From: a virus
Taxonomy: Duplodnaviria; Caudoviricetes
Direction: 5' to 3' (one strand)
Length of the DNA: 64,000 bases
IMG/VR virus record: IMGVR_UViG_3300033068_001920
Location: 14,929 to 78,928 of that record
Position numbers and translations under genes: made by a program
The notes under the pieces: model-generated
The model's database searches: none
Seen by the model: only the letters and a program-made list of their open reading frames with translations
Told to the model about the DNA's origin: nothing
In this document: positions 1-64,000 of the stretch, one piece after another
How positions within the stretch are numbered: the stretch's first letter is position 1
Layout: each line of letters opens with the position of its first letter

Positions 1-4
1 GCGC

Positions 5-343
5 TCATGCGTACACCCGGCCTGCAATCGCAGCGAGGAACGGGGTAGCAGCGCACTTTCGCAGGACAACGAACGACAGCGCAGGAAGGTGCTGTTCGGT
101 GACGGCGAACGAATAGGGAGTCGAATCGCCCTGCACCTGAAAGTAGATGCGACCATCTTTCGCACCGACCAAGCCGAAGGTCACGTCCTGCGAGATGCCA
201 AAGGCCCAACGGGCGTCTTTGATCATCTGGGTCAGCGCATCCTTCGCGCACAGGCCCGGGATGTAGTCGCCACGAACGGCTGGGGCCTTTGGAACCGCGA
301 TATCGGTGCGCGGGTCGAACTTGGCGGAAGCGGCATTGCTCAT
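5..343 (-). CDS. Hypothetical protein (112 aa)
   Basis: ATG at 343 with GGAG RBS, downstream of a sigma70-like promoter. Confidence 0.55.
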   Translation of the reverse strand: MSNAASAKFDPRTDIAVPKAPAVRGDYIPGLCAKDALTQMIKDARWAFGISQDVTFGLVGAKDGRIYFQVQGDSTPYSFAVTEQHLPALSFVVLRKCAATPFLAAIAGRVYA

Positions 344-383
344 GGCTGGGTCTCCGTAATCGCCGCTGCTGCGGCATGTGAGA

Positions 384-412
384 ACCTTAGCAAACGCTAC
401 TGATGGATGCAA
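384..412 (-). promoter_or_regulatory. Sigma70-like promoter TTGCAT-N17-TAAGGT overlapping palindrome TAGC-AAAC-GCTA (388-399)
   Basis: Exact 17-nt spacer; same motif family recurs at four or more other intergenic sites. Confidence 0.6.
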
Positions 413-449
413 GCATCGGCAGAACTTTCCGACGAACGGCAAGCCTCTG

Positions 450-944
450 TCAGCCGACGCCGGTCGTGGAGTCGGAGCGCGCAGCGAGGATGAATCGGCG
501 CACATAGGGTGGGATTGCCAGATTTCCGTTTTCGCCGATGACCTCATACAGCAGCACGATCCCGCCGCCAGGTTCGACGCTGATCCGATCCGGCTTCCGG
601 ATGTGGTCGGCGGTCTCTTCGACGAACTCGATCAGCGCCTCCATCGGGGCTTGGGCGTAATTCAGCCCGGTGTCGGCGTCGTTCCAATTGGCGCCATCAC
701 CCTGCCAGATGCCGGCGAACACGATCTTGGCGTCGCCGACCGGATCGTATTCGTACTCGGCCTCATCCTCGCCATCAAGCACGCCGAGACCACCGATGTT
801 CGGCACGCTTCCGAGCGATTCGTCGGGGCCGTCCGGGGCGCGCAGGAGCGTCTTACGCCAGACCGTGCAGTCCATGGCGTTCGGATGGCGCAGTGTGACG
901 GCGCGGCCGGCGCGAGCGATAGCGGTGGGAACTGCGTTCAGCAT
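450..944 (-). CDS. Virion morphogenesis protein, possibly P1 gp7-like
   Basis: Lies downstream of gp26/gp25-like genes as in P1; sequence similarity is weak. Confidence 0.5.
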   Translation of the reverse strand: MLNAVPTAIARAGRAVTLRHPNAMDCTVWRKTLLRAPDGPDESLGSVPNIGGLGVLDGEDEAEYEYDPVGDAKIVFAGIWQGDGANWNDADTGLNYAQAPMEALIEFVEETADHIRKPDRISVEPGGGIVLLYEVIGENGNLAIPPYVRRFILAARSDSTTGVG

Positions 945-966
945 GATCGTTTTCCTGTCGTCGGCA

Positions 967-2142
967 TCACGTGCTCTTGGTCGCGGCCATCATCTGTTCG
1001 AACTGCTGTTGGTTGATCGCGCCAAGCCTCAGCAGTTCCCGGCCGTGTCGCTCGATCGCCGCGCGCGCCGACGCCTTGCCCTTCGCGACCTTCGCCGATT
1101 CTTTCGCCGCGGCGCGCTGCTTTGCCTGATCCATCATCCGCTGATAGCTGGGCCTTTGCTTGCGCTGAGCCGTTTTCTCATCGGTTGACCGGATCTGGCG
1201 CCGGCGCGAGTCCTCTTTGCGCCGCTGCTCTTCGAACGCGCGCTGGTCCGCGATTTTCTCGACCTTTTCGGTGTGCCCGATATCGTCGCGGAACTTCTGG
1301 ATGGCGTTGGCGGCGTACCGCACGAACGTCGGCGAGCCCTGGATTGTCTGCATCACGCGCAGGGCGTGCTTGCATGCGATGCCGCCGAGGCTCGGATTTC
1401 TGATCTTCGGGAACGCGTTCTCCGCGCGCCCGTAGACCGTCTCGAGTTGCGTGTTCAGGTATCGAAGCCAGTATTTGAACCGGCCGCAGGAACACTCGAA
1501 TTTCAGCCGGCTTGCGGTCAACTGCTTCGCCATCTTTTCTGCCGGATGCGGCGACGCCACCATGGCACCGAAGTCCAAGAACTGGACGTTGACGTTGTGG
1601 TGCGTGAACTCCGAATCCGGGCTCGCGTTCGTGACGAAGTGGACGACCAGCGAGGTGGACTGGCCGCCGCCTTCCGTCATGGCCCGGTAGTGCGTCGGGT
1701 TCGCCATCCGGATCTGGTCCTGAGCGCGCTTCCGATCCTCTGTCATGGATTTGTCGATGACCTGCTTGGCCCGGATGCCGCCCAGCATCTTGCGTTTCGC
1801 GGCGTCCTTGCGCACCACCTGGACGTTGTACTGGAACTGCTTCAGGTCGTCGTATGTGATCGGCCGAATCTGACCGCCGAGCGTCGTCATTAGCCCGCGG
1901 TCCATCAGGTACTCGCCCGCGATCTCATCCGGCGCCAGCAGGGTGTTGCCCGGATCCTGCTGGTCAGAACGGCGCTTCTCAATTTCCGCGGCGAAACGCT
2001 CGCGCGATTGCACTCGGACATTGCGGCCCGGCAGCAGAACGTCTGGCGATCGCTTGCCTTGACGGGGTTTGGCCTTGCGTGGATTCGTGACGACGACCCG
2101 GTCACGGGGCTTGCGCGGACTCGGCGGCTTCCGCGTGGCCAC
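967..2142 (-). CDS. P1 gp25-like tail stability protein (SWIM-type Zn finger)
   Basis: LKFECSCGRFKYWLRY...FPKIRNPSLGGIACKHALRVM motif; synteny. Confidence 0.7.
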   Translation of the reverse strand: MATRKPPSPRKPRDRVVVTNPRKAKPRQGKRSPDVLLPGRNVRVQSRERFAAEIEKRRSDQQDPGNTLLAPDEIAGEYLMDRGLMTTLGGQIRPITYDDLKQFQYNVQVVRKDAAKRKMLGGIRAKQVIDKSMTEDRKRAQDQIRMANPTHYRAMTEGGGQSTSLVVHFVTNASPDSEFTHHNVNVQFLDFGAMVASPHPAEKMAKQLTASRLKFECSCGRFKYWLRYLNTQLETVYGRAENAFPKIRNPSLGGIACKHALRVMQTIQGSPTFVRYAANAIQKFRDDIGHTEKVEKIADQRAFEEQRRKEDSRRRQIRSTDEKTAQRKQRPSYQRMMDQAKQRAAAKESAKVAKGKASARAAIERHGRELLRLGAINQQQFEQMMAATKST

Positions 2143-2144
2143 GA

Positions 2145-2441
2145 TCAGCGGACCTTCGTGACCGGCGCGGACTGAAACCCGGTTCTGAACTTGATCAGCG
2201 CCAAACGGCTTGCCGTTGGCAGCACGAGCTCACGCTCGGTCAACTGCTGGTCCAGCCGGTCAAGGCCGGCGGCTGCCATGACGGCCAAGTATTCGTCGCG
2301 GCTGCCGTACACACGTTCGGCGACCAGCGTCAGATCCCAGCGCTCATCCGGCTTCGTGAAGTACCGGATTGCGTCCTCCCAGACCGGCGCGGTCACGGAG
2401 AACTTGCGAACCTCTCGGTAGAAGCGGGATGCGGGAACCAT
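2145..2441 (-). CDS. P1 gp26-like baseplate protein (LysM/tail-X-like)
   Basis: DERWDLTLVAERVYGSRDEYLAVMAAAG...LVLPT; probable start ATG 2441. Confidence 0.7.
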   Translation of the reverse strand: MVPASRFYREVRKFSVTAPVWEDAIRYFTKPDERWDLTLVAERVYGSRDEYLAVMAAAGLDRLDQQLTERELVLPTASRLALIKFRTGFQSAPVTKVR

Positions 2442-2446
2442 GATCC

Positions 2447-2490
2447 ATGGTCCCATTGTCCAATCGCGAAAACGTCGGCATCTTTCCGAT
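2447..2490 (-). promoter_or_regulatory. Candidate late promoter ATCGGAAA-N30-GACCAT
   Basis: Same box and spacing found upstream of five other late genes. Confidence 0.55.
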
Positions 2491-2741
2491 ACTGTCGGGT
2501 GCTGCACCGCTGCAGTTCAGCAATTCCAGAAGGTCACCGCTCGGATCGGGCGTGGCAGTCCGAGCCCTCGCCCTCGCTCTGGCGCTGCGGATCGCGCTGC
2601 TCCTGCTTGGGGGATGCCTGTCCGGCTTCGGCGTGTAGCGAATGCGTTTGGCGATGAACTCTTCGCTTCGCCCGAGCGCCAGTGCGATCTCGTGCACTGA
2701 GCAGCGCTCCGCCGCGAGCAACCTGGCCAAGTGCGCGACAT

Positions 2742-3092
2742 TCACGCAGCCAACCCCTCAAGGATCTTGTTCTGCATCTGCAGCAGGAATTCATTGTTGC
2801 CGAACTCGGCATAGAACAACTTGCTTCCGCCCATGAGGCTTGGACCGTAGTAGTCCCGACAGGCCGCATGGCTGTAGTCTTCAATCGGTCGGCCTTGGTG
2901 GTGCCATAGGCACAGACCGATCGTCTTCTGGTGGCAGCCGGGCTTCGTCTTCCCATCCAAGTGGTGCCACTGAACATAGCCCGTGTTCGTCAATTTGATC
3001 CCGCGCTGCTCGCACGCCATGCAGTTCCCGGCATGGATCTTCGTGCGTCGCTCCTTATCAGCCTTTGTCAGCGCCCTGCCACCGAAACTCAC
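2742..3092 (-). CDS. Ref-family recombination enhancement nuclease (HNH/Zn)
   Basis: CMAC...QWHHL...TIGLCLWHHQG; GTG start overlapping the ASCH stop. Confidence 0.7.
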   Translation of the reverse strand: MSFGGRALTKADKERRTKIHAGNCMACEQRGIKLTNTGYVQWHHLDGKTKPGCHQKTIGLCLWHHQGRPIEDYSHAACRDYYGPSLMGGSKLFYAEFGNNEFLLQMQNKILEGLAA

Positions 3093-3532
3093 TGCGCAAC
3101 CCTGGGAAACGCGCCGTCCAACACCTCGCGCGGGATGTCGAAGAAGCTGAGTTGCCCGCGGCATGCAACGAAGGGGCAAGGCGCCGCGTCAGCCAGCACG
3201 AACCCGTATTCGCCATAGAACCATGGGCTGTCCATCTGATCAACGCAATCGATCACAGTCGCGGCGCCGACGATGCCGCCGCAATCAAACCTGTCGGGGA
3301 ATGGGATCGTCGGGAACTGCTCGCGCAGGCTCGCCAGATCATCACGCTGTTCCCGCCCCCACTTCGCGCCGGCGTGGATCAGGACGCGGCCGCGGAACTT
3401 GGTCTTCCAGTTCCGATTCTCCACATTCTTCACTTCGCACGCGGCGATCGCTGCGGCGCGCGCTTCTGGGGTTATCAGGTCGGGGCGGACAATGGCCCAA
3501 GCCCAGGGTTGCAGGATCGAAAGCGCCTTCAT
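3089..3532 (-). CDS. ASCH domain protein
   Basis: MKALSILQPWAWAI...KNVENRNWKTKFRGRVLIHAG...GGIVG. Confidence 0.9.
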   Translation of the reverse strand: MKALSILQPWAWAIVRPDLITPEARAAAIAACEVKNVENRNWKTKFRGRVLIHAGAKWGREQRDDLASLREQFPTIPFPDRFDCGGIVGAATVIDCVDQMDSPWFYGEYGFVLADAAPCPFVACRGQLSFFDIPREVLDGAFPRVAQ

Positions 3533-4176
3533 GCGGCCGCGCCCGTCTTGGTCAGCGCATTCCAGGCATCCACCTCACCCCTCGGGACGTTGATCGTCTC
3601 GGCGCCGATAGCCCAACTCACCGGCCATTCGCCGCCAGGGAAACGGAAACTGGCATGCAGCACATCGTAGGTGCCGCCGGCGGTCCCGTCATAGCCGCGG
3701 TAGGCGTGGATGTCTGTGGCAAACGGCCACTTGGCCAGCACTGCGGCTTCGGCATCCGACTGGTCGCGCGCTGCCTTGTCCTTCCGCTCTTGCGCGGCCC
3801 GGTCGTCGTTGTCCTTGCACATCCGGTTCCAGAACACACGGCGGGTATCGTCATATACCGGGTCCATCGGGTTCAGTTCGCCGTTGTCACCGTCAAGTTC
3901 GTAATCGTGCTGCCCGCCTTCGTCATTGATTCGCCGGCCGCATCCGCATCCACACTCATACCAGAAGCCGCCGAGTTCGATGCAATCCTTCGGTGACACC
4001 GGCCCCGGCGCCAGATCATCAGCCCATGGCGCGCGCTTGCACGAAACATCGCCGAACTCGCAGTCCAACTCGTTTGCGCCCTCTCGCCGCGCGACAACCG
4101 ACTTTTCCGCGAACATCACGGCGGCATAGCCTTCGCCAAACTCGTCGGTGACGACGTACGCTTTGAGGCTCACCAT
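3529..4176 (-). CDS. Hypothetical phage protein
   Basis: Translationally coupled ORF; conserved-looking VVARREGANEL...GFWYECGCGCGR. Confidence 0.7.
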   Translation of the reverse strand: MVSLKAYVVTDEFGEGYAAVMFAEKSVVARREGANELDCEFGDVSCKRAPWADDLAPGPVSPKDCIELGGFWYECGCGCGRRINDEGGQHDYELDGDNGELNPMDPVYDDTRRVFWNRMCKDNDDRAAQERKDKAARDQSDAEAAVLAKWPFATDIHAYRGYDGTAGGTYDVLHASFRFPGGEWPVSWAIGAETINVPRGEVDAWNALTKTGAAA

Positions 4177-4335
4177 GGCAACCTCACATGATGCATGCAG
4201 ATCTCGGCAAACCCCCAGCCAAGCAGCAGGCCGACGACGAAGGACAGCAAATTGTCTTGGTCGTGATCGCTGGCGCGGCGTCGCGGATGCTTTGTCGGGT
4301 TCGGGGTCGGGCTGCTCATGGTCGCCTCCTTATTC

Positions 4336-4629
4336 TTAGATCAATGGGCTGAATCGATCAGTGTCGTGGTTCTTCGGCTTTCTCGGCCAGGCTTCGAGTG
4401 TCCAAGACACAGGCACACCCGGACTTTTCTCAATGGCTTCCACCGCTACTTTGTACCGTGCAACATACCCGTCCGGGAGCAGCTTTACATGACGCACCAA
4501 GCGGACCCCGGTAACCCGCCAATAGGAGCATTGCTTCTTGGCTACGGTGACGTGGCGGACGACGTGACCGACTGCCGGCTCACCATCACCAGTCCAATCC
4601 ACGGTCCATCGTTTCTGACGGCGAATCAC
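4336..4629 (-). CDS. Hypothetical protein
   Basis: ATGA overlap with upstream ORF. Confidence 0.5.
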   Translation of the reverse strand: MIRRQKRWTVDWTGDGEPAVGHVVRHVTVAKKQCSYWRVTGVRLVRHVKLLPDGYVARYKVAVEAIEKSPGVPVSWTLEAWPRKPKNHDTDRFSPLI

Positions 4630-5897
4630 TGCGGGGTGAAGTTGGTGGCCTGCAGGCGGCGCGAGAACGCGAGCAGTTCACTCGGCGTGAAGGCGTAAAG
4701 CGGCGCCCCCAAATTAACCTTGCCGTCGCCGTAATAGACGCCGCACTTTGCTGCGATCGCCTTCACGACATGGTCGGCCACGGGCGAGGGGCGGGTGTAG
4801 AGCATGCCCAGGCACTTGCATGCCATTTCGAGATCGCGCGGGAACCTTTCGACGTTGATCTTGCCCGGCGCATTGAACCCTTGCACTTTTCTAAGCAGGA
4901 ACGCGGCCAGCCGTTCTGGCGCCACCGCCTCCCTGCCTGCGCCCTCGGCCTGCGTCATCTGACCGATCTTCGTCAGCGCCGCCGTCAGCGTCCCTTTGTC
5001 GCGACTGACATGGCCGATGGTGCCGACATTCACGACCGGCTTACCCTCGCCCTGAGTCGTCATCTGCTGGGGGGCGGCTGCGGGGTTGGCTTCGCTACCC
5101 GCGATCATGTGGCAGACCTTCCAAAACGCATCCGCGCACGGTTGGTAAAAATCGACCGTGTCGGCGCAAACCGCGCAGTGCCGCACCAGCCGGTCAACAT
5201 CATCCATCAGCAGCAAGGCTTGCCGCTGCCAACTCGTGTTTTGCGGATTATTTTCCCCCTCGGCTGCCGGCTGCTGGGGGAGGGGGGCGGCTTTGTGCAA
5301 CTTTCGCAAGACATTGATCGCGGCCTCCAAGTCTTCCGCCATCGCCGGGCGGCTGCGATTCCGCAGCACGTCGGCGCCAAGGCGCATGGTGTCCAGAACG
5401 TCGGCCCATTCATTATCCGACAGGCTGACCGCATCTGCGCGCCCTGCGACCTCGCGGGCGTCGCCGTAGGCAGTGAGTTCATCCTGCGAATAGCCGAGAA
5501 AAGATTTCGGGCTCGGCAACTTTGCCGGCGGCCAATCACTTTCCGGCCCCATTCTGCATCCGCATATCCAATGCTTCGCCTCCGGCATCGGCACCGCGCC
5601 CGCAGGCTTGGGCGACAGGGGCGTGGCGAGACGGAGCAGCGGAATGCTGTACGGGCGAACAGATGACCCGCTGGCGCCGGCATCAGCAAGAGCGCCGGCT
5701 TTGGTCTTTGCTGAGATTACGCGCGTCGGATCTTCTTCATGCATCCATGCATCGGCATTCCCCGCGCCCTGCTGCCCGGCGGCGATGTGGCGCTCGATGA
5801 AGGGGAGGAGAACTTCGGCAAGCGTGCCAGCCCCGAGGGTGTGCTTTCCATCGACGCGGCGGATCTCTTGCGCCAGCGCTTCTACGGTCAGGTTCAT
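4626..5897 (-). CDS. Mosaic hypothetical phage protein
   Basis: Long ORF; likely start MNLTVEALAQEIRRVDG at 5897. Confidence 0.65.
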   Translation of the reverse strand: MNLTVEALAQEIRRVDGKHTLGAGTLAEVLLPFIERHIAAGQQGAGNADAWMHEEDPTRVISAKTKAGALADAGASGSSVRPYSIPLLRLATPLSPKPAGAVPMPEAKHWICGCRMGPESDWPPAKLPSPKSFLGYSQDELTAYGDAREVAGRADAVSLSDNEWADVLDTMRLGADVLRNRSRPAMAEDLEAAINVLRKLHKAAPLPQQPAAEGENNPQNTSWQRQALLLMDDVDRLVRHCAVCADTVDFYQPCADAFWKVCHMIAGSEANPAAAPQQMTTQGEGKPVVNVGTIGHVSRDKGTLTAALTKIGQMTQAEGAGREAVAPERLAAFLLRKVQGFNAPGKINVERFPRDLEMACKCLGMLYTRPSPVADHVVKAIAAKCGVYYGDGKVNLGAPLYAFTPSELLAFSRRLQATNFTPQ

Positions 5898-5973
5898 GAG
5901 CAAAGGTCTCGATGATGATTCTGTGAAAAGCCTGGCCGAAACGATCCGACCAGGCGAGTTCAACGCGGCGCGC

Positions 5974-6225
5974 TCAGGACGAAGCGTTGCCGGTGTCGCT
6001 CAGGGTCGTCGTTTCGACGACGACGATGATCACGGCACTGCCATCGGACTTGATTTCGACCGCGACGGTGTCGGCAGCAGTGGCTGTTGCCGGCGAGAAG
6101 AGACCGGCGCGCGTGGCCGTGCCCAGATCCGGGTAGCTCGCCAGCGCGCTGGTCGCTTCGCTGGTGCTGAGATCGATCTTGGAGAAGTTCGTCGTTTTGA
6201 CGGTCGAGAAACTGGTGACGTTCAT
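5974..6225 (-). CDS. Hypothetical protein (83 aa)
   Basis: ATG with AAGGA upstream; fills the gap in the operon. Confidence 0.5.
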   Translation of the reverse strand: MNVTSFSTVKTTNFSKIDLSTSEATSALASYPDLGTATRAGLFSPATATAADTVAVEIKSDGSAVIIVVVETTTLSDTGNASS

Positions 6226-6299
6226 TCGTTTCGGTGTTCCTTGTTCCGGGCTGGTTCGGCGCTCCCCGCGTGGCCCATTGCACGCGGCACCGTGTTTTC

Positions 6300-7400
6300 T
6301 CAGCGCAGCGCGAGGTTTCGCGGGAACTCATTGTGGATCACGCCGTCAAGCGTGCGGCCGGCGGTCTTCTTTCCCGTGCGGCGCACCGTCCGGCCGTCGG
6401 GGAACGTGAAGTGCTTGCCAGGCCCTTTGACCTCGCTCACCGAGACCCATTCGCCGTTCTGCTTGTGGAAATAGGCGGCGCCACTCTCGACGCAGTAGTC
6501 TCGAATGTTGCGGAACCACTGCGGATTGGACGGCCGCGCGTTCGCACCGGACTCACCGCCGGTAATGATTTGGTGGATCTGAGGTGCTTCGCTGGTGAGA
6601 ATAAAACCGTGGTCATCTCGGATCTGCTGTTCGGATCGATCACAGGTCGTGCACACGCGGCGTTTGAACAACCGCGGGTTCGATCCCCATTGATGGCATG
6701 CCCCGCAACCGACCCCGCCCCAGATCGCACGCGTCAGATTTATCGGACCGAGCATCGGCTCGATCGAAAGGAAACGCACCGCCGCAGGCACCGCTAGTAA
6801 CTTCGGAATGTCCCTGTCCGCTTCATCTTGATTGCAGATGGTGGCGCCGATCCAGACGTTCTCGGGCGGCTCACCATCAATCCATGCGCCGAGCCATGTC
6901 GCAAGTTCTTGGCTGATGCCCCCCTTACACGATATCGCAGCCAAGATTCGGCTGCGCCAGTTGCAGATCCTCTTCGTCAGCAACTGCCAATCCAGGTTTG
7001 GTGTACGGCGGATCAGGTCCAGCAGGTCGGCCAGCCATTCCTCCGGCACCTCGTTGTCGAACACGTCGGCAAGGCTGGAGCAGAACACGCTGCGGCGAGC
7101 GTTGCGGAGACTGCCATCAAGAATCCGACAGCATGGACAACTTGCGCCATCGGGATCCTCGCCGCGCCACGCGCAGTTTGTGCATTCGTAGAACGGTCGC
7201 GCATTCCACAGCAACGGTTTGTGCCAGTTCGCCTCGCTGGTGCGATGCCGCGGCTTGCCGGCGCCCCACTCTATGCTCAGTGTGCGCGATGGTGTGGCGA
7301 CCGCGGCATAGCAGTTGTCGCAAGCCGGCGAAACTTTCGTGCAGCCGATCCATCCGTTGAACGTGCTGTCGGCCCAGTCGATGTTGGTTTGCGCGGCCAT
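6300..7400 (-). CDS. DUF5131 (phage Gp37/Gp68) family protein
   Basis: NIDWADSTFNGWIGCTKVSPACDNCYA, VFCSSLADVF, LLTKR, FLSIEPMLG, GGESG. Confidence 0.9.
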   Translation of the reverse strand: MAAQTNIDWADSTFNGWIGCTKVSPACDNCYAAVATPSRTLSIEWGAGKPRHRTSEANWHKPLLWNARPFYECTNCAWRGEDPDGASCPCCRILDGSLRNARRSVFCSSLADVFDNEVPEEWLADLLDLIRRTPNLDWQLLTKRICNWRSRILAAISCKGGISQELATWLGAWIDGEPPENVWIGATICNQDEADRDIPKLLAVPAAVRFLSIEPMLGPINLTRAIWGGVGCGACHQWGSNPRLFKRRVCTTCDRSEQQIRDDHGFILTSEAPQIHQIITGGESGANARPSNPQWFRNIRDYCVESGAAYFHKQNGEWVSVSEVKGPGKHFTFPDGRTVRRTGKKTAGRTLDGVIHNEFPRNLALR

Positions 7401-7407
7401 CGGATAT

Positions 7408-7659
7408 TTACCTTGCGCAGCGCGGGTGCTTGCGGATGTTCCGGCGCTTCCGCGCGGCGCGGCGTTGCGCGGCCGGAGTCGTGCGCTTCGGGTTGCGGCC
7501 CATACAGCGAGACACGGACTGCCTTGTTCTCGACCCTCTCGGCATGGCTTCTCCGGGATGACGCTGAATTACGTAATTCAGCCCGGCAGTCGCCGCGGAC
7601 CCAAGAGCGCCCAGCAGCGCCACTGCCATTCCCACAATTCCAATTCTACGATTCAACAT
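7408..7659 (-). CDS. Hypothetical protein, hydrophobic N-terminus and basic tail
   Basis: ATG with AAGGGG RBS. Confidence 0.5.
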   Translation of the reverse strand: MLNRRIGIVGMAVALLGALGSAATAGLNYVIQRHPGEAMPRGSRTRQSVSRCMGRNPKRTTPAAQRRAARKRRNIRKHPRCAR

Positions 7660-7717
7660 TTCTTGCCCCTTTGCTTTTTTGGTTGCGGATTGAATTCGGT
7701 AATTGCACTGCTTACGA

Positions 7718-7915
7718 CTACATCACCCCGAGAATTCTCTGCAGCGTGGCGTCAGCTTCCGCAAGTCTTTTCGTCGCCCTGGAATAGTCGTCGCTCATCG
7801 CGCGCGTCATGCGGGTATATCTGGTCAAGCGATTCATGAGGCTCTGCGCCGACATCTTGTCTGCCCACGCTTTGCGGGCTTGGGCAAGCAGTTCTGCGGC
7901 TTCACTGTTTTCCAC
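7718..7915 (-). CDS. Hypothetical coiled-coil protein
   Basis: GTG with AGGAG RBS, behind the promoter at 7941-7969. Confidence 0.5.
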   Translation of the reverse strand: MENSEAAELLAQARKAWADKMSAQSLMNRLTRYTRMTRAMSDDYSRATKRLAEADATLQRILGVM

Positions 7916-7940
7916 GTCGGCTCCTTGGTTCAAGGTTCCG

Positions 7941-7969
7941 ACTGTAAGCGATTGCTAGCGATATTGCAA
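7941..7969 (-). promoter_or_regulatory. Sigma70-like promoter TTGCAA-N17-TACAGT with palindrome AAGC-GATT-GCTA in the spacer
   Basis: Intergenic; good -35/-10 match; 17-nt spacer. Confidence 0.65.
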
Positions 7970-7998
7970 GCATCCCGCTTATTCCCTTTCGTTATGCT

Positions 7999-9567
7999 TT
8001 ACTCGACATCCGCCAGCTCGGCGAGGGCCGACTCGCGCGCGGATTCAAGCCTGGCGTCGGCGCCCTCCGGCTTGTAGCCGTCGGCGACCATGTAGTGGAC
8101 GCCTTCCAGGAACGCGAACGCGAAGGTGTCCCAGATGTCGGGAGACTTGATCCCCTCGCCGCGCATGTCCTCTTTTTTCATCATGACGTAGCGCAACCCG
8201 CCAGCTTCGGCGAAGTGGTACGGCAAGCGCGATCCTTGATCCAGGATCTTCTCTTTCATTTGCCGGCTGATGCCTTGCGGCAGCACCACGCGCCCGGTGC
8301 GGATCGCGTCGCGAAGGCGCACGTTGGCGCACGCACGCAGGTTGTAGAAACGGTCCTTGTATTCTTTCTTGAAGCAAGGCTTGCCCCAGTCGATACGCTG
8401 GACCGGAACCCCTTGGCGTTCGATCAACTTCGCGACCGTGTGGCCGACGCCGCCATTGTCCACGTAAAGCGTCGCGTTCGACAACTTCCCGACCAGGTTG
8501 GCCAAGTCGCCGGCGAAGTCAATCTCATTCTTGGAGTTCGTGCAGATCGGCACCTCGATGAATTCGACACGGCGCGCATTCTCACCATGGTCATCGTCGC
8601 CGATCACCTTCGCGATCGTGGCCACCGAGTCATCGCGGTACTCGCCAAGGCCAACGTCGCCCAGCACGATCAGTCCGAACGGCTCGTCGTCGTGGATGAT
8701 TTGTCTCGGCTTGAATGCGGCTTCGATCTCGGTGCGCGTCAGAAGGTTCGCGCCGCTGTTTTCGGCGAATAGCCCAAGAACGCGGATCTGGTATTCAACA
8801 TCCTGCCGGCCGCCGCACTCGAGTTCGCGGTCCTTCAGCCACTTCATCGTGACGAAAGGTGAGTTCTCGGAATTGAATCTAAGGTTCGACCACGCACCGC
8901 CGGCGGCCTTCCGCAACTTGTGGTGGGTTTCGTAGAAGTAGCCGGCGTTGCGGACGCCCTGAGACGCGATAAGCGTGCGGTTACCGCCCTGCGTCTGCGT
9001 TCCGTTGATCACGTCGAAATGGCCATCGGGAACGCCCGCGGCTTCGTCGATGATGATCATCTGCCAGTAGCGGTGCTTGCCGGCAACCGACACCGCTTTG
9101 CCTTGCTGCATCGCGACTTGGCTGATGAACCACTGGCTTTCGTAACCTATAACCTCGACGCGCTCTTTCGAAATCTTGAAGTAGTCGCAAATCCATGCTG
9201 CCGGTCCGTTTAGCATCGCAATTCGGCAGTCCTCCATTTCCTTCCAGACACCCTCGGCAACCTGCTGAACTCGCGGCGCTCCGATGTAAGTGTTGGATCC
9301 GATTTGGACCTCGCCGTTTTCTATTCCATACGGGTGGCATAGAAGATGCCAAAGCGCGATTCGTCCGAACGAAAATGTTTTTCCAGTACCCGTGCCAGAC
9401 ACCACCGAAACGTTGGCTGTCGGATCATCGATCTCGAAAAAAAGTTCCTCCTGATCCGGACTCGGAACCAATGCGCAGACCTCCACGGCGAACCGAAGAG
9501 AATCTGCGTGGTAGCGCGCTACAAAATGCGGGTACCTTGGGTCCGCGAAGATGTTGACCTTGGCCAA
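7999..9567 (-). CDS. Terminase large subunit (P1 PacB-like)
   Basis: Walker A SGTGTGKT, Walker B IIIDEAAG, C-terminal nuclease with YVDNGGVG and SPDIWD. Confidence 0.9.
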   Translation of the reverse strand: MAKVNIFADPRYPHFVARYHADSLRFAVEVCALVPSPDQEELFFEIDDPTANVSVVSGTGTGKTFSFGRIALWHLLCHPYGIENGEVQIGSNTYIGAPRVQQVAEGVWKEMEDCRIAMLNGPAAWICDYFKISKERVEVIGYESQWFISQVAMQQGKAVSVAGKHRYWQMIIIDEAAGVPDGHFDVINGTQTQGGNRTLIASQGVRNAGYFYETHHKLRKAAGGAWSNLRFNSENSPFVTMKWLKDRELECGGRQDVEYQIRVLGLFAENSGANLLTRTEIEAAFKPRQIIHDDEPFGLIVLGDVGLGEYRDDSVATIAKVIGDDDHGENARRVEFIEVPICTNSKNEIDFAGDLANLVGKLSNATLYVDNGGVGHTVAKLIERQGVPVQRIDWGKPCFKKEYKDRFYNLRACANVRLRDAIRTGRVVLPQGISRQMKEKILDQGSRLPYHFAEAGGLRYVMMKKEDMRGEGIKSPDIWDTFAFAFLEGVHYMVADGYKPEGADARLESARESALAELADVE

Positions 9568-9570
9568 TGG

Positions 9571-10629
9571 TCAGCCCTCGGCATTCCCTGGCTCTTCGGT
9601 GTCGGCTGGAGCCATCCCGCGTTCTGCGCGCATCGCGGCTGCGCGTTCTCGGGCGATCCTCATGCTTCGGCCGAAACGCTCTTCCATTTCCTCCGCAGTG
9701 AAGGTGATGTTGACCTTCGAACCGGCGTCCTCGTAGATCTGGAGGATCTTCGCCAACTTCTCGCGCGCGCCGTCCCGGCTGCTGGTCTTGATCTTGATTC
9801 CGTCCTTCGTGATCTCGGCACCCTCATACAGTGCCAGCGCCGCGGGCGACAGGTTCCTGGTGTCGTGGAAATGAACCTTGGCCCGGCCCTCTCCGTAACA
9901 TTCCGGGCAATCCGGATGGGGTTCCCTGCGCGGATCGAAACCGACTCCACCCTGTTCGTCAAACACTGGCGCAAACGCCGCGCCACCGGATTTATCCTTC
10001 AACTCCGCGATCTTGGCGGAATGCTCATCGCGGGCGCGGCGCATTTCCTCCGGCGTCGATTGGTAGCGGTGATCGGTGCCGTAGCAGTACCTGCAGGCTT
10101 CGCGACGATGCTCGACCAGTTCGTTGACATCGGCGTAGGCGAGGAATGTGTAGGCTTGGATGATATCGTCCTGAGCCGATTCGGTGCGCGCGAAAGCCTG
10201 TTTCATTCGTTCGCCGAGATAGGTTTTGACATGCGGCAGCTGGAACATACGGTGCGCCATCACGCCGGCCACATTGTAGTTTCCGCCGTAGACCGCCATG
10301 TACGACCTGGTTCCGTTGTAGCAGGTCATATAGACCTCTACGAACTCGATCTGCTTCAGGTTGAGCCCGAGTTCCTGTCCGCGCGCGATGTGTTCCGGCA
10401 TCGGATCCTTGTCCGGAGGAACTGGCGCCACTGTTGCGGAGTCCGGCACGTTCGTCTTTTTCGGCTTCCCATGCTTGTTCTTGCCGGTCTCGCTGAGTTT
10501 GACCAGTTTCTTTTTTTCCTTGATGTCGCGATGAGATCCGGGCGTCCGGGCGGCAGTGCCGCCACGACGTTTTTTCGGTGCTGGAACTTCGACGACCGGC
10601 GGCGGCGGCGGGGCTTTCTTCTTTTTCAC
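9571..10629 (-). CDS. Terminase small subunit with Zn-finger insertion
   Basis: LNLKQIEFVEVY...GTRSY; CRYCYG and CPECYGEG; directly upstream of terL. Confidence 0.85.
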   Translation of the reverse strand: MKKKKAPPPPPVVEVPAPKKRRGGTAARTPGSHRDIKEKKKLVKLSETGKNKHGKPKKTNVPDSATVAPVPPDKDPMPEHIARGQELGLNLKQIEFVEVYMTCYNGTRSYMAVYGGNYNVAGVMAHRMFQLPHVKTYLGERMKQAFARTESAQDDIIQAYTFLAYADVNELVEHRREACRYCYGTDHRYQSTPEEMRRARDEHSAKIAELKDKSGGAAFAPVFDEQGGVGFDPRREPHPDCPECYGEGRAKVHFHDTRNLSPAALALYEGAEITKDGIKIKTSSRDGAREKLAKILQIYEDAGSKVNITFTAEEMEERFGRSMRIARERAAAMRAERGMAPADTEEPGNAEG

Positions 10630-11297
10630 GCTCGTGCCTCATTGTCCGAATCGATTCGAAATGCAAACTGGAATTGTTTGATGCCTTCCTCGATCGATTG
10701 CAACTCGAGCGTTTTGTCGATCATATCCATCTGTGTTCGCTCGACACGGATACGAGTCGCCGCGCGCTTGCCGATGCTGGATAGTCTTCGAAGGGACGCC
10801 TCTAACCTGGCACCGTTGCGGAGATCTTCGAACTCCGGGTTCAATTCGCGGACCCTCGCCAACGCGAGTTCTGCTTCTTCCGCCGCTTGGATGGCGTCAA
10901 GAAGATCGTATCGATCATGACGATGGTTGCTCACCGATACCGAAACGTGAGCCGCGACCGCAGTCGTGAACTTCCCGAAAAGTTCGCCGATGCTGTGCGC
11001 GACGGCGCGCACGACGATTCCCTGCCCCTGTTCATCCGCTTCGGCGATCGGATCGTCGATTCGACCGAGTAGGAAATCCAGCGGGACCGCGTACAGGTCG
11101 GCGTACTTGAGCATGTCCAGCAGCGTCGGTAGACGTTGCCCATCCTCAGCCAAGCTGATCTGCGTGATGCCCTTCTGGCTTAGCCGGTCCGCAGCTTGGG
11201 CCTGGGATACGCCGGCAGCGCGGCGCGACGCGCGAAGGCGCTTGCCGACGATCTTCGCCAGCGCCTCGCGGCCCTTTGCATCAGTTGGAATTGGCAT
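10626..11297 (-). CDS. XRE-family HTH regulator (position equivalent to P1 lpa)
   Basis: VGKRLRASRRAAGVSQAQAA...ISLAEDGQRLP...ADLYAVPLDFLLG. Confidence 0.8.
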   Translation of the reverse strand: MPIPTDAKGREALAKIVGKRLRASRRAAGVSQAQAADRLSQKGITQISLAEDGQRLPTLLDMLKYADLYAVPLDFLLGRIDDPIAEADEQGQGIVVRAVAHSIGELFGKFTTAVAAHVSVSVSNHRHDRYDLLDAIQAAEEAELALARVRELNPEFEDLRNGARLEASLRRLSSIGKRAATRIRVERTQMDMIDKTLELQSIEEGIKQFQFAFRIDSDNEARA

Positions 11298-11334
11298 GGT
11301 TCAGTCCCCCAGAGGTGTCTATCATCGGCTGATA

Positions 11335-12087
11335 TCAGCCAACCGTCAAAATGTAGTGCTCAAGCCGATCTCTGTCTGCTGGCGCCATGTCTGGAATGAA
11401 TCGCTCAAGCACAGCATTCAAGGCATCGTTTTTCCACTCCCGGAAACGCAACTCATCCATATTTTCAAAACTTATCGAACCAACCATGTAGTACAACTGG
11501 CCCGTGCTGGTGATGAATGTTTTCGTCAGCCCGGTCAGTATCTTGACTTCGTTGAGAAATGGCTCAAACGCCGTGTATTTGTCCTGGTTATCGAACACTG
11601 CCTGCAGCAGCATCATGCCGAGCCGATGATGCTTGCCGTTGCGTTTCATCCGCACCGATGCTTTGAACACTGATCCCGTTTTGAATCGCTCGAAATACCG
11701 TTCGCTGATCGGGCAGGCGGGGTACATTTTCCCGTCCGGCCCTTTCATAATCCACAAATCGGTGGATCCGGTCGGGCCTTCGACATCGGCATGAACATGA
11801 GCGATATCCGTCTCCGGCTTCGGCTTGCGCGCGTCGCGCTGCGTATTCACTGCCAAGACGGCCGCGTAGGCGACCTGGGCGAACGCAGTCCGCTCCATCT
11901 GCGTTAGATCGTCCCAAGGTGTTGACGCTTTCAGGCTGCGGGCATGCACAGCCCTCCCAGCGAGGACGGCATCGATTCCACGAAGATGGCCCTCTGCCGA
12001 CTTGGCGCGCTGCTTCCAATACGCGGCGCGGCCGTCGGCCTCCGCCAACTTTCGTTCCAATTCGCGGATTTGTTCCTCGGGTCTCAT
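11335..12087 (-). CDS. DUF1367-like protein with N-terminal extension
   Basis: RNGKHHR...SISFENMDELRF motifs; ATGA overlap. Confidence 0.65.
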   Translation of the reverse strand: MRPEEQIRELERKLAEADGRAAYWKQRAKSAEGHLRGIDAVLAGRAVHARSLKASTPWDDLTQMERTAFAQVAYAAVLAVNTQRDARKPKPETDIAHVHADVEGPTGSTDLWIMKGPDGKMYPACPISERYFERFKTGSVFKASVRMKRNGKHHRLGMMLLQAVFDNQDKYTAFEPFLNEVKILTGLTKTFITSTGQLYYMVGSISFENMDELRFREWKNDALNAVLERFIPDMAPADRDRLEHYILTVG

Positions 12088-12806
12088 TCTGGCGCCTCGC
12101 CGAGCATTGCGGACATGACCAATCCGCTGACCTCCTCGCCTTGTCCGGCGATCTGTACCATGGTCAACTTCCCGCCGTAGACCGCGCCGGTGTCGATGTA
12201 GCGCACATTGCCGAGTGTCGTCGGCCGCTCCAATGACGTGTGCCCGACGTAGACCATGGAGACACCGGAGACAGTAGAGCAATCGCGAGCACCGATGCGC
12301 TTGCGCGCCCACAGCGCGGTCTCTTGAGCGTTGGGTTCTTCATCCTCCAGCGCCTTCAGGAACTCGCTCCAGCGCTGACCAGCGGGCTCAGCATGCACGA
12401 TCCCGATCATGCCCTCCTTCGTGTCCACTTCGATCACGATCGGCATCGTCAGGAATGCTTGGGCGATAGCTTGCCGTGTATCGGCCGGAAGATCGATCAG
12501 CCAGCCGCCGCCGTTGCGACGGTAGTTGTCTTCCGGCCAGCGTCCGCACGCATACCAGATCGCCATATCCTCATGGTTCCCGCGGATCGCGTGGAACCAT
12601 GGCTGAGCAAGCCAATCCAGCGCATCCTGAGACTGAGGGCCGCGGTCCACCAGGTCGCCAACCGAGAACATGCGATCCAGCGCTGGGTCGAACCTCACCC
12701 GGTCCATCTGCTCGGAAAGCAGATCAAAGCAACCATGGATGTCGCCGACCAAGAAATCACGGCCGGAGACGTTGCGTTCGAAACGCTGGACGATAGGATG
12801 CGGCAT
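12084..12806 (-). CDS. Ser/Thr protein phosphatase (NinI/Ppp-like metallophosphoesterase)
   Basis: VGDIHG, GDLVDRGP, RGNHED, GHT, IDTG motifs. Confidence 0.92.
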   Translation of the reverse strand: MPHPIVQRFERNVSGRDFLVGDIHGCFDLLSEQMDRVRFDPALDRMFSVGDLVDRGPQSQDALDWLAQPWFHAIRGNHEDMAIWYACGRWPEDNYRRNGGGWLIDLPADTRQAIAQAFLTMPIVIEVDTKEGMIGIVHAEPAGQRWSEFLKALEDEEPNAQETALWARKRIGARDCSTVSGVSMVYVGHTSLERPTTLGNVRYIDTGAVYGGKLTMVQIAGQGEEVSGLVMSAMLGEAPE

Positions 12807-13249
12807 CAAACCTCCTCCTCATCCCATCCGCCGCCGTCCTTCTTGGGCCTCGGATAGGCGACCTTGAACACAAAGGGGTACATCGCGGCGGCCACCTTCA
12901 TCTTGACACGGGCATCGTCCAGAAAAAGCGCCTTTGCGCCTTTCACGTCGATCATTTCCAAGACGTTGTCCGCAGGCAAGATCGCGAAGTCCACGGTCAG
13001 AAACGTGTTGTCGGCGAGCCTGAGTTTGATGCCTTCAAATTGATACCAAAGGATCTTGCCGGCGGCCTTGAGTTCGGCTAGGTAAGCGTCGTAGCGCGAT
13101 TCGGTCTTGTTCATCTCGCCGGTCTTGAGACGGCCGAGCGCCTGCATTCTCTGCTGGCCGGTGGGCTTCGCCGGCGGCGAGGCAACCGGCGCCACGCTGC
13201 GCTTCTGCAGTAGCCGCGCAAGATCGTCCTCGGACATCCGCACGCTCAT
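12806..13249 (-). CDS. DUF1064-like PD-(D/E)XK endonuclease
   Basis: MNKTESRY...FLTVDF...MIDVKG. Confidence 0.75.
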   Translation of the reverse strand: MSVRMSEDDLARLLQKRSVAPVASPPAKPTGQQRMQALGRLKTGEMNKTESRYDAYLAELKAAGKILWYQFEGIKLRLADNTFLTVDFAILPADNVLEMIDVKGAKALFLDDARVKMKVAAAMYPFVFKVAYPRPKKDGGGWDEEEV

Positions 13250-16023
13250 GCCGCGCCTCGCCGAGCGTCCAGCATGTCCACCTCGCGCTGAACGCGGTCA
13301 AGTATCCAAGAAACACAAAGCACGGCCCACGAGTTGCCGATCGCCTTGTACCGCGGGCCGTCGGCCGCCATGGCATAGACCTGGGCCTTGCCGTCTCCGC
13401 ATTTCACCGCGAAGCGGTAGGCCTTGTCTCGGGGGCCGCTGCTCCGCTGCAGCGCTTCGGCCATGCTGTCGAAGACCGGGATTGTGGCTTTCACCTTCGC
13501 CAGCGGCTTGGGCTTGCCTTTCCGGATCGGGATCAGCGTGTGGTCTGGATGGATTCCCTGTAGGCGCTCGCACTCTCGCGGGGTTAAGCGTCGAACGGCC
13601 ATTCCATGGGTGGCGATCGGCGCCGCTCTGGATCGGTCCGCACTGGTCGTCAGCGGTCTTGCAGCATCAGCGATCTCAAAAGTCCCGTTCTTGTAGTCGT
13701 CTGCCATGAACGCGACCGCCACTTGCCCGCCGGCATTCGCATGCGACCCACTGTGCCCCATCGCGCGAAAGGTCGGCGCCACGTCGCCAGCGTCGCCAGC
13801 GTCGCCGCCATGATCTTTACAGGAAAATGCGATGACCGGGACAAGATGTGCGTTTCCCCCAGGCGAATCTCCCCGAGAGCAACGCGTTTGAGTGATTTCA
13901 CCCGTGACAGATTGGTTATATGTGTCGAAGGCTATCGGCACCATGACGCTCGGCCCAGAGGACAGGCCGTCGCCGCTCCGCGTCCCAAGGGTCGCAGCGA
14001 CATCGCCCGTGATCTTGCCGTTGTACGTGTCGGTGCCCACCATGACCGGAATCAGTGGCGTCCCGCGCCCGGTACCGTCCTCGCTTGCGTCGAAACCGTC
14101 CGCGCGCAGCGTGTGCGTCGGCCCGTCGTACGCCACGGTTAAGTGGCCAGCCATCGCATGATCTACGTCAGCACCCCCACCTGCGGCTCGCAAGGTTCCT
14201 GCTGTAAGCGGGATATCATCTGTGCTGTAACCACCATGCTGACGAGAGCCGCCTGCAATGGTGCAGGCAACGTCTTGCGCCTCTTTTCTGCTCGGCGCAG
14301 TATCCCGGCGCACGCCTTCGGACTCAAAAAGTATTCTTCCGGGACTGAGTCCGTCTCTAGCACTTGCGACAACGAACACACGCTCGCGTCGTTGGGCCAA
14401 GCCGAAATATTGGGCATCAACAACCCGCCATGCGACTGTCCGCCGGGGGCCAGCAACAACACCTGCGACTGGCCAGCACGGAACGTGCACACCGGTGTCT
14501 TTTTTCCAGCGCCAGTGGGTAGAGGACCGTCCCGGTTTAGGTCGTGGGCCGGGTTCAATTGGATCCCGATCTCCGGCAAGCCCAGCAAGGAAGCAACCGA
14601 AAGCGTTGTCGTCGGTACTGAGGCATCCGGGTACGTTCTCCCACTGCACGATGCAGGGTTCGTCTCCATCGGCGATTCGAACATCGTCAATTGCATCGGC
14701 GATCTCGCAGAACGTCAGGGACAGCGCGCCCCGGGCGTCGGTAAGGGAATCGCGGTTACCCGCGAAGCTGAAGGCTTGGCAGTTGTGAACGACGACACCG
14801 TTCAGGATGTATGAGTTGTCGTCCGCAACTTCAATGTTGAAGACTTCCTGTTGCCCAACCTCACTGAAGTTGGTCACGCTGCGCAGAAGGTAGTTGTGCC
14901 TGACCCTGGATTTGCGCGAGGTGGCGCGGTCAAAGCCGCGGACTTGGAACCACTCTCGCTGATTAACGGTTCGGCCCTCTATGACTTTCGTAGGCGTAAC
15001 CTTAATCCGGGCCACGGATGCGCTGTACCCCTCGGCATTCAGAAGATCCGCCGCACCGTAGGCCAATGACCGGCTGGTCGTGGCGATTTGAACGCCGCTC
15101 TTGATTTTGCTGCCGTCTGTGTCGAGGTAGCCGCGAAGGATTTCAGCGCGAAGCGGATGTCCGAGCACCCACGCAGGGAGGTTTTTGTGGTACGCGAGGC
15201 GCCCAAAGTTCTCCTCCAACCAGTTAGCGAATCGAGTGTCATTGATCGTGACCCGAACCACTGATCGCTTTTCGCAAATGGAGTGACTGAAGTCCTCGCC
15301 AACAACCTCCAGCATCCTCTGGTATTTGGCCGGGTTCAGACTGAGGATAACCGCTCTCTTCGTCTTGCCCTTCCACTCCCGGATGTGGCCGTCACCGAGG
15401 TACATGCCAGCGAGATACATCGCCTGCCGCTGGTCGAACTCCGCGGATACCGCTTGCCCGGTGGTCTCGCCGTACTGCGTCATGGCGCACCACATGCGAC
15501 CCGGCATTTCCGATGCCTTGACCCACTCGGGATCGGGGCAGTGCTCGACCCTCGCGTAGGCGTTGCCGCGCTTGGTACTCTGGTTTCGGAAGGCGACCGA
15601 CAGGAACGGATGGTCGGGCGTCACCGTGATCGGTTCGCGGATTCCAACCGCATTGAACTCACCGACCGTCGCCAACTTCGAGCCGACCGCAAGGACAGGC
15701 TTCAGTCGCCCCTTGTGCGTCATGACGAGATCGCCGACCCGGACATGCTCTAGTGGGCGATACCCGTATTCGGTCAGAACCAGATGGCCTGCGGTGAAGC
15801 AAGGCGTTCCGCCGGTAAAGAACGGCGGCGCTTCCATCTCTCGGCTGCGGATCCTCGCAGGAATCGCGCGCATGTCTCCAACATTCGGGACATCCGGCCA
15901 ATGATGGGCAAGGACTTCTGAGGGGAACGCTTCGATCTCGGACAGCCACGCCGCCTTCCATCCGAGATGGCGCGAGGCCAGGCTCATTGCTTCGACGCCG
16001 CTGCAACAACTTCCGAATCTCAC
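13246..16023 (-). CDS. C5 cytosine DNA methyltransferase containing an intein
   Basis: Motif I FGSCCSG; motif IV GGTP/CQAFS split by the intein; ENVPG; QRRERVF; motif IX RRLTPRECERLQG; motif X RYKAIGNS. Confidence 0.92.
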   Translation of the reverse strand: MRFGSCCSGVEAMSLASRHLGWKAAWLSEIEAFPSEVLAHHWPDVPNVGDMRAIPARIRSREMEAPPFFTGGTPCFTAGHLVLTEYGYRPLEHVRVGDLVMTHKGRLKPVLAVGSKLATVGEFNAVGIREPITVTPDHPFLSVAFRNQSTKRGNAYARVEHCPDPEWVKASEMPGRMWCAMTQYGETTGQAVSAEFDQRQAMYLAGMYLGDGHIREWKGKTKRAVILSLNPAKYQRMLEVVGEDFSHSICEKRSVVRVTINDTRFANWLEENFGRLAYHKNLPAWVLGHPLRAEILRGYLDTDGSKIKSGVQIATTSRSLAYGAADLLNAEGYSASVARIKVTPTKVIEGRTVNQREWFQVRGFDRATSRKSRVRHNYLLRSVTNFSEVGQQEVFNIEVADDNSYILNGVVVHNCQAFSFAGNRDSLTDARGALSLTFCEIADAIDDVRIADGDEPCIVQWENVPGCLSTDDNAFGCFLAGLAGDRDPIEPGPRPKPGRSSTHWRWKKDTGVHVPCWPVAGVVAGPRRTVAWRVVDAQYFGLAQRRERVFVVASARDGLSPGRILFESEGVRRDTAPSRKEAQDVACTIAGGSRQHGGYSTDDIPLTAGTLRAAGGGADVDHAMAGHLTVAYDGPTHTLRADGFDASEDGTGRGTPLIPVMVGTDTYNGKITGDVAATLGTRSGDGLSSGPSVMVPIAFDTYNQSVTGEITQTRCSRGDSPGGNAHLVPVIAFSCKDHGGDAGDAGDVAPTFRAMGHSGSHANAGGQVAVAFMADDYKNGTFEIADAARPLTTSADRSRAAPIATHGMAVRRLTPRECERLQGIHPDHTLIPIRKGKPKPLAKVKATIPVFDSMAEALQRSSGPRDKAYRFAVKCGDGKAQVYAMAADGPRYKAIGNSWAVLCVSWILDRVQREVDMLDARRGAA
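14163..14696 (-). CDS. Overlapping +1-frame ORF resembling the M.EcoHK31I beta polypeptide
   Basis: VCSLSQVLETDSVPEEYFLSPKACAGILRRAEKRRKTLP, wholly inside the MTase gene; ATG at 14696. Confidence 0.7.
   Translation of the reverse strand: MQLTMFESPMETNPASCSGRTYPDASVPTTTLSVASLLGLPEIGIQLNPAHDLNRDGPLPTGAGKKTPVCTFRAGQSQVLLLAPGGQSHGGLLMPNISAWPNDASVCSLSQVLETDSVPEEYFLSPKACAGILRRAEKRRKTLPAPLQAALVSMVVTAQMISRLQQEPCEPQVGVLT
14782..15801 (-). mobile_element. Intein (340 aa) with LAGLIDADG homing endonuclease
   Basis: Starts CFTAGHLV, ends GVVVHN followed by Cys+1; YLAGMYLGDG and ILRGYLDTDG blocks. Confidence 0.93.
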
Positions 16024-16048
16024 GCGCTACCCCCTATTCATTCGTGGC

Positions 16049-16077
16049 AAGTTAGCAAAACGCACTCCGTCCTGCAA
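16049..16077 (-). promoter_or_regulatory. Sigma70-like promoter TTGCAG-N17-TAACTT
   Basis: Intergenic, upstream of the MTase; 17-nt spacer. Confidence 0.6.
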
Positions 16078-16092
16078 GCATTTGCGAAGATT

Positions 16093-16821
16093 TCAGGGTA
16101 ACGGCTCGCCTGCATGATCAATCGTCTGCTCGCTACGGTTCGACAATCCGAGTTCTTCGGCGATCTCCGCCATCCGCGCGCGCGCGAACTCTGGTGATGC
16201 TGGCTTCAGCTTTTTCTCTTCCTGCTCAATCTGCGGCAGTGGCACCGGAAGCGGTTCGCCGCGCATCACTGCGTCGCGCGCAGTGGCGTAGGCCTCTTTC
16301 AGCATGCGATCGGACTCCCGTGCATCCACCATGCGGTAGCGATAGCCGTCCAAGTTCCTGCCGACCATCACGGTGAAGGGCGCCCGCTCTTCGTTGATTC
16401 GGGCCATGTCGGCACGGACCTGCTGCAGCGTCGGTATGCCCAAGCACAGTTCCCGGAACTCTTGGATCTCCGGAAACCAGTCACCGGCGCGGGTTAGGCA
16501 TGCGCCGAGACCTGCAGCCAGTTGCGCTCCGCTGAGTCCGGCCAGCCCTTTTGCCCAAGTATCGGCGTACATCGTCAGTTCGCCGGCGCGCGGGTTCGGT
16601 TCACCGTTTTCCAACTTCTCCGCATGGTGCGGAGACTCCCCCATCGCAGAACGCCACTTGTTCGGGTACATCGCGGCCATGCGTCCCCAGACCTGACGGA
16701 GCCAGTTCGTCTGCAGTGGCTCAGCACATGCCAGCGGCGTGCTCGCGCTCGTCGTGCTCGCGATTGATCCGTTCGACGCGCTCCGCCTCGCTCTCACGGC
16801 GGCCCGAATTGCTGGTTCCAT
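16093..16821 (-). CDS. Lambda P-like replication protein (helicase loader type)
   Basis: VWGRMAAMYPNKW...WAKGLAGLS...WFPEIQEFRELC; follows the initiator gene. Confidence 0.65.
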   Translation of the reverse strand: MEPAIRAAVRARRSASNGSIASTTSASTPLACAEPLQTNWLRQVWGRMAAMYPNKWRSAMGESPHHAEKLENGEPNPRAGELTMYADTWAKGLAGLSGAQLAAGLGACLTRAGDWFPEIQEFRELCLGIPTLQQVRADMARINEERAPFTVMVGRNLDGYRYRMVDARESDRMLKEAYATARDAVMRGEPLPVPLPQIEQEEKKLKPASPEFARARMAEIAEELGLSNRSEQTIDHAGEPLP

Positions 16822-17584
16822 GGTGGTTCCCCTGCTTGTTGTTCTGGACGTTCTGGTACCAGGCAGCCTTGAAGCCCTGCCAATTGTTCTCGGCGGAAAT
16901 ATGCACCGCCTTCGCCGGCGTGATTCCTGCCTTCACGGCTTCGGCCTTCACCCCGTCCCATGCGGTTTGCGTCAGCGGTGCCTTCTTCGCCTTCCTGACG
17001 ATGAACCAATCTGCGGCGTGTTGGCGATCAACTCCTTCGGCAACGATATCGTCGATGGTCAGCGGTGGGGGATCGTCAGACCTCTTCGGCTTCGCGCCAC
17101 CCAATTTTGAATCGCGCTCAGCGCCATCTTTATTGGCTTTCTTCTCTTGATGGTTAAGTGACGTATTGGGTGCATCTCCTGCACCCCGTTCTGTCGTGGG
17201 ATGCACCCCGTTCCCATCATCAGATGCACCCCGTTCCCCTTCGCGAGGTGCATCTGTTGCACCCGGTTTTGACCGAGGTGCATCTGTTGCACCCCGTTCC
17301 ATCGAAAGGTCGTAGCACACCGGGCGCCGATCGGCTCGGTCGATATAGGCAGCAGCGATCGCTTGATTACCGCGCCGAATCAACCCGTGCTGCTCCAGTG
17401 AGTCTAGGCGGGAACGAACGGTACGTTCTGACAGACCCGTGTCCGCCGATAGCGTCGCCGCCGAAGGAAATGCGCCACGTCCGTCCGCGCCGGCGTAGTT
17501 TGCGAGGCATAGCAGTACATGCCTCGATGGCGAATCATTGACTTGCTTCTGGGCCATCGCCCAAGACATAGCTTGAACGCTCAT
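16721..17584 (-). CDS. Lambda O-like replication initiator (HTH_36)
   Basis: MSVQAMSWA...VLLCLANYA...FPSAATLSADTGLSERTVR; internal iterons. Confidence 0.85.
   Translation of the reverse strand: MSVQAMSWAMAQKQVNDSPSRHVLLCLANYAGADGRGAFPSAATLSADTGLSERTVRSRLDSLEQHGLIRRGNQAIAAAYIDRADRRPVCYDLSMERGATDAPRSKPGATDAPREGERGASDDGNGVHPTTERGAGDAPNTSLNHQEKKANKDGAERDSKLGGAKPKRSDDPPPLTIDDIVAEGVDRQHAADWFIVRKAKKAPLTQTAWDGVKAEAVKAGITPAKAVHISAENNWQGFKAAWYQNVQNNKQGNHHGTSNSGRRESEAERVERINREHDEREHAAGMC
17168..17300. repeat. Iteron-like repeats, putative origin of replication
   Basis: Five TGCACCC(C/G)GTT copies, three within GGTGCATCT-NN-TGCACC imperfect palindromes. Confidence 0.75.
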
Positions 17585-18006
17585 GCGCCGGTCTCCAATA
17601 CAGCGAAGTCGCTGCGGATGACCGCAGGGAACAGTTGGATGTATGGCCCGAACCCAGCGGGGTTCACGATCATCAGTCCAGTTTCAGTAATGATGCTATG
17701 AGAGCACTCGCCATCCAATAGATCGAATACCTGTTTCAGTTCGGCCGGCTCCATTCGGAAGAATTCCCTGGACTGGCATATCCGGTTCGTGGCGAACGTC
17801 TCGTGAGCGCAGCGCTCAAATTTCGACGGATCCAACACCTCAGCGTAGTAGGCAACGATGAAAGGCGTCGGCACTCCGGTCGTTCCCGACAATTCAGCCG
17901 CTCTCTGCATTGGTGCCCTAGTGGTGTGGCCGATCTTGTAGATGCCGGGCATTGACTGATTCGCCAGTACGTAGACGAATCCGTAAAGATTGTTGTTTGC
18001 GCTCAT
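17581..18006 (-). CDS. GIY-YIG/T5orf172 domain protein
   Basis: GFVYVLAN...GIYKIGHT...RAAEL...EFF. Confidence 0.85.
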   Translation of the reverse strand: MSANNNLYGFVYVLANQSMPGIYKIGHTTRAPMQRAAELSGTTGVPTPFIVAYYAEVLDPSKFERCAHETFATNRICQSREFFRMEPAELKQVFDLLDGECSHSIITETGLMIVNPAGFGPYIQLFPAVIRSDFAVLETGA

Positions 18007-18158
18007 GCTTCCCCAATGGTCCAAATAGAAAACGCACCCAACCCGTTGGACTCGGGCTGTCCCCCGGTGATCAAGCCGGGGTTAGGGTGGCGCGGTTATA
18101 CAAGGTTGGTCGCCTACAGTGCCAGCTTGGCGGATACAAGTTCAAGGGTCACATCACG

Positions 18159-18362
18159 TCACGGGCTTGCCAGACCCGGCTCAAATACCCGGAGGAAGTG
18201 CTTTGTGCTGCTCACGATAGGCATTTTCTGCCCTTCGCGCCAGAGCACGAATCCGTCCACCACGGCCATCACCTTGATGAAAGCCAATCCACGTTCATGC
18301 ATTTCTTGACGGATCCACTTGCTGCCGGCTCGGATCCCGGCAGACCCTTTATGCTTGGCCAT
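18159..18362 (-). CDS. Hypothetical protein
   Basis: Short ORF overlapping the upstream stop. Confidence 0.45.
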   Translation of the reverse strand: MAKHKGSAGIRAGSKWIRQEMHERGLAFIKVMAVVDGFVLWREGQKMPIVSSTKHFLRVFEPGLASP

Positions 18363-19197
18363 CGGAATCTTCCGCAGTGGTGATGAGGTCCGCTGCGGCC
18401 CCGCGCTTCGCCTTGGCGCTGGCCAGCGCGATCGCGTACATGTCTGGGTGCTGCACATCGAACGTCGGCATCTGATCGGACTCGACCCAGTGGCCGCGGA
18501 CGCTGTGCCGGACCAGCCACCGCTGCGTCCAGGTGCTCGCGCTGCAGCCCTCCTCGACGATTTCCTTGGCGGTGATGCTGCCCTGCACCCGCAGACGCGC
18601 CAAGACGCGAATGGCGGCCTGCTTCCATGGCGTCAGCTGCACCGGGCAGGGTACGCCCGCGGGAACCTCCGGGATGCACGGCGGCAGCGGTACGCGCGCC
18701 GGCGGGTTCCAGTCGAAGAACGCCGTTCGGGCAAACCAGAACCGTCCGTCGGCCGGGTCCGCGGCCCGCTGGTCTTCCTCGAGTAGTCGGCGAAGGCCGA
18801 AGGACGCGTCGATGCGAGAGGAAAACGTGGCGCGATCGTATTCGTATCCGTACTGCGGCGCCCAGACCGGGACGCCCAGCATCTCGAGCAAGCGCGCGAT
18901 GCCGGCATTGGCTTCGGTGATGCTGCGCACGATCACCAAACGATGGTCTGGACCGTCCTTGGCATACCGGTTCCACGAATCTGTTGGGATGATTTGCTCG
19001 GCGACCTTGGCATTGAGCACCAGTTTAGCTTCAACGCCGATCTGGCGGCCGGAAGCGTGCACGGCCAGGATGTCGAATCCACCGGTCTCCGGGTAGCAGA
19101 CCCAGCCCGGTTGTGCGTTGAATTCCGCGATGAAGATCGCGCACAGCGCCGTCTCCGTCGGGATCAGTTCCTTGATCTGGTCCGCAGTGATGTTCAT
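18349..19197 (-). CDS. Hypothetical phage protein (nuclease-like N-terminus)
   Basis: YPETGGFDIL...IGVEAKL; coupled ORF. Confidence 0.7.
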   Translation of the reverse strand: MNITADQIKELIPTETALCAIFIAEFNAQPGWVCYPETGGFDILAVHASGRQIGVEAKLVLNAKVAEQIIPTDSWNRYAKDGPDHRLVIVRSITEANAGIARLLEMLGVPVWAPQYGYEYDRATFSSRIDASFGLRRLLEEDQRAADPADGRFWFARTAFFDWNPPARVPLPPCIPEVPAGVPCPVQLTPWKQAAIRVLARLRVQGSITAKEIVEEGCSASTWTQRWLVRHSVRGHWVESDQMPTFDVQHPDMYAIALASAKAKRGAAADLITTAEDSDGQA

Positions 19198-20330
19198 ACG
19201 ACCACCGTGATGCGCTCAGCGGCGCGAGTCAAGCCGGTGTAGAGATGCTTCGCCGCGTCCTCGCGAAAGGCGTAGGACTCATCGAATAGGACGACATTGT
19301 CGAATTCGGAACCTTGGGCCTTGTGGACAGTGAGCGCGTAGCCGAAGGTGAATTGCTGCAGCCCTTTCAACTGCTCCCACGCCAGTTCCTTTTCGGCGCC
19401 GCGGAAGAACTGCTCCGGCACCTTGACGCGGACGGTGCGCGCGCCGGGGTCGTCGATCGACCTTGCCTGGATCTTCAGAACCCCGGTTTTGCTCTTAGCA
19501 TCGACGCTGATCGCCTCCCACAACCCGCCGTTCAGTAGTCCCAGTTGGCGGTCGTTGCGCAGGCAAACCATCCGGTCGCCCGGGACAGGGTGATGCGGAA
19601 CTTTGATGCCCTGACGATCGTGGAGTTCGCGGATCCGTGAGTTGAAATTGTGCCGCGTCTTGTTCAGGCCGCAGAGCACTTGGTCGGCGGACATGACGAG
19701 CTCGCGCATGGCGTCCTTGCCGATCTCGCATCGACGAACGACTCGGCTGTCGCCGTAGCGCCCGGCATGCAGAGGCCTGCCCTCACGGACATCCATGCTC
19801 ATCCGGATGATCGGATTATCGGCGGCCTGGCGGTGAACCTCCGTCAGCATGATGTCCGGCTCGGCGTTGATGAAGAATCCCTCGCCCTTCACCGGCGGCA
19901 ACTGCGCCGGGTCGCCGAGTACCAGAACCCGCGTCCCGAACGAAAGCAAGTCCTTGGCCAGATCCTCGCCCACCATCGACACCTCATCGATCACGATCAA
20001 CTTGGCGTCGGCGGCAGAACTATTCGGGTTCAGAACGAACCGCGGCGTCTCTTCGGCATCGGTGCCTTCGGGGATGTAGATCATGCTGTGAATCGTGGAC
20101 GCGCCGGCGCAACCCTTCTTGCGCAAGACCAAGGCTGCTTTTCCGGTGAATGCAGCAAACTGCACGGAACCCTTGACCTTCTCTACCACGGCCTTGGCGA
20201 GCGTCGTCTTGCCGGCGCCGGCGAACCCGAACAACCTGAATACTTGTGGGCCATCCGGATCCGCAAGCCAATCGGCGACGGCCTTGAGTGCAGCCTCTTG
20301 CTGCGGGCTCCACGTCGGGGCCGCGGTCAC
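19194..20330 (-). CDS. Dda/RecD-like SF1B helicase
   Basis: GFAGAGKTT, IDEVSMV, GDPAQLPPV, LTEVHRQ, YALTVHKAQGSEF. Confidence 0.92.
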   Translation of the reverse strand: MTAAPTWSPQQEAALKAVADWLADPDGPQVFRLFGFAGAGKTTLAKAVVEKVKGSVQFAAFTGKAALVLRKKGCAGASTIHSMIYIPEGTDAEETPRFVLNPNSSAADAKLIVIDEVSMVGEDLAKDLLSFGTRVLVLGDPAQLPPVKGEGFFINAEPDIMLTEVHRQAADNPIIRMSMDVREGRPLHAGRYGDSRVVRRCEIGKDAMRELVMSADQVLCGLNKTRHNFNSRIRELHDRQGIKVPHHPVPGDRMVCLRNDRQLGLLNGGLWEAISVDAKSKTGVLKIQARSIDDPGARTVRVKVPEQFFRGAEKELAWEQLKGLQQFTFGYALTVHKAQGSEFDNVVLFDESYAFREDAAKHLYTGLTRAAERITVVV

Positions 20331-21742
20331 AGCAGCACCGCCTGGCGTGTCGAATCTTCGGCTTCGATCTTCGCCGCGAGCACCGTGGCGACCGCATGTT
20401 CGCAGCGCACCTGCGCGGTCGCGACGGAATCGGAATCCCGCTCGATGCCGACGACGCTGAAGCCTTCCAAGATCGCGCCCTTGCCTGTGCTGCCGGAGCC
20501 GAAGAACGGATCCAGAACGGTCCCGCCCGGCGGCGTGATCAGGCGGCAGAGGTAGCGCATCAGGTCCGTCGGTTTCACCGTCGGGTGGGTGTTGCCCTTG
20601 CGCGCGCCATCCGCGTTCAGATTCTCCGCGGCGCGCAGCGTGCTGCCCATCTTGAACTGCGGGCCTGGGTCTTCCATGCCTTCGTTGCGATCAAATCTGC
20701 TCGCCTTAGCTGCGTAGAAAAATCGTGCAGCGCTGCCGCCGCCATCGCGCTGGTCGCTTGCGGTCCTGCCGCCGTAGTCGCCGTAGGCATTCGCGGTCTT
20801 GGCGCTAGCTTCCGTTCCGCGGACGGGCGCCACTGCGCCACTCGCTTGGGGGAACGCCGCTTGCACTGCATCGCTGCCGTCCGTGATCAAATTTGCTGGC
20901 CAGCGACCGATATTCGGGTCATGGCCAGACTCGCTTCCGGTCTGTGCTCCGTAAGCACCATAAATCCTATCCTGTCCTTTTCTGGGCGACGCCGGAACAT
21001 TCTTGTTTGTGCCGACCCGACACCCGTCGATATTCAACGCCCCGGTGCCGTTCGCGATTACGTTCGCCGCGACGGTGCCTTCCAGAGGACGACGCGCGAG
21101 GATGATCGGTTCCCATGCGGGCTTCAGGGCGGTTCCCCATCCTTCCCATTGGCGGGCGGCATCGGTGGCAGGAATTGTTAGATCATTGCATCGCGATGGA
21201 GTGGACCACCCGCCCTGTGTCGTCGTGCCACTTGTCCTTTTAGCCGCATCGGGATGAATACCAACCACCTCTCGTTCCGCGCCAGCCGCCTTGTCTATAG
21301 CCCTGCTCACATCCATTGACTTCGGGAAGCCGGATCCATAGCACCATGCCAGCAACGGCGCGCCACCGTCATCGTCATGCGCGTAGCCGATGCTGTCGCG
21401 CAGTTCGAACCCGGCGAGGCGTATCGCCATCGACATCATGTCCATGCTGCGGGTGCCGGCGAAGGCGAGCATGTGCCCGCCAGGTTTCAGCACGCGCAGG
21501 CATTCGCGGAACACCTCCGGGCCGGGAACCCATGCGTCCCATGTCTTGCCCATGAATCCCTTGCCTTTCGGCAGGTACGGCTCGCCGGCGAGCCATGCGG
21601 TCAGACACGCGACGACCTCGGCCGGCTTGTGGTCGCTGAGACCGTAGGGCGGATCGGTGACGATGCTATCAATGCTGCAATCCGGCAGCGTGCGCAGCAC
21701 TTCCAAGCATTCGCCGTGGTGGATGACGAAAGGCGCGGTCAT
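20327..21742 (-). CDS. N4/N6 DNA methyltransferase (beta class)
   Basis: IVTDPPYG, HPTVKP, VLDPFFGSGSTG. Confidence 0.92.
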   Translation of the reverse strand: MTAPFVIHHGECLEVLRTLPDCSIDSIVTDPPYGLSDHKPAEVVACLTAWLAGEPYLPKGKGFMGKTWDAWVPGPEVFRECLRVLKPGGHMLAFAGTRSMDMMSMAIRLAGFELRDSIGYAHDDDGGAPLLAWCYGSGFPKSMDVSRAIDKAAGAEREVVGIHPDAAKRTSGTTTQGGWSTPSRCNDLTIPATDAARQWEGWGTALKPAWEPIILARRPLEGTVAANVIANGTGALNIDGCRVGTNKNVPASPRKGQDRIYGAYGAQTGSESGHDPNIGRWPANLITDGSDAVQAAFPQASGAVAPVRGTEASAKTANAYGDYGGRTASDQRDGGGSAARFFYAAKASRFDRNEGMEDPGPQFKMGSTLRAAENLNADGARKGNTHPTVKPTDLMRYLCRLITPPGGTVLDPFFGSGSTGKGAILEGFSVVGIERDSDSVATAQVRCEHAVATVLAAKIEAEDSTRQAVLL

Positions 21743-23328
21743 GCAACCACCTCAGCGGTAGCCGGTTTGTTGTCGTTCGCCGGCGCCGGCATGCAATCCA
21801 TGTAAGCGCCGATCACTTCGGCCGCCACGGCAGGAACGATTGCGTTTCCGAATGCTCGCAGCTTTCCGACGCGCGCCAGCACGCCATGCGCCAGCATCGG
21901 GATCATTTCGATTTCGGTTTGCGCGGCATCGTCTCCGGCGCGCATTCCAGCCATTCCGGCGGGAAGCCCATCAGCCACGCCACGAATTCGGGTGCCAACG
22001 CGCCGGGCTTTTCCGTCGTGGCCGACGATCCAGGCGTACGACTGCCAAGGTGATGATAGACAGCTGGTGCCAGCGTCATCCCCTTGTCCGGCGTGTATTT
22101 CTGCGCGCCCTTGTGCGCATCTGCTGCCGCTGCCGTCGGCCACATCGCCAACGCATGCGCCCGGATCGCCACCAGCCCCGCCGAGTTGCCCGCTTCGTTG
22201 TTGCCGTTCTTCGCTGGCGCGAGCGATGTCGGTGTCGGACATAGCGCAGCATGCGCTGCCACTTCGAGCGATACCTGCTTGTTCGGCGCGGCAATCCGCC
22301 GCAACGCAGCTTCCCTGCTGCTGCACCGCCATTTGCTGTCCCCCGCGCACGGCGTCGGCCACAAACCACAGTCGGTCCCTTCGATGGGGCGCATCGACGG
22401 CACAACATGGAACAATCGCCGCCCCGCAGGTGTAACCGAGTGCGTGTAGATCAGATTGCACTCCGTCGAGCCAATCGGCCGTAGTCGGCGCTCTAGCGCC
22501 GCTGCGAACCGCCCCTGGAAGCTCTCGTTCCGCTCCGCTTCCTTGGCCTTCAGCGCATCCATGATCGACATGGCGCGATCCAGTCCCCACGTCAGCATCA
22601 TCACATTCAGGCCGAACGCGATCACCCGAACATTGCTGATCGTGTAGCCCAGCTCCGGCACTATCCGATCCAGCGAAGGCGTATCCCAATCCCTCGGGCC
22701 GCCAGACAGCCTGAGTTGCATCCCCGTCAGTTCGCACAGCCCCAAGTTGATTCGCGTCGTCAGCTGCTCTCTGAAGTCCTCCAAATCGAAGGCCAAGCCT
22801 TTCTGCTTCGCGCGCTTCTTCGCATCCGCGATCATGTTCCCGGCCCGGTTGGCAGTCCGCGATGATTTGGCGATAGCTTTCGAGCGTTCCGGGTTTTTCT
22901 CTCGCCAGGCTTTCGAGCGCTCGTTTGAGCGAGGGTCCTTCTTCACGTTTTGCTCCCGCCGCGACGGCGACTTGCTCACCGAACACGACGGCAGGCCGTC
23001 TTGCTGCGATGAGTCTGAGGAAATGGGGCCACAGATGCCGATCGTCATCGGTTCCGCGCTGCTTTCCCGCGACGCTGAACGGCTGGCACGGCGCGGAGCC
23101 GGTCCACAGTTCGCGGTCGTCTGGCCATCCAGCAAGGCGAGCTGCGAGGCTCCATCCGCCAATGCCGGCGAAGAAATGGCATTGCGTGTATCCGGCAAGA
23201 TCGGAAGGTGCCACATCCACGATTGATCGTTCATCCACTTCCCCGGCCGGCAGATGCCCGGCGCTGATTAGGTTGCGCAGCCAGGCGGCCGCATAGGGGT
23301 CGAATTCGTTGTAGTAGTGGGCGCTCAT
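21739..23328 (-). CDS. C5 cytosine DNA methyltransferase, alpha frame, with ~160-aa insertion after motif VI
   Basis: YYNEFDP, FFAGIGGW, GSAPCQPFS, FGEQV, APHRRDRLW, LRAFGNAIVP; ATG 23328 overlaps the upstream stop. Confidence 0.88.
   Translation of the reverse strand: MSAHYYNEFDPYAAAWLRNLISAGHLPAGEVDERSIVDVAPSDLAGYTQCHFFAGIGGWSLAARLAGWPDDRELWTGSAPCQPFSVAGKQRGTDDDRHLWPHFLRLIAARRPAVVFGEQVAVAAGAKREEGPSLKRALESLAREKPGTLESYRQIIADCQPGREHDRGCEEAREAERLGLRFGGLQRAADDANQLGAVRTDGDATQAVWRPEGLGYAFAGSDSAGAGLHDQQCSGDRVRPECDDADVGTGSRHVDHGCAEGQGSGAERELPGAVRSGARAPTTADWLDGVQSDLHALGYTCGAAIVPCCAVDAPHRRDRLWFVADAVRGGQQMAVQQQGSCVAADCRAEQAGIARSGSACCAMSDTDIARASEERQQRSGQLGGAGGDPGACVGDVADGSGSRCAQGRAEIHAGQGDDAGTSCLSSPWQSYAWIVGHDGKARRVGTRIRGVADGLPAGMAGMRAGDDAAQTEIEMIPMLAHGVLARVGKLRAFGNAIVPAVAAEVIGAYMDCMPAPANDNKPATAEVVA
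21903..23234 (-). CDS. Overlapping +1-frame beta polypeptide (motif IX) with embedded HNH-like nuclease domain
   Basis: LAPEFVAWLMGFPPEW and WPTP repeats; CELTG...SLDRIVPELGYTISNVRVI nuclease core. Confidence 0.8.
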   Translation of the reverse strand: MNDQSWMWHLPILPDTRNAISSPALADGASQLALLDGQTTANCGPAPRRASRSASRESSAEPMTIGICGPISSDSSQQDGLPSCSVSKSPSRREQNVKKDPRSNERSKAWREKNPERSKAIAKSSRTANRAGNMIADAKKRAKQKGLAFDLEDFREQLTTRINLGLCELTGMQLRLSGGPRDWDTPSLDRIVPELGYTISNVRVIAFGLNVMMLTWGLDRAMSIMDALKAKEAERNESFQGRFAAALERRLRPIGSTECNLIYTHSVTPAGRRLFHVVPSMRPIEGTDCGLWPTPCAGDSKWRCSSREAALRRIAAPNKQVSLEVAAHAALCPTPTSLAPAKNGNNEAGNSAGLVAIRAHALAMWPTAAAADAHKGAQKYTPDKGMTLAPAVYHHLGSRTPGSSATTEKPGALAPEFVAWLMGFPPEWLECAPETMPRKPKSK

Positions 23329-23873
23329 GCAGCCACCGGCGCAAGCGTATTGACCCATCCCGGAACGAATGCGCCAGGGATGCCGCATTGGAGGAGGCAC
23401 CGCGCGTTTTCCTTTCCGTACGCGATTAGGACGCTTGGCGCTCCGCCATTCGCGTCGGCGCGTCGGCCATCGACATGGTGGAAGTGGAGCCGGCCCTCAA
23501 GGAACAGGAGCGCGTCCGCTTTCATCCAGACGTGCTCAAAGAACATGGCCGTTTCAGTGCGCGCGAAGATCAGCGCGATCGCGTTGCGGTGCTCGGCGCA
23601 ACGGGCAAGCCATGCCGCAGCTTCGCGGCCATAGGGCGGATTGCAGAAGACCTTGCCCTCCCAGTCGCGGGCAAGGCCGTTGTCCAGCATCGTGAAGTGG
23701 TTCTTGGCCATCTCCCAAGGCCGGACGATGGGAGCGCATGGATCCAGGTCGAATTGACCAAGTGCTTGGAGGATTTCAGGCGGCGTCAGCCACTCATCCT
23801 TGCCCATTCGATGGGACTGGTGTCCGCCGATACCGCGGCCCTGCGACTCGGGCAAGACTGAACTGCTGTCCAA
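23325..23873 (-). CDS. Phage N6-adenine DNA methyltransferase (Dam-like)
   Basis: DEWLTP, FDLDPCA, DNGL..DW, VFCNPPYG, ARTET. Confidence 0.88.
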   Translation of the reverse strand: MDSSSVLPESQGRGIGGHQSHRMGKDEWLTPPEILQALGQFDLDPCAPIVRPWEMAKNHFTMLDNGLARDWEGKVFCNPPYGREAAAWLARCAEHRNAIALIFARTETAMFFEHVWMKADALLFLEGRLHFHHVDGRRADANGGAPSVLIAYGKENARCLLQCGIPGAFVPGWVNTLAPVAA

Positions 23874-23975
23874 GGGGAATCCTCACCTCACAGAAAAAGG
23901 CGGGGCCGGCGCGGTGGAGGTTTCACCTTTGCAAGGGGCATGACTCCCTCGCCCGCCGACCCCGTGGTACAGGGA

Positions 23976-24224
23976 TCAAGGGCAGCGAGTGATGCTGCCG
24001 ATGTAGTACAGGTGATGATGTTTGGTCTCGCTGGCGCGATGGGAGAATATCGTTCTCCCTTCCGCCTCCAAGTCCTTCCGGATCTCGCGGATTCGCGCAG
24101 AAATCGCGGTGTCCGAGTGCTGGATGCCGAACCGACTGAGGATGCGCGCATTGATTTGATGGATCGCCAGCGCGCGCCCGCTTTTCTCCAGAACCGCTTT
24201 CACATGATCGTACTGCGTGGCCAT
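23976..24224 (-). CDS. Small HTH protein
   Basis: LAIHQI...SDTAISARIREIRK. Confidence 0.65.
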   Translation of the reverse strand: MATQYDHVKAVLEKSGRALAIHQINARILSRFGIQHSDTAISARIREIRKDLEAEGRTIFSHRASETKHHHLYYIGSITRCP

Positions 24225-24243
24225 GATCGTCCCCGGAGAGATA

Positions 24244-24555
24244 TCAGCTGCGGCGGTGAATCTGGAACTTGACGTGGTCCCAATCCAGATCGGGCGTCAG
24301 ATCGGTCATGGAGATATCGCCGTTCGTGAGCTTGTCGATCTGGATCGCGACGCGCGCATTGCAAGGCCGGTTGCCGTGGGCGATCTGGCGCAGCTGCCCC
24401 GGCGTGGTTTCCATCCGATCCGCGAACAACTTCTGCGTCTCGGTCGGAAGTCCGTTGAGCCATGCAAGCAACTTCGTGCTCATATCCTCGCTGATCCTGG
24501 TCGGATAGCGATTCGACTTGCCCGGTTTCGGCTTGGCGGTTTTCTTCTGGGCCAT
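24244..24555 (-). CDS. Cro/YdaS-like transcriptional regulator
   Basis: QKLFADRMETTPGQLRQIAHGNRP...IDKLTNGDISMTDLTPD..W; divergent from bet. Confidence 0.8.
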   Translation of the reverse strand: MAQKKTAKPKPGKSNRYPTRISEDMSTKLLAWLNGLPTETQKLFADRMETTPGQLRQIAHGNRPCNARVAIQIDKLTNGDISMTDLTPDLDWDHVKFQIHRRS

Positions 24556-24589
24556 TGACGCGGCACCTGTTGTTGTGGGTCCAGACCGT

Positions 24590-24618
24590 AAGTTAGCCGC
24601 TTGTCTGGAACTTTGCAA
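24590..24618 (-). promoter_or_regulatory. Leftward early promoter TTGCAA-N17-TAACTT
   Basis: Upstream of the cro-like gene. Confidence 0.65.
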
Positions 24619-24728
24619 GCGGTCGCTACCCCGGGTGATTACGGATCGGGATTTGGTGGCATGATGCACTCTCGCGGCGCGCAGATGGGATACATCTGTC
24701 ATGGCCCGCACATGCCCAATGTTAATCG

Positions 24729-24767
24729 TAGCGGACGCTTGCAATGCTCCAATCTTCTTGCTATGGT
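24729..24767 (+). promoter_or_regulatory. Rightward early promoter TTGCAA-N17-TATGGT with palindrome TAGC-GGAC-GCTT overlapping -35
   Basis: Upstream of bet. Confidence 0.65.
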
Positions 24768-24807
24768 TTAATCTCGTCAGAAATAAACAGAAAAGGATCC
24801 GCATACC

Positions 24808-25764
24808 ATGTCCGGCCAAATTACCACCCGCCAAACCGGCGGCCAGATGATCACAGCGGAACAGTCCGCTGCGATCCGCACCGCGCTGAAGACCAGCCTG
24901 TACCCCGGGGCGACCGACGACGGCGTGACTATGGTCCTCGCCTACTGTCAGGCGGCAGGTCTGGACCCGATGACCAAGCCGGTTCACATCGTCCCGATGT
25001 GGATCCCGGAAAAAAAGGTGGACGGCAAGGTTATCACGCCCGCCGGCATGCGCGATGTCGTGATGCCGGGCATCGAGTTGTATCGAACGAAGGCGCATCG
25101 CACCGGCGAATACGCAGGGCAAGACGAAGCCGAATACGGTCCGACCATCACGACAAAACTCGGCGGCGTCGATGTCAGTTATCCGGAATGGTGCCGGGTC
25201 AATGTTTATCGCATGCTGGATGGCCAACGTGTCGGCTATTCGGCCAGGGTTTATTGGCTCGAAAGCTACGCCACCAAATCCAAGGACACCGAAGCGCCAA
25301 ACGCGATGTGGAAAAAGCGTCCGTTCGGTCAGTTGGAGAAGTGCGCTGAAGCTGCGGCGCTGCGCAAAGCGTTCCCCGAAGCGGTTGGCGCGCAGCCGAC
25401 TGCGGAAGAGATGGAGGGCAAGACGCTTGAGGCTTCCGTCGTATCGGATCAGGCAAGGCCCGCGTTCTCAGAACGGCAGGCGCTTTCAGCAGCCGATGCG
25501 CAAAGCAGCGTTCACGCGGAAGATAGTAGCGAAGGCGGCGGCGACGCGGATGAATCCGGATCTCAGGCCAACCAAGGTGACGACGCCCCGCTGGTAAACG
25601 AAGGCCATGTCCGCATGTTGCGCTCGACACTGTCCCGTCGCAGCGTCGGCGAAACGAAATTCGCCTCGCACTTCAAGATTGGGTCGGTGGAGTTGCTGCC
25701 CGTCGCCCGCATGAACGATGCGATGGACTGGATCAAAGCGCAGAAGGCCGATTCGGATGCGTGA
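24808..25764 (+). CDS. bet: Phage recombination protein Bet (RecT/Redbeta family)
   Basis: YCQAAGLDPMTKPVHIVP, GIELYR..AHRTGEYAG, W.KRPFGQLEKCAEAAALRKAFP. Confidence 0.92.
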   Translation: MSGQITTRQTGGQMITAEQSAAIRTALKTSLYPGATDDGVTMVLAYCQAAGLDPMTKPVHIVPMWIPEKKVDGKVITPAGMRDVVMPGIELYRTKAHRTGEYAGQDEAEYGPTITTKLGGVDVSYPEWCRVNVYRMLDGQRVGYSARVYWLESYATKSKDTEAPNAMWKKRPFGQLEKCAEAAALRKAFPEAVGAQPTAEEMEGKTLEASVVSDQARPAFSERQALSAADAQSSVHAEDSSEGGGDADESGSQANQGDDAPLVNEGHVRMLRSTLSRRSVGETKFASHFKIGSVELLPVARMNDAMDWIKAQKADSDA

Positions 25765-26002
25765 CGCGCCAACCATGGCCGAGGCGTCAACCTATGGTTC
25801 CTGCATCTGCGGAAAGCGCTTCGCGCGCGTGACGCGGCAGGAATCGGGTTGCCGCCCCGAAGTGGACCGGTTCACGCCGATCGGCGACCACTCCACCGCC
25901 GCCGCGACAGCCAACTGCGACGGTTGCGGCGCTGCACTGCAGGCGGCATGGCGCCCATCCGCCGCGACGCTCGGCGTTCTGGCTGGTGGCCGCTATGGAT
26001 GA
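25757..26002 (+). CDS. Small Cys-containing hypothetical protein
   Basis: Overlaps neighbours at both ends; CICG and CDGC pairs. Confidence 0.45.
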   Translation: MRDAPTMAEASTYGSCICGKRFARVTRQESGCRPEVDRFTPIGDHSTAAATANCDGCGAALQAAWRPSAATLGVLAGGRYG

Positions 26003-26642
26003 GATGATTTTCGACCCCAGCAATCACACGTACTGGCTCGGCACCAAGAAACTGCCGGGTGTTACGGGAATTTTGAAGGTTTTGGGAGGATATGAGGGAA
26101 TCCCGGAGCGCATCCTCCGCAAGGCTGCAGACCGCGGCACCGCGGTGCACAAGATCACCGAACTCGACGACGACGGAACGCTGGATTACGAAACGCTGGC
26201 CGAAGAACTGTTCGGATACCTCATGGGCTGGCACCGGTTCAAAGAAGAGATGCGCCCCGAGATCTTCGACGCCGAGGTGGCGGGCTATCACCCGCAACTG
26301 CTGTACGCAGGCACGCGCGATCGCCGGATGATCATCCACGGCCTGAAAAAGCCGAAGATGAGCATCCTGGACATCAAGTCCAGCTACATGCTGATGCCGA
26401 CCACGGGTCCGCAGACTGCAGCCTACAAAGAGATCCACAACGCCAACGCGGAAAAAGACGAAATCGCCTACACCCGCTACGGTCTACGGCTTGGAAAAGA
26501 CGGAACGTACGAGCTCAAAGAATACAAGGATATGGGCGACTGGAACACCTTCGTTTCCTGCCTGAATTGCACTCGCTGGATTGACCAGCACAATAAACAA
26601 CTCGCATCCAACATTGAGGCCTATACCAATGACTTCGGCTGA
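25995..26642 (+). CDS. PD-(D/E)XK (Cas4-like) exonuclease
   Basis: FDPSNHTY, GVT.IL, RGTAVH, YAGTRD, ILDIKS, QTAAY. Confidence 0.8.
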   Translation: MDEMIFDPSNHTYWLGTKKLPGVTGILKVLGGYEGIPERILRKAADRGTAVHKITELDDDGTLDYETLAEELFGYLMGWHRFKEEMRPEIFDAEVAGYHPQLLYAGTRDRRMIIHGLKKPKMSILDIKSSYMLMPTTGPQTAAYKEIHNANAEKDEIAYTRYGLRLGKDGTYELKEYKDMGDWNTFVSCLNCTRWIDQHNKQLASNIEAYTNDFG

Positions 26643-27471
26643 AACCGCACCCCCGGAAAACTCCACGCTCCTCGCCTTCCCGCTCAAGTTGCGCACCGAT
26701 GCGCTGGATGCCGGCAGTATCGTCATCGAGGCCGACTTTGCCGAAGGCACCCTGGCAATGCTCGCCGGCATCAGCACGATCAAGGTCAACATCACCGACG
26801 CGGACAGCTACGCCACCGCGGCCGGCGAACTCGCCAAGGTCAAGGCAGTGGCGAAGAAAATCGACGCCGACCGCAAAGAACTGACCAAGCCGCTCGACGA
26901 CGAAAAGGCCAAGGTCATGGACTACGTCCGCCCCTATACGTCCGCGCTTGAAAGGGCCGAGGCCGAGTTCAAGCGCAGCCTTCTCGCCTATGAGCAGGAA
27001 CAGACCCGCAAGCGCCAGCTGGCCGAGGCCGAAGAGGCGGAACGCCTGCGGAAACAGCAGGAAGCCTTGGCCAAGCGTGCCGAAAAGGCGGAAGCAAGCG
27101 GGCACGAAGAGAAGGCCGACACCCTGCGCGAGCAGGCAGCGACCGCTGTCTACGTCGCGCCGGCGCCGATCGCCGCCCCGCCGAAGGTGTCCGGCCTGTC
27201 TTCGCGCAAGACGTACAAGGCCGAAGTGACCGACCTCATGGTGCTGGCGAAAGCGTGCGTCGCGCAATCTCTGCTCAATGAAGCGGCCGGCGACCCTGCC
27301 AAGTTGATGCAGATCATCACCGCGCTCGCGGCGAAACCGGCGCCGATGAAGTACCTGGTCGCCGATACGAAGGTGCTGGACACCATCGCCGGCGCAATGA
27401 AGGAAGACTTCAACGTTCCCGGGGTCAAGTTGGTCATCAGCGCGTCCATGTCGTCGCGCGCTGCGCGCTGA
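26629..27471 (+). CDS. Coiled-coil phage protein of the recombination module
   Basis: DADSYATA...IDADRKELTKPL...VPGVK. Confidence 0.75.
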   Translation: MTSAETAPPENSTLLAFPLKLRTDALDAGSIVIEADFAEGTLAMLAGISTIKVNITDADSYATAAGELAKVKAVAKKIDADRKELTKPLDDEKAKVMDYVRPYTSALERAEAEFKRSLLAYEQEQTRKRQLAEAEEAERLRKQQEALAKRAEKAEASGHEEKADTLREQAATAVYVAPAPIAAPPKVSGLSSRKTYKAEVTDLMVLAKACVAQSLLNEAAGDPAKLMQIITALAAKPAPMKYLVADTKVLDTIAGAMKEDFNVPGVKLVISASMSSRAAR

Positions 27472-27482
27472 GGGCTACGGAC

Positions 27483-27770
27483 ATGGAAAGAACATTCCCC
27501 TTCACCGCTTGGCGTCTCCTGCCAGGTTTCACCCCGGCTAAGGTCGTGCTGGTGAAGCAGTACGACGGCTACGGCGGCAAGCGCCTGGTGAGCGACAAGC
27601 ACAAGTATTACAAAGAATCCGATATCTTCGACTCGCCCAAAGCCGCAATCGACGAAGGCTTCGCACGCTTGAGTGCTCAGGAAGCGCATATCGACAAGTT
27701 GCGGGCTGGCATTGATAAGAAGCATGCCGCTTTGATCAAGGCTGAGAAGGCGCTGGATGGTGGAAAGTGA
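27483..27770 (+). CDS. Hypothetical phage protein
   Basis: Clean ORF in operon. Confidence 0.65.
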   Translation: MERTFPFTAWRLLPGFTPAKVVLVKQYDGYGGKRLVSDKHKYYKESDIFDSPKAAIDEGFARLSAQEAHIDKLRAGIDKKHAALIKAEKALDGGK

Positions 27771-29416
27771 GCGCGCCCACGCGCTTCGGTGCCTGGCTTC
27801 GTGCCGATGATGTGAACCGCCTTGTCCGCGAGATCGATGTCGCGCTCAACGGCGCCGATGCTGCGCCGCAGGCGTCGCTGTGCGATATCGCTGGCCAAGT
27901 CTGCAAGGTATCGCGGGAAGGCGGCCCGATCCTTCAGCGCTTGGCCGCGTCGCCCAAGCCCGCGGGCGCGGCGCCGCTGCCGGATCGTGATATCGGCGGG
28001 CGCATCGTTCGCGAAGCCTGGATGCGCTGGGCGCTTACTCAAGCGTGTCCGAAGCCGTCATGGTTGGTTCCGTACGACGACCTGTCCGAAGCCGACAAGG
28101 AAGCCGATCGCCAGATTTTCGAGGCGTGCGCCGGCCGTGCACCGGCCGCCGGTGGGGTGCCTGCGGAATGGCGCGAATTCGTTGCCGAACTCGCCAACAC
28201 TGCCGGTGTTCAGATCAGCGGGAATTGGTTGTCGGCACGGGCGAAATCGTTGCTGGAAACCCTCCCGAAGAACCTGGCGGCCGAGCCCGCAGGGAAATGC
28301 TCCTGGTGCGGCGTGCTGGCCAGTATCGGCGCCGTCATTCCTGATGGGCGCTGGGTCTGCTCCCACGACTGCCATGTGCTGCTGAGCAGGGCCGAAGGCC
28401 GAGGGTCTGTCTTGAAAGTTCCCGAGGGCTGGCAGATCGCACGAAACGTCGTCGGCGGCATCCGGATCGATAACGCGAATGGATCATGGCTGAGCATGCC
28501 TCCGACCACTCCGCAGGACGGGCATGAGCCATTGGCGCAGCGCCTGCTGTACGGGTTGGCCGAAGCGCTGCTCTCGCAACCACAACTTGCCCATGTCGAA
28601 AAATCGAACAGCGCGAACGCGGACGAATTGCTGGCCGGCATCGGCTATCCCGCCGTGACCGATGCGCTCGGATTCTCAGAAAACTTCGCCGAGGCCAATC
28701 CGAACCTGACGCAGACCGCGAAAGATCACATCCTCGCGCTGTGCAAGATCATCCGCACCATCGCGCCGGCCGCGGCCCAGCCCACAGGTGGCGAGGTGGT
28801 ACGCATCAAGCAAAACTGTCCGCCGCCAACATGGATGTTCCCCGATGACGACGCGCCCACGGCGCGCGATAGACCGTCCACCCCTGTCGGCTGGAGCGAT
28901 AGCGACTGGCTTGCGCACTTGCAACTCGCTCAGTCCGCAGGGCTTGGCGAGGTCGATCAAGCGGTTTTCGCTAGCGCCATTCGTGCGTTCAATACGACAT
29001 ACGCCGCCAGCGGCAACCGTCCGCGCCGGTGCGGGAGAACGGCCGAAGCGCTGGCCGCCGCGCTCGCCGCGGCCGGCTTGGGGCAGGGTGTGAGCCCGGA
29101 ACTGATCGAACGATTCCGCGTCGCCGCGCGCGCGCTGATCGGCATTCGCCAGCCGCCAGCACCTGAAGGTCAGCAGCGCCCGGTCTACGCCGAGGATGTG
29201 GAAACGATGGCGGATGTGCTCCGCGTTCTGGAAGGCCTGGCCCAGCAACCTGCGCTGCATATGGACGACGCGATGAAAGAGCGGCTGATCGATGTGGCGT
29301 GGGATGAATATATCCGCGATGGCGCTGGTGGTGGCATCGTCACTGCCGCGGATATGCGCCGCATCGTCATCGCAGTGATCACCAGCATCACCTCTCATGA
29401 AGAAAAAGGAACCTGA
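27767..29416 (+). CDS. Mosaic hypothetical phage protein
   Basis: 549-aa ORF, GTGA overlap. Confidence 0.65.
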
Positions 29417-29417
29417 C

Positions 29418-29909
29418 ATGGCACGCGGCGTCAACAAAGTGATCCTGGTCGGCAACATCGGCAACGATCCCGAAACCAAATACACCCAGGGCGGCATGGC
29501 CGTCACCAAAGTCAGTCTGGCGACCACCTCGGTGCGCAAGGACAAGGAAGGCAATACCCAGGAGCGCACCGAGTGGCACCGGGTGACCTTCTTCGGCAAG
29601 CTCGGCGAGATCGCCGGCGAGTACCTGCGCAAGGGCAGCCAGGTCTACGTAGAAGGCTCGATCCGGTACAGCGAGTCCGACAAAGACGGCGTCAAGCGGT
29701 ACTACACCGACATCATCGCCGACGAGATGCAGATGCTCGGCGGCCGCGGCGACGGCGAATCCGGCGGCGATCGAGCCGCGCGCACGCCGCGCGAAAGCAG
29801 CAGCGGCAGCGGGCAGCGCACCGGCACCGGTTACGGCCAGCGCCAGGCCCCGCCGTCCAGTTCGCCGCCGCCGATGGACGATTTCGCAGACGACGACATC
29901 CCGTTCTGA
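29418..29909 (+). CDS. ssb: Single-stranded DNA-binding protein
   Basis: [13 protein letters not shown]...TEWHRV...[11 protein letters not shown]; C-terminus DDDIPF. Confidence 0.97.
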
Positions 29910-29957
29910 TTCACCACATCCCACCTAATTGCCGGCGACGCCGGCCAAGGACTCACC

Positions 29958-31268
29958 ATGTTTTTCTCCAATCTCACGATGTTCCGTTTCCCCACCTCGC
30001 TGGACCTGAGCGCGCTTGAGGCGGGCGTCGCGGAAGTTCCGCTCAAACCCGTAGGCCCGCTGGAACTGGCATCGATCGGCTTCGTCGCTCCGTTCGGCCG
30101 GGACTCCGAATCCTTGGTCTATCGCAGCGGCGACTTTATCTGGCTGGCGATCGGCGGCGAGGAAAAGATCCTTCCCGGCGCGGTGGTCAACGACATGCTG
30201 CAGAAGAAGTTGGCCGAGATCGAGGAAAAGGAAGGCCGCAAACTCGGCGGCCGCGCGCGCAAGCGCCTGAAGGAAGACTTGGTGAACGAGATGCTGCCCA
30301 AGGCGTTCGTGAAACCGGTGCGGATGGACGTGATGATCGACGCCGGACGCGGCGTGGTCTACGTCAACACGACGAGCCGGCGCGGCGCCGAGTCCGCGGT
30401 CAGCATGATCCGTTCCGCGCTGGGCAGCTTCCCGGCGCTGCCGCTGAACGCCGAAGTCGCTCCGCGGGCGGTCCTGACCGGTTGGATCGCCGGCGAGCCG
30501 CTGCCCGAACGGCTGGAACTCGGCGACGACGCCGAACTGAAGGATCCGACCGATAGCGGCGCGACCGTCAAGCTGGCGCGTCAGGAACTGCTGGGCGAGG
30601 AAGTGGGCCGGCATCTGGAAGCCGGAAAGCAGTGCGCGAAACTCGGAATGACCATGGACGACCACCTGTCGTTCGCCATCGGCGAGGATCTGGTCATCCG
30701 CAAGGTCAAGTTCCTGGACGGCGCGCTGGACACCATGGACAGCGACAACATCGAGGACTGGAACTCGGAACTGGCCGCACGCTTCGCCCTGCAGTCCGGC
30801 ACCGTTTCGACCCTGTTCGACTGCCTCTCGGAGCACCTGAAGTTCAGCGCCGCCGAGGGCACGCCGGCGAAGGCCGACACCGCGTTCAACACCGGGCCGC
30901 TGCAGAACCCCGAGGATCTGCGCAGGGGGCACATCGAGGACGCCGCAAGCCGCGCGCAGCAGCGCATGGACGAAAAGGATCCGCTCTACGACAAAGCGGT
31001 CATGATCGTCATGGACGGCACCGGCGCGGGAATCGCGCGCGTCCAGCGCGTCCTCCAGATCGGCTACAACCGCGCCGCGCGCTTGGTCGAAGCGATGGAA
31101 CTCGCTGGCGTGCTGTCGGCGCCGAGCGCCACTGGCGAACGCACGCTGCTGGCCAAGCCGGGTACCGCCAGCGCGCGCCGGGAGATGTCCGACCGCGACT
31201 TCGCGGCCCACCCGGCTGGTCTGCGGGATGGTTCCACCGCTCGCGTCGATGGCGTGGGTGAAGAATGA
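29958..31268 (+). CDS. rdgC: RdgC fused to an FtsK gamma (wHTH) domain
   Basis: [11 protein letters not shown]...KILP..VV; C-terminal DPLYDKAV...[20 protein letters not shown]. Confidence 0.92.
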
Positions 31269-32008
31269 AACCACTCGGCATCAAGAACTACGGCAGCATC
31301 GGCCATCTGCCGTGCTCGCGGATTGGCCCCGGCGATCACCATGTCCATGATGGCCAAGCCGCGATCTGCACGACCAAGGTCCGCGACCGGCACGATCTTG
31401 TCATCGTCCAGGAAAAACTGGACGGGTCAAACGTCGGCGCGGCGAAGGTCAACGGCGAGATCCACGCGCTCACCCGCGCCGGCTACCTCGCGAGCACTTC
31501 GCCCTATGAGCAGCACCACCGGTTCGGCGAATGGGTCGCGCGCAACGCCTCGCGCTTCGCCGCGGTGCTGCAGGAAGGTGAGCGCATCGTCGGCGAGTGG
31601 CTTCTCCAGGCGCACGGCACGCGCTACCTGCTGAAGCATGAGCCGTTCGTGGCTTTCGACCTGATGCGCGGCAAAGAGCGCACACCGTTCACCGAGTTCC
31701 GCGAGCGCGTCAGTGGGCACTTCGTGATGCCGTACCTGATCCACGTCGGCGGAGCGCTCAGCGTTGCCGATGCAATGGCTGCCATGGGTGAAATGGGCCA
31801 GCACGGCGCCATGGAGCCTGTCGAGGGCGTTATGTACCGCGTCGAGCGGAACGAACAGCGCGGCACCGAGCGCGTGCAGGTCGTCGATTTTCTGGCCAAG
31901 TACGTGCGTCCGGACAAGGCCGACGGCTGCTATCTGGAAGGCGTCACCGGCGGCCCGGCCGTCTACAACGATCGGCAGTGGTGGGTGCCTGGCTCGGAAC
32001 TCGCCTGA
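31265..32008 (+). CDS. RNA ligase (Rnl2-like nucleotidyltransferase)
   Basis: Motif I QEKLDGSN; IVGEW; FVAFD; EGVMYR; AKYV. Confidence 0.75.
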
Positions 32009-32343
32009 TGCCCGCGTATGTGGACGACATGCGTGCACCGTTTGGCCGGATGATCATGTGCCACCTGATCGCCGACTCCGACGATGAGTTGCACGCCATG
32101 GCCGACACGATCGGCGTCGCGCGGCGCTGGCATCAGAAGCCGCCGAAGGCCTCCCACAGTCACTACGACATCGCACTGAGCAAGCGCGCCGCGGCGATCG
32201 CCGCCGGCGCGGTGCCGATTACCTGGCGGCAGACGGCCATGATGTGCCGGCGGCGCGCCGTGACCGGATCGCTCGGAACCCCTGAAACAGCGGAGGAGTG
32301 GTTCAACTCCTACCGCTCCGAACCCAAGAAGGACCAAGCATGA
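32008..32343 (+). CDS. DUF4031 protein
   Basis: YVDD...MCHLIADSDDELHAMA..IG...W.Q...HYDI. Confidence 0.85.
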   Translation: MPAYVDDMRAPFGRMIMCHLIADSDDELHAMADTIGVARRWHQKPPKASHSHYDIALSKRAAAIAAGAVPITWRQTAMMCRRRAVTGSLGTPETAEEWFNSYRSEPKKDQA

Positions 32344-32783
32344 ACACCAAAGAATCAATCGCTGCTGCCATCAACGGTGTTGAATATCCCTGCGATATCC
32401 TGCCCGCCATCATCGCCGAAGCGAAGGCAGCCGGCCTCGTCATCGTCTTCGGTGCCTCCGACGATCTGATGGAGTTCCGCGGCGCGATCTACGACGAAGT
32501 TGGCGTTGATGGCGGCGGCACCGCTCACCTTGACCGCGAAGGCATTCTGGTCCGCGACCAGTGCGAATCGGACGAAGAGATCGCCGACCATATGATTCGC
32601 AAGCGCACCTCCCGGAAGATCGAAGCGCTCTGGTGCGCCGAGGGCGACTATTCGTGGACGTACGCCACCGATCTGCCTCACTCTACGTTTGACGTAGTAG
32701 AAGACGGCACGCCGTACTGCCGCGGCATCGTATTCGCACTGGCCGACCTGCCCGAAGCGCAGCGCGCGGGTGAGCCCGCATGA
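32340..32783 (+). CDS. Conserved hypothetical phage protein
   Basis: AKAAGLVIVFGASDDLMEFRGAIYDE...YCRGIVF. Confidence 0.8.
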   Translation: MNTKESIAAAINGVEYPCDILPAIIAEAKAAGLVIVFGASDDLMEFRGAIYDEVGVDGGGTAHLDREGILVRDQCESDEEIADHMIRKRTSRKIEALWCAEGDYSWTYATDLPHSTFDVVEDGTPYCRGIVFALADLPEAQRAGEPA

Positions 32784-33736
32784 GCCGGCACAAAGCCAAC
32801 CGTGCCGAGGTGCTGACGGCATTCCTTCGCGACACCGCCGAGCACAAGATGGAGGTCGTGCTTGACCAGGGTCTGCATCGCCACCTGAAGTTCCGGAAGC
32901 CCGGCACGGGCTGCTACGGCTTCGACATCGTGACATGGCCCGGGTATCTGGCAATCTCGGGCGACATGGGTGCGGCGATGTTCACGCGCCTGCCCGACAT
33001 GCTCGAATTCTTCCGGGACAAACCTGATCGCCACGACGCCGGCGGCGGGCTCTACATCAACTGTGGGTACTGGGCCGAGAAGTGCGTCGCAAACGACGGC
33101 GAGAAGAAGGAATTCGACACGGACCTGTTCCGTGAATGCGTGAAGGCGCGATTCGACGAATACGTGGAGGAGCACACCGAGGAAGGCGAGGCGCCGCCGG
33201 CCTGGGCCGCGGAACTGTGGGAAGAGATCGAACAGGATGTCCTGCTCACGACCGAGGATCACGAATCGACCTTCTTCGCGATCAAGAACATGGACGAATT
33301 CAAGCCCGATGGTGCCGAGTACGAAGGGTTTCGATTTTCGGATGCGTGGGAGTCCAGCAACTCGCTGGAGGACTACCGCTTCCACTTCATCTGGCGCCTT
33401 TACGCGATCGCGTACGCGGTGCGCGCCTACGATGAGACCAAGGCGGTGGCCGAAAAGATCAAGAAGCACGGCATCGTGAGTTTGGCTCATCAATGGCTGC
33501 CCGCTCCATTTTGGCCTATGGACGCGCAGAATCCTCTAGCAAAAGCGGTCCTAAAGTGCAGTATTTGTGGCGCACTGAAGGTCATAGGTCATCCAATGCC
33601 TGCACCCTGCATCCCAAAGTTGGAAGCCGAAAACTCCGGCTTCTCAAACGACAAGTTGCAGTTGCAGCAAATCGTGGATCACGCTCAATTCCATCTCAAT
33701 GCTGGGCTTGACCCCGCACCGGTGGTGTCGGCATGA
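32780..33736 (+). CDS. Conserved hypothetical phage protein
   Basis: LHRHLKF...FDIVTWPGYLAISGDMG...YWAEK. Confidence 0.8.
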   Translation: MSRHKANRAEVLTAFLRDTAEHKMEVVLDQGLHRHLKFRKPGTGCYGFDIVTWPGYLAISGDMGAAMFTRLPDMLEFFRDKPDRHDAGGGLYINCGYWAEKCVANDGEKKEFDTDLFRECVKARFDEYVEEHTEEGEAPPAWAAELWEEIEQDVLLTTEDHESTFFAIKNMDEFKPDGAEYEGFRFSDAWESSNSLEDYRFHFIWRLYAIAYAVRAYDETKAVAEKIKKHGIVSLAHQWLPAPFWPMDAQNPLAKAVLKCSICGALKVIGHPMPAPCIPKLEAENSGFSNDKLQLQQIVDHAQFHLNAGLDPAPVVSA

Positions 33737-33942
33737 CGCTCTGGGACTTCTGGCACGCGCATCCATTCCTGGCGTGGTGCGCGCTTTGGCTGCTCTGGGC
33801 AGTCGTGCCATTGGCGCAGTTGATGGTCAGTGTCATCATCCGCATCCTGAGATCGATCAAGGTTCTCTGCCGCGGGTGGCCGCCTCCCCACCTTGATGCC
33901 GATGGCGACTGGCGCCCACTGCCGAAGGATCCAGAACCGTGA
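33733..33942 (+). CDS. Small membrane protein
   Basis: TM segment followed by GWPPPHLDADGD. Confidence 0.65.
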   Translation: MTLWDFWHAHPFLAWCALWLLWAVVPLAQLMVSVIIRILRSIKVLCRGWPPPHLDADGDWRPLPKDPEP

Positions 33943-34439
33943 ACGACCTCCCCTACCGCGCCATGGTTTTCGCCCGCGAGACGCACAAGGACCAGCGCCG
34001 CAAGTACACCGATGAACCCTACTTCCTGCACCTCGCCGAGGTGGCTGGAATCGTGGCGACGGTGGCCCCGGTTGGCATGACTGGATTGATGCTCGCGACA
34101 TCGTACCTCCATGACTCGCGAGAGGATCAGGGCTTAACCCATGGCGATTTGAGCAATCGGTTCGGTGTCAACGTGGCTTATGGCGTCACAATGCTGTCCG
34201 ATCTAGAACCAGGGAATCGCGCCGAGCGCAAGGCCGCTGCGCGCGCGCGACTCGCACTTGCGCGCGGCTGGGTCCAGACGATCAAAGTCGCCGATGTGAT
34301 CAGCAACACGTCCAGTATCGTCAGATACGACCCGAAGTTCGCGGTCGTCTACTTGGATGAGGTCCGGAAACTTCTGGACGTGCTGACCGAAGCCGACACG
34401 CGCCTGCTCGCCATGGCGCGCGAGCAGATCAGGGCGTAG
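33939..34439 (+). CDS. HD-domain hydrolase (MESH1/SpoT-HD-like)
   Basis: H.DQRRKYT.EPY..H...V, LHD..ED, IKVAD.ISN. Confidence 0.88.
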   Translation: MNDLPYRAMVFARETHKDQRRKYTDEPYFLHLAEVAGIVATVAPVGMTGLMLATSYLHDSREDQGLTHGDLSNRFGVNVAYGVTMLSDLEPGNRAERKAAARARLALARGWVQTIKVADVISNTSSIVRYDPKFAVVYLDEVRKLLDVLTEADTRLLAMAREQIRA

Positions 34440-34443
34440 CGGC

Positions 34444-34728
34444 TCACTTCGCCGGCGGGACCATCAGGCAACCAGCGGCCGCGGCTTCCCAGTCGCGGCC
34501 GTATTGCTTCGCGGCTTCCAAGTCGGCGACCGCCAACTCCAGCGCCGGCGACAGGCCTGGCCAAGCGCCGTTGCCGTATTGGTAGACCGGCTTCGCCGGC
34601 GCCGCGCTCACGCACGGCACCTTCACGGGCACCTTGACCTCTTGGGTCTGGACTTGGATGCGGCGCTCCTGGGTCGCGCAGCCAGCGATCGAGAGGACGA
34701 CGATGGCGAGAATGTAGAGGCGGATCAT
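34444..34728 (-). CDS. o-spanin (Rz1-like lipoprotein)
   Basis: Signal peptide with lipobox IAGC; VKVPVKVPC. Confidence 0.75.
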   Translation of the reverse strand: MIRLYILAIVVLSIAGCATQERRIQVQTQEVKVPVKVPCVSAAPAKPVYQYGNGAWPGLSPALELAVADLEAAKQYGRDWEAAAAGCLMVPPAK

Positions 34729-35129
34729 GCTGGGATCTCCGGCAGGTCCAAGGTCTGGCCTGCGTAGGCGTGGGTGCAGTCGCTGAGGAACGTGATGCGA
34801 CCGTTGGTGATGAAGGAGTGGCACAGGCAGCAGGCGAACCCCGGGTCTCCCTTGTCGGGGTACCGTTTCGACCATGTGCAGTAGCACTGCTCCGTGTTGC
34901 CATCGGCGTAGTGCCCCACCCGGTTCAGGACCGATGGCGAGAACGTCGGGAGATCAAGGTCGCCGTTGAAGCCCCATCCCGCCGCGCTTGGCCGGTGCGG
35001 TGATCGCTCCATGCCGGGCGGCGTCCAGCCGACGGCCAAGGTCGCCCCGCCGCAAACGCCGCACGGGCAGAGAAACTTGACCCCGTAGAAACGACCCTCG
35101 CTGTCCGTGACTACTTCGGCTCTGGCCAT
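34725..35129 (-). CDS. DUF6527-family Cys/His-rich protein
   Basis: FLCPCG...W.FNGDL..PTFSPSVL...CHSFITNGRI.FL.DCTH..AGQT..L. Confidence 0.8.
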   Translation of the reverse strand: MARAEVVTDSEGRFYGVKFLCPCGVCGGATLAVGWTPPGMERSPHRPSAAGWGFNGDLDLPTFSPSVLNRVGHYADGNTEQCYCTWSKRYPDKGDPGFACCLCHSFITNGRITFLSDCTHAYAGQTLDLPEIPA

Positions 35130-35560
35130 CGCGAGGCCTCCCAGTAGGCCTTCATGGCATCCTCGGGCGTAGCGCCGGACTTGAGCATGCGCTGCAGGTC
35201 CGCGACGCGCTTCGCCGCGGCCTTCGCCTGTACCTCCGCGGCTTTGCGGGCCTCGGCCTGCAGGCGCGCGGTCTCGGCGGTGGCGAGCTCGAGCGCGGCG
35301 ATCGCGTCGTTCTGCGTCTTGATTGATGCCCGCAGATCCTTGATGCTGGTGTCGCGGTCCTGGACATCCTGCTTCAGTTCGGTGACCTTGTTTTCGGCCG
35401 CGGTGACCTTTTCCTGCCAGGCGTCGTTCGCGCGCCAAGTGGCGATCTTCCAGGCACCCCAGCCGCCGAGGCTGGCCGACCCGGCGACGACGAAGAACAG
35501 TGCGGCGAGGCCGGCGGCGAGGCGGTATGGCGCGGGAATCAGGTTCAGCAGGAATTTCAT
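35111..35560 (-). CDS. i-spanin (Rz-like)
   Basis: N-terminal TM followed by long coiled coil. Confidence 0.7.
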   Translation of the reverse strand: MKFLLNLIPAPYRLAAGLAALFFVVAGSASLGGWGAWKIATWRANDAWQEKVTAAENKVTELKQDVQDRDTSIKDLRASIKTQNDAIAALELATAETARLQAEARKAAEVQAKAAAKRVADLQRMLKSGATPEDAMKAYWEASRWPEPK

Positions 35561-35892
35561 GCGAATGTCCAGGCAAGAAGGCACCACGCCGCCTTGCACG
35601 TGAGGTGGAGGAATTGGTCCGCGTTGAACCCGATCCGTCCGCGACATTTCATGTCGTCGATCACGCCATGAGCGACGAACTCGAGCGCGGCAAGCCAGAT
35701 TGAACCGGTCAAGATGCCGACGCCGGCGGCATGAATCAGCGCGTGGGCGCCCATGGCCTGAAACCAAGGAACACCCGGAATCGGGCTGAGCCGATTCTTC
35801 GCCTTGGACAGGAAATCGCCCTGCAACGGATAATCGGCGAGCGCATGCCAAGCGGCAAGCAGGAAAAACATGGTGATGGGCGTCACAGGCAT
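35557..35892 (-). CDS. DUF3307 membrane protein
   Basis: HALADYPLQG...HALIH...HGVIDDMK...DQFLH. Confidence 0.8.
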   Translation of the reverse strand: MPVTPITMFFLLAAWHALADYPLQGDFLSKAKNRLSPIPGVPWFQAMGAHALIHAAGVGILTGSIWLAALEFVAHGVIDDMKCRGRIGFNADQFLHLTCKAAWCLLAWTFA

Positions 35893-36165
35893 GAGTGCGT
35901 ACCGCTGTTGATTGGATGGTCGGCGGCCGCCAGCAGCGCTGCCTTGATGGAATGCCCATCCATGGGCGGGCCGATGAGGGTGACGCTCAGCGCGCCGGCC
36001 GCGTTCAATTCGACCAGCAGCGCATTCGCCGGCATGTCCGCCTCGCCGTTCGCGACCCTGTCCGCGTGCAGCCGGTACTGGCCGGCAACGTTGGCGGCGT
36101 CAGGAAGCCCGGAGCGCAGCGGCAGCATCAGGTGCGACAGGCTTCGGCGAACCCTGACAGGGTCA

Positions 36166-36591
36166 TCAGTGGCCTTGCCGGGTCGGCGGGGCGGGGCGGG
36201 GCGGGTCCGGAAGCAGCGGAGCATTGATCGGGTGACTTTCCGGAACCGGATCCGAAATGATCCGCAGGTTCCGCTGCTGCACCACGCGCGCCAAGCCGGC
36301 CGCAGCCAGCGCGGCGATCGCCATCCATCCAAACACGCTCGGAACCCATTCGGGGACGCGCGAGATCCAGTCGGCCGGGATCAGCGACCAGCCCGTTCGT
36401 GCCGGCTCGATCAGGGCTTCCAGCGTTTGGCTGAAAAGTTGCAGTGCGCCAGAGATGCCCATCCAACGCATTGACCACCACTTGCGGGCGTTCGCTGCGT
36501 CCGGCACCAGCGGCAGGCCCAGAACCTTTTTCTTCGGCGGCAGCGGAAGGATGATCTCCTCCTCTTCGCCCTTCGTCGTGAACTGCGTCAT
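36166..36591 (-). CDS. Holin-like membrane protein
   Basis: NARKWWSMR...two TM segments...ARVVQQ; in lysis cluster. Confidence 0.6.
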   Translation of the reverse strand: MTQFTTKGEEEEIILPLPPKKKVLGLPLVPDAANARKWWSMRWMGISGALQLFSQTLEALIEPARTGWSLIPADWISRVPEWVPSVFGWMAIAALAAAGLARVVQQRNLRIISDPVPESHPINAPLLPDPPRPAPPTRQGH

Positions 36592-37019
36592 TTCCTGGAT
36601 TCCTGCTGCGGGTATTGGTTGATTCGGGGCACGACGCCCTTCCAGATGTAGCCACGCACGATCTGCGCTTCTTCGCGCGCCCAAGCCGCATGCGCTTCGC
36701 TGCGCGCGCGGTCGGCTTGCATATCGATCCGCATATCAGTCACTCGCTGCCCTTGGAAGAACGCGATGACGACCGCCACTGATGCCACGAATGCCATGGC
36801 CCAGACCAGTCGCTCCATTCGACCGATCAACGGCGGAATCTGGTTCTGCTGCGGAATGTTGACCTGCTGCACCTGGCCCGTTGATTGTGCACGGATCGTT
36901 TCTGACAGGCCGCGAAGGATCTCGGTCTGCTCCTTCACCGATTCGCCCATCGTTGTCGCAAGGCCGCCAAGCATCTCGGCGATCTGATCGATTTCCGACT
37001 TCTTGATCATGCCGCTCAC
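36588..37019 (-). CDS. Single-TM coiled-coil protein (lysis region)
   Basis: Coupled ORF with TM LVWAMAFVASVAVVIAFF. Confidence 0.65.
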   Translation of the reverse strand: MSGMIKKSEIDQIAEMLGGLATTMGESVKEQTEILRGLSETIRAQSTGQVQQVNIPQQNQIPPLIGRMERLVWAMAFVASVAVVIAFFQGQRVTDMRIDMQADRARSEAHAAWAREEAQIVRGYIWKGVVPRINQYPQQESRK

Positions 37020-37354
37020 CGGCGAGCCGCCGATATCACAAGTTGATCAGCGATGGGCTTGAGCATGGCTTGCACAGCTTCGGTGTATTGCCGCTGCGAT
37101 TCGCCAAGTTGAGCAATCGATGCTTCCATTCTCCGAATGTCTTCCTTCGTGGCGTATTCGTCACGGACGCTTGCGCCGATACGTGCCTCCATGGCCATCT
37201 GTGCGAGTTCAAGTGCATGCACCTGATTCTTCAGCGCGTCATCGCTCCCGAACAGGCGGTTCAGAAAAAACATCCCGATCACCGTCAAAATAGGGACGAC
37301 GATAGCGAACACGCCGATGAGAATCATGATATGCGCGGTCGTGATCTCGCCCAT
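37016..37354 (-). CDS. Single-TM coiled-coil protein (possible holin/antiholin)
   Basis: ATG overlaps endolysin stop; N-terminal TM. Confidence 0.6.
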   Translation of the reverse strand: MGEITTAHIMILIGVFAIVVPILTVIGMFFLNRLFGSDDALKNQVHALELAQMAMEARIGASVRDEYATKEDIRRMEASIAQLGESQRQYTEAVQAMLKPIADQLVISAARR

Positions 37355-37932
37355 CAGACTGTCGCTCCGCTGAATTTCTTGTACGCCGCCGCGAGCTTGG
37401 TGTCGTACTTGAACCTGCGGTAGTTCGACCCGTTGTAGAGCCGCGCGAATTCCGCCCAGTTCAGCGCCTTCAGTGCGTTCCACCTGGTCTTGTTCGCCTT
37501 GATGAAGCCGACGAACAGGTCAAGTTGGGAACCCTCGCTCTCGTGCATCTTGTTCATGAAGTCTTGCAGCGACTCCGCGCCGGCCTCGGCCCAGTTGCTG
37601 CCCAAGATCTGCGGCTTGCCCCAACTCGCCGACATCAGCGCGGCTTCGCGATCGAGCGCGGCCGCGCGCGCCAACTTGGCATGCTGGACGCTGTAGGGGC
37701 CGTAGCCGCCCGCGATCGGATTGCTGATATCTGGGTACTTCTTGTCGAAGCGGCCCCGCGTGTGCTTGCTGAACTTGTGCCGTTCGAACAGGATCGAAAC
37801 CTGCCCATCGGCTTGGAATCCGCCCCGCGGCGCTTCGACTTCAAGAACCGCTTTCACCGCGGCGACCCGGGCGCCAAGATTCTTGGCAGCACGGGCGAAG
37901 TCGGCTTCGGTAAGCAGCGATTTTTTCGACAT
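37354..37932 (-). CDS. Endolysin, N-acetylmuramidase (DUF3380)
   Basis: VLEVEA..GGF...ILFERH.F...SASWG.PQI.G.N...ARLYNG. Confidence 0.92.
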   Translation of the reverse strand: MSKKSLLTEADFARAAKNLGARVAAVKAVLEVEAPRGGFQADGQVSILFERHKFSKHTRGRFDKKYPDISNPIAGGYGPYSVQHAKLARAAALDREAALMSASWGKPQILGSNWAEAGAESLQDFMNKMHESEGSQLDLFVGFIKANKTRWNALKALNWAEFARLYNGSNYRRFKYDTKLAAAYKKFSGATV

Positions 37933-37961
37933 CGGGCGCGATCTCCTGTTGCGTCCAGACA

Positions 37962-38005
37962 ATCATCGCGCCGCGAGCCAATGGTGACGCGTTTCGGTTT
38001 CCGAA
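37962..38005 (-). promoter_or_regulatory. Candidate late promoter TTCGGAAA-N30-GATGAT
   Basis: Upstream of endolysin; shared architecture. Confidence 0.5.
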
Positions 38006-38006
38006 C

Positions 38007-38210
38007 CTATCGCGGAGAGACCGCTTGCGCCAATCCGCGGATCTGCTTGCTCAATCCGTCAATTCGCCCGAACAGCGCGCCAGGCAGCCGCAGTGCGTTG
38101 TCCCTCGCCTGCTTCCATGCCTTGTAGGCGTCGGATTCGTAGAGCGCGTCAATGCGGCTCACCGGCAGCGAATCGACCGCGGTGAAGTCCTGGCCCAAGA
38201 ATAGCGCCAA
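38007..38210 (-). CDS. Small tail-assembly-chaperone-like ORF (own TTG start or frameshift extension)
   Basis: LIELALFLGQDFTAVDSLPVSRI resembles C-terminal chaperone extensions; +1 frame relative to upstream gene. Confidence 0.5.
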   Translation of the reverse strand: MALFLGQDFTAVDSLPVSRIDALYESDAYKAWKQARDNALRLPGALFGRIDGLSKQIRGLAQAVSPR

Positions 38211-38211
38211 C

Positions 38212-38991
38212 TCAATCAGCGACTCCTGCAGCTGGGCCGAATACTTCCATCGTGTCTTCGCGGATGGCCATGGAAAAATGAAATCGGGCCGGGGGATTGC
38301 CGGCCACCTCCTTGGCCGGCAGGAACCCGAGACCATCTTCGCAGATCGTGAGGTGGAAGATGTGGTCGGTTTCGGGGCCGTGCATGTAGTACGCGGCGAC
38401 CAGCGCCATGAAATGCGACTCCGGCAACGCCATAAGCGCGACCGCGCGCGCATGCACAGCGGCATCGATCTCCGCGTCGGTATGGTCGGCGCAGTCGAGG
38501 CACCCATCATCGAATCGGTAGACCTGCACCGCCAACGCGCCGGTGAGCCAGCCGCTACGGTCCGCGGGCAATTCCTCGGCTTGGATCAGTCGCTCGATCG
38601 CCTCAGCATGCCAGCCAAGCATCGGCTGCAGCATCCACTCGGCGCCAGCGATCTCGCCAATCTCCAGCGCCGCCGGCGGACCAGAAATTCCAGCCTCCAT
38701 GATGTAGTCGGAATAGTGCCCGGATTCGCCGATCTGGAAGTCGCCGCCGATCACGCCGGCCAGGTAGTGAGCGATCGCGAATGCGCGCTCCTGCACTGTC
38801 CACAGCCGGCAGTCGGTGATTTGTCCTTTGCGGACATCCTTCTGCTCGTCCAAGATGCGCTTCAGCAGTTCTGTCGCGCCGTACTCGCACTGATCGGCCG
38901 GCATCTGGCACAGCGCGATCGCGTCTCGCGCGGACAATTCGTGCATCTCGGCTTGGATGCGCGGTGTTCGGAGTGGCGGAAAGTTCGGCAT
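38212..38991 (-). CDS. P1 PmgC-like baseplate hub/tail chaperone
   Basis: FPPL...DA...LWTVQER.FA pattern; position in tail block. Confidence 0.6.
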   Translation of the reverse strand: MPNFPPLRTPRIQAEMHELSARDAIALCQMPADQCEYGATELLKRILDEQKDVRKGQITDCRLWTVQERAFAIAHYLAGVIGGDFQIGESGHYSDYIMEAGISGPPAALEIGEIAGAEWMLQPMLGWHAEAIERLIQAEELPADRSGWLTGALAVQVYRFDDGCLDCADHTDAEIDAAVHARAVALMALPESHFMALVAAYYMHGPETDHIFHLTICEDGLGFLPAKEVAGNPPARFHFSMAIREDTMEVFGPAAGVAD

Positions 38992-38995
38992 CGGC

Positions 38996-39805
38996 TCAGG
39001 TCAGGTTGGCGAAGGTGTCCCACTGGACGAATGTCATCTGGATCTCTTGGAGCCCGCTCTCGCGCCGCGACAATTCGAAGTCCAGCGCGCCGGGACGCAT
39101 CACGAAACTGTCGGTCCATCCTTGCGCGGCTCCGTCGATTTGCTCATCGATGTAGGCGTGAAGCACGTCAACGCGGAACAGGTATTCGATCGGCAGGCCG
39201 AAGGTGCCGTCCTGATGGCACATCGTATCGTGCCGCTCCGCAAACCATCGCTTCACGGTGCCGCTGGTGTCGTCGAGCGTCGTCACCCGCATCTCGCAAC
39301 GATCCGCATTGGTCACGTTGTCGAAGGATCCGGATCCGACCATCACCGCGTCGCCCTGCACCTGGAACGGAGCATAGCTGACATCCAGCGCGAACAGGTT
39401 GATGTCGAGTGGTTTGCCGCCCTTGATGTTGCGGACGCGGATGTTCCACAGGTTTTTCTTGGAAGGATCGACGGAATCGACATGCTCTTCGAAGCGCCGG
39501 CGCGCCTCGGCCATCGTAATCCCACCGATCAACTGAGACGGCTGGTATTCGACGCCTGTCGCAAGCGTGGTGCCGTTGATGCCGAAGCGCTCGAATAGCC
39601 CGTCCAGGCCGGCGCCGATCAGCCCGTCAACACCGCCGCTCAGCAGTTTCCGCGCGAGCGGGAGATGCTTGCGTGCGGACTGCGGAATCTTCGAACCCGC
39701 CTTATCCAGCGCGCGCTGAGTCACCGCGTTTGTCACGCGCTCGAAAATGCTGTCGCGGAAAGGGCGCGACGCGGTGACGTTGATCCTGTCGAATTCCCGC
39801 GGCAT
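38996..39805 (-). CDS. Tail tube-like/baseplate protein
   Basis: C-terminal beta-rich tube-like fold; position in tail block. Confidence 0.6.
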   Translation of the reverse strand: MPREFDRINVTASRPFRDSIFERVTNAVTQRALDKAGSKIPQSARKHLPLARKLLSGGVDGLIGAGLDGLFERFGINGTTLATGVEYQPSQLIGGITMAEARRRFEEHVDSVDPSKKNLWNIRVRNIKGGKPLDINLFALDVSYAPFQVQGDAVMVGSGSFDNVTNADRCEMRVTTLDDTSGTVKRWFAERHDTMCHQDGTFGLPIEYLFRVDVLHAYIDEQIDGAAQGWTDSFVMRPGALDFELSRRESGLQEIQMTFVQWDTFANLT

Positions 39806-40260
39806 CAGATCGTCTCCGCCGGCTCCATGAACGCCAACTTCGGCAGGTCCATCTCGCGTTGCGTGATGTCCTGCGCGATCTCGGAAACCGTTCGACCGAA
39901 GACATCGACGCCGAGCCCGCGCGAGGCCTCCAGCATCATCGCGTTCTCGTGCTCGACGTAGAGTTCGAACAGAGGCTGGATGATTGCGTATTCGCTTGGC
40001 GTCAGGTCGAAGTTCTGCGCGCCAGCGATCTCATTGCTCGCGTCGATCGGGTCGTGAATCTCCCCATCGGGGAGCGTGCCGGCCTTGAGTTTCTGGTACC
40101 CGCAATAGAACCGAACCGCCCTCTTGAGGCAGCGCGCCACGAACTCCGTTGCCAGCATGAAATTGGCAGGCGGATTCTCGATGTACCCTTCGACGATATC
40201 GGCAAGCAGCATGCGGAGGAACGATCCCGTTCGTGTTGCGGCAATGGTGGAGTAGATCAT
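39805..40260 (-). CDS. P1 PmgG-like morphogenesis protein (start may be ATG 40212)
   Basis: LTPSEYAII.PLFELY.E.ENA...EASR.LG. Confidence 0.6.
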   Translation of the reverse strand: MIYSTIAATRTGSFLRMLLADIVEGYIENPPANFMLATEFVARCLKRAVRFYCGYQKLKAGTLPDGEIHDPIDASNEIAGAQNFDLTPSEYAIIQPLFELYVEHENAMMLEASRGLGVDVFGRTVSEIAQDITQREMDLPKLAFMEPAETI

Positions 40261-40287
40261 CGGGTTTGGCGTAAGCCAATTTCCGAT
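40244..40287 (-). promoter_or_regulatory. Candidate late promoter ATCGGAAA-N30-CACCAT
   Basis: Shared architecture. Confidence 0.5.
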
Positions 40288-40341
40288 GCGGCTTGAATTT
40301 CACTATTAGCTATTGCTACTGTATCCGCCCGCTTAGCTGGA

Positions 40342-40962
40342 ATGCAATTGATGCCTGAGGAATGGCGCCCTGTCGTAGGGTTTGAAGGCCTATATGAGGT
40401 CAGTGACCTCGGCAGGGTCAGGAGTCTGCCGCGCGTTGCGTATCGCGCTAACGGCACGGTGCTCAATTTCAAAGGGGCTCTGAAGAAATCGAATCTGATG
40501 TCTGCCGGATACCATCATGTGACGATAACGCGTGACGGGGTCTCATCTCAGCGCCTTGTTCACGTACTTGTCGCAGAGGCATTCTTGCCGAATCCGGACG
40601 GGCTTCCAGAGGTGAATCACCTCAACCTTGACCAGTTAGCCAACGTGCCGTCGAACTTGGAATGGTCGTCCCATCAAAGAAACATTGCTCATGCACGCGA
40701 TCATGGTCGGCTTCACGGCTTCACCAACAAACGCCGACGTTGCAAATTGCAACCAGATCAGGTTCGGACGATCCGCGCAAGGGCCTTGCGCGGTGAAAAA
40801 CATGAAACCATAGCCGCCGACTACTCGGTCTCTCGCCGAATGATCTCAATGATCGCGAATGGCGATCGCTGGAATGAGAGTTTCGACGGGAGACCTGATG
40901 TAACGAAACCGGAGCCGGTCCAGCCGGCTTCGGATGGGATCACTGATTCCCGAAGTACATAA
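40342..40962 (+). CDS. NUMOD4-HNH homing endonuclease
   Basis: EEWRPVVGFEGLYEVSDLGRVRS; VHVLVAEAF...EVNH...N...NLEW; C-terminal HTH. Confidence 0.92.
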   Translation: MQLMPEEWRPVVGFEGLYEVSDLGRVRSLPRVAYRANGTVLNFKGALKKSNLMSAGYHHVTITRDGVSSQRLVHVLVAEAFLPNPDGLPEVNHLNLDQLANVPSNLEWSSHQRNIAHARDHGRLHGFTNKRRRCKLQPDQVRTIRARALRGEKHETIAADYSVSRRMISMIANGDRWNESFDGRPDVTKPEPVQPASDGITDSRST

Positions 40963-41425
40963 AAAACAGCGTGCCGGTGATCTGCAGGATCTGCCCGCGC
41001 GATTCCCAGTCACGGTCCGGATTGTCCAGTTGGATGAAGCAGTCCCGGATCTTGCATACCCTGGTGTAGTCGTCGGGCGTGCCTTCGTACACCTTCGCGT
41101 TGAAGCGCGCGCCGGCGTTGAAGATCAGGTTTTCCATCAGGGTCTGGACGTGGCCAGCCTGGGTTTCGAGCAGCGTGATCTGACCCTGCTGGTTGACCTT
41201 CAGTTGCTGCGGCTGCCAGCGCGCCGCGCCGTACGGCATCGGCACTTCGATTTCGCCGGCCGGCGACAACTCGGGCCAAGGGAACTGCTTGATCAGCAGG
41301 CCCAACTGTTCGTGACCTTCGATCTCGAAGAAGGCGTCCGACGAGACCACCTTGTCGCCGAGCGCCGAGGTCGAGGCGTAGAGGCTTCTGAGGTAGGCGC
41401 CAGTCTTCACGTTGGTGGTGGCCAT
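40940..41425 (-). CDS. Tail tube protein (P1 BplB/Tub-like)
   Basis: Size, position and SSDAFFEIEGHE..LL...PE pattern. Confidence 0.65.
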   Translation of the reverse strand: MATTNVKTGAYLRSLYASTSALGDKVVSSDAFFEIEGHEQLGLLIKQFPWPELSPAGEIEVPMPYGAARWQPQQLKVNQQGQITLLETQAGHVQTLMENLIFNAGARFNAKVYEGTPDDYTRVCKIRDCFIQLDNPDRDWESRGQILQITGTLFFMYFGNQ

Positions 41426-41428
41426 CTG

Positions 41429-42478
41429 TCAACTCCTGCTGAAAATTTTGGGTACGTCGTTGGTGTCCAGCGCGGTGAGCGTGGCCAAGGTGAGGGCGAC
41501 GCTTCGGTAGATGGGCCTGCCTTCGCGGTCCATCGGGCCGTCCAGCTGATTCCCCACCGATTCGATCACCATCGGCATGTAGCGGTTGTTGCCGTACTTG
41601 AAGCCAACCATCTGCGGCGCCAACGAAGGGAACATTGCCCGAATAATTCCCTCATCGCTGGTGAGACCTTCCGAAACGATGCCGTTCTCGGCGAGCTTCT
41701 GCGGCCAGGCCCACATCAGCAATTTCTGGTACAAGGCCATGACCTCCGCTTCGGCATCATTCACCGCGCGCAGGTGCAACTGGAACGTGATGCGGATCGG
41801 CGGCATGCCGGAAAAGACCTGCCTGGAGTTCAACTTCGTGATGCCGGTTCGGCCTTCCAGGGACTTGGCCCAGCGTTCCGTTTTGCTGGCGAGATCCTTG
41901 GCGAAGTCGCCTACGACGCCATCGGGCAGCACCGCTTGAAGCGAGTTTGCAACGGTCGCGATCTGGCCGGTCTGCAGCAAAGCCATGACGGTAGGCGCTT
42001 TGCTCTCCGGGCCTGAGTTTTCGAACGGCGACTGCCAGTTGAGCGTGGATTCGAACTGCACCTCGGTCGCCGGCGCCAGGATCGCGCTCGATTCTCCGCG
42101 CTCGCCCATGATCTCGGCGCCTTTCGAATCGCAGGGGAAGATGCGCGCGAACAGGTGCTCGGACAGATGCCCCCATTGCGGCAGCGTCGAACTGTTGAGC
42201 GGCGGATCGCGCCGGCTCTGCGCGGTGCCCTCCAGCGAACCGGTCTCGCCGGCGCCGCCGCGCGCGATGCCGAGAAGTTCCTTGCCCGATGTGAGCAGGC
42301 CGCCGGTGCGTAGATCCACGACACGGCCGACCTGTCCAAGCGCCGACCCAGAGCGCAGCGCGCCTGCCTCGCGCGCGGCGACGCCCTTGATCTGCTGCCC
42401 CAAGTTCCCGGACGCAGTAGAAACGGCCCCACGAATGAGGCCGTCTCCTTTTCCCCCGATTTTCGGGATGATCGGCAT
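41429..42478 (-). CDS. Baseplate/tail tube initiation-type protein
   Basis: In tail block; VFSGMPP..I...L; MPMVIESV...LDGP. Confidence 0.6.
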   Translation of the reverse strand: MPIIPKIGGKGDGLIRGAVSTASGNLGQQIKGVAAREAGALRSGSALGQVGRVVDLRTGGLLTSGKELLGIARGGAGETGSLEGTAQSRRDPPLNSSTLPQWGHLSEHLFARIFPCDSKGAEIMGERGESSAILAPATEVQFESTLNWQSPFENSGPESKAPTVMALLQTGQIATVANSLQAVLPDGVVGDFAKDLASKTERWAKSLEGRTGITKLNSRQVFSGMPPIRITFQLHLRAVNDAEAEVMALYQKLLMWAWPQKLAENGIVSEGLTSDEGIIRAMFPSLAPQMVGFKYGNNRYMPMVIESVGNQLDGPMDREGRPIYRSVALTLATLTALDTNDVPKIFSRS

Positions 42479-42487
42479 CGCCTGCGC

Positions 42488-43444
42488 TTACAGGCCCGCG
42501 CGCTTGCGGATCTTCACCGACTTGGCGCGGCGCATCTGCGCGACCGCCGAGTGCGACTTCCGGAGCATCTTCTTGACTGCCATCTTCTGCTTCGCGTTCA
42601 GGCGCACCGTGCCGGACACCCGCTTGTTGATGCGGACCTTCTTGCCGCGGCGCACGACGATCTTCTTTTTGTACGTCGCGTCGAAGACCTTCGCCTCGGC
42701 ACCGGCCTTCTCGGCGAACTCGAGGATCTTGGCGTCGGTCATCTTCATCCAGTCCGGCACTTTGGTCATCGAGGCGAAGGTGGTCGAATCCAGAACGACG
42801 CCGTTGAAGTTGATGCCGACATCGCCCGATGCATCCACGACGCGGTGGGCGCCAGCGGAATCCATCGCGGCTTCATCGCTGCCGTCGCCGAACACGAACT
42901 CGTCGATCTCTTCCGCGGCGGCGGCGTCGCCGTCGGGAAGTGCGGAAAGCGCGAGTTCCTGGATCGATTCGGCCAAGTCGTTGTCGAATTCTTCCAGCAG
43001 CGAGACCACATCGGATTCCGGGGCGCCCTTCGCGATGAGGTAGTCCGCGGCGACGTTGGCGGCCTGATTCATGATGTCGGCTTCGGCATCGCTGACCTCG
43101 CCATCCATGTCCGCATCGGCGATGCCGGCGAGCAGGCTGAACAGGCGATCGCCGATGCCTTCACCATCGTCGAGATCAGCCGCCGTGGTTTCGGCCCACT
43201 CCTGAACCGCGGCGACCGCCTTGAGCGCGATGTCGCTGTCCTGGTAGGCGCCGGCCTCATCGAGAACGGGCGCAGCTGCGGCGTCCAGCACCGCCTTGGC
43301 AGCGGCATCAGCAGCGGCATCAGCAGCGGCTTTCGCCTCGGCGTCCGCCTTGTTTTTTGCGTCATCGAGAACCGCGGCAGCGGCCTTCGGCTTCGCGGCC
43401 GTGATGTCCTTGATGGCTTCATAAGCCGGGTGTCTGCGCAACAT
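42488..43444 (-). CDS. P1 gp21-like structural protein
   Basis: Immediately after sheath; acidic middle and very basic C-terminus (VRRGKKVRINKR...RRAKS.KIRKRAGL). Confidence 0.65.
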   Translation of the reverse strand: MLRRHPAYEAIKDITAAKPKAAAAVLDDAKNKADAEAKAAADAAADAAAKAVLDAAAAPVLDEAGAYQDSDIALKAVAAVQEWAETTAADLDDGEGIGDRLFSLLAGIADADMDGEVSDAEADIMNQAANVAADYLIAKGAPESDVVSLLEEFDNDLAESIQELALSALPDGDAAAAEEIDEFVFGDGSDEAAMDSAGAHRVVDASGDVGINFNGVVLDSTTFASMTKVPDWMKMTDAKILEFAEKAGAEAKVFDATYKKKIVVRRGKKVRINKRVSGTVRLNAKQKMAVKKMLRKSHSAVAQMRRAKSVKIRKRAGL

Positions 43445-43454
43445 GGGTGACTCC

Positions 43455-45083
43455 TTATTTCGAGATGGTTTGCTGGACGTGGATCGCGCGGGTCGTGCCG
43501 TCGTAGCTCAGCCAGTAGTCCACGTCAACACGGTCTTTCGGACGCTGGGCGTTGGGGCGAACCGTCGCCACGAACGATCTGTTTTCCAGCGCTGCGGACG
43601 GCACCAGCCATTTCGCAGCTTCCAGCCCTTCGAACAGCAGCTGGAGGAAGTCGGTGGTGCGCTTGATCGTGTCCGAGATCGGCAACTGCAGGTATTCCTT
43701 GACCGCCGATGTCACCCAGTCATCGACTTGGCTGGACATCTCCGCGACCGCGATCAACTTGCGGTCGGCCGTGGTCTTCGCGGCCGTCAGCGAGTCGTAG
43801 AACACGAACGCGCTGCCGGAGTTGTAGGCTTGGAAGATGACCGGGTTGATGCGGGCCTTGGCCAGCTTTTCCAGATCTTCGTCGGTCGGCGTGGTGATCT
43901 GCACGATAGCAGTGCGGACCAGCGGCCAGTTCTTGGCGGCGATCGGATAGTTCCTGGGCGGGACGCCATTCGAGTCCGTCTGCGCGTTCCTGCGGCAGCG
44001 GAGACCGATTTGCACGCCGCTCGTACCGAACACCAGTTTGCCGCCGTTGAGCGGATCCACGGCGCGCAGCGGCGCCCAGTACCACTGGACGTAGTGCGAG
44101 TCGAAGTTGAACTGGTTCGCGAAGGTGATTGCGGCATCGACCGACAGCGAGCCCGAGATATCGAAGATCACCTGCTTGTTGATCTCGATCGCCATCGGCG
44201 CCAACTTGGCGATCAGGGTCGTCGAGAGCGTGCCGAGACCGGCGATGTAGCCGAACGGGAACATCGTGTTCCGCAGCGCGAGCACGGCGCGATCGACATC
44301 GGTGGGGGCATAGGTCGTGCCGCCCTCGGTGAAGTAGACCAGGTCGCCGGCAGCGGTCTTCGCATTGCCGTCCACGTCGTCGCCGTAGTAGACCGAATCG
44401 GTCGGCACTTCGGCGCTTGCAGCCACGATGACTTCCAAGTCATCTTCCTGTTGCGACACGACGTTCGGCAGATACGTGGATTCGCCGGAATCGTTGACGG
44501 CGAGCGGGTCGAGCGAACCTTCGAAGTCGAACAGCAGGTTGCCGGTCAGGTCAAGGATACGCAGGCGCACCCACTTGCTGGCGACCGGGGTGTCATCTCC
44601 GTCCACCGCAGCATCTGCGTGGATCTCGGCGCGAACCCCTTCGTTGAAGCATTCGAGGTGGCGAACTGCCAAGAGGAAACCGGTCGTCGGTGCGTCGGTG
44701 GTGGCAGAGACCGTCCAGACCGGCTCCGGGGAACCTCCAGTGATTTCGTCGTCCTTGGCCACCATCCACTTCAGGCTGGCCGCGGCGGGCACGAGCCTGG
44801 AGATGACCGCGCGCTGGGCGCCGTTCTGGAAGGCCTCGTACACATGAAGCATGGCTTCGTTGAGCGCGCTGACGCTCGGGGATACGGGCGCGCCGAGCAG
44901 GCGGAACATCTCACCCCGGCTGACCGAGAATGCCTTGTCGATGCGTCCGCGCGTGAAGCGAGCGACGCCGGCGAACACCTGCCCGCTGTCCCCGCCGACG
45001 AATCGCTCGCTGTCGTCCTTGATGTAGTTCAGCTGGACGCCGGAACGGACGCCGAGACTGCGGGTAAACGGGATGGCGCTCAT
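43455..45083 (-). CDS. Tail sheath protein (P1 gp22-like)
   Basis: RFTRGRIDK; LAKARINPV; C-terminal sheath fold. Confidence 0.82.
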   Translation of the reverse strand: MSAIPFTRSLGVRSGVQLNYIKDDSERFVGGDSGQVFAGVARFTRGRIDKAFSVSRGEMFRLLGAPVSPSVSALNEAMLHVYEAFQNGAQRAVISRLVPAAASLKWMVAKDDEITGGSPEPVWTVSATTDAPTTGFLLAVRHLECFNEGVRAEIHADAAVDGDDTPVASKWVRLRILDLTGNLLFDFEGSLDPLAVNDSGESTYLPNVVSQQEDDLEVIVAASAEVPTDSVYYGDDVDGNAKTAAGDLVYFTEGGTTYAPTDVDRAVLALRNTMFPFGYIAGLGTLSTTLIAKLAPMAIEINKQVIFDISGSLSVDAAITFANQFNFDSHYVQWYWAPLRAVDPLNGGKLVFGTSGVQIGLRCRRNAQTDSNGVPPRNYPIAAKNWPLVRTAIVQITTPTDEDLEKLAKARINPVIFQAYNSGSAFVFYDSLTAAKTTADRKLIAVAEMSSQVDDWVTSAVKEYLQLPISDTIKRTTDFLQLLFEGLEAAKWLVPSAALENRSFVATVRPNAQRPKDRVDVDYWLSYDGTTRAIHVQQTISK

Positions 45084-45655
45084 GCTTCAGTCGTCTCGGC
45101 AGGGCTCACGGTGAATGCGTTTTCACGGAAGCCGTTGAGGGAGAACAGGGCGGTCAGGTCGCTGTGCAGCGTCTTGAAGTCGCCCTCGCTGTAGATGGTG
45201 ATCGTCGCCTCGCCAGAAGCCGGAAGGTCGAGATTCAGCGCGGGCACCTGAACCGGCATGCGTGTGTTGTTTCTGACTCGCGCGCGCAGCGGAAATCCGG
45301 TCACCGGGCCCGCAGTCGGCGCATCCTTGGCCGCGGTGTCCGCGACCGTGTCGATACCGTCATCTGCGCCGGCCGCCGGGGTGGCTTCGCCCACCAGTGC
45401 CGTATTGGCCGCAGCCGGCGCCGCCGCGTCTGCGGCGACCTGCGTCGCTTCGGATACTGCCTCGGTGTTGATGGTTTCCAGGCCCGCGTCGTTCGATGCG
45501 GCTGCGGTGCCGTCGGCCGTACCGGAGTCGCCCGTTTTGGTATTTTCGGCGCTGGTGGTCTGCGCGCTTGCAGCGTCGGCGGCGGCAGCAGTAGCGGCAG
45601 CAGCGTCGGCGGCAGCCGCCTTCGCGAGCCTCTGCGCTTTCGTGAGGTTGGCCAT
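45080..45655 (-). CDS. Ala-rich virion-associated hypothetical protein
   Basis: ATG with AGGAG RBS, between capsid and sheath. Confidence 0.65.
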   Translation of the reverse strand: MANLTKAQRLAKAAAADAAAATAAAADAASAQTTSAENTKTGDSGTADGTAAASNDAGLETINTEAVSEATQVAADAAAPAAANTALVGEATPAAGADDGIDTVADTAAKDAPTAGPVTGFPLRARVRNNTRMPVQVPALNLDLPASGEATITIYSEGDFKTLHSDLTALFSLNGFRENAFTVSPAETTEA

Positions 45656-45696
45656 GAACTGGACTCCTGAATTTGGTGGGTGTGAACCCTTGCCGA

Positions 45697-45750
45697 AAGG
45701 CACGCCCCGGAGGGCGTGCCGACGGATTTGAACACCCCCGAGGGGTGGCC
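45697..45750 (-). terminator. Two GC-rich hairpins after the capsid gene (weak terminator or RNA stabiliser)
   Basis: GGCACGCCC-loop-GGGCGTGCC followed by TTT on minus strand; second CACCCC/GGGGTG stem. Confidence 0.5.
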
Positions 45751-45753
45751 GTA

Positions 45754-47409
45754 TTACAAGCCGAAGTTGGTGATGTTGATCACCGCGGCACCCTTGGCCG
45801 AAGGCACGTGCGGGTTCACGCTGGTGAAGTTGCGGGCGTAGAACGCGGTCCGCGACTTCAGATCGGTACCCATCGCCACCGGCAGGTTGGTCGGCGCGAC
45901 CGCGTCGCCCATGACGATCGGGCAGCGTGCGACCTGATTCGAACGGCCGATGCAGAGCATCTGCGCGGTGCCCGAACCTTCTTCGACGATCTTCGGCGAG
46001 TAGTAGACCTCGTAGCGACCGAAGGCGCGGCCGACGCGGTAGATGCCAGGACGCACGGTGATGCCGGACGACACGAACAGTTCCGGCGGCAGGCTCTGGA
46101 ACTGGGCCGCCAGCTTCTTGCCCACGTACATGTGGGTGATGCCGTGGTCCATCGTATCTTCGGCCATCTGCTGATCGGCGACGCCGATGACGGCCATGGC
46201 GTCCTGCCATACCTGCGCGCGCGTTTTCTGCTCCTTCTGACCGGCCCAGTCGAAGTCGTACGTCCGCGCGTTGTTGAGGGCCAGGTTCTTGAGCTTCTGC
46301 AGCGCCATGTAGTGGCGTTCCATCGCGAACTGGTTGCGGACCGCCATCATGTTCTCGCCTTCCAGGCTCAGCCCCAGTTCGTTGGCGTACTGGGTCTTGC
46401 TGTCCACGGTCTGCGAGGCGTGGACACGCCACGGCACCGCGAAGAGCGAGAAGGTCTGGACCTGGGTCAGGATGCTCGGTGCCAGCTGCGGCGCGACTTC
46501 GTAATCGATGTAGCCTTCGGCGCTGACCACGGTGCCGACCGGCAGCGCGGGCGAGAATGCCAGCGAAACGGCGCCGGTCGCCACGGTCACGGTGCCGCTG
46601 ATCGCGTAGTCGGTGCCGGCGATGTTGATGCTGCCGGAGAGCGGGCTGTTGGCGACGGTGGCCGCGGTGTTCGGCAGTTCGTAGGCGCACGGGTAGCCAT
46701 TGACCAGAACGATCGTGCGGGCGCGCAGCAGCGGCGTATCCTCGGAACCGCCGACGACGCCGGTGATCTTGCCGGTCGCGGTCGCGCGATCGCCAGCCAG
46801 CGTCAGGGTGACGGTGCGCTCGGAACTGATGTAGGGCTTGCCGATGTTGACGCCGTCCAGGAGCTCGCCGACGATGTAGCCGCCGGCCAGCGAACCGGCC
46901 TGGTGGCTCACGATGCCGAGCTTGGCTTCGTTGGAACCGGTGTCGGTCGGCAGCAGGGTGCCGAACGGGATCATCTCGGCGATGGCGCTGGTCATCGCCA
47001 CGACGATACGGTTGGCTTGGGCGCTCAGCTGGTCGTGGTGATCGGTCGAGCCGACCGAGTCGAACAGGTGCCCATTGGCGTCGATTCGCTTCGACGCGGC
47101 GAGCGCCTGCTGGCACGCGGCCTGCAGCACGTCGCCGGTCGGCAGCGCGCCGTGTTCCTGCAGGAAGATATTGGAACCCATCAGCACCGAGTCCAGGACT
47201 TGGGCCTGGCGGTCTTCCGGAACCAGCGCGACGATCTCCTGCAATTCTTTCGGGAGATCGCCCTTTTCGATGAGCGACTTGCTGGTGCTCTTGATGGCAG
47301 CGGAGTCCAGCGCGGCGCTGTTACCGTCGCAGGCCGTCGCATGGGAATGGTCGATGAAGTTTTCGAGCTCGGCTGCCCGAGGGTCGATGTACTGTGCGCG
47401 AGTGGTCAT
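45754..47409 (-). CDS. Major capsid protein (P1 gp23-like)
   Basis: 551 aa; order capsid-sheath-gp21 as in P1. Confidence 0.8.
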   Translation of the reverse strand: MTTRAQYIDPRAAELENFIDHSHATACDGNSAALDSAAIKSTSKSLIEKGDLPKELQEIVALVPEDRQAQVLDSVLMGSNIFLQEHGALPTGDVLQAACQQALAASKRIDANGHLFDSVGSTDHHDQLSAQANRIVVAMTSAIAEMIPFGTLLPTDTGSNEAKLGIVSHQAGSLAGGYIVGELLDGVNIGKPYISSERTVTLTLAGDRATATGKITGVVGGSEDTPLLRARTIVLVNGYPCAYELPNTAATVANSPLSGSINIAGTDYAISGTVTVATGAVSLAFSPALPVGTVVSAEGYIDYEVAPQLAPSILTQVQTFSLFAVPWRVHASQTVDSKTQYANELGLSLEGENMMAVRNQFAMERHYMALQKLKNLALNNARTYDFDWAGQKEQKTRAQVWQDAMAVIGVADQQMAEDTMDHGITHMYVGKKLAAQFQSLPPELFVSSGITVRPGIYRVGRAFGRYEVYYSPKIVEEGSGTAQMLCIGRSNQVARCPIVMGDAVAPTNLPVAMGTDLKSRTAFYARNFTSVNPHVPSAKGAAVINITNFGL

Positions 47410-47471
47410 AGGAACTCTCTGTGGATATGGAGGAACGTCTATGCGCGACTAGCGCGGCTTTTGACCCGGCC

Positions 47472-47515
47472 AGATTAAAAGTCCTGAACCACGGCCTTCT
47501 GGCCCGGTTTCCGAT
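47472..47515 (-). promoter_or_regulatory. Candidate late promoter ATCGGAAA-N30-TAATCT
   Basis: Upstream of capsid; shared architecture. Confidence 0.6.
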
Positions 47516-47531
47516 CCATGGAGTCGCAAAC

Positions 47532-47552
47532 AAAAAGGGGCCGAAGCCCCTT
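47532..47552 (-). terminator. Intrinsic terminator
   Basis: AAGGGGC-TTCG-GCCCC followed by TTTTT on minus strand. Confidence 0.75.
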
Positions 47553-47576
47553 GATTGCTACCCTGATGTCGGCCAC

Positions 47577-47885
47577 TTAGAGCCCTTCCGCAGCCATCGA
47601 TTCCGCGGCTGTGGTCACGTCAAGCAAGGCATCTTCTGCGTCTTGAAGCACAAGCACCCCATACTCCTCGGACTGACAGAACCCGAGAAGGTCGGCCGGT
47701 TCCATGTTGTCCGGATCAACCTGCATCCCTCCATTGCCGGTCACCCGAGCGATATTCATGAACTCCCGGAAGTAGGCGACAGCCGAGGAATTTCCAGCAT
47801 AGGTGATTGGTTTTTCAGGATCTTCATCCCACTGAGCCACAAACTTTCCGGCCGGGGTCAGGACAGCATATTCGGTCTGGATCAT
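47577..47885 (-). CDS. Hypothetical protein
   Basis: ATGA overlap, followed by terminator. Confidence 0.6.
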   Translation of the reverse strand: MIQTEYAVLTPAGKFVAQWDEDPEKPITYAGNSSAVAYFREFMNIARVTGNGGMQVDPDNMEPADLLGFCQSEEYGVLVLQDAEDALLDVTTAAESMAAEGL

Positions 47886-48190
47886 GTGTTTGCCTTCATG
47901 AATTCAATGAGTCGTTTTCGCCTGTCGCCGAGTCCGGAATCGATGTAGTTGAAGTAGACGACATAAGGGGGTTGGGAGTCTTTTGCTGACAGCGCGATAA
48001 CCGCCTTGGCAGTGTCCATATCGTCCGGGTTGTAGGGCGGGGTGGGTGCTGCCGCCCGGCTCACGCCGTAGGATTCGTTGATCGACTTCTCGGCGCGCGC
48101 CGCCGCCGCCGCTGTGATTGCCGCCGCTTCCTGGTCGGTAGACCCCTTGGGGATCAGCGCACTGTCGCCGGCGGCGACGTTGCGGCCCTC
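47882..48190 (-). pseudogene. Out-of-frame C-terminal continuation of the DarA-like gene
   Basis: Coding-type codon pattern switches into this frame at ~48190 with no start codon. Confidence 0.55.
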
Positions 48191-50184
48191 TGGAACTGCA
48201 GGGTGCGGTTGTACTGGTCCCCATCGGTCAGGAACGCAAGCGCGTCCTGCTGGACGTTGACCGTCTTGAAGGTCTTCTTCGCGAGCGCGCCACCGTCGGA
48301 CTCCTCCCATCCGGCATCCTTCAGTGCTGAAACCACAGCAGATGTCATGGCGTCGGCCGCGATCACGCGCGCGAGAGCGGCTCCCTCTTCGGTCCACTCC
48401 ACCTGCGTGGTTGAACTGCGTCGTAGCCAGCCTTTTGAAACGCCAGCATTGATCACAGAGTTCACCGACGGATCAGACCACCAGACCGTCATGTCGCGGG
48501 TCTTGCGCATCGCATCCGACACTTCTGCGATGGTTGCGTCTCGACTCAGGTCCGCTATCGGCTGGGCTTGGCGAGGATCGATGGCATTGACGGCAGCGTC
48601 CAAGCGCTTCGCGTTCTCTTCGAACGATGCGTCAGGATTGAACGCGACCGTGACCAGCGGGTTATCCCCGTGACGGGCCTGCATCTCGCCATCGATCAGT
48701 TTTGCCGAAAGTGCCCGGTTCCCTTCCGGGTTGATGTGGTTCACATTGCCGCCGCCGATCGTCTTGCTGACCCAGTAATACTCATCCGGCCCGCCCGCCC
48801 GCTGAAGCGCAGGATTCGCACGGTTCTGCCAGCCGATGTCGATCAGCGCGGCCAGCAACTTGTGCCGATCTGAGTAGGGAGCCTTCTCGGGACCTTCCGC
48901 AGACGCCTTCGCGTCACCAGCGCTGATCGGCTGCCCTTCGGACGCAGGTTCACCGCCCTCCAGAACAGCCGGCGGCGCGGCGCGCTTCGCTTCGACCTGC
49001 TCTTCCAGCGTTGCGATCTCGGTGCCCAGCGCGTCCAGTTCGGCCTGTTTCGCCGCCACGGAGGCCTTGCTGGCTTCAATGCCGCGAACACGCTCGGTGC
49101 GGCGCGTGTTCGCGGCCTGGAACCGGGCGGAGTTGGCTTCGACCAGGCGCATGATCCGGCGCGCGACCTCGCGCGGGTTCAGTTCCTGCCCGCGCTCCGG
49201 CGCGACGACGATCGTCACGTCCTTCTTGTTGAGCATCCACTTCCAGCTGACCATCTCGTCGTCCGGCGTGAGCTTGTTCGGCGTCGCGTCGGGGTTGTGG
49301 AAGTAGGCGGTAACGGTCTGGCCGTCGTCCATTTCGAAGATGGCCGCGACGTTCGTCGTCCCGCGCTGCTTGAACGGGGGCGTGATCTGCAGGACACCGG
49401 GGCGCACTGCCTTGCTGGCGGCGCGCATGATCACCTGCATCTGCCCCATCTTGCGCTCCAGCCGGTTAAGCGGCACGACCAGCGCATCGAGCACGGCCTC
49501 GCCCTCGGATGCCTCCAGAACGTCGGCCTGCGTCACCGCATCCAACAGCAGGTGGTCGCCGGCATCGTCGCGGCGCATCGCGTAGAGCAGCTGCGGCAGC
49601 GTCATGTTGACCGGGTTGGCAGTGGAATCCCAGGTGACATCATTCATGGTCGCGGTTCCATCGTAGGGCAGTTGGTCGGAGGTCAGGGGGATGGCGTGGT
49701 TGCCGAACTTGAGCCACCACTTCAATTGATCGATGGTGCAGGGCACGATACCCATCTCCGTCGGCCCCGGCTTTTCGTAGCTGTTGCGGTAGGCGATCAC
49801 GGCTGAATCCGAGTCCGGGAACGCCATGAGGATCTTGTGCTCGTCGAACCCGCTGCCGTCGGGCTTCGCTTGGTTCACGACGTAGGCCATGCCTGACTCG
49901 GGCCACGGGCCGACGTACACGTCCAGTTCGTCGCCATCGGCGCCGCGGGTCTTTTCGATGTAGCCGTAGTGCGCTTGGCAGATCACCGACCACGGCTTGC
50001 CGTCTTCCTTGCCGGACCGGCGCTGTCCCTGCGGCGTTTCGATCGCGACCCGCAGCCCGTGAATCTCGCACCTGCCTTTTTTGTAGTTGCCGGCGCGGAG
50101 ATTCGCCAGAGACGGCTCCGGGATGTTGTTGATGCCGTAGGCACCGGAGTGAGCCGCGCTCGAAATCTGGGCGAAATTGTCCAT
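48154..50184 (-). CDS. DarA-like virion protein with N-terminal phage PPase-like domain
   Basis: NYKKG...IETP...HYGYI..T.GADGDELDVYVGP...FDEHK; DarA-like DGQTV..YFHNPD.TP...DEMVSWKWMLNKKDVTIVVAPERG. Confidence 0.8.
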   Translation of the reverse strand: MDNFAQISSAAHSGAYGINNIPEPSLANLRAGNYKKGRCEIHGLRVAIETPQGQRRSGKEDGKPWSVICQAHYGYIEKTRGADGDELDVYVGPWPESGMAYVVNQAKPDGSGFDEHKILMAFPDSDSAVIAYRNSYEKPGPTEMGIVPCTIDQLKWWLKFGNHAIPLTSDQLPYDGTATMNDVTWDSTANPVNMTLPQLLYAMRRDDAGDHLLLDAVTQADVLEASEGEAVLDALVVPLNRLERKMGQMQVIMRAASKAVRPGVLQITPPFKQRGTTNVAAIFEMDDGQTVTAYFHNPDATPNKLTPDDEMVSWKWMLNKKDVTIVVAPERGQELNPREVARRIMRLVEANSARFQAANTRRTERVRGIEASKASVAAKQAELDALGTEIATLEEQVEAKRAAPPAVLEGGEPASEGQPISAGDAKASAEGPEKAPYSDRHKLLAALIDIGWQNRANPALQRAGGPDEYYWVSKTIGGGNVNHINPEGNRALSAKLIDGEMQARHGDNPLVTVAFNPDASFEENAKRLDAAVNAIDPRQAQPIADLSRDATIAEVSDAMRKTRDMTVWWSDPSVNSVINAGVSKGWLRRSSTTQVEWTEEGAALARVIAADAMTSAVVSALKDAGWEESDGGALAKKTFKTVNVQQDALAFLTDGDQYNRTLQFQRAATSPPATVR

Positions 50185-50190
50185 TCGCCC

Positions 50191-50234
50191 ACTGTATCGG
50201 CGCGGCGACCGCTGGCGGCCTGTATATTTCCGAT
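50191..50234 (-). promoter_or_regulatory. Candidate late promoter ATCGGAAA-N30-TACAGT (leaderless)
   Basis: -10 ends 7 nt before the ATG of the DarA-like gene. Confidence 0.6.
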
Positions 50235-50353
50235 CCTTAATCGTGGCGATTCGCTAAGATTATCGTTAGCTATTGCTTTTGTCCATGGCATGTGGAATAG
50301 TGGATTCACGCTTAGTCCGCCGCGCGCAATGCGGCCAATCAAGGAGCCTATTT

Positions 50354-50707
50354 ATGGCAGATCACACCCCAGGTCCGTGGCTTCGCGCCGGCCGGACCGT
50401 CTACGCGCTGATGCACGCCGGATGGCGCGAGGGTGCCGAGCAGTTCAAGAACCGGATCACCATCACCGTCCAGTACGACCGCGAATGCACCGAAGCCGAA
50501 GCCGAGGCGTGCGCCTGCCTGGTCGAAGCCTCACCGGATCTGCTGGATTCCAACAAGGCGCTGGTGGCGGCTCTTAATGCCGTGTACGACATCCGGCCAG
50601 AAATGAGCGACTACTACATCTATGACAGCCTGCCGAGTAGTGGCGTCGCCATGGCGTACCTCGCCGCGCGCGCGGCTGTTCGCAAGGCGACCGGCGGTGC
50701 GGGATGA
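50354..50707 (+). CDS. Hypothetical phage protein (HTPGPW family)
   Basis: MADHTPGPW...LVEASPDLL; AAGGAG RBS. Confidence 0.75.
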   Translation: MADHTPGPWLRAGRTVYALMHAGWREGAEQFKNRITITVQYDRECTEAEAEACACLVEASPDLLDSNKALVAALNAVYDIRPEMSDYYIYDSLPSSGVAMAYLAARAAVRKATGGAG

Positions 50708-52310
50708 GCGTCAAAGTCAAGCGTCAACCCGCCCCAGTTGGAGATCGCCCTGGAGTGGGGTCGCAACTTAATTACATGGTTGAATGCGCTCGCTGCCGCC
50801 ACCGTCATTATGAAAAAGATCGGGTAAAAGGGAAGACGGATAAGCAAGGTCTGACCACTCTGATTTGCCCGAAATGCAACGCAACCGCATTCTATTTAAC
50901 CAAGGCCGGGTCTAGGTTGCCGTACGGAGGAAATCCTCAACGCATCTCAACGTATATCGTCGCCGGAGATAGTCAATGAGCATTTCAGACTCCCGCCTGA
51001 TGCGCCCCGGCCTGTCCCACCCGCGCCCAGCGATCGACGATGGCGACTTCTTCCAGATGATCGACGACACCGGCGGGTGGCCGCTGGGATACAACTTCGT
51101 CGGTTTTGAGCATACCACCGAGCGCGCCGCGGGATTCAGTTGCAGCAGCACGAACACCGGCTGGTGGACGACGATTGCCAGCGCCGACGACTACTACCTG
51201 TGGAAGTTGAGCCCGGAAGCGCTGCAGCGCGTCGTGGATGCTGCGATCGGCGCTGTTCGCCTTCCGACCCCGAGAGTCGGGACATTTTCCATCCGCGGCT
51301 GGCGCGGGATTGCCGCGATCAGCAAGGACCATAGAGAAAAAGCATGAGCGCCGTCTATAAGAACCTTGCCAACGGAATCCACGCCATGGCCGATGACACG
51401 CTGGTAATCCGGTTCGACCAGACCGGGACGTTTGCGGCCATGCACGCCGCCGAGCAATGGTGCCGCGAGCATGGCGTTTCCTATGGGCCGAGCGAGCGCG
51501 GAGGCACTATCGGGTTGCTGGTCGGCGACTATGCGATCGCGAAGTGGCGAAACCTGACGCCGAAGGAGCGTTCGGAGTGCCACGGCACCATCACCGGCGA
51601 CGGCCGCGAAGGGCCGCTGGTCCTGCGGATCTCGCGGGCGGCGCTTGCTGAAGGCCGTCCTTGAGCCGCCGCAAATATCCGCCGTGCTATGACCTCGCCC
51701 GCGCGCTGGAGGACACGATCTTCCGCGCTGGAATGTCGGCCTACGCCATCCACGAATCCCGCCCTGACGAAGCCGACGCCCTCATGCGCCAGTGCGACAA
51801 GTTGGAGGCGATCTACACCAGCGAGCGCGGCGAGCACTACTCCGAAACGATCAAGCGAGGACCGCAATGACTATCGAAAAACAAGCGGGTGAGTTGACCA
51901 AGGCCCAGCAGAGCATCAATCACGGCGCCCAGTTCCCCTATGACGGAGGCCATGAGTTCTGGGAAAGCCAGAACCCACGGACCCCGCCACCGGCCACAGA
52001 TTGGGCTCACGCGGCCGCACGCGGAATTTTCGCTGACCTGACCGACCGCAGAGGTTTGAGGAACGTGCTTGCCAGCATCAGTCACGACGTTGTATCGGAG
52101 ATGGTGCAATCGGTCACCGAGATCATCCTCACTGCCGAGCGGACCATGAAGGCGCCCACCGCCGATGGCTTAGAGGTCGTGGACGGTGCCGGCATCATCA
52201 AGGGCAATGAAGACATCGCGTGCGAGCGTGGCGACGCCAAGCCGGACCTGACGACCGACACCTCGGCGGTCTACCCGAAGCCATCTGATCTGCGCGGTGA
52301 GTACCCGTGA
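50704..52310 (+). other. Five coupled small hypothetical ORFs (50704-50979, 50976-51347, 51344-51664, 51661-51870, 51867-52310)
   Basis: Successive 4-nt start/stop overlaps. Confidence 0.65.
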
Positions 52311-52813
52311 GCCCACGCGTCTTGGACCCGTGCTGCGGCAGCCGGATGATGTGGTTCAACCGCGAGCACCCGGATGTCGTGTACGCCGACCGGCGCCACG
52401 AAACCCTGACCGTGGCCGACCGAAGCCACGGCAACCTGGCAGGGTCGCGCACCCTGCAGATCGCACCGCAGTCTCTGGTGGACTTCCGCGCGCTGCCCTA
52501 CGCCGACGGCACGTTCAACCTGGTCGCGTTCGATCCGCCTCATCTGGTGCGCGCTGGTCCGAAGTCGTGGATGGCGGCCAAGTACGGCAAACTCGGCGCC
52601 GACTGGCGCGAGGATCTGCGGGCAGGCTTCTCCGAATGCTTCCGCGTGCTGCACCCCGACGGCGTGCTGGTGTTCAAGTGGAACGAAACGCAGGTGAAGT
52701 TGAGCGAGGTCATGGCACTGACGCCGCATCAACCGCTGTTCGGCAACACTTCCGGCAAGAAGGCCGGGACGCACTGGATGGTATTCATGAAACCGCGAGG
52801 TGATCAGGCATGA
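52307..52813 (+). CDS. Class I SAM-dependent methyltransferase
   Basis: VLDPCCGSRMMWF, FDPPH, KYG.L, FKWNE. Confidence 0.85.
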   Translation: MSPRVLDPCCGSRMMWFNREHPDVVYADRRHETLTVADRSHGNLAGSRTLQIAPQSLVDFRALPYADGTFNLVAFDPPHLVRAGPKSWMAAKYGKLGADWREDLRAGFSECFRVLHPDGVLVFKWNETQVKLSEVMALTPHQPLFGNTSGKKAGTHWMVFMKPRGDQA

Positions 52814-53349
52814 CCGCAACCAACTTCACATCGCGCGTCTTCAACTTCATGCAGACGCATGTCGTCGCGAAGCGCGAGCCTGACTTCATCGTCGGCAAGG
52901 AATCGCCTGACGGCATCTACCTGCTGCGATGGCACCTGACTCCCTGGCGGAACTGGATCGACATGCTGCCGAAGGAGCGCCGCCTGCTGCGCGGGTTCCT
53001 GCGTCTCTGGCCGAACCTCTACCTCCACTGCTTCCTGCGCAGCGACGACGATCGCGCGCTGCACGACCACCCGGCTGCGGCGATCTCATACATACTGCAC
53101 CGCGGCTACGTCGAACACACGATTGCCGCAGGCGGCATCAACCATCGGAGGACGTGCGGCCCCGGCAGCATCCGCTACATGCCGCTCAAGCACACCCACC
53201 GGGTCGAGTTGCACCGTGACGATTCCGGCGCACTGCTGGTCGCGTGGTCGCTGTTCCTGTTCCTGCCCAAGGTCAGGGAGTGGGGCTTCCATCACCCGAC
53301 CCGCGGCTGGATCCACTGGATCGACTGGTACAGGGAATTCGGATCGTGA
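52810..53349 (+). CDS. Cupin-like hypothetical phage protein
   Basis: LHCFLRSDDDRALHDHP...YVEH...H.HRVEL...WGF. Confidence 0.75.
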   Translation: MTATNFTSRVFNFMQTHVVAKREPDFIVGKESPDGIYLLRWHLTPWRNWIDMLPKERRLLRGFLRLWPNLYLHCFLRSDDDRALHDHPAAAISYILHRGYVEHTIAAGGINHRRTCGPGSIRYMPLKHTHRVELHRDDSGALLVAWSLFLFLPKVREWGFHHPTRGWIHWIDWYREFGS

Positions 53350-55819
53350 ACGTCCACATTTACACCGCATCCTGCCAGCCTGCGACCGGTTTCACCGACC
53401 ACCACTTCGACCCGCCGGCGCAGCGCGGATATTCGGCTGGGAAGTTGCTGTGGACAGCTTGCTGTGGTGTCCGCCGGCCAGCCCGCAACTTGGTTGTCCA
53501 GTGCTACTACGACGGCGATCGCATATGGTGCGCGCCTGGCAAGGGTTGTAAATGCCCGAAGTTGGCGCAGATGAAGCGCCGTCGCGAGTTTCGTAACCGT
53601 AGCCGCGGCCAGAAGCGTCGCTGGGCCAACGAAAATACCTCCACCACAACCGGAAAGAAGAAACGATGAGCACTCCACACCCGAACGACCGCCTCTACGC
53701 GCTGGAATGGGCGCTGAGGCAAGCGCGCGAATCCGCCAAGACCGACGAATTGGTTCGCCTCAATGTCCTGCCTGCGCTGCAGCACGACTACGACCAAGCG
53801 CAGCGCGAGGCTCGCAACGGATGAGCGATCGGCCAGCGGACCCATGGCTTACGACTGAGATCGAATCGCTCAGGTCCGCTGCCGGCCGGGATGCCTTGCG
53901 CGTCGCTGCGTCGCTGGGGCGATCACCGCGCGCGGTGCAAGACAAGGCCAGGAGGATCGGCATTCCAGCACCACGCATGCCCCACGCGCGTTACTGGAGC
54001 CCGGAGATAAAGCGCCGAGCGCTTGAACTGCGCAGTTCCGGGAACCCTGTCTCCCATATCAGCGCCAGCACCGGCGTCCCGTTCGGCACCGTTCGCCGAT
54101 GGGTCTATGCTGGCGATTCAACCAACCGCAACACCTCCGGATGACCACTGAAATGACCGAAACAACCGATATTCGCCCCGCGCTGAACATCCTCAACGCG
54201 ATCCTCTGCTCGCCCGATGGCGACATCTGCATCCCGGGGTCCGCGGAAGACAAGCGCCTCACCCGCGAAGCGCTGAACGCGCTTGGCCAAGCAGCTCCGG
54301 AACTGTGGTGCCTGCACATCTTGGGACCGGACGATGTCCACCCGGCGCCGAGCAAGCGGCATGCCGAGATCGCGGCCGAGGGCTTCAACAAGATTTTCGG
54401 CAATGTCGCGGATGAGAGCGAGGTCATGTGCAAGGCGGTCGTCGCGCCGTGGCCGCATAGCCCGGCATCTCACGCCGATTCGGTTCAGGAATTCATCGCG
54501 AACTGGATGATCCCCGCGCTGGCGACGCCGGAGCCGGCCGGATACCAGATCTGCGCATACGATACGTCGAACAGCAGGTGGGGCGGCTGGCGCGATGCCA
54601 GCAAGGCCGAATTCGAGTCGGTCGCGAACCTGCCGAGTTGGAAGACGCGCGCGCTCTTCACATGGGACTGCCTGGCCAAGATGGCGCAACTCGGCGCCGG
54701 CGGCGAGTAAGCGTGGCGGAATCATCCGAATACATCATCACGATCTGCCAAGGGCCGCCGCGCTGCGATCTCGTCGGCGACGCCGCGGATCTCGCCATCA
54801 AGAACGGCTGCCCATTCTGCCAGCGCATTTACGGCGACGGTGAGGGCGGCGAACGAATCGTCGAACCGGGGAACGCATGAACACGCCAACCACTCGCCCG
54901 AAATGCTGGAACCGGCCGCCCGTCGAAAAGGGGCGGACTCGGTTTGTGCTTGACCAGGACACCGGGAAGACGATCCCGATCGAACTCCGGAACGACTGGT
55001 TCGAAGATCGGTGCGTCACTTGGGACGGCACCGGTATCGGCGCGCCGACGCATGAGTATCCGACCGGGACACCGTACCCGATCGCGCATGGCTTCGACTG
55101 CTTCGGGTGCAAGTGGTTCCCAGGCACGATGGAGACCGTAGCCGTAGATCCAGCGCCGATGGCAGTGGATGACTTTCCATGATCGGTAACGTCATCAAGA
55201 TCGGCGACTTGAAGATTCGCCGGCTGGAGAAGCGTGGCTGGCGCGATGAGCGATGTCCGCACAAGAACACGACTTGGGACGCCAATGGCGAAATCGTCAC
55301 CTGCGACGACTGCAAGATGCAGGTCTCGGCATGGTGGCTACTGCACATGTTCACCGCAGAATACGAGCGGGCGCTTGCCGACCTTGAGCACCGCGAGCGG
55401 GCCTTGGCCGATGCGAGGCGGCAGAACTTGCACCTGATCGCGGCCAAGAAGGTCGAAGCGGCCTGGCGATCAAAGGGAATGGTGCCGGCTTGCCCTCATT
55501 GCGACCGTGGCATTCTCCCGGAGGACGGCTTAGGCAGCACGAACGTGAACCGCGCGATCGAACTGGCCCGCCGCCGGCACGACCCCGGGAACAAACCTGG
55601 GCGACCCATTCCAGAGACGTGAGCATGCCGCAACCGCCGAGATGCACCTGCCGTATCTGCGCTGCGCGGCTCAGCGCTGAAGAATCCGAGTTCTATTCCG
55701 ACACCTGCGACGCCTGCGCGCGCGCTTGGTCAGCGCACGTCGATGATTACCGCCATGGCGCCGAGGACTTGGATCTTGACCGGCTGTTCGGGGCCGGTCA
55801 GCCCGTAACGCTCCACTGA
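53346..55819 (+). other. Further small hypothetical ORFs (53346-53669, 54141-54710, 54710-54880, 54877-55182, 55179-55622, 55625-55819), several Cys-rich
   Basis: Mostly coupled ORFs; CxxC pairs. Confidence 0.55.
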
Positions 55820-55822
55820 CGA

Positions 55823-57496
55823 TCAGGCCGACCGCTCGAAAGAGCCGATCGTTACCGCAACTGTGGTGCCCGCGAACTGGTTTTCGAGCACGTCGGACCA
55901 GACCGCATTGAACCCGGGCAACAACGCCTTTCCGCGCGCCGACGCCGGCAGGATCGCGACGATGCGCCCGCCCGCGGCAAGTAGCCGGGACGCGTGCTCC
56001 AGGTGAGCCTGCCAGCGGCCAGCGCTGAACGGCGGATTGAGTACGATGCGATCGAACTTCGGATCCGTCGGCGCCTGCAGGAAGTCGGCGACCGTGACCG
56101 AATGCCCTTTCGCGCGCAGGATCGCCGCGTGGAGTTCGCTGATCTCGATGCAGTGCGTCGAACCACGCGGCATCAGGTCGGCGAGGTTGCCGATTCCCGC
56201 GCTCGGCTCGAGCCACGACATGTCCGGCGCGCTGCCGGCGCTGGCCAGCGCGACCGCATGCGCCGCGACGTTCTCCGGCGTAGGGTAGAACTGGTGGGAC
56301 TGGTGGTCCGGGATCTCGCCGGAGCAGATGATGTCGTCCAGCACTTCGCTGGTGTCGTAGTCGAACTTCCAGTAATCGAGATTGCCGTCCTTCACCCAGA
56401 CGCCGCCGATGGCCTGCAGAATGGCTTCGGCTTGGGCCTCGGCCACCTTGTCGCGCTCGGTGTGGTCAAACCTGAGTGTGCGCGGGATGTTTTCGAACTT
56501 CGGCTCATTCCAACCCGGGTTCTGCCGCCGGCGGTAGCCGGGCTTCATGCCGGACAGCAGCGACAGCACCGCGAACGGGATCGGCTTGCTGAAAACCTTG
56601 TGGTCCTTGACCTTCCGCGGCTTTTTCCGCTCGACGAAATCGTGAGGGATCGTCATCGGGTACAGGTTCGCCAAGATCGCGTTGAGCCGCCCGGCCATCT
56701 CCGGGTGCACCTCAAGATGCGCAGTGCCAACGCCTGCGTAGACGCGGATGCGCAGCGCGCCGCCGTCCACCGAAACCCATTTTCCCGCGCGCGCCTTCGC
56801 GACCCTGATCACGCCTTCGGTGACGCCGTGCCCGGGTTCGTCGCGGCCCATAAACTTCGCGATGACGCAGCGCAAATCGTTGATCACGCCGGCAGTGCCC
56901 CACTCAACGGAACCGTAGGAGGACAGCGCACGATTCAGGATCATTCGCTGCCGGAAGCCCTTGGGGTTATTCGTGACGTGCGTGCGGCTGAGGGACTGAA
57001 AGATGCCGTCCACGCGCTCGCCAAAGAACTGGGCACGCATTGCGATCAGGTTTTCAAGGGTTGCGCGCGCAGTGTCTGCAGTGAACTCCGGAATCGGTTC
57101 GATCTCCCACTCGGTTCGGCTGTACTGCTTGCGTTTGCCCATGGGGTTGCGGATCTGTTCGTACCATTCGGTCTTCCGCTTCTGCGGCATGTAGTCCAGC
57201 ACGTCGGTGAGCTTCAGCGCGCGGTCCCAGAACTCGGCATCCAGTTCCGCAATCGCCGGTTTCAATTCGAAGAGCTCGGCCACGGTGTTCGGCATGCTGT
57301 GCCGGCCTTCCGGCGCATTGGCTTCGACGAAATAGCGCAGCACGCCGCTGCAGCACTCGGAATTGACGGCCGCGGCCATCGCCTCCAGCCGCTGGCGCGT
57401 CGCGCTGTAGTCGGACATCAGGTTGTTGAACAGGTCGAACGGGACCGGGGCGAAAAACTCCTCGGTATTGACCAGCCAGCCTTCAATCGCATCCAT
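55823..57496 (-). CDS. DUF4942-domain protein with C-terminal N6/N4 methyltransferase
   Basis: QFYPTP, WLEPSAGIGNL, IVLNPPF; N-terminal FW...L..T.V...MP. Confidence 0.85.
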   Translation of the reverse strand: MDAIEGWLVNTEEFFAPVPFDLFNNLMSDYSATRQRLEAMAAAVNSECCSGVLRYFVEANAPEGRHSMPNTVAELFELKPAIAELDAEFWDRALKLTDVLDYMPQKRKTEWYEQIRNPMGKRKQYSRTEWEIEPIPEFTADTARATLENLIAMRAQFFGERVDGIFQSLSRTHVTNNPKGFRQRMILNRALSSYGSVEWGTAGVINDLRCVIAKFMGRDEPGHGVTEGVIRVAKARAGKWVSVDGGALRIRVYAGVGTAHLEVHPEMAGRLNAILANLYPMTIPHDFVERKKPRKVKDHKVFSKPIPFAVLSLLSGMKPGYRRRQNPGWNEPKFENIPRTLRFDHTERDKVAEAQAEAILQAIGGVWVKDGNLDYWKFDYDTSEVLDDIICSGEIPDHQSHQFYPTPENVAAHAVALASAGSAPDMSWLEPSAGIGNLADLMPRGSTHCIEISELHAAILRAKGHSVTVADFLQAPTDPKFDRIVLNPPFSAGRWQAHLEHASRLLAAGGRIVAILPASARGKALLPGFNAVWSDVLENQFAGTTVAVTIGSFERSA

Positions 57497-57516
57497 TTCA
57501 TTCCCCTGCTTGTTAT

Positions 57517-57550
57517 TAGCGTTCGCTAAGCATAACGCAAGCGGTTGCTA
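57517..57550. promoter_or_regulatory. Two tandem operator-like palindromes (TAGC-GTTC-GCTA, AAGC-GGTT-GCTA) between divergent genes
   Basis: Seen directly in the intergenic gap. Confidence 0.55.
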
Positions 57551-57579
57551 AGTTGCAACAGGTCTGGCATATTTGCCGA

Positions 57580-58041
57580 ATGAAGATTCAAGCCACGATC
57601 GGCGGGTTCCATGGCGAACCCTGCACCATGATTTCCCTGCTTGACGAGCGCACCGGGGTGATCATCGTTTCCAAGACGATCAAGTACCGCGAGAATCGGT
57701 ACGCGCCTGACTTCGCGCTGGTGTCGAACTTGGATCTTCCGGAGTTGGACATGTCGTTTACGGATGACATCCTTCGCGACAGCATCCGCTCCTATTTCAC
57801 CCGCAAGGCACAGTTGACCCTTGATCTGCTGCCTGAAGTCCGCCGGTACGAGCCGGACAACTGCATCGAGCGCGACACCGTCGATGAAGGTGGCCGCCGG
57901 TACCGGATCTCGCCCGACATCAACAACGGCCAAGTCGCGATCTTGGCCACGATCGCGCTGGTCGAAAGCCAGTCCGCGTTCTCCGCCGCCGTCGATATGG
58001 CCAACGAACTGGCCGACTTCTACCGCGCCGAAACGATCTGA
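57580..58041 (+). CDS. Hypothetical protein
   Basis: Clean ORF ending at a terminator. Confidence 0.7.
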   Translation: MKIQATIGGFHGEPCTMISLLDERTGVIIVSKTIKYRENRYAPDFALVSNLDLPELDMSFTDDILRDSIRSYFTRKAQLTLDLLPEVRRYEPDNCIERDTVDEGGRRYRISPDINNGQVAILATIALVESQSAFSAAVDMANELADFYRAETI

Positions 58042-58071
58042 AAAAAAAAGCCCGGCCGGAGCCGGGCAAAA
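58041..58071. terminator. Bidirectional-type intrinsic terminator
   Basis: A9-GCCCGGC-CGGA-GCCGGGC-AAAA between convergent genes. Confidence 0.8.
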
Positions 58072-58092
58072 CCCACCCCCGTGGATTCGGTG

Positions 58093-60132
58093 TTACGCGG
58101 CGAGCGGTTCCTTGCTCCCCAGCATCTTGAGCGCGGCGCGGAACGATTCCGCGGCATTTTCTTCCAGTTCGGCCTGAGCGATGTTGCCCTCGGCCAGGTT
58201 GATCGGGTAGTTCGTTTCCACGGTGTCCAGCGCGTTCTCGAGCGTTGCGCGCGCATGCGACAGATCGGCGTCGTCCAGCGTGTCGCCGGCGGCGAGGCGC
58301 GCGGCGATCGCTTGAGCTTCGACCACGCCGACATCATCGAAGCTGTTGCACGGGACATCGACAGCGTCCAGTACGGACGCGGCCTTCGCATCCAATTCAG
58401 CGCTTGACGCGGAATCGTACGCTCCCTTGGCCATGTGAAACTTCATGTCGTCGGACCATTCGTTGCGACCATTATTCGTTGGGTCGTGAAGAACACCTGT
58501 TGCGACCATTGTCTCCAGCACCATCTTGGCCTTCTTTTTATTGAACCCGGCTTCCTTTGCGAACGATGCGACGGTATGGGGCTTTTCGCGGAGTATCGCT
58601 CTGGCAGCCTTTACCATCTCGACCCCGCTTTTCGGGATTCCGCTTTTCAGGATCTCTTTTTTCGCTGCTGCGGAGTTCAACTTGCCGCCAGCGCCCCCGA
58701 TCACATTGCCGCCGCGGATCAGCAACTTGCTGCCGTTCTCGGTGGATGCCCAGCGGTCGGTCTTCGGATCGAACGGCGCCCCGGCCGAGTCCAGTGCCGC
58801 GGCGACCTCCTTGCCCTTGTCGGTGAGCCAGTTCATGCCGTCGCCGCGCTCCACGAAGCCGCGCTCTACCAGCGTATCCCGCGAGTCCTTTGCGGGGATG
58901 TCCCCATCCTCCAACTTTCCGCGCTTGGCGAAGGCGACCAGGTTGTCCCACTCGCCGCCGTCGAATGTCTCGCCGGCGGCTTCGTGCGTCGAATCCAGCA
59001 CCGAGGCATTCTCGCGGATCTCGCCGGCATAGGCCTTGACCGAGTCCAGCGCGCCGGCCGCCGGCCGCACCAGGGCCGAATCGACATCCGGGATCACCGC
59101 ATGCGCGCGTACGCCGCCCGTGGCGTCCAGCGCGATCGGTAGCGCCACGTCATAGTTCACCTTGCCGGCACGGAAGCTGGCGCGCACGACGCGGCCGCGC
59201 AAGGGCATCTCGCCGCCGTCGCCGCTCGACAACATCAGGTCCACCTCGGCGGACAACTGGTGCGCCGAAGGCAGCGCGCTCGCGGCGCGGTCCATCACGG
59301 TGGCATCGTCCACGACGCGGAAGCCGAGCCACGATGTCGGCCAGGCCTCGGGCGGCTGGGCGAACAGTTCGCCGGCGGAATCCAGCATGCTATCCGTCAG
59401 GTCCAGGTTCCCCCACAGAATATTGCCGTCCACATCGATACCGTGTGAGCGCTCCACCCAATGCAGATTCTTTTTGGTCTCGTGCTCTTTGTCCAGCAAC
59501 TTCCGGCCGGCTCCGCGGTTTGCCCATGCGTCGTACTTGTTCTTCGCGGCCGTCAGGCTTTCGCCAAGAAATGCGGGGTCGGAGTTATCCTTGAATCGCA
59601 CGTAAAAGCCAGGCTTGTTGCCGCTGGCTGCCGAATCCATCACCGGCTCGCCGAGCTCTGCGCGCAATTCGGCAACCCGGGCCTTCGCCGCGGCGATCTC
59701 GGCGTCCAGCGTGGACTCTGCCTCCTGCAGGCGCTGCTCCATTTTCGGCGCTGCGGTGGTGATGCCCTTCGGCAGCGCGACCTTGGTGCGCGCCATCTTG
59801 GCCTGGAACTTGGCCCGGCCGGCGTCCAGCGCCTTGGCGATCTCGCCGACTGCCTTGATCTGGTTGTCTTGGTTCTTGATCGCCAGCGCGGCGCCGTTGA
59901 CCCGGACTTCGAAGATGTCGCCGGTGGTCTTGACCCCCAGCAGCACCTTCTGGTTGTCGGTGAAGGTGATCAGCACCTGGCGGTAGTTCACGCCGGAGGT
60001 GCGCCGCGTCTTCGGATCGATGTCGCTTGACGCCACGGTTGCGCCGGCGCGAGTGAAGGCCTGGACCAGCCGCTTCACGGCCGCGGAGCCTGCCTTGAGG
60101 TCGTCGAATGAGATCAGGAAATCGGTGGCCAT
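58093..60132 (-). CDS. Hdf/DarA-C-like head protein with multi-module extension (679 aa)
   Basis: N-terminal ~160 aa with RRTSGVNYRQV..TF.DNQKV...VK.TGDIFEVRVNG resembles P1 Hdf/DarA-C. Confidence 0.7.
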   Translation of the reverse strand: MATDFLISFDDLKAGSAAVKRLVQAFTRAGATVASSDIDPKTRRTSGVNYRQVLITFTDNQKVLLGVKTTGDIFEVRVNGAALAIKNQDNQIKAVGEIAKALDAGRAKFQAKMARTKVALPKGITTAAPKMEQRLQEAESTLDAEIAAAKARVAELRAELGEPVMDSAASGNKPGFYVRFKDNSDPAFLGESLTAAKNKYDAWANRGAGRKLLDKEHETKKNLHWVERSHGIDVDGNILWGNLDLTDSMLDSAGELFAQPPEAWPTSWLGFRVVDDATVMDRAASALPSAHQLSAEVDLMLSSGDGGEMPLRGRVVRASFRAGKVNYDVALPIALDATGGVRAHAVIPDVDSALVRPAAGALDSVKAYAGEIRENASVLDSTHEAAGETFDGGEWDNLVAFAKRGKLEDGDIPAKDSRDTLVERGFVERGDGMNWLTDKGKEVAAALDSAGAPFDPKTDRWASTENGSKLLIRGGNVIGGAGGKLNSAAAKKEILKSGIPKSGVEMVKAARAILREKPHTVASFAKEAGFNKKKAKMVLETMVATGVLHDPTNNGRNEWSDDMKFHMAKGAYDSASSAELDAKAASVLDAVDVPCNSFDDVGVVEAQAIAARLAAGDTLDDADLSHARATLENALDTVETNYPINLAEGNIAQAELEENAAESFRAALKMLGSKEPLAA

Positions 60133-60166
60133 CGGCGTTGTCCGGAATGTGGGCGTCTAGTCCATG

Positions 60167-60209
60167 ATTCTGGGACCAGATCGCCCGGCCGGCGGCCATT
60201 GTTTCCGAT
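60167..60209 (-). promoter_or_regulatory. Candidate late promoter ATCGGAAA-N29-CAGAAT
   Basis: Shared architecture; sits directly beside the IS left end. Confidence 0.5.
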
Positions 60210-60277
60210 CTGGGTAGTGTCTCAGTTTGAAATCCCCAGTCCTTGAGCAGTCAGCCGGGCCGGGGGACAATCGGGCC

Positions 60278-60508
60278 ATGACGACCCCTAAGCGCCCGAG
60301 AGACGCGAACCAGCTAGCAAAGCTGGTTTTGGACATTGCGACTGGCGAAGAGCCGGAGGCGATGCCTGAGGAGGCTGAGCCGAAGTTGGAGGCAGCGGTG
60401 GCCCGGGGCAGGAAGGGTGGCAAGGCCCGGGCAAAGGCGTTGACTGAGGAAGAGCGGGCCGAGATTGCCCGGAAGGCCGCTGAGGCGCGCTGGGGCAAGA
60501 AGGGCTGA
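60278..60508 (+). CDS. Small basic protein typical of IS1/IS1595-type elements
   Basis: KRPRDANQLAK...GRKGGKARA..LT.EER.EIARKAA.ARW; promoter TTGAGC-N17-GACAAT, leaderless. Confidence 0.8.
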   Translation: MTTPKRPRDANQLAKLVLDIATGEEPEAMPEEAEPKLEAAVARGRKGGKARAKALTEEERAEIARKAAEARWGKKG

Positions 60509-60577
60509 CTAGCCCGCTTGCTTTCACTTGGCGGCTTTGCCATTGTCCGACGATACAAAGGACTGTCGGGAAATGGC

Positions 60578-60802
60578 GTGCCCAAGAAGAGCAGGATTCA
60601 TTCCGTCATCTGCGGGAACCTTGATTGCCGCAGGTCTCTTGAGGTGAGCAAGTACAGCAGTCAGCCGCCTTCAGACGACTTCCCGCAAGAGCAAATGCAC
60701 GAAGTGGCCTATCCGGATGCTTCCGGAATTAGGGTGCAGTGTCCGACGTGCTCGCATTACACCCTGTATCTGCGACCGTCTGAGATGCGGAGCAAGAACT
60801 AG
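60578..60802 (+). CDS. Small Zn-finger protein, copy 1
   Basis: CGNLDC and CPTC; paralog of 62296-62544. Confidence 0.7.
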   Translation: MPKKSRIHSVICGNLDCRRSLEVSKYSSQPPSDDFPQEQMHEVAYPDASGIRVQCPTCSHYTLYLRPSEMRSKN

Positions 60803-61043
60803 CGCCGCACGGGTAGGGCTTCCCCTGCTTTTCCCGCCAGTCAGGATCGAACCTGAAAACGAGCATCCAATACGCTCTGGCGATCTCAGCGTATTCCCTG
60901 CTGTTGCGGTCGATGGGGAAGCAGCGGCACCGGAAGGCGTATTCGATTGCTTTGAAGATCCCCGGATTGACCATCAGTTCTTCCACACCATCCGCAACTT
61001 CGATGTTCTGGATTTGGTAGCCCTGTTCACCAGTGGTTTCCAT
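60729..61043 (-). CDS. Hypothetical RAYW-motif protein, copy 1
   Basis: Paralog of 62105-62335. Confidence 0.7.
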   Translation of the reverse strand: METTGEQGYQIQNIEVADGVEELMVNPGIFKAIEYAFRCRCFPIDRNSREYAEIARAYWMLVFRFDPDWREKQGKPYPCGASSCSASQTVADTGCNASTSDTAP

Positions 61044-61178
61044 GTTTTTCCGCTTCTTTCCTGCTGATTCAATCGACAGAGTAGGAGCCCAGCGCTGCGC
61101 TGATTTATCCGACTTTCCGAAGCGAAAGCTAGCGCCGAATCGCAGCCCGTGAGATGACTTCTAAGCATCATGTTCACT

Positions 61179-62069
61179 ATGAACCGGATGCCTCTCGCCA
61201 AGCGTGCCCAGATCCTCGGATTCCTCGTCGAAGGCATGAGCCTGCGTTCGGCGTCCCGGCTGGCGGACTGTTCGATCAATACCGTGACCAAGCTGCTGGT
61301 GGATGTTGGCGCGGCCTGCGCTGAGTTTCAGGACGGCGCGCTGCGCAACCTGCCCTGCAAGCGCATCCAGTGCGACGAAATCTGGTCGTTCGTTGGCGCG
61401 AAGCAAAAGAACGTTCCGGATGACCGCAAGGGCGAGTTCGGCATCGGCGACGTATGGACCTGGACGGCGATCGATGCCGATTCCAAATTGGTCGCCTCAT
61501 GGATGGTCGGCACGCGCGACGGCGACGCCGCCAAGGCCTTTATCGGCGATCTGGCGGATCGTCTGGCGAACCGGGTGCAACTGACCACCGACGGCCACAA
61601 GGTCTACGTACAAGCCGTGGAAGACGCATTCGGCGGCGCTGTGGACTACGCGATGCTGGTCAAGCACTACGGCGAAGGTCCGCAGTCCCCGGAACGCAAA
61701 TACAGCCCGGTCGAGTTCGTCTCTGCTGAAAAGAAGCGCATCACGGGCAAGCCGGACAAGGCCCACGTTTCGACCAGCTACGTCGAGCGCCAGAACCTCA
61801 CGATGCGGATGTCCATGCGCCGCTTCACGCGCTTGACGAACGGCTTCTCAAAGAAGGTCGAGAACCACGCCGCCGCCATCGCGCTGCACTTCATGCACTA
61901 CAACTTCGGACGCATCCACAAGACCCTTCGCGTCACACCTGCGATGGAAGCGGGCGTTTCGGATCACGTCTGGACGTTGGAAGAGATCGCGGCGCTTGTG
62001 CCGGAGCCGGTCGCAAAGAAGCGCGGGCCGTACAAGAATCGCACGCCGCGCGATTCGGAAAGCGATTGA
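61179..62069 (+). CDS. IS1-family DDE transposase
   Basis: N-terminal HTH; IQCDEIW; TTDG; TSYVERQNLTMR...RFTR.TN.FSKK. Confidence 0.92.
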   Translation: MNRMPLAKRAQILGFLVEGMSLRSASRLADCSINTVTKLLVDVGAACAEFQDGALRNLPCKRIQCDEIWSFVGAKQKNVPDDRKGEFGIGDVWTWTAIDADSKLVASWMVGTRDGDAAKAFIGDLADRLANRVQLTTDGHKVYVQAVEDAFGGAVDYAMLVKHYGEGPQSPERKYSPVEFVSAEKKRITGKPDKAHVSTSYVERQNLTMRMSMRRFTRLTNGFSKKVENHAAAIALHFMHYNFGRIHKTLRVTPAMEAGVSDHVWTLEEIAALVPEPVAKKRGPYKNRTPRDSESD

Positions 62070-62104
62070 GCGATACCTAAGAGCCGATCACCTAGAATCG
62101 GCTC

Positions 62105-62335
62105 ATGGAAAAGAAAAGCACCGAAACCGTAGATATTGAGCCAGCCCAGAACGACAAGGAGTGCTTCTTGAACCTCGGCGTTTTCATGGCGCTTGAAGCT
62201 GCTTTCAAGTCGCCTGACTCCATTTACTCACGGGAATCGCTTGAGTACAAGAACATGGTTCGAGCTTACTGGCGCCTAGCGCCCTTCGCAGAAATCTACT
62301 GGCGGTCACGCACCCATTCTTCGTCTGACGGGTGA
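62105..62335 (+). CDS. Hypothetical RAYW-motif protein, copy 2
   Basis: Ungapped alignment to copy 1. Confidence 0.7.
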   Translation: MEKKSTETVDIEPAQNDKECFLNLGVFMALEAAFKSPDSIYSRESLEYKNMVRAYWRLAPFAEIYWRSRTHSSSDG

Positions 62336-62544
62336 TAGAAGACAGTGTAGTGGTCGCACACTGTGCACTGAATGGTGTAACCGCCAAGTAGTGGGTCAGC
62401 GCGGTAGTGAATTCGTTCTTTGCTCACCGTCTCGTTTGGAGAGCCGCACAAGTATTTACCGACCTGCAGGGCGGTGGTTCGTTCGCATGTCGGCCTGTTG
62501 CCGCAGTAGACCATCTGTTCCATCGGGCGTATGCGCTTCGCCAT
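62296..62544 (-). CDS. Small Zn-finger protein, copy 2
   Basis: CGNRPTC and CTVC. Confidence 0.7.
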   Translation of the reverse strand: MAKRIRPMEQMVYCGNRPTCERTTALQVGKYLCGSPNETVSKERIHYRADPLLGGYTIQCTVCDHYTVFYHPSDEEWVRDRQ

Positions 62545-62551
62545 ATGCTGT

Positions 62552-62779
62552 TCACTCCATGAGCAGGGATGAGGGCTGGACATCAAGCGCCCTCGCGATA
62601 CGCTCGATGTTGTAGATCGTGACGTTCTTTTCGCCGCGTTCGAGCATGCCGATGTAGGTTCGGTGGACGCCAGCGGCCTCGGCTAGTTCCTCTTGGGACA
62701 GCCCGCGCTCCGCCCTCAGCCGCCGGACGTTGCCGGCGAAGACCATGACCAATCCGTTTTCCTGAGCGCCCCGAGCCAT
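62552..62779 (-). CDS. XRE-family HTH regulator (C-protein-like)
   Basis: FAGNVRRLRAERGLSQEELAEAAGVHRTYIGMLERGEKNVTIYNIERIARAL. Confidence 0.9.
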   Translation of the reverse strand: MARGAQENGLVMVFAGNVRRLRAERGLSQEELAEAAGVHRTYIGMLERGEKNVTIYNIERIARALDVQPSSLLME

Positions 62780-62860
62780 GCCCGGATGGTCTCGGTTTGA
62801 ATACTACGATTCGACATACTACGATTAGCACACGCTACAACCGTAGCAGTCAGGAAGGGC

Positions 62861-63388
62861 ATGGATATGGGACTGGCAGAAGAACTGAGCCGCCTCGCGG
62901 AACTCAAGGACAAGGGCGTACTCACCCAGAAAGAGTTCGACCGGAAGAAAAAGCAGCTATTGAACGGAGGCCGGCGGTCGTCGAAATTCGTGACCATCGT
63001 GGCCGGGTTCGTTGCCTTCATGGCAATCGCCGGCTTCGCTGCCAAAATGTTTGAAGTCGCCCCTGATATCGCCCTCCCGGGGGCTGGCTCGGCGTGCGAA
63101 ATCGCAGAGGTACAGAACTCAGTGCTGGAGTACCTCACCGTAGACAACAAGTCGCGCTACGCAGCAAAGATCCACGACCAAGTTACGGCGAAGTCGCTCG
63201 CCGATATCAGCGAAATCTACGTCAACAGCGGGACTGGTTTCACCGCTTGCGTGGCTAAGGTGGTGTATTCAGGGCATCAGAGCGATATCGGGTACACCGT
63301 CACTTGGGTTGATCGCGCCCGTGGAGAATTTGCCTTTGAGATATCCAGCATGAGCGCTGTTCTGGCGGAATACCGAGACGTGCGGTAA
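62861..63388 (+). CDS. SHOCT-domain membrane protein
   Basis: EELSRLAELKDKGVLTQKEFDRKKKQLL, then a TM segment and extracytoplasmic domain. Confidence 0.85.
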   Translation: MDMGLAEELSRLAELKDKGVLTQKEFDRKKKQLLNGGRRSSKFVTIVAGFVAFMAIAGFAAKMFEVAPDIALPGAGSACEIAEVQNSVLEYLTVDNKSRYAAKIHDQVTAKSLADISEIYVNSGTGFTACVAKVVYSGHQSDIGYTVTWVDRARGEFAFEISSMSAVLAEYRDVR

Positions 63389-63483
63389 ACGCGCTCCGCC
63401 TGTCAGGGTTGCGGCAATAGCGGTTGCTTTCGCCCCGAGGCTTTGCCACTGTCCCCTGAGACTACGGACAGTTGGGGAAGCGC

Positions 63484-63768
63484 ATGGTCAGGTGGCTACG
63501 GGAGTGGTGGGATGGCAAGGATGTCCGTGTCGATCCGGATGCAGAGGACACAACGGGCGGGATGGGCAACATCCACGAGTACCGAAACGAGAAGCACTGG
63601 ACCTCAGTGCGAGCCCATCAATTCGCCGAATGGCACGCGAGGAACTGGTCCCCACTGTGGACCCTCGCCATCGCGGCCCTTAGCCTTCTTGTGTCATTGG
63701 CCGGCTTCCTCGTCTCAGTCGCCGGGCTGCTGATCTCCTACGTTGCCCTGTCCAGAACCGGAGGCTAG
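63484..63768 (+). CDS. Hypothetical protein with C-terminal TM
   Basis: Hydrophobic C-terminus. Confidence 0.55.
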   Translation: MVRWLREWWDGKDVRVDPDAEDTTGGMGNIHEYRNEKHWTSVRAHQFAEWHARNWSPLWTLAIAALSLLVSLAGFLVSVAGLLISYVALSRTGG

Positions 63769-63894
63769 ACCGGCCTTGTAGCCGGCTTGGCGCCCCGTCT
63801 GGTACGCCAAGTCAGCCGTCGCAAGAAGAACCGCCACGAAGGAAAGCAGCACCCCGAGCAGGGCAAGAAGGAAGGCGATGATTGCGAGGGTCAC
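63715..63894 (-). CDS. Possible 59-aa hydrophobic peptide (not in ORF track)
   Basis: GTG start; VTLAIIAFLLALLGVLLSFVAVLLA; no clear RBS. Confidence 0.35.
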   Translation of the reverse strand: MTLAIIAFLLALLGVLLSFVAVLLATADLAYQTGRQAGYKAGLASGSGQGNVGDQQPGD

Positions 63895-64000
63895 GGGTCG
63901 GTCCGGCTTGGGATGGTCCTAAGCTACCCAGCCCCCTCAGCCGCCCGCCGTCCCGGTTTCCGAACCGCCCCGTTCAGGCCCCGGTTTCAAACTGAGGCAC

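Follow-up and report, generated by a model that had tools for sequence, protein, structure and literature searches.

The locus described here raises the question of how a nuclease-coding sequence can sit inside a DNA methylase gene that is itself read in two frames, and leave both frames open. It lies in a 64,000-nt stretch of DNA from a virus of the Caudoviricetes (the window), in which a cytosine-C5 methyltransferase is divided between two overlapping frames, alpha and beta. An earlier reading made from the sequence alone had placed motifs I-VIII and X in alpha and motif IX in beta (the +1 frame), and direct reading of the motifs, PHROG matches and frame-specific omega values all bear this out. 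The methylase and its neighbours are laid out as follows.

23325..23873, minus strand: upstream neighbour, a Dam-type N6-adenine methyltransferase (PF05869, E 1.7e-13)
21739..23328, minus strand: alpha, the large (catalytic) domain of a C5 DNA methyltransferase (529 aa from ATG; motifs I-VIII and X)
21903..23234, minus strand: beta ORF (443 aa; +1 frame, wholly inside alpha)
22969..22983, minus strand: alpha motif VI (F-G-E-Q-V), adjoining the 5' side of the insert
22357..22476, minus strand: alpha motifs VII-VIII (D-W-L-D-G-V to R-R-D-R-L-W-F-V-A)
21951..21998, minus strand: beta motif-IX-like segment (L-A-P-E-F-V-A-W-L-M-G-F-P-P-E-W)
21832..21849, minus strand: alpha motif X (G-N-A-I-V-P), a confident helix in the model
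20327..21742, minus strand: downstream neighbour, an N6/N4 DNA methyltransferase (PF01555, E 1.3e-22)

The Dam-type gene abuts the alpha start codon, the start codon of the N6/N4 methyltransferase overlaps the alpha stop codon, and the alpha frame stays open upstream to 23400. The same phage has another C5 methylase, in which Pfam finds a Hint domain. The N-terminal part of alpha matches PF00145, and alpha as a whole matches phrog_363. Beta, for which Pfam gave no match, matches phrog_3322 ("endonuclease", E 9e-22) at residues 95-236 and phrog_1008 ("DNA methyltransferase", E 4e-24) at residues 224-436; it is made up, in order, of a low-confidence leader of ~95 aa, the nuclease domain, a helix and hairpin, a variable zone of W-P-T-P repeats and the motif-IX-like segment. 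This last segment is kept in 65 of the 90 longer homologues, most of the others having close variants, and is modelled at pLDDT 69-79; the recognition zone is modelled at about 40, and a whole-beta profile run against PDB sequences gave no match for either the recognition zone or motif IX. In the AlphaFold2 model of alpha, residues 1-80, 100-120, 281-330 and 495-515 are confident, and pLDDT is 25-66 in the insert (residues 123-280) and 30-42 in residues 332-491. Alpha has two spacers, both unconstrained: the insert, and the zone overlapping the target-recognition region of beta. Invariant columns were found in 76 alpha and 87 beta homologues, with G494 and V498 of alpha motif X invariant in all 76.

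The same nested beta ORF occurs in eiAU, BcepC6B, PHB09, Tunturi_1, Tadhana (47% G+C) and K1ind2, and the nested layout is kept from 47% to 66% G+C in phages of Proteobacteria, Acidobacteria and Firmicutes. Since this frame layout recurs in many independent records, we rejected a sequencing or assembly frameshift. A precedent is M.EcoHK31I, the heterodimeric C5 methyltransferase of E. coli HK31 (Lee, Kam and Shaw 1995, as described in PMC2836561), in which, by its description, beta is likewise encoded entirely within the alpha gene in another frame. There, however, the recognition domain is said to belong to alpha, with beta (176 aa) holding nothing but motif IX, whereas in the window frame-specific constraint puts the variable recognition zone in beta and its counterpart in alpha is spacer-like. 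M.EcoHK31I also has no nuclease insert.

In the window, the two halves of the alpha reading are parted just after motif VI by an inserted element with the following parts.

22477..22958, minus strand: inserted element (482 nt between conserved anchors)
22944..22957, minus strand: possible internal start for a 347-aa nuclease-beta product (GTG 22946..22944, GGGAG 22957..22953)
22524..22934, minus strand: PacI-like His-Me-finger endonuclease domain (beta frame, beta residues 101-237; pLDDT 87-98)
22587..22679, minus strand: beta-beta-alpha-metal core (beta residues 186-216)
22470..22508, minus strand: 3' end of the insert, encoding the beta helix F-A-A-A-L-E-R-R-L-R-P-I-G in different codons

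From GEQV to DWLDGV there are 504 nt in the window and 30 nt in the insert-free allele of Cyanophage Cy-LDV1. Over empty alleles the net gain is 474 nt, equal to 158 codons, which keeps both frames in phase and comes close to the separation of about 490 nt (~22480-22965) between motif VI and DWLDGV that the sequence-only reading had estimated. In nucleotide alignments the insert is absent from Cy-LDV1 and from contig L023, and the junctions are sharp; the distal 3' part of L023 is 97-100% identical to the window. The site is shared by the window, L008, L010, L011 and L018-L022, and in beta it falls at the boundary of the unstructured leader and the folded core. At the motif VI codons beta now reads S-K-S, and comparison with insert-free alleles shows that the family's S-R-L has been lost. 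In empty alleles the beta helix listed above is co-encoded with motif VI; here it is recoded at the 3' end of the insert, forming a helix at beta residues 239-254 (pLDDT about 90). Because of this recoding we infer, from short alignments, that the segment overlapped by both frames was probably duplicated, leaving one copy per frame. The ORF of the insert has no stop codon and runs on into the beta core. Gene callers begin the window's own protein (P0005) and P0006 at the internal GTG, which is absent from L008, L010, L018 and L020 and present in the window's lineage only, so this putative start is not a conserved feature.

We then asked what the insert encodes. Its beta reading had been taken for a His-Me-finger nuclease, and PHROG, PacI profile and fold matches agree with that. 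A match to an HNH profile was found in PHROGs, in a PDB profile search and by fold comparison, but not in Pfam, where the nuclease segment gave no match either alone or across 47 family members. The nuclease matches phrog_3322, phrog_1035 and phrog_3118. The best match in both structure and sequence profile is the restriction enzyme PacI (PDB 3ldy, 3m7k; His-Me-finger group 20, PMC5714182), although each match is modest: the family profile reaches PacI at E 0.0098; VIA-align, run on 48,161 chains, puts the PacI-DNA complex 3m7k first (Z 7.8, rmsd 2.9 over 89 residues) with other HNH domains below it; and the top three Foldseek matches are HNH endonucleases including PacI (probability 0.96-0.99, E 0.04-0.09). 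Identity to PacI is only about 17%. The two nevertheless share the pattern S/V-D-R ... G-Y ... N ... N, the core segment aligning with PacI residues 88-115, and in both a loop tyrosine stands in the place of the catalytic histidine, a replacement described for PacI (PMC5714182). In the window the core residues are S187, D189, the candidate catalytic Tyr197, N201 and N210, carried on strands 186-190 and 202-206 and helix 207-216 (pLDDT above 90), with D-R where D-H would be expected. They are invariant or nearly so in sets of 87 and 47 homologues (Y197 and N210 are invariant in the 87), and the window's copy retains every family-invariant residue. The model also shows a long basic helical region belonging to the nuclease itself.

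PacI is a free-standing homodimer with two zinc sites, whereas the window's copy is embedded in a methylase subunit. Of 65 beta-fused relatives, 44 have the N-terminal CxxC...CxxC ribbon of PacI, as do many of the free-standing ones; the window's copy has no such zinc-binding CxxC pairs flanking its core. The sequence-only reading had suspected a degenerate nuclease for want of a second CxxC. This suspicion found no support: the catalytic core of the family has no such CxxC, the invariant residues are kept, and omega in the beta frame is low (see below). The window's copy also has N-V-M-M where L012-L016, the five more distant of the free-standing homologues whose loci are sequenced, have N-x-x-K; we rejected this as a sign of decay, since free-standing relatives such as P0148 share N-V-M-M.

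Read in alpha, the same DNA is stop-free and unstructured-looking, as had been remarked from the sequence, with no stop codon and the low pLDDT given above. At nine loci (the window, L008, L010, L011 and L018-L022, with L010 and L011 carrying the same insert) there is no alpha-frame stop in the insert, and across insert-bearing loci the third frame has 11-29. The eight loci other than the window range in nuclease-segment identity from 81% down to about 35-50%, so the alpha frame stays open across diverged inserts; it is open through both spacers in all loci examined. Over the 173 beta-frame codons that span insert and junctions in the window, we counted 0 stops in alpha and 12 in the third frame. 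When the window's beta-frame protein was resampled with synonymous codons, alpha-frame stops averaged 6 and P(0) was 0.0015; over the three lineages so treated, P(0) lay at 0.0007-0.003. The free-standing phage homing endonucleases of phrog_3322 (e.g. next to terminase in Ralstonia/Bordetella T7-like phages) are 33-39% identical to the window's domain and have all core motifs in common with it, but they are separate genes between others, and in the frame that is stop-free here five free-standing homologues (55-65% G+C) have 3-7 stops and one (43% G+C) has 18.

Selection follows the same division. Within the insert, omega is 0.08-0.32 in the beta frame over 155 codons and about 2 in the alpha frame. 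A sliding omega map shows constraint alternating between the frames block by block, with values in alpha of 0.06-0.31 in the motif blocks and 0.7-4 elsewhere, and in beta of 0.04-0.19 over the nuclease against 0.33-0.58 over the variable zone. The insert is an unconstrained, low-confidence spacer when read in alpha and a nuclease under purifying selection when read in beta.

Comparison of alleles suggests that the element moves. A tract of about 600 nt, made up of the insert with about 20 nt upstream and about 95 nt downstream, is 100% identical between L010 and L011, although the N-terminal parts of these alleles agree at only 86% of positions and their recognition zones are unrelated. Nucleases of 96-98% identity adjoin quite different recognition zones. 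Between the window and L023, identity falls to about 60-70% on either side of the insert, over about 60 nt on the 5' side and about 110 nt on the 3' side. Insert-bearing alleles agree with one another at 84.7-88.3% over the 111-nt segment 22366-22476, whereas L008 and Cy-LDV1, with outer flanks that match at 89-91%, reach only 80.2% there; the segment also lies inside the identical L010/L011 tract, and this alpha motif VII-VIII segment thus appears to travel with the insert. The tracts common to otherwise diverged alleles point to recent lateral transfer. The identical tracts could have arisen by ordinary phage mosaic recombination rather than by nuclease-driven homing.

Relatives of the nuclease came from protein searches; peptide patterns from the insert, scanned on viral contigs, found none. 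The homologues are free-standing phage endonuclease genes adjoining terminase, portal, polymerase and thymidylate-synthase genes, with two or three copies in Ralstonia phages, and to judge from these neighbours they sit in classic homing-endonuclease positions. The nearest free-standing relatives found (phmmer) are P0146 and P0148, at 42-48% identity. Of the best 148 clusters (50% identity), at least 65 and probably about 80 carry the nuclease as a beta fusion; the methylase family itself is insert-free in its large majority. That beta fusions persist with their invariant residues intact would be expected of a useful domain no less than of a purely selfish one.

Altogether, these comparisons suggest that a selfish PacI-like homing-endonuclease gene has probably inserted itself into a two-polypeptide phage C5 methylase of the M.EcoHK31I type. 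It would have entered directly past the motif VI codons of alpha. Beta, translated from the nested +1 frame, would supply the variable DNA-recognition zone and motif IX, and would assemble with alpha into the enzyme. Because the 158-codon element has no stop codon of its own, the nuclease would be made as part of beta, and in the window's lineage the internal GTG may also yield the 347-aa nuclease-beta product. Ribosomes translating alpha would read through the insert to give a loop of ~158 residues, of arbitrary sequence and selected only against stops, with which alpha would presumably remain active; splicing would not be required. In a co-infection, the nuclease would cut insert-free alleles near the motif VI codons, the likely homing site, and repair from the invaded allele would copy the element plus short flanks. 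A mobile endonuclease fused to one frame and neutral in the other, without splicing, is also what the sequence-only reading had proposed, and the four of its proposed checks that were run, on insert-free alleles, open alpha frames, nuclease matches and introns, all turned out in its favour; the support for this selfish element is all comparative.

It is unlikely, though not negligibly so, that the fusion has instead been domesticated, an alternative already put forward in the sequence-only reading, the nuclease being a working domain of beta that is perhaps steered by the beta recognition zone to the sites that alpha and beta methylate. This might give the phage a compact unit, restriction-modification-like or degrading host DNA, that is built around a single shared specificity module. 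The nuclease is indeed joined to beta at both ends, with no stop and usually no start of its own, and strong purifying selection has retained all invariant residues in 87 homologues; yet it also retains its own long basic helical region. Near-identical nucleases are found with varied recognition zones, as is the case in modular specificity subunits, but alleles that are otherwise near-identical differ in having or lacking the insert, and it is on the insert that the diverged or identical tracts centre. While beta-nuclease fusions make up the greater part of the best 148 clusters, some of the closest relatives are free-standing genes placed like homing endonucleases, and the large majority of the family are insert-free enzymes. 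Loss of the zinc ribbon, possibly an independent DNA binder, in the window's lineage would suit domestication, as would the proposal that viral PacI relatives are viral restriction enzymes (PMC5714182). Less probable again is that beta serves as a shared specificity subunit, methylating with alpha while its PacI-like domain cleaves unmethylated sites. If true, this would be a minimal phage-borne restriction-modification or host-DNA-degradation unit in overlapping frames, which could gain a new specificity by swapping its recognition zone; a nuclease working via that zone would make it a new, compact kind of restriction-modification unit.

We consider it quite improbable that the insert is an inactive relic of one invasion, a nuclease that no longer cuts and persists because clean removal is rare and both host frames tolerate it. 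The missing zinc ribbon and the N-V-M-M in place of the N-x-x-K of L012-L016 could be taken that way, but N-V-M-M is also found in free-standing relatives, the beta-frame omega and the retention of all family-invariant residues speak against it, and an identical copy in diverged alleles implies recent transfer. That neither alpha nor beta alone has all ten motifs might suggest an intron, an intein or programmed frameshifting that joins the two frames into a single polypeptide, but we give this very little credence: no intein termini or evident intron had been seen in the sequence, Rfam (introns included) gave no match at E <= 1 in 21000-24000, on which ground an intron was rejected, the nuclease fills almost all of the 474 nt, so that a ribozyme core would not fit, Pfam detects no Hint domain in the alpha or beta frame here, a frameshift product would not need an alpha frame that is open through both spacers at every locus examined, and M.EcoHK31I functions as two polypeptides.

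The selfish-element explanation has a close parallel in the ShiLan domain, which together with the Pacc40 insertion represents hidden out-of-frame HNH endonucleases in mycobacteriophage DNA methylases (Arsenault, Gosselin and Gogarten 2025, Genes 16:178, PMC11855218). As in the window, the methylase frame of ShiLan gains no stop, an HNH-type endonuclease occupies another frame, features of introns or inteins are lacking, a loose loop is predicted for the host-frame reading, and part of the flank is repeated at a junction. Set side by side from its description, however, ShiLan encodes a canonical HNH nuclease that has zinc fingers, whereas the window's nuclease is PacI-like with tyrosine for histidine. 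The ShiLan enzyme is also a separate 195-aa protein with its own GTG start and TAA stop, while the window's has no stop and is joined in frame to beta, a second functional gene overlapping the methylase frame. The novelty claimed in the sequence-only reading was thus overrated, since the two-frame methylase (M.EcoHK31I) and the hidden out-of-frame HNH (ShiLan) are both already published; the distinguishing feature here is that the nuclease is fused in frame to beta. As a consequence of this fusion, one stretch of DNA meets three coding demands, an active-looking nuclease, in-frame joining to a second protein and stop-free passage for a first, which shows how far coding density can go. The hidden-HNH idea of 2025 is at the same time widened from a few mycobacteriophages to a large and mostly metagenomic phage and prophage methylase family, and gains a PacI-type nuclease. 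Because gene callers keep only one of the two frames, the nucleases and many beta subunits are missing or mislabelled in databases. In Tadhana and K1ind2 the alpha and beta ORFs are both annotated.

The methylase locus is read in two overlapping frames of the minus strand, the third frame carrying many stops, and a nuclease reading lies within it. The features are as follows.

23328 (ATG) to 21739, minus strand: alpha, the large (catalytic) C5 methyltransferase gene, 529 aa
23234 to 21903, minus strand, +1 frame relative to alpha: beta, the nested gene, 443 aa
about 22477 to 22958, minus strand: the insert, as placed by alignment with Cyanophage Cy-LDV1

The N-terminal part of alpha matches PF00145 (the C5 methyltransferase family), and the phage family phrog_363 covers the whole protein. 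In beta, residues 95-236 match phrog_3322 'endonuclease' (E 9e-22) and residues 224-436 match phrog_1008 'DNA methyltransferase' (E 4e-24); families named 'endonuclease VII' and 'HNH endonuclease' give weaker matches. Genes for a Dam-type adenine methyltransferase and an N6/N4 methyltransferase flank alpha, with zero intergenic space on both sides. Paired open frames were also found in Cy-LDV1, in phages eiAU, BcepC6B, PHB09 and Tunturi_1, and in Paenibacillus phage Tadhana (47% G+C) and coliphage K1ind2, the last two having both nested genes in their annotation. The layout in two frames is characteristic of the family, and a precedent has already been published in the two-polypeptide C5 methylase M.EcoHK31I.

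Sliding omega along the gene, comparing the window with one relative, shows that constraint passes from one frame to the other. Omega for alpha is 0.06-0.31 over motifs I-VI, VII-VIII and X; for beta it is 0.04-0.19 over the nuclease and 0.33-0.58 over the variable W-P-T-P zone, and the motif-IX-like segment is constrained in the beta frame. The predicted alpha model is confident in the motif blocks only. In the window the recognition zone appears to belong to beta, which differs from the description of M.EcoHK31I, where alpha is said to carry it. The beta leader has omega above 1 and a pLDDT of about 45. It may have no constraint of its own, since its conserved N-terminal 'motifs', such as M-T-V-T-S-G-Q-K and A-S-R-S-A-S, are, family-wide, no more than +1 readings of the conserved D-D-R-H-L-W-P and P-C-Q-P-F-S codons of alpha (for example at 1309-2013 of locus L006 and 23060-23234 of the window). 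In the window's family the ATG that starts beta arises within alpha V-D-E codons.

Compared with Cy-LDV1, which is insert-free, the window has exactly 474 extra nt (158 codons) between G-E-Q-V-A...G-K and D-W-L-D-G-V. A second empty allele, on contig L023, matches the window at 97-100% identity in its distal 3' part. The insert is almost wholly occupied by the nuclease reading, and an Rfam search matched neither an intron nor any other RNA family in it.

In the beta frame the insert encodes a small phage endonuclease from a large family, which gave 6261 matches at E <= 0.001 among 1.8 billion representatives and is without a model in Pfam. Free-standing members adjoin terminase, portal, polymerase and thymidylate-synthase genes, which are typical homing-endonuclease positions, and there are two or three copies per genome in Ralstonia phages. 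A 47-member family profile matches the restriction endonuclease PacI (E 0.0098) in an alignment that extends over the N-terminal CxxC...CxxC ribbon as well as the S-x-D-R...G-Y...N...N core. Residues 100-285 of the beta model reach pLDDT 87-98 and include two strands followed by a helix at residues 186-216. Among 48,161 solved chains the structure closest to this model is that of PacI bound to DNA (Z 7.8, rmsd 2.9 over 89 residues); further HNH domains rank below it, and the top three Foldseek hits were HNH endonucleases. Three independent lines, each a modest match, thus agree and point to a PacI-like nuclease. PacI is a known His-Me-finger enzyme with a loop tyrosine in place of the catalytic histidine (PMC5714182). 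The sequence-only reading had suspected that the nuclease might be degenerate, a worry that finds no support: C167, G171, S187, Y197, N201, N210, W216 and G217, invariant in 87 homologues, are all kept in the window copy, its N-V-M-M variant is found in free-standing relatives as well, and the zinc ribbon that it lacks is optional.

Among deposited phage genomes, the best tblastn match to the window nuclease (39% identity) is in Klebsiella phage SBP (OP114730.1 46917-47393). There it is a free-standing gene directly downstream of a C5 cytosine methyltransferase gene, with an 11-nt overlap, and this arrangement may represent an intermediate position for the element family. Cy-LDV1-like phages have an endonuclease VII gene of the canonical T4 type (PF02945) just downstream of the methylase, and the nuclease that it encodes differs from the inserted one of the window.

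4198-4701 of Cy-LDV1 (L001): endonuclease VII gene (PF02945)
4490-4975 of the insert-bearing locus L008: endonuclease VII gene (PF02945)

We then consider how the element fits into two genes at once. In empty alleles one DNA stretch encodes alpha F/M-G-E-Q-V and the beta helix ...E-S-R-L-R.... In invaded alleles the 5' copy retains alpha motif VI, and the beta reading there becomes S-K-S; at its 3' end the insert re-encodes the beta helix (...L-E-R-R-L-R-P-I-G) in different codons, and the alpha reading there is meaningless. From these short alignments the overlapped segment appears to have been duplicated, one copy per frame. A similar flank repeat is described for the ShiLan element, an out-of-frame HNH in a mycobacteriophage methylase (PMC11855218). 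The first 95 residues of beta are modelled with low confidence, and the nuclease continues directly into the first confident helix, so in the model the element is placed at the start of beta's folded part. At its 5' edge the window insert has a GTG preceded by GGGAG. Such a start is absent from the insert-bearing loci L008, L010, L018 and L020, so that, on sequence grounds, translation of beta must usually be the way in which the nuclease is produced.

Free-standing homologues have 3-7 stops in the frame equivalent to alpha's (n=5, 55-65% G+C), or 18 in one homologue of 43% G+C. The inserted copies of the window, L008 and L010/L011 have none in 173 codons, and 11-12 in the third frame. Synonymous-codon resampling of the nuclease gave about 6 stops on average, with P(0) of 0.0007-0.003; permutation of only the element's own codons gave P(0) of 0.002-0.035. 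At five further loci, with nucleases about 35-50% identical to the window's, alpha is open for 521-742 aa through inserts that are longer and ribbon-bearing, with 22-29 stops in the third frame. Within the insert the alpha model has pLDDT 25-66. As omega there is 0.08-0.32 in the beta frame against about 2 in the alpha frame, the alpha reading of the insert is arbitrary sequence, kept only stop-free.

Loci L010 and L011, from different samples, agree at every position (100%) of a tract of about 600 nt that spans the insert, about 20 nt of upstream sequence and about 95 nt of downstream sequence. The two loci share only 86% identity in the N-terminal parts and have unrelated recognition zones. 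L008 and Cy-LDV1, with and without the insert, are 89-91% identical in the outer flanks and only 80% identical in the motif VII-VIII segment beside it, a segment 84.7-88.3% identical among insert-bearing alleles. Between the window and L023, about 60 nt on the 5' side of the insert and about 110 nt on the 3' side show a lower identity, of about 60-70%. Nucleases 96-98% identical are paired with quite different recognition zones. These four patterns are probable marks of a transfer in which flanking DNA was converted along with the element; ordinary mosaic recombination is a possible alternative source. The varied pairing, together with the strong conservation of the nuclease and its fusion to beta, would also allow a domesticated role, which we consider unlikely. 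A published case for comparison is the ShiLan element (Arsenault, Gosselin and Gogarten 2025, PMC11855218), which shows none of the features of introns or inteins and whose disjoint distribution suggests homing. The window differs from it in that the nuclease is of the PacI-like type, the host gene was dual-coded beforehand, and the nuclease reading, lacking a stop codon, is continuous with the second gene as a fusion.

Among the best 148 representative clusters of the nuclease search, 90 proteins have at least 300 residues, and at least 65 of these 90 end in the beta motif IX (about 80 if close variants are included). The zinc ribbon is present in 44 of the 65. Insert-free alpha proteins far outnumber insert-bearing ones. 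In two homologues, P0181 and P0275, the beta and alpha frames are joined in one nuclease-bearing ORF, since each starts like beta (leader, nuclease, G-S-T-L-...-T-W-K) and ends with the alpha C-terminal D-G-K...G-N-A-I; they may be pseudogenes with frameshifts, products of sequencing error or a distinct architecture.

Other insertions were also seen. In the alpha frames of homologues P0014, P0031, P0048 and P0104 and of locus L022, a different insertion of about 130-150 aa separates D-G-K-A-R-R-V-G from motif X. Helical-looking and conserved between members, this insertion reads like a genuine alpha-frame domain, and it is unrelated to the nuclease insert; L022 carries both insertions. Finally, a second C5 methyltransferase gene of the same phage (window 13246-16023, minus strand) is a 925-aa ORF that bears an intein, its PF00145 protein containing Hint_2 (residues 74-137) and LAGLIDADG (292-340) domains by Pfam. 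Because of this intein, one phage is seen to have two cytosine methylase genes, each invaded by a different kind of selfish element.

Follow-up and report, generated by a model that had tools for sequence, protein, structure and literature searches.

The locus examined here raises the question of why a gene that opens with an Hdf-like domain should continue for a further 513 residues, and of what those residues are. It lies at 58093..60132 on the minus strand of the window, by which we mean the whole 64,000-nucleotide stretch of viral DNA that was analyzed, and its translation in the list of open reading frames describes a putative Hdf-like cassette polyprotein of 679 aa (P0001). The start codon is ATG and the in-frame GC3 signal is unbroken along the entire reading frame. 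A fusion of genes by assembly error was ruled out by this unbroken signal and by the existence of long homologs. The genome is P1-like: it encodes homologs of the major capsid protein (MCP), sheath, PmgG, portal and the prohead protease Pro, together with a 676-aa partner protein that contains a DarA_N domain.

The putative carrier domain and its joints

The Hdf core of P0001 (aa 1-166; 59635..60132, minus strand) is composed of a DarA_N alpha+beta domain and a helix at residues 131-159; it has a pI of 9.6 and its C-terminal end reads ...ELGEPVMD|S. Pfam DarA_N (PF18788) matches aa 8-105 with 52.7 bits against a gathering cut-off of 27, and the PHROG entry 'Hdf-like' (phrog_1620) matches aa 16-160 with an E value of 4e-33. 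By phmmer, aa 9-150 are homologous to the P1 Hdf chain 9ukm_H (E 3e-9), and the fold of the core matches the P1 DarA chain 9ukm_I with a VIA Z score of 10.0 (rmsd 3.3 Å, 116 aa). The core is accordingly predicted, by analogy with P1, to be a capsid-bound carrier. A first-pass annotation of this DNA had called the domain "Hdf/DarA-C-like"; the Hdf half of that label is borne out by phrog_1620 and the P1 Hdf chain, and the DarA-C half is wrong because the N-terminal domain is Pfam DarA_N.

The same annotation had placed xDS and VLDA motifs along the protein, and all of them (MDS165, LDS250, LDS362, LDS379, LDS447, YDS572 and (V)LDA588) sit in the translation at the residues given there. Additional motif-like tripeptides occur at TDS246, VDS350, KDS415 and LDA580, and the DS dipeptide is found nine times where 3.4 would be expected from composition. 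The joints between the Hdf core and the modules are MDS165, LDS250, LDS362, LDS379, LDS447, LDA580 and LDA588. The idea of xDS linkers is thus right as to the joints, and their form is better described by the wider motif (A/V)-(L/M)-D|(S/A/G)-(A/V), KDS415 being inside a domain and YDS572, which does lie in a linker, being off the consensus. Ahead of D[SAG], leucine is enriched 3.6-fold and methionine 3.3-fold. The consensus drawn from 414 distinct instances has A/V at P2' in 75% and A/V/T at P3 in 66%, positions that were not part of the search pattern.

The AlphaFold2 (AF2) model of P0001 has domains at 1-160, 172-245, ~290-355, 381-450, 455-545 and 593-679, and low-confidence linkers at 163-171, 246-286, 348-379, 554-577 and 585-592. 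Agreement of such boundaries with the motif positions had been set in advance as a test of the modular reading, and they coincide: six of the eight [LM]D[SAG] sites past residue 160 are in or at the edge of linkers (166, 251, 363, 380, 581 and 589), for which the binomial probability is ~0.01 when ~30% of the chain is linker. The remaining two are at a domain end (448) and within the beta domain (336). KDS415 and LDA335 were ruled out as joints, both being within confidently folded domains; in the model LDA335 is probably buried and not a site. The tripeptide alone is an insufficient signal, because motif-like tripeptides are also found in folded parts of proteins, as in the N-domain helices (LDA102 and LDA142), the beta domain (LDA335) and the mature capsid (ELLDGV184).

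Cassettes and their shuffling

Beyond the Hdf core, the 513 residues resolve into five cassettes of 7-14 kDa and two short spacers, all on the minus strand. Cassette M1 (aa 167-251; 59380..59634), of 85 aa and 9.5 kDa, is bounded by MD|S166/167 and LD|S251/252 and has its AF2 domain at 172-245; it belongs to family F10, which is also present in the homologs P0002, P0004, P0007 and P0009. M2 (aa 252-363; 59044..59379) has a disordered lead followed by the beta domain at ~290-355 in the AF2 model, and its family (F23) recurs in P0003, there directly after the N-domain joint. A 17-aa spacer of low pLDDT (aa 364-380; 58993..59043) then runs from ALD|S363/364 to VLD|S380/381.

The third cassette, M3 (aa 381-448; 58789..58992), is a MarR-type winged helix modeled at pLDDT 88-97. 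It matches MhqR (9qdr_B) with a VIA Z score of 10.5 and an rmsd of 1.4 Å over 67 residues, and dozens of MarR chains match residues 380-451 at Z 8-10. It belongs to the commonest cassette family (F2, 32 members) and also matches phrog_4365; the cassette is acidic (pI 4.5), and its best helix-turn-helix profile in Pfam, HTH_45, matches at E 0.05.

M4 (aa 449-581; 58390..58788) is basic (pI 9.6) and contains beta hairpins and three helices; it is common to P0006, where it is fused straight onto the N-domain at '...VLDS'. The first-pass annotation had proposed two winged helices, and the one at 381-446 is firmly the MarR-type fold just described. For the other, at ~490-570, the evidence is slighter: the three helices at 503-545 have low-confidence AF2 pLDDT values of 55-72, DUF7342 matches at E 6e-4, which is under its Pfam cut-off, and the Atlas neighbors are wHTH regulators with TM 0.43-0.47 and scores below 0.9. 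In a separate AF2 model of 449-679 the module 449-589 had a pLDDT of 42-72. On these models M4 is possibly a winged helix. The same region was correctly singled out as more AT-rich than its flanks: GC3 is 0.64 over codons 481-570, where the genome mean is 0.80 (sd 0.077), a value within the bottom 25 for the 829 windows compared (90 codons each). On the basis of composition, a recent capture of M4 may be suggested.

An 8-aa spacer (aa 582-589; 58366..58389), between ELD|A581/582 and VLD|A589/590, leads into the last cassette, M5 (aa 590-679; 58096..58365), an acidic three-helix bundle with a pI of 4.1 and a pLDDT of 88-96. Its family (F3, 23 members, with a match to phrog_3376) is usually the C-terminal cap and always follows 'VLDA|VDVP'. 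M5 is 67% identical to aa 640-695 of the 'internal head protein' of phage Rb1, where the segment is flanked by MDS603 and MDS698. In a wide VIA search with the 449-679 model, the list was taken up by matches to this C-terminal bundle, all of them generic helical bundles, and when M5 is queried against longer proteins its sole matches are carriers of DarA_N.

Three of the five cassettes of P0001 are acidic. A confident fold match was found for no cassette except the winged helix of M3, and modules 167-251, 252-380 and 449-589 have no match in Pfam or PHROGs. Foldseek, run with the complete AF2 model against PDB and BFVD, matched chains of the P1 head, regulators of the MarR type and an 'internal head protein', and nothing else. 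Searches of Pfam, PHROG and folds matched no cassette to the known anti-defence families.

When 107 extended homologs were cut at the motif, they yielded 37 recurring cassette families in 73 architectures, together with 138 singleton cassettes; the median cassette is 76 aa long, and most are in no described family. A comparison of homologs for module gain or loss showed that their content is not invariant: cassette architecture differs in all 24 of the 24 closest relatives, despite N-domains up to 94% identical, and the joins are placed precisely at the motif. In P0005, for example, the N-domain ends in '...PVMDS' and is joined directly to the winged-helix cassette that in P0001 follows LDS379; ten pairs of cassette families have been seen in both orders. 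The motif is present at the end of the N-domain in 82 of 104 extension-bearing representatives, the canonical form being absent from the first joint in ~20% of such homologs, and the 33 stand-alone Hdf homologs stop exactly where the first motif sits. Spacers of 4-24 aa from motif to motif are common.

The position of homology breakpoints is the more quantitative measure of this shuffling. With all HSPs the breakpoint test was noisy (~2-fold), and it was tightened by an identity threshold, by the collapsing of endpoints and by control motifs. Of the collapsed breakpoints, 107 of 259 (41%) are within 4 aa of a motif where 29.8 would be expected, or 3.6 times chance, and the ratios for six control motifs are 1.15-1.5. 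Restricting the HSPs to those of at least 70% identity puts 45% of breakpoints within 3 aa of a motif, where the null gives 9%. Pfam finds in 96 relatives DarA_N and the rare LPD3, DUF3175, InPase and Nmad5, and nothing else; peptidase families were absent from P0001 and these 96 relatives at E <= 1e-3. Searches of viral and genome contigs with P0001 or with alignments returned no related loci, and one partial 4.4-kb metagenome locus (L006) reads N-domain|F5|F2|F3.

A putative head-protease signal and a proposed mechanism

The joint motif is not confined to the polyprotein. Across the 19.5-kaa proteome there are 13 occurrences of its strict form, eight of them in Hdf, MCP and Pro. The MCP (551 aa; 45754..47409, minus strand) is 43% identical to that of Rb1 and 23% to P1 gp23, and its N-terminal propeptide holds AALD|SA (36), VLD|SV (74) and LFD|SV (117), the last of which aligns eight columns upstream of P1 E120|S121. 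P1 gp23 is cut at MLE120|S121, as determined by Edman sequencing (PMC9024508). The MCP of Rb1 has AMD|SA at 114, and the MCP N-termini of four P1-like plasmids (P. putida pKF715C, P. atacamensis, P. psychrotolerans and Ideonella) contain 2-3 sites each, with the last one at ~98-126; that of Burkholderia pBVIE05 has N-terminal sites and none at the ~98-126 position. The P3 residue has a flavor that capsid and Hdf joints of a lineage hold in common: A/V in the window's phage, M in P. putida and P. atacamensis, and T in P. psychrotolerans.

The DarA-like protein (676 aa; 48154..50184, minus strand) carries InPase at 29-159 and DarA_N at 231-352 by Pfam, and between the two is a cluster of motifs (LLLD|A215, VLE|A224 and VLD|A233). 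The BLAST offset of +147 to P1 DarA sets D215 opposite P1 E68, which is part of LLE68|A69, and the cryo-EM model of P1 DarA begins at residue 70 (PMC12810830). The Pro homolog is encoded 66 kb upstream in the 79-kb genome (genome positions 7989-8900, minus strand) and is 36% identical to P1 Pro (phrog_1801), with no match in Pfam; like P1 Pro, it carries two motif sites in its C-terminal tail. Seven Asp sites of P0001, exposed in the AF2 model, have the form hydrophobic-(L/M)-(D/E)|(S/A). At the level of sequence, then, the joint motif resembles the P1 head-protease sites MLE|S and LLE|A, with Asp here in the place of the Glu of P1.

We regard it as probable, by analogy with P1, that Hdf carries its cargo into the prohead and that Pro frees the cassettes there. 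P0001 would be a polyprotein processed in trans: during prohead assembly the Hdf core would take the whole string of cassettes into the shell, and the P1-type Pro would cut every exposed motif behind its Asp, and likewise the capsid propeptide and the DarA-like protein. The products would be a mature Hdf of the same extent as the stand-alone Hdf proteins and, free within the head, ~55 copies of every cassette, which would leave with the DNA at infection. Recombination at the joints could add, drop, duplicate or reorder cassettes without damage to the carrier, each joint being a signal of ~5 residues that is complete in itself and lies in a disordered linker; the extreme mosaicism would follow from this freedom to recombine. 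We infer cleavage, release and injection, and for the cassettes an anti-defence or a DNA- or protein-binding role. The first-pass annotation had envisaged just such a targeting domain with protease-freed, swappable modules, and the position of the joints and their shuffling speak for the swappable modules, while the protease step is supported indirectly, by the likeness to the P1 sites, by the presence of the motif in capsid propeptides and by the P3 residues that capsid and Hdf joints share.

Several other explanations must be weighed against this one. P0001 might remain an uncleaved multidomain 'polyvalent' chain of 72 kDa, tethered to the capsid wall via Hdf, with the motif acting as a linker, a helix cap or a recombination scar. 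Polyvalent proteins, including those with DarA-N, can indeed be packaged unprocessed, as is the N4 vRNAP (Iyer et al., PMC5512222); P1 Hdf, which is reported to be unprocessed, has neither motif nor cargo, and the motif-like tripeptides inside folded parts would also fit. We nonetheless think this unlikely. A plain linker fails to explain why the same motif should recur in the pro-region of DarA, in the tail of the protease and at the place in the capsid propeptide where that of P1 is cleaved, and the co-variation of P3 between capsid and Hdf joints across lineages is left unexplained, as are the frequent tandem motifs with their spacers and the lack of breakpoint enrichment for [LM]E[SAG] and the other control motifs. 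We find it decidedly improbable that the cassettes are cut out but are not injected effectors, having instead a scaffold-like, space-filling, head-size or DNA-charge role, or being degraded and expelled like the capsid delta domain. It is true that P1 Hdf and DarA influence head-size determination, that capsid propeptides bearing the same motif are scaffold remnants, that most cassettes have no recognizable function and that the acidity of three of the five suits an inert filler and speaks against DNA condensation. However, the extreme turnover of cassettes on near-identical carriers points to diversifying selection of the arms-race type, some members of the family bear the polyvalent effector domains InPase, LPD3 and Nmad5, and a folded winged helix and a three-helix bundle are conserved as discrete families.

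The joints could, finally, be recombination signals at the level of DNA, short conserved nucleotide linkers driving the shuffling and the peptide motif being a by-product. Some joints of P0001 do have identities of up to 12 nt, such as GCGCTGGACGCC at codons 101-104 and 334-337. However, the joint codons vary synonymously (CTG/TTG/ATG, GAC/GAT and TCG/TCC/AGC/GCC/GCG/GCT), and therefore the constraint acts on the peptide; by this variation the motif was ruled out as a DNA repeat. The same peptide motif moreover occurs in the capsid propeptide and Pro, which are not mosaic, and it is kept across lineages at 30-40% protein identity, so that we give this explanation very little credence. Processing by Pro of a string of cargoes carried by Hdf is thus the reading that we prefer. 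We put forward more tentatively, as a possibility that may well prove wrong, a portable code (A/V)(L/M)D|(S/A)(A/V) in the P1-like phages of Xanthomonadales, Pseudomonas and Burkholderiales, by which small proteins placed behind Hdf or before DarA would be packaged at ~55 per head, released by Pro and injected.

Consequences and comparison with known systems

If the joints are protease sites, the specificity of the prohead protease of the P1 family could be read from sequence as L/M-D/E|S/A/G, which would bring the sequenced capsid site of P1 and the unmapped site of DarA under one rule and make it possible to predict which mature proteins the virions of P1-like phages and phage-plasmids contain. 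Hdf would then be a cargo carrier, beyond its role as a structural or antirestriction accessory, and the phages could try out, exchange and dose the proteins that they inject with no need of new packaging signals. Cutting at the motif, which is alignment-free, would yield hundreds of candidate injected proteins for anti-defence screens. If the portable code is true, the 37+ families and 138 singletons would be a large and almost entirely uncharacterized reservoir of first-minute anti-defence or host-takeover proteins, and the code would be a ready handle with which to load chosen proteins into phage heads.

In phage T4 the internal proteins IPI-III and Alt have an N-terminal targeting element, and gp21 frees the cargo after an acidic residue for injection with the DNA. 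P0001 is alike in that a prohead cargo would ride on an N-terminal targeting element and be freed by the prohead protease. The T4 tag, however, is a discarded peptide of ~10 residues; each gene has a single cargo, and the motif is (L/I)xE. The 'tag' of P0001, in contrast, is a folded structural protein of 166 aa that is proposed to stay in the capsid with several cargoes per chain; its joints are (L/M)D|(S/A/G), with L/M right before D, and the T4 combination of a CTS and (L/I)xE is not found. The polyproteins of picornaviruses offer another parallel, one translation product being cut in trans at short junction motifs in linkers (3C sites). The gene set of such eukaryotic RNA-virus polyproteins is fixed and essential, and that of P0001, in contrast, is accessory and hypervariable.

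P1 itself is the nearest comparison. Its cryo-EM structure (9ukm/9vz0) has 55 DarA-Hdf pairs lining the inner surface of the capsid (PMC12810830), and its Dar antirestriction system has been described (Piya et al. 2017, as cited in PMC12810830). The two phages have in common a homologous DarA_N domain with its following helix and a DarA-like partner gene, and P1 DarA loses an N-terminal piece to Pro, the site being a match to the motif in which E stands for D. P1 Hdf differs in being a protein of 203 aa that stands alone, and the Dar proteins of P1 (DarB, Ulx, DdrA/B) are separate and are packaged through binding, whereas the window's phage fuses its cargo covalently and apparently relies on cleavage. 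In phiKZ-like giant phages, with the gp245 substrates of SPN3US as an example, the prohead protease cuts many head-internal proteins at a short consensus with an acidic end, sometimes at several sites per protein (PMC5694885; PMC10052503); these ejection and inner-body proteins belong to another capsid lineage and have another motif. The literature searched, which for these two papers comprised titles and abstracts, contained no case of shuffled, site-delimited cassettes on a conserved carrier.

The polyvalent proteins (PMC5512222) likewise join many unrelated domains in one virion-associated chain, as P0001 does with its six AF2 domains; DarA-N and InPase are listed among their phage-type domains, mosaicism between relatives is extensive, and their processing into functional units has been considered. 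That processing was ascribed to embedded MPTase or other peptidase domains, with no junction motif described, whereas the joints of P0001 bear the predicted signal of a prohead protease that is separately encoded, and its kind of cassette is much smaller. The polyvalent-protein concept would in this way be extended, from chains with embedded peptidases to a model nearer to that of viral polyproteins, with the head protease cutting in trans.

The Hdf-like gene and its carrier domain

The window covers the final 64 kb of one 78.9-kb virus record (62% GC), whose P1-like gene set comprises a tail sheath, a PmgG-like protein, a relative of the P1 capsid protein gp23, a DarA-like protein and, just outside the window, a portal and a homolog of the P1 prohead protease Pro. 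Among deposited phages, Xanthomonas phage Rb1 is the nearest. The Hdf-like cassette polyprotein (P0001, 679 aa) is encoded on the minus strand by the ORF at 58093-60132, which has an ATG start. Its downstream neighbor is a 557-aa DNA methyltransferase (phrog_6263, E 3e-189) and its upstream neighbor a transposase-like ORF (weak phrog_720 match); these ORFs lie at 55823-57496 (-) and 61170-62069 (+).

The N-terminal domain of P0001 is DarA_N in Pfam and Hdf-like in PHROGs. The P1 Hdf chain of known structure is a homolog (E 3e-9), and the P1 DarA chain can be superposed on it (Z 10 over 116 residues). It is therefore an Hdf/DarA-N domain, so that the first half of the label "Hdf/DarA-C-like" in the first-pass annotation is retained and the DarA-C half is not. 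In the helix that follows the DarA_N domain, the pair L142-D143 ("TLDAEIA"; window 59704-59709 (-), codons 142-143) is nearly invariant in 96 relatives and missing from P1 Hdf; it could serve as a structural contact or be a cryptic site.

Domain boundaries and cassette shuffling

The first-pass annotation had described the remainder of the protein as small modules bounded by seven motifs (MDS165, LDS250, LDS362, LDS379, LDS447, YDS572 and VLDA587), all of which are present at these residues, and the DS dipeptide occurs 9 times versus 3.4 expected. An AlphaFold2 model (55-sequence alignment, mean pLDDT 72.7) predicts domains at 1-160, 172-245, about 290-355, 381-450 (pLDDT 88-97), 455-545 and 593-679 (pLDDT 88-96), with low-confidence linkers at 163-171, 246-286, 348-379, 554-577 and 585-592. 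When the two were compared, six of the eight [LM]D[SAG] sites after residue 160 proved to be in or at the edge of predicted linkers (166, 251, 363, 380, 581 and 589), one (448) marked the end of the winged helix and one (336) was buried in a beta domain. The winged helix previously placed at 381-446 is borne out by a MarR-type fold at 381-451 (Z 10.5, rmsd 1.4 A over 67 aa), which is acidic (pI 4.5). For the second one, at about 490-570, such a fold is suggested by three helices, a DUF7342 match below threshold and Atlas neighbors at TM below 0.5. This segment had also appeared AT-rich, which suggested recent capture: GC3 over codons 481-570 is indeed low (0.64 versus a genome mean of 0.80, sd 0.077; among the 25 lowest of 829 windows), which fits a foreign origin and gives no date for the acquisition. 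Residues 590-679 form a generic acidic three-helix bundle, and no cassette matched an anti-defence family among the known families searched.

The homologs comprise 21 close ones and more than 150 cluster representatives. Their N-domain match always stops at P0001 residues about 167-172, and 33 "bare" homologs of 156-165 aa end just short of the first joint position. A [LMIV]D[SAGD] motif lies in the junction window of 82 of the 104 representatives with at least 60 residues past the N-domain, where composition predicts about 19%. The consensus of 414 distinct motif instances is (A/P)-(A/V/T)-(L/M)-D/(S/A/G)-(A/V), the slash before the bracketed S/A/G (like those in the motifs below) marking the predicted cut point; its flanking preferences lay outside the search pattern. 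Joint codons differ synonymously, and therefore the constraint acts on the peptide.

Homolog P0005 ("...PVMDS-THEAAG...") has its N-domain joined straight to the winged-helix cassette whose place in P0001 is after LDS379, homolog P0006 has it joined at "...VLDS" to the AT-rich cassette, and the C-terminal cassette always has "VLDA-VDVP" in front. When 107 extended homologs were cut at the motif, they yielded 37 recurring cassette families (median length 76 aa) and 138 singletons, 10 family pairs being seen in both orders. Content at the junctions, which had been expected to be swappable, is far from invariant: there are 73 distinct architectures among the 107, and the 24 nearest homologs are all mutually different. 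Of the homology breakpoints (HSPs of at least 65% identity, collapsed to 259 points), 107 are no more than 4 aa from the motif versus 29.8 expected, a ratio of 3.6, compared with 1.15-1.5 for six control motifs; when the identity threshold is raised to 70%, 45% are within 3 aa versus 9% in the null. Breakpoints away from any motif make up 59%, and the first joint is non-canonical (for example "MTDS") in about a fifth of relatives. The tripeptide is also present in folded regions, whose structure presumably shields it from cutting.

The joint motif and the prohead protease

Our comparison with P1 indicates that the joint motif is probably a prohead-protease site. The P1 capsid is cut between E120 and S121, as established by Edman sequencing (PMC9024508), within A-M-L-E/S-V. 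Pro also cleaves P1 DarA (L004:905-2824 (-)), for which the cryo-EM model starts at residue 70 (PMC12810830); L-L-E68/A69 is the predicted candidate site, the sole other loose-pattern match being HMDG315. P1 Hdf, reported to be unprocessed (PMC12810830), has no joint motif. The residue at the putative cleavage position is Asp in the present phage, and at the phage P1 sites it is Glu. Over its catalytic half, the Pro homolog shares 36% identity with P1 Pro; it matches the PHROG of P1 pro and carries TLD/AV and VLD/AV in its C-terminal tail, at positions similar to those of LLE/S223 and HLE/A230 in P1 Pro. The strict motif has 13 copies in the 19.5-kaa proteome, P0001 accounting for four of them and the capsid propeptide and Pro for two each.

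Other copies were seen elsewhere. The C-terminus of the P1 portal has ILD/A494, LMD/S543 and ILE/S558. A 318-aa protein beside the sheath gene (42488-43444 (-), phrog_1053, of unknown function) has strict motifs at 53 (AVLD/AA) and 194 (AAMD/SA), and the Rb1 counterpart carries four. This could be one more protein that is processed, or else its motifs may have nothing to do with processing. A 657-aa protein encoded in the same genome upstream of the window (L005:6070-8043 (-)), by a gene that overlaps the Pro gene at the latter's end, contains a Phage_lysozyme2 domain together with LFD/S217 and ELD/S515 and may be a virion-borne lysozyme.

The major capsid protein is the ORF at 45754-47409 (-), labeled "unknown" in PHROGs (phrog_1014), which is 43% identical to the Rb1 capsid protein and 23% to P1 gp23. 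Its motifs at 36 (AALD/SA), 74 (VLD/SV) and 117 (LFD/SV) suggest that a propeptide of about 117 residues is cut into pieces. Rb1 has AMD/SA at 114, and the sites of both phages fall at most 10 alignment columns from the P1 site. Among P1-like plasmids, those of P. putida (pKF715C), P. atacamensis, P. psychrotolerans and Ideonella have two or three capsid N-terminal sites, of which the final one lies at about 98-126. In Burkholderia pBVIE05, the fifth plasmid compared, N-terminal sites occur at 33 and 77, and nothing matches the pattern at that final position. The P3 residue varies by lineage and is common to capsid and Hdf joints: A/V in the present phage, M in the P. putida and P. atacamensis elements ("AMLDS" joints; capsid "NMLDS" or "GMLDS") and T in P. 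psychrotolerans ("ITLDG" and "LTLDA" with "VTLDS"). Such co-variation, in a small sample, would be expected if one reader acts on both.

The DarA-like protein (48154-50184 (-)) has an inorganic pyrophosphatase (InPase, PF18823) domain at 29-159, then LLLD/A215, VLE/A224 and VLD/A233, then DarA_N. The BLAST offset aligns D215 with P1 E68, and therefore this protein appears to bear N-terminal cargo where P1 has a 68-residue pro-piece; the InPase looks like cargo on a second carrier. The C-terminal cassette of P0001 has a counterpart, with 67% identity, at residues 640-695 of the Rb1 "internal head protein" (L001:25173-28838 (+), 1221 aa), between MDS603 and MDS698, and this cassette can therefore ride a DarA-type carrier. 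The Rb1 Hdf gene is bare (160 aa).

Proposed release and comparison with known systems

The sequences and the model show the motif, its position at domain boundaries, the shuffling of cassettes there and its occurrence in known protease substrates as well; cleavage, release, injection and a function for the cassettes are what we infer, along the following lines. The P1 shell is lined by 55 DarA-Hdf pairs (PMC12810830); the basic Hdf core (aa 1-166) would enter the prohead as P1 Hdf does, pulling the cargo string along. Pro would then cut after Asp at exposed joints, to give a mature Hdf matching stand-alone Hdfs in extent, free cassettes of 9.5, 11.6, 7.4, 14.0 and 9.4 kDa and two short spacers, and the cassettes would exit the head with the DNA.

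In our literature search, no account of cassettes on Hdf that are shuffled and delimited by a motif turned up. Iyer et al. (2017, PMC5512222), who defined polyvalent proteins and list DarA-N and InPase among phage-type domains, stress mosaicism, ascribe processing to embedded MPTase peptidases and mention no junction code, whereas the P0001 family has a motif at its joints; a profile search of P0001 and 96 relatives (E <= 1e-3) found no peptidase. The internal proteins of T4 and the ejection proteins of giant phages are, as is proposed for the P0001 cassettes, head cargo released by a protease; in the literature covered, they rely on short tags or a fixed content.

What the first reader, a model, noticed from the sequence alone, without database searches (positions are those of the whole stretch)
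60578..62544. Mirror-image diverged two-gene modules flank the transposase: ZnF> <X tnp X'> <ZnF'
Seen: X (60729-61043, -) and X' (62105-62335, +) align without gaps at 20/48 identities (IEVADGVEELMVNPGIFKAIEYAF...RNSREY....RAYWML versus IEPAQNDKECFLNLGVFMALEAAF...RESLEY....RAYWRL). ZnF (60578-60802, +) and ZnF' (62296-62544, -) share V.CGN..C.R, L.V.KY and QC..C.HYT....PS. Each pair is convergent with overlapping 3' ends (74 and 40 nt), and the layout is inverted about the transposase. I recognise neither family. Keeping partner, orientation and overlap despite this divergence implies a functional two-component unit. Candidates: toxin-antitoxin with antisense coupling, an anti-phage or superinfection-exclusion module with two specificities, or transposition accessory factors.
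Basis: partly seen in the sequence, partly recalled or inferred. Interest (0 to 1): 0.8.

Follow-up and report, generated by a model that had tools for sequence, protein, structure and literature searches.

The report
Paired cargo cassettes in IS1 transposon
The two mirror-image gene pairs are real, related copies of a rare two-gene cassette of unknown biochemistry, carried as cargo inside a 3.8 kb IS1-family transposon that has landed in a phage genome.

Summary
X/X' (BLASTP E 2e-10) and ZnF/ZnF' (E 2e-12) are true paralogues, and each pair is convergent with 74 and 40 nt of 3' overlap.

The transposase is not a separate IS sitting between the pairs. The whole block lies inside one IS1-family transporter IS, 60213 to about 64004. 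It has a 19-bp terminal inverted repeat and makes 8-bp target duplications. Whole copies occur at other sites, for example splitting a malK-like gene.

X (32 clusters among 1.84 billion proteins) and ZnF are rare, selected protein families. Neither has a Pfam, PDB or fold match. In 8 of 9 X loci a ZnF gene lies tail-to-tail against X, in IS1-type and IS1595-type transporter ISs and in one phage-like contig. ZnF also occurs without X, three of four times beside defence-candidate genes.

The cassettes are GC-poor, sit in two exchangeable slots, and are absent from 120 sister elements, so they are dispensable for transposition.

The overlap is probably incidental, because X's overlapping tail evolves neutrally. 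X and ZnF divergence is uncorrelated.

My best guess is an addiction or exclusion-type conflict cassette (about 0.35). The main rival is a small regulatory pair. Function is untested.

The scan had already noted the IS element on this same DNA.

The parts
60213..60231 (+). Left terminal inverted repeat (GGTAGTGTCTCAGTTTGAA) of the IS1-family transporter IS. The putative 8-bp target copy lies at 60205-60212.
   Evidence: Exact match that is unique in the window, with 0 of 100 shuffles matching. The same 19-mer bounds elements carrying 8-bp target duplications in 33 of 37 complete copies.
60278..60508 (+). Core small basic protein (76 aa) next to the left TIR. It belongs to the element backbone, not to the X/ZnF cassette.
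   Evidence: Conserved at 47-62% identity in three other cargo variants: L011 (annotated 'histone H1'), L013 and L022. It was found in 23 of the first 80 TIR loci scanned (L026-L105).
60578..60802 (+). ZnF (74 aa). A zinc-ribbon protein with motif CGNxxC...ERIH...QCxxCGHYT. This is the left cassette.
   Evidence: Omega is about 0.3 against L003. The AF2 model of paralogue ZnF' has pLDDT 84.
60729..61043 (-). X (104 aa ORF). The conserved helical core is about residues 10-76. The last 25 or so codons run antisense over the 3' end of ZnF and are not under selection.
   Evidence: Core pN 0.094 against pS 0.78; tail omega about 1.2. In the AF2 model (mean pLDDT 80), residues 11-70 are confident (block pLDDT 88-97) and the tail is at 51-57.
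61114..61121 (-). TTCGGAAA box, 78 nt upstream of X.
   Evidence: The box occurs with at most 1 mismatch upstream of X in 6 of 9 loci, while 30 shuffles reach at most 5. Three of its 5 copies in the window lie inside the element.
61170..62069 (+). IS1-family DDE transposase (299 aa, single ORF, with an N-terminal HTH and no zinc finger detected).
   Evidence: Pfam DDE_Tnp_IS1 scores 35.2 bits, above its 24.1 cut-off. NCBIfam IS1 scores 65 bits, below its 100 cut-off. Relatives at 65-70% nucleotide identity are annotated 'IS1 family transposase'.
62054..62061 (+). TTCGGAAA box, 51 nt upstream of X', inside the last codons of tnp.
62105..62335 (+). X' (76 aa). A paralogue of X that starts 35 nt after the tnp stop. 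This is the right cassette.
   Evidence: It is 70% identical to the X of the IS1595-type element L023, but only 37% identical to X.
62296..62544 (-). ZnF' (82 aa). A paralogue of ZnF whose start lies 7 nt downstream of the HTH gene's stop codon.
   Evidence: Its closest relatives are the ZnF-only proteins P0012 and P0013 at 49-51% identity.
62552..62779 (-). XRE-type HTH regulator (75 aa) heading the HTH-ZnF' operon.
   Evidence: Pfam HTH_3 at 8e-18. Its best PADLOC match is the restriction-modification 'Control_protein' at 4e-24. An orthologous HTH precedes a left-type ZnF in L003.
62861..63388 (+). SHOCT-domain membrane protein (175 aa), divergent from the HTH gene. It is variable cargo.
   Evidence: Pfam SHOCT at 3.4e-8. 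SHOCT genes also lie next to the cassette in L005-L009 and L014.
63472..63894 (.). Variable cargo segment with two small ORFs that appear to be membrane proteins (63472-63768 +, 63715-63894 -). It replaces the DUF3800 gene found in sister copies.
   Evidence: There is no homology to L005 between 62940 and 63924.
63957..63964 (-). Subterminal TTCGGAAA box, about 63 nt upstream of the 63894 (-) ORF.
63986..64000 (-). Right TIR (TTCAAACTGAGGCAC..., one mismatch), cut 4 nt short by the end of the record.
   Evidence: together with the homology of 63924-64000 to L005:1107-1032.

Best explanation
SHOWN. The region 60213 to about 64004 is a single IS1-family transporter IS. It has 19-bp terminal inverted repeats, makes 8-bp target duplications and has a central single-ORF DDE transposase.

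ZnF/X and X'/ZnF' are two diverged copies of one portable, GC-poor two-gene cassette. They occupy the two cargo slots on either side of the transposase. Both genes encode real proteins under selection. ZnF is a mildly basic protein of about 75 aa with four conserved cysteines. X is a mildly acidic helical domain of about 60 aa. The cassette always has the two genes tail-to-tail. It travels as cargo in IS1-type and IS1595-type transporter ISs and is not needed for transposition.

INFERRED. The cassette is a conflict (addiction or exclusion-type) module that benefits the mobile element. ZnF would be the nucleic-acid-binding component. It is often expressed under an XRE / C-protein-like regulator. 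X would be its counter-partner, expressed from the opposite strand, here co-directionally after tnp (X') or divergently from it (X). Because the genes abut without a terminator, convergent transcription should make each transcript antisense to the other's 3' end. That would give mutual dampening, but this coupling is a by-product of compaction rather than a selected overlap. Two diverged cassettes would give two non-cross-reacting specificities.
For: Element:
- The TIR is exact at 60213 and truncated at 63986-64000.
- Complete copies carry 8-bp duplications: L005 inside a split malK-like gene, L019 and L022. Overall 33 of 37 TIR-bounded elements have them.
- The tnp is IS1-like.

Cassette:
- Paralogy is significant.
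- Both genes are under purifying selection.
- X has 32 clusters at 50% identity among 1.84e9 proteins. ZnF has 11 clusters.
- A convergent ZnF is found in 8 of 9 X loci, inside TIR-bounded IS1 elements (L014, L022) and inside an IS1595-type element bounded by 41-nt inverted repeats (L023).
- Two GC troughs (0.51-0.575, against 0.59-0.65 across the body of tnp and peaks of 0.635-0.665 over the small basic protein and HTH genes) coincide with the two cassettes.
- In L003 a left-type cassette sits behind the orthologue of the right-hand HTH.
- Wastewater contigs replace 60509-61139 with 524 other letters, and 62042-62589 with 486 or 1389 letters (table 5).

Conflict context:
- The HTH best matches R-M controller proteins at 4e-24.
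- ZnF-only relatives sit beside an Mrr-like nuclease (PDC-S02-like) and near PDC-S54 at 9e-159.
- Sister elements carry XRE-Peptidase_M78 proteins in the same slot.
- Tn3-family transposons are known to carry toxin-antitoxin pairs as part of the transposition module (PMC7157771).
Against: - Neither protein resembles any known toxin, antitoxin, defence or anti-defence family.
- Both proteins are small, hydrophilic and lack any enzymatic motif.
- The genes are convergent, not an operon as in type II toxin-antitoxin systems.
- Pairwise divergence of X and ZnF across 8 pairs is uncorrelated (r 0.06). That is unlike co-evolving cognate toxin-antitoxin pairs.
- ZnF occurs without X (L016, L017, L018, L146), and X probably occurs once without ZnF (L024).
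- No binding, toxicity or expression data exist.
Confidence: 0.35

Rival explanations
1. Regulatory pair. ZnF is a small zinc-ribbon nucleic-acid-binding regulator and X is its helical antagonist or co-regulator. Together with the XRE HTH they set expression of the cargo genes and/or the transposase, with no addiction or exclusion effect.
For: - ZnF has a basic N-terminal tail and a four-cysteine site.
- ZnF is co-transcribed with XRE-type regulators in 3 of 8 pairs.
- ZnF occurs without X in four loci: as a small extra gene in operons with defence-type genes in three (L016, L017, L018) and downstream of an H-NS-like ORF, my reading of the translation, in the fourth (L146).
- A TTCGGAAA box lies 50-78 nt upstream of X in 6 of 9 loci, and is enriched inside the element with 3 of the window's 5 copies.
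- X' follows tnp by 35 nt, and X is divergent from tnp.
- The lack of X-ZnF co-divergence fits proteins that need no specific mutual interface.
Against: - Neither protein shows DNA-binding fold similarity.
- Two diverged copies per element, and cassette replacement between close relatives, are more typical of specificity determinants than of housekeeping regulators.
- Sister elements manage without the cassette.
Confidence: 0.25
2. Anti-defence cargo. X and/or ZnF are early-acting inhibitors of host restriction or another defence, helping the transposon or its phage or plasmid vehicle to establish in new hosts.
For: - The cassette is found only on mobile DNA: transporter ISs, a phage record and a phage-like contig.
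- X is small, acidic and helical.
- ZnF' gives a weak hit to the Lar restriction-alleviation zinc ribbon, E 0.084.
- The upstream HTH resembles R-M controller proteins.
Against: - The Lar hit is sub-threshold and seen in only 1 of 14 family members.
- ZnF-only relatives lie in the same operon as a defence-type nuclease. That is odd for an inhibitor.
- There is no match in BFVD or PHROGs.
Confidence: 0.12
3. Transposition accessory factors. ZnF would supply the zinc finger that this IS1-type transposase lacks, and X would modulate it.
For: - Classical IS1 InsA carries a zinc finger plus an HTH (my own knowledge of the family). The 299-aa transposase here shows only an HTH.
- X' is probably co-transcribed with tnp.
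- X/ZnF pairs sit near IS1-type or IS1595-type transposases in most loci.
Against: - None of 120 loci carrying the identical TIR in reference genomes has X or ZnF. Within the first 80 of those loci scanned, 25 hold the transposase.
- Those elements still show 8-bp duplications.
- The IS1595-type partners already have their own zinc ribbon.
- The pair also occurs in a phage-like contig with no transposase within 4 kb.
Confidence: 0.06
4. The symmetry itself is the functional feature. Either a local inverted duplication created long gene-bearing inverted repeats around tnp, or tnp is a separate IS that inserted between two pre-existing modules.
For: The layout ZnF> <X tnp X'> <ZnF' is mirror-like.
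Against: - X' is 70% identical to the X of L023 but only 37% identical to its neighbour X. ZnF' is closest to ZnF-only proteins. The two cassettes are therefore separate lineages, not a local duplication.
- No TIR-like sequence flanks tnp closely.
- Related elements carry a single cassette on one side (L014, L022).
- Half of all orientation combinations would look mirrored.
Confidence: 0.03

Closest known systems
Transporter insertion sequences (tIS) of the IS1 and IS1595 families (Siguier, Gagnevin & Chandler 2009, cited in PMC7986276; tIS concept in PMC9330008)
   Same: A single DDE transposase, short terminal inverted repeats starting GGT, 8-bp target duplications and passenger genes inside the repeats.
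   Different: Cargo lies on both sides of the transposase, in two exchangeable slots. A conserved small basic protein gene sits next to the left end. The 19-bp repeat is invariant across many phyla. I could not check ISfinder for a named member.
Toxin-antitoxin pairs carried inside Tn3-family transposons (PMC7157771)
   Same: Small two-gene modules embedded next to the transposition genes of a transposon. They are variable between related elements and are plausibly stabilising.
   Different: Here the two genes are convergent rather than an operon. Neither protein matches a known toxin or antitoxin family, and no co-divergence of the partners is seen.
C-protein-controlled restriction-modification units with convergent genes (for example the Esp1396I type, from my own knowledge)
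   Same: A controller-like XRE HTH heads an operon whose last gene meets a convergent partner gene. The HTH matches PADLOC Control_protein at 4e-24.
   Different: There is no nuclease or methyltransferase. The 'R' and 'M' positions are taken by proteins of 75 and 60-100 aa with unknown fold.
MqsA/YgiT-type antitoxins (zinc ribbon plus XRE HTH; from my own knowledge)
   Same: A four-cysteine zinc ribbon functionally linked to an XRE HTH. Here they are adjacent genes (HTH then ZnF').
   Different: The polypeptides are separate and in the reverse order. ZnF members give no match to any Pfam antitoxin family, and there is no RelE-like partner.

Membership tests
IS1-family transporter IS | DDE transposase of the IS1 family | tested here: met
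   Pfam DDE_Tnp_IS1 scores 35.2 bits against a 24.1 cut-off. NCBIfam transpos_IS1 is the best hit at 8e-18 but falls below its 100-bit cut-off. Relatives at 65-70% nucleotide identity are annotated 'IS1 family transposase'.
IS1-family transporter IS | Terminal inverted repeats and a short target-site duplication | tested here: met
   The 19-bp TIR is present at both ends. An 8-bp duplication is found in 33 of 37 complete elements, including the X/ZnF-bearing L005, L019 and L022. In the window the right end is cut by the end of the record, so its own duplication could not be checked.
IS1-family transporter IS | Passenger genes inside the repeats that move with the element | tested here: met
   The same cargo block is found at at least five sites: the malK-like gene, L019, L006, L010 and the phage.
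Type II toxin-antitoxin system | Two co-directional, co-transcribed genes | tested here: not met
   X and ZnF are convergent in all 8 pairs.
Type II toxin-antitoxin system | Toxin or antitoxin belonging to a known family | tested here: not met
   No family matched in Pfam, NCBIfam, PADLOC or PHROGs for any member.
Type II toxin-antitoxin system | Toxicity of one partner neutralised by direct binding of the other | not testable with these tools
Type I toxin-antitoxin system with 3'-overlapping antisense RNA | Small hydrophobic toxin peptide and a non-coding antisense RNA | tested here: not met
   Both strands encode conserved hydrophilic proteins (GRAVY -0.5 to -0.8).
Restriction-modification unit with C protein | Controller-type HTH | tested here: met
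   PADLOC Control_protein at 4.3e-24. XRE HTHs match such models easily, so this is weak.
Restriction-modification unit with C protein | Endonuclease and methyltransferase genes | tested here: not met
   No such domain was found in the element's named ORFs (76-aa protein, ZnF, X, tnp, X', ZnF', HTH, SHOCT) by Pfam. PADLOC (which did not include the 76-aa protein or tnp) also found none. The two small ORFs at 63472-63894 were not scanned against either library.
Lar restriction-alleviation zinc ribbon (PF14354) | Match to the family profile above its threshold | tested here: not met
   E 0.084, 13.6 bits against a 28.6 cut-off, in 1 of 14 members.
DUF3310 (PF11753) | Match to the family profile | tested here: not met
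   The only link is a language-model feature similarity of 0.90. None of 33 X members matches the Pfam profile at E up to 5, and there is no BFVD fold match.

The most novel reading that the evidence does not exclude
X/ZnF is a previously undescribed kind of two-protein conflict module. It would be a convergently encoded protein-protein addiction or exclusion pair, built from two folds with no solved relatives, that hitch-hikes in the cargo slots of IS1 and IS1595 transporter ISs. It would exist as interchangeable specificity variants, which would explain why one element keeps two diverged copies.
Probability: 0.25. Interest if true: 0.7.

Novelty: new variant of a known kind. Interest (0 to 1): 0.5.

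Why it matters
Transporter ISs are a poorly explored way for small gene sets to spread between chromosomes, plasmids and phages. This lineage keeps an identical 19-bp end across many phyla and swaps cargo in two slots.

A rare gene pair that keeps the same tail-to-tail architecture in unrelated transposon backbones is a good candidate for a new self-stabilising or host-manipulating module. Both proteins lack any annotated family or solved relative.

If the pair stabilises or protects its carrier, it would extend to simple ISs the idea that transposons carry addiction modules. That idea is so far shown for the Tn3 family. It would also give two new small protein folds a function. If the pair is only a regulator, the interest is modest.

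Tried and rejected
- Family libraries. Pfam, NCBIfam, PHROGs and PADLOC gave no family for X or ZnF.
- Solved structures by sequence. PDB profile searches found nothing at E up to 1.
- Fold searches. Foldseek against PDB and BFVD found nothing at E 0.001 or better. VIA-align wide gave a best Z of 4.0 for X (generic helices) and nothing at Z 2 or more for ZnF'.
- Atlas feature search. It suggested DUF3310 for X, but no profile or fold search supports this.
- Lar lead for ZnF'. It is sub-threshold and found in one member only.
- Other collections. Scans with the X profile (A4) of GTDB genomes and of IMG/VR, and a ZnF-profile (A5) scan of IMG/VR, found no relatives. The ZnF-profile scan of GTDB genomes could not be run. 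Two close copies turned up in JGI metagenomes. tblastn against plasmids and phages gave one ZnF-only hit in Burkholderia and nothing for X.
- RES/Xre toxin-antitoxin pair beside the Acidiphilium transposase. It looked like cargo at first but lies outside the TIR.
- hhalign of the X profile against the neighbours of ZnF-only genes was negative.
- Sigma-70 promoter scan found nothing.
- Internal TIR-like 19-mer at 62783-62801. It has 5 mismatches and the wrong orientation for an alternative end, so it is probably chance.
- Expression. No RNA holder is listed for the stretch, and the runs laid are contigs that cannot show transcripts.
- Relatives of a virus record cannot be drawn.
Full report
**1. 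The observation**

- X (60729-61043, -) and X' (62105-62335, +) align without gaps at 22/60 identities, BLASTP E 2e-10.
- ZnF (60578-60802, +) and ZnF' (62296-62544, -) align at 24/63 identities, E 2e-12.
- The convergent overlaps are 74 and 40 nt.

Both gene types are truly coding. I compared the window with an orthologous cassette of 75% nucleotide identity (L003). The X core has pN 0.094 while pS is saturated at 0.78. ZnF has omega about 0.3. The part of X that overlaps ZnF has omega about 1.2, whereas the same DNA read as ZnF has omega 0.32. The long X tail is therefore read-through over the end of ZnF and not a selected peptide. The AF2 model agrees: X residues 11-70 are confident (block pLDDT 88-97) and the tail sits at 51-57.

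**2. What surrounds it**

The window is the last 64 kb of a 78.9 kb IMG/VR virus record. Earlier notes of this scan describe P1-like Dar/Hdf genes just upstream.

Close homologues of X led to metagenome contigs that carry the whole block from 60213 to 62940 at 92% identity. In L005 this block is bounded by the inverted 19-mer GGTAGTGTCTCAGTTTGAA and an 8-bp direct repeat (GCTTGGCG). It splits a malK-like ABC ATPase gene into an ABC_tran half and an OB_MalK/TOBE half.

In the window the same 19-mer starts at 60213. Its inverted partner starts at 63986 and is cut 4 nt short by the end of the record. So the element spans 60213 to about 64004, and the assembly broke inside its right end.

The same cargo block occurs at other sites:
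- L019, with its own 8-bp duplication.
- L006, next to gcpE.
- L010.

The transposase is IS1-like. Relatives on Mesorhizobium, Hoeflea and Acidiphilium plasmids are annotated as IS1-family transposases and lie inside elements with the same repeat but different cargo.

The exact 19-mer occurs in more than 120 reference genomes from many phyla. Thirty-three of 37 complete elements, 0.6 to 4.8 kb long, have an 8-bp duplication.

This is a transporter IS in the sense of the ISfinder authors (PMC7986276, PMC9330008). A 76-aa basic protein next to the left end is shared by four cargo variants. It belongs to the backbone and not to the module. No terminal-repeat-like sequence flanks the transposase closely, so it is not a separate IS nested between the two pairs.

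**3. The cassette**

An exhaustive profile search found only 32 clusters (at 50% identity) of X relatives among 1.84 billion representatives. They share a core of about 55 residues, GV..ALE.AFR ... EYAEI.RAYW.

ZnF has 11 clusters in the word-based search. Its motif is CGNxxC ... ERIH ... QCxxCGHYT.

Gene callers often miss one partner. Six-frame profile searches show a ZnF ORF convergent with X, overlapping or abutting it, in:
- the window (two pairs);
- L003;
- L014 (33 nt overlap);
- L021 (32 nt);
- L022 (abutting);
- L023 (31 nt);
- L025 (about 135 nt).

Only the short contig L024 lacks one. The apparent cysteine-rich C-terminal extension of X relative P0026 is simply the antisense reading of its ZnF neighbour.

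The pairs lie inside IS1-type elements bounded by the TIR (L014, L022). One lies inside an IS1595-type element bounded by 41-nt inverted repeats (L023). Another lies next to an IS1595-type transposase (L003), and another in a phage-like contig (L025).

ZnF also occurs without X:
- after an Mrr-like nuclease (L016, L017);
- near PADLOC candidate PDC-S54 (L018);
- on a Burkholderia megaplasmid (L146).

**4. Cassette behaviour**

- The two modules coincide with two GC troughs, 0.51-0.575 against 0.59-0.65 across the body of tnp and peaks of 0.635-0.665 over the small basic protein and HTH genes.
- X' is 70% identical to the X of L023 but only 37% identical to its neighbour X. ZnF' is closest to ZnF-only proteins. 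The two copies are separate lineages and not a local inverted duplication.
- In L003 a left-type cassette sits directly behind the orthologue of the right-hand HTH.
- Contigs from wastewater runs replace 60509-61139 with 524 other letters, and 62042-62589 with 486 or 1389 letters. This defines two exchangeable slots.
- None of the 120 sister loci in reference genomes has X or ZnF. The cassette is therefore dispensable for transposition.
- Across eight pairs, X and ZnF divergences are uncorrelated (r 0.06). This suggests partner shuffling or no tight mutual interface.

**5. What the proteins look like**

The AF2 models are fairly confident.
- X has pLDDT 80 and is helical over residues 19-71.
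- ZnF' has pLDDT 84. Four invariant cysteines join an N-terminal knuckle to a C-terminal beta hairpin.

Neither model matches anything in PDB or BFVD, nor in PDB by sequence profile. X is mildly acidic, with a median core pI of 5.2. ZnF is mildly basic, with a median pI of 8.4. Both are hydrophilic.

The HTH upstream of ZnF' best matches R-M controller proteins. An XRE HTH precedes ZnF in 3 of 8 pairs.

A TTCGGAAA box lies 50-78 nt upstream of X in 6 of 9 loci, while 30 shuffles reach at most 5. Three of its five copies in the window fall inside the 3.8 kb element.

**6. Interpretation**

Shown:
- The region is an IS1-family transporter IS.
- It carries two diverged copies of a portable, selected two-gene cassette.
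- The tail-to-tail architecture is conserved.
- The cassette is dispensable for transposition.

Inferred: I favour a conflict-type module (addiction or exclusion) at about 0.35. The reasons are:
- the cassette's restriction to mobile DNA;
- the two diverged copies and the slot exchange;
- the controller-like HTH;
- the defence-type neighbours of ZnF-only genes;
- the XRE-Peptidase_M78 cargo in the same slot of sister elements;
- the precedent of toxin-antitoxin pairs inside Tn3-family transposons (PMC7157771).

The main rival, at about 0.25, is a plain regulatory pair. It fits the ZnF-only operons, the conserved upstream box and the missing co-divergence. Anti-defence (0.12) and a transposition accessory role (0.06) are less likely. 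A functional role for the mirror symmetry itself is largely refuted.

The convergent overlap should still cause antisense interference. Because X's tail evolves neutrally, I read that interference as a consequence of compaction.

**7. Limits**

- Complex prediction and the atlas fold library were unavailable.
- No RNA holder is listed for the stretch.
- ISfinder could not be consulted.
- The window's own target duplication cannot be checked, because the record ends inside the right repeat.

Noticed in passing
They include Acidobacteriota, Bacteroidota, Alpha-, Beta-, Gamma- and Deltaproteobacteria, Binatia and Planctomycetota. TIR-bounded units range from 617 bp (MITE-like, with no room for a transposase) to 4790 bp. 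33 of 37 have 8-bp duplications.
   Followed up: partly
window 60278-60508; L011:1464-1673; L013:1303-1539; L022:2579-2821: A 70-80 aa basic protein (KRPRDANQLAK ... KGG..RA..L.PE.R.EIA.KAA..RW) sits next to the left TIR in four cargo variants. One record annotates it as 'histone H1'. It is probably a backbone gene of this IS lineage.
   Followed up: partly
window 61114-61121 (-), 62054-62061 (+), 63957-63964 (-): Three of the window's five TTCGGAAA boxes lie in the element, each 50-78 nt upstream of a cargo gene (X, X' and the 63894 ORF). The box recurs upstream of X in L003, L014, L022 and L023. It may be an operator or a promoter element.
   Followed up: partly
window 63986-64000: The virus record ends 4 nt short of the end of the right TIR. 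The assembly probably broke on this multi-copy element. Insertion into the phage is therefore supported only by the left junction.
   Followed up: partly
window 60509-61139 and 62042-62589: Contigs from wastewater and sludge runs join across these two stretches with 524, 486 or 1389 unrelated letters in between. Sibling elements therefore carry other inserts in the same two slots. The replacing sequences were not shown.
   Followed up: no
L022:2466-2511: Two TIR copies lie back to back, 8 nt apart (2466-2484 - and 2493-2511 +). One element has inserted right beside the end of another.
   Followed up: no
L012:4319-5157 (Acidiphilium plasmid): A RES/Xre toxin-antitoxin pair abuts the right TIR of the 2.6 kb element but lies outside it. 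The annotated RES gene overlaps the TIR and the end of tnp by a few bases.
   Followed up: no
window 62783-62801: A TIR-like 19-mer (14 of 19 matches, same orientation as the left TIR) lies 3 nt upstream of the HTH start codon. It is probably chance, with about 0.1 expected in the element.
   Followed up: partly
L014:4184-4504; protein P0019: One X subfamily carries an N-terminal hydrophobic helix in front of the X domain. It follows a SHOCT membrane-protein gene in the same direction, so some X proteins may be membrane-anchored.
   Followed up: no
L013:2244-3431; L011:2162-3265: Sister elements carry XRE-HTH fused to Peptidase_M78 (ImmA/IrrE-like) in the slot that holds ZnF/X in the window.
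   Followed up: partly
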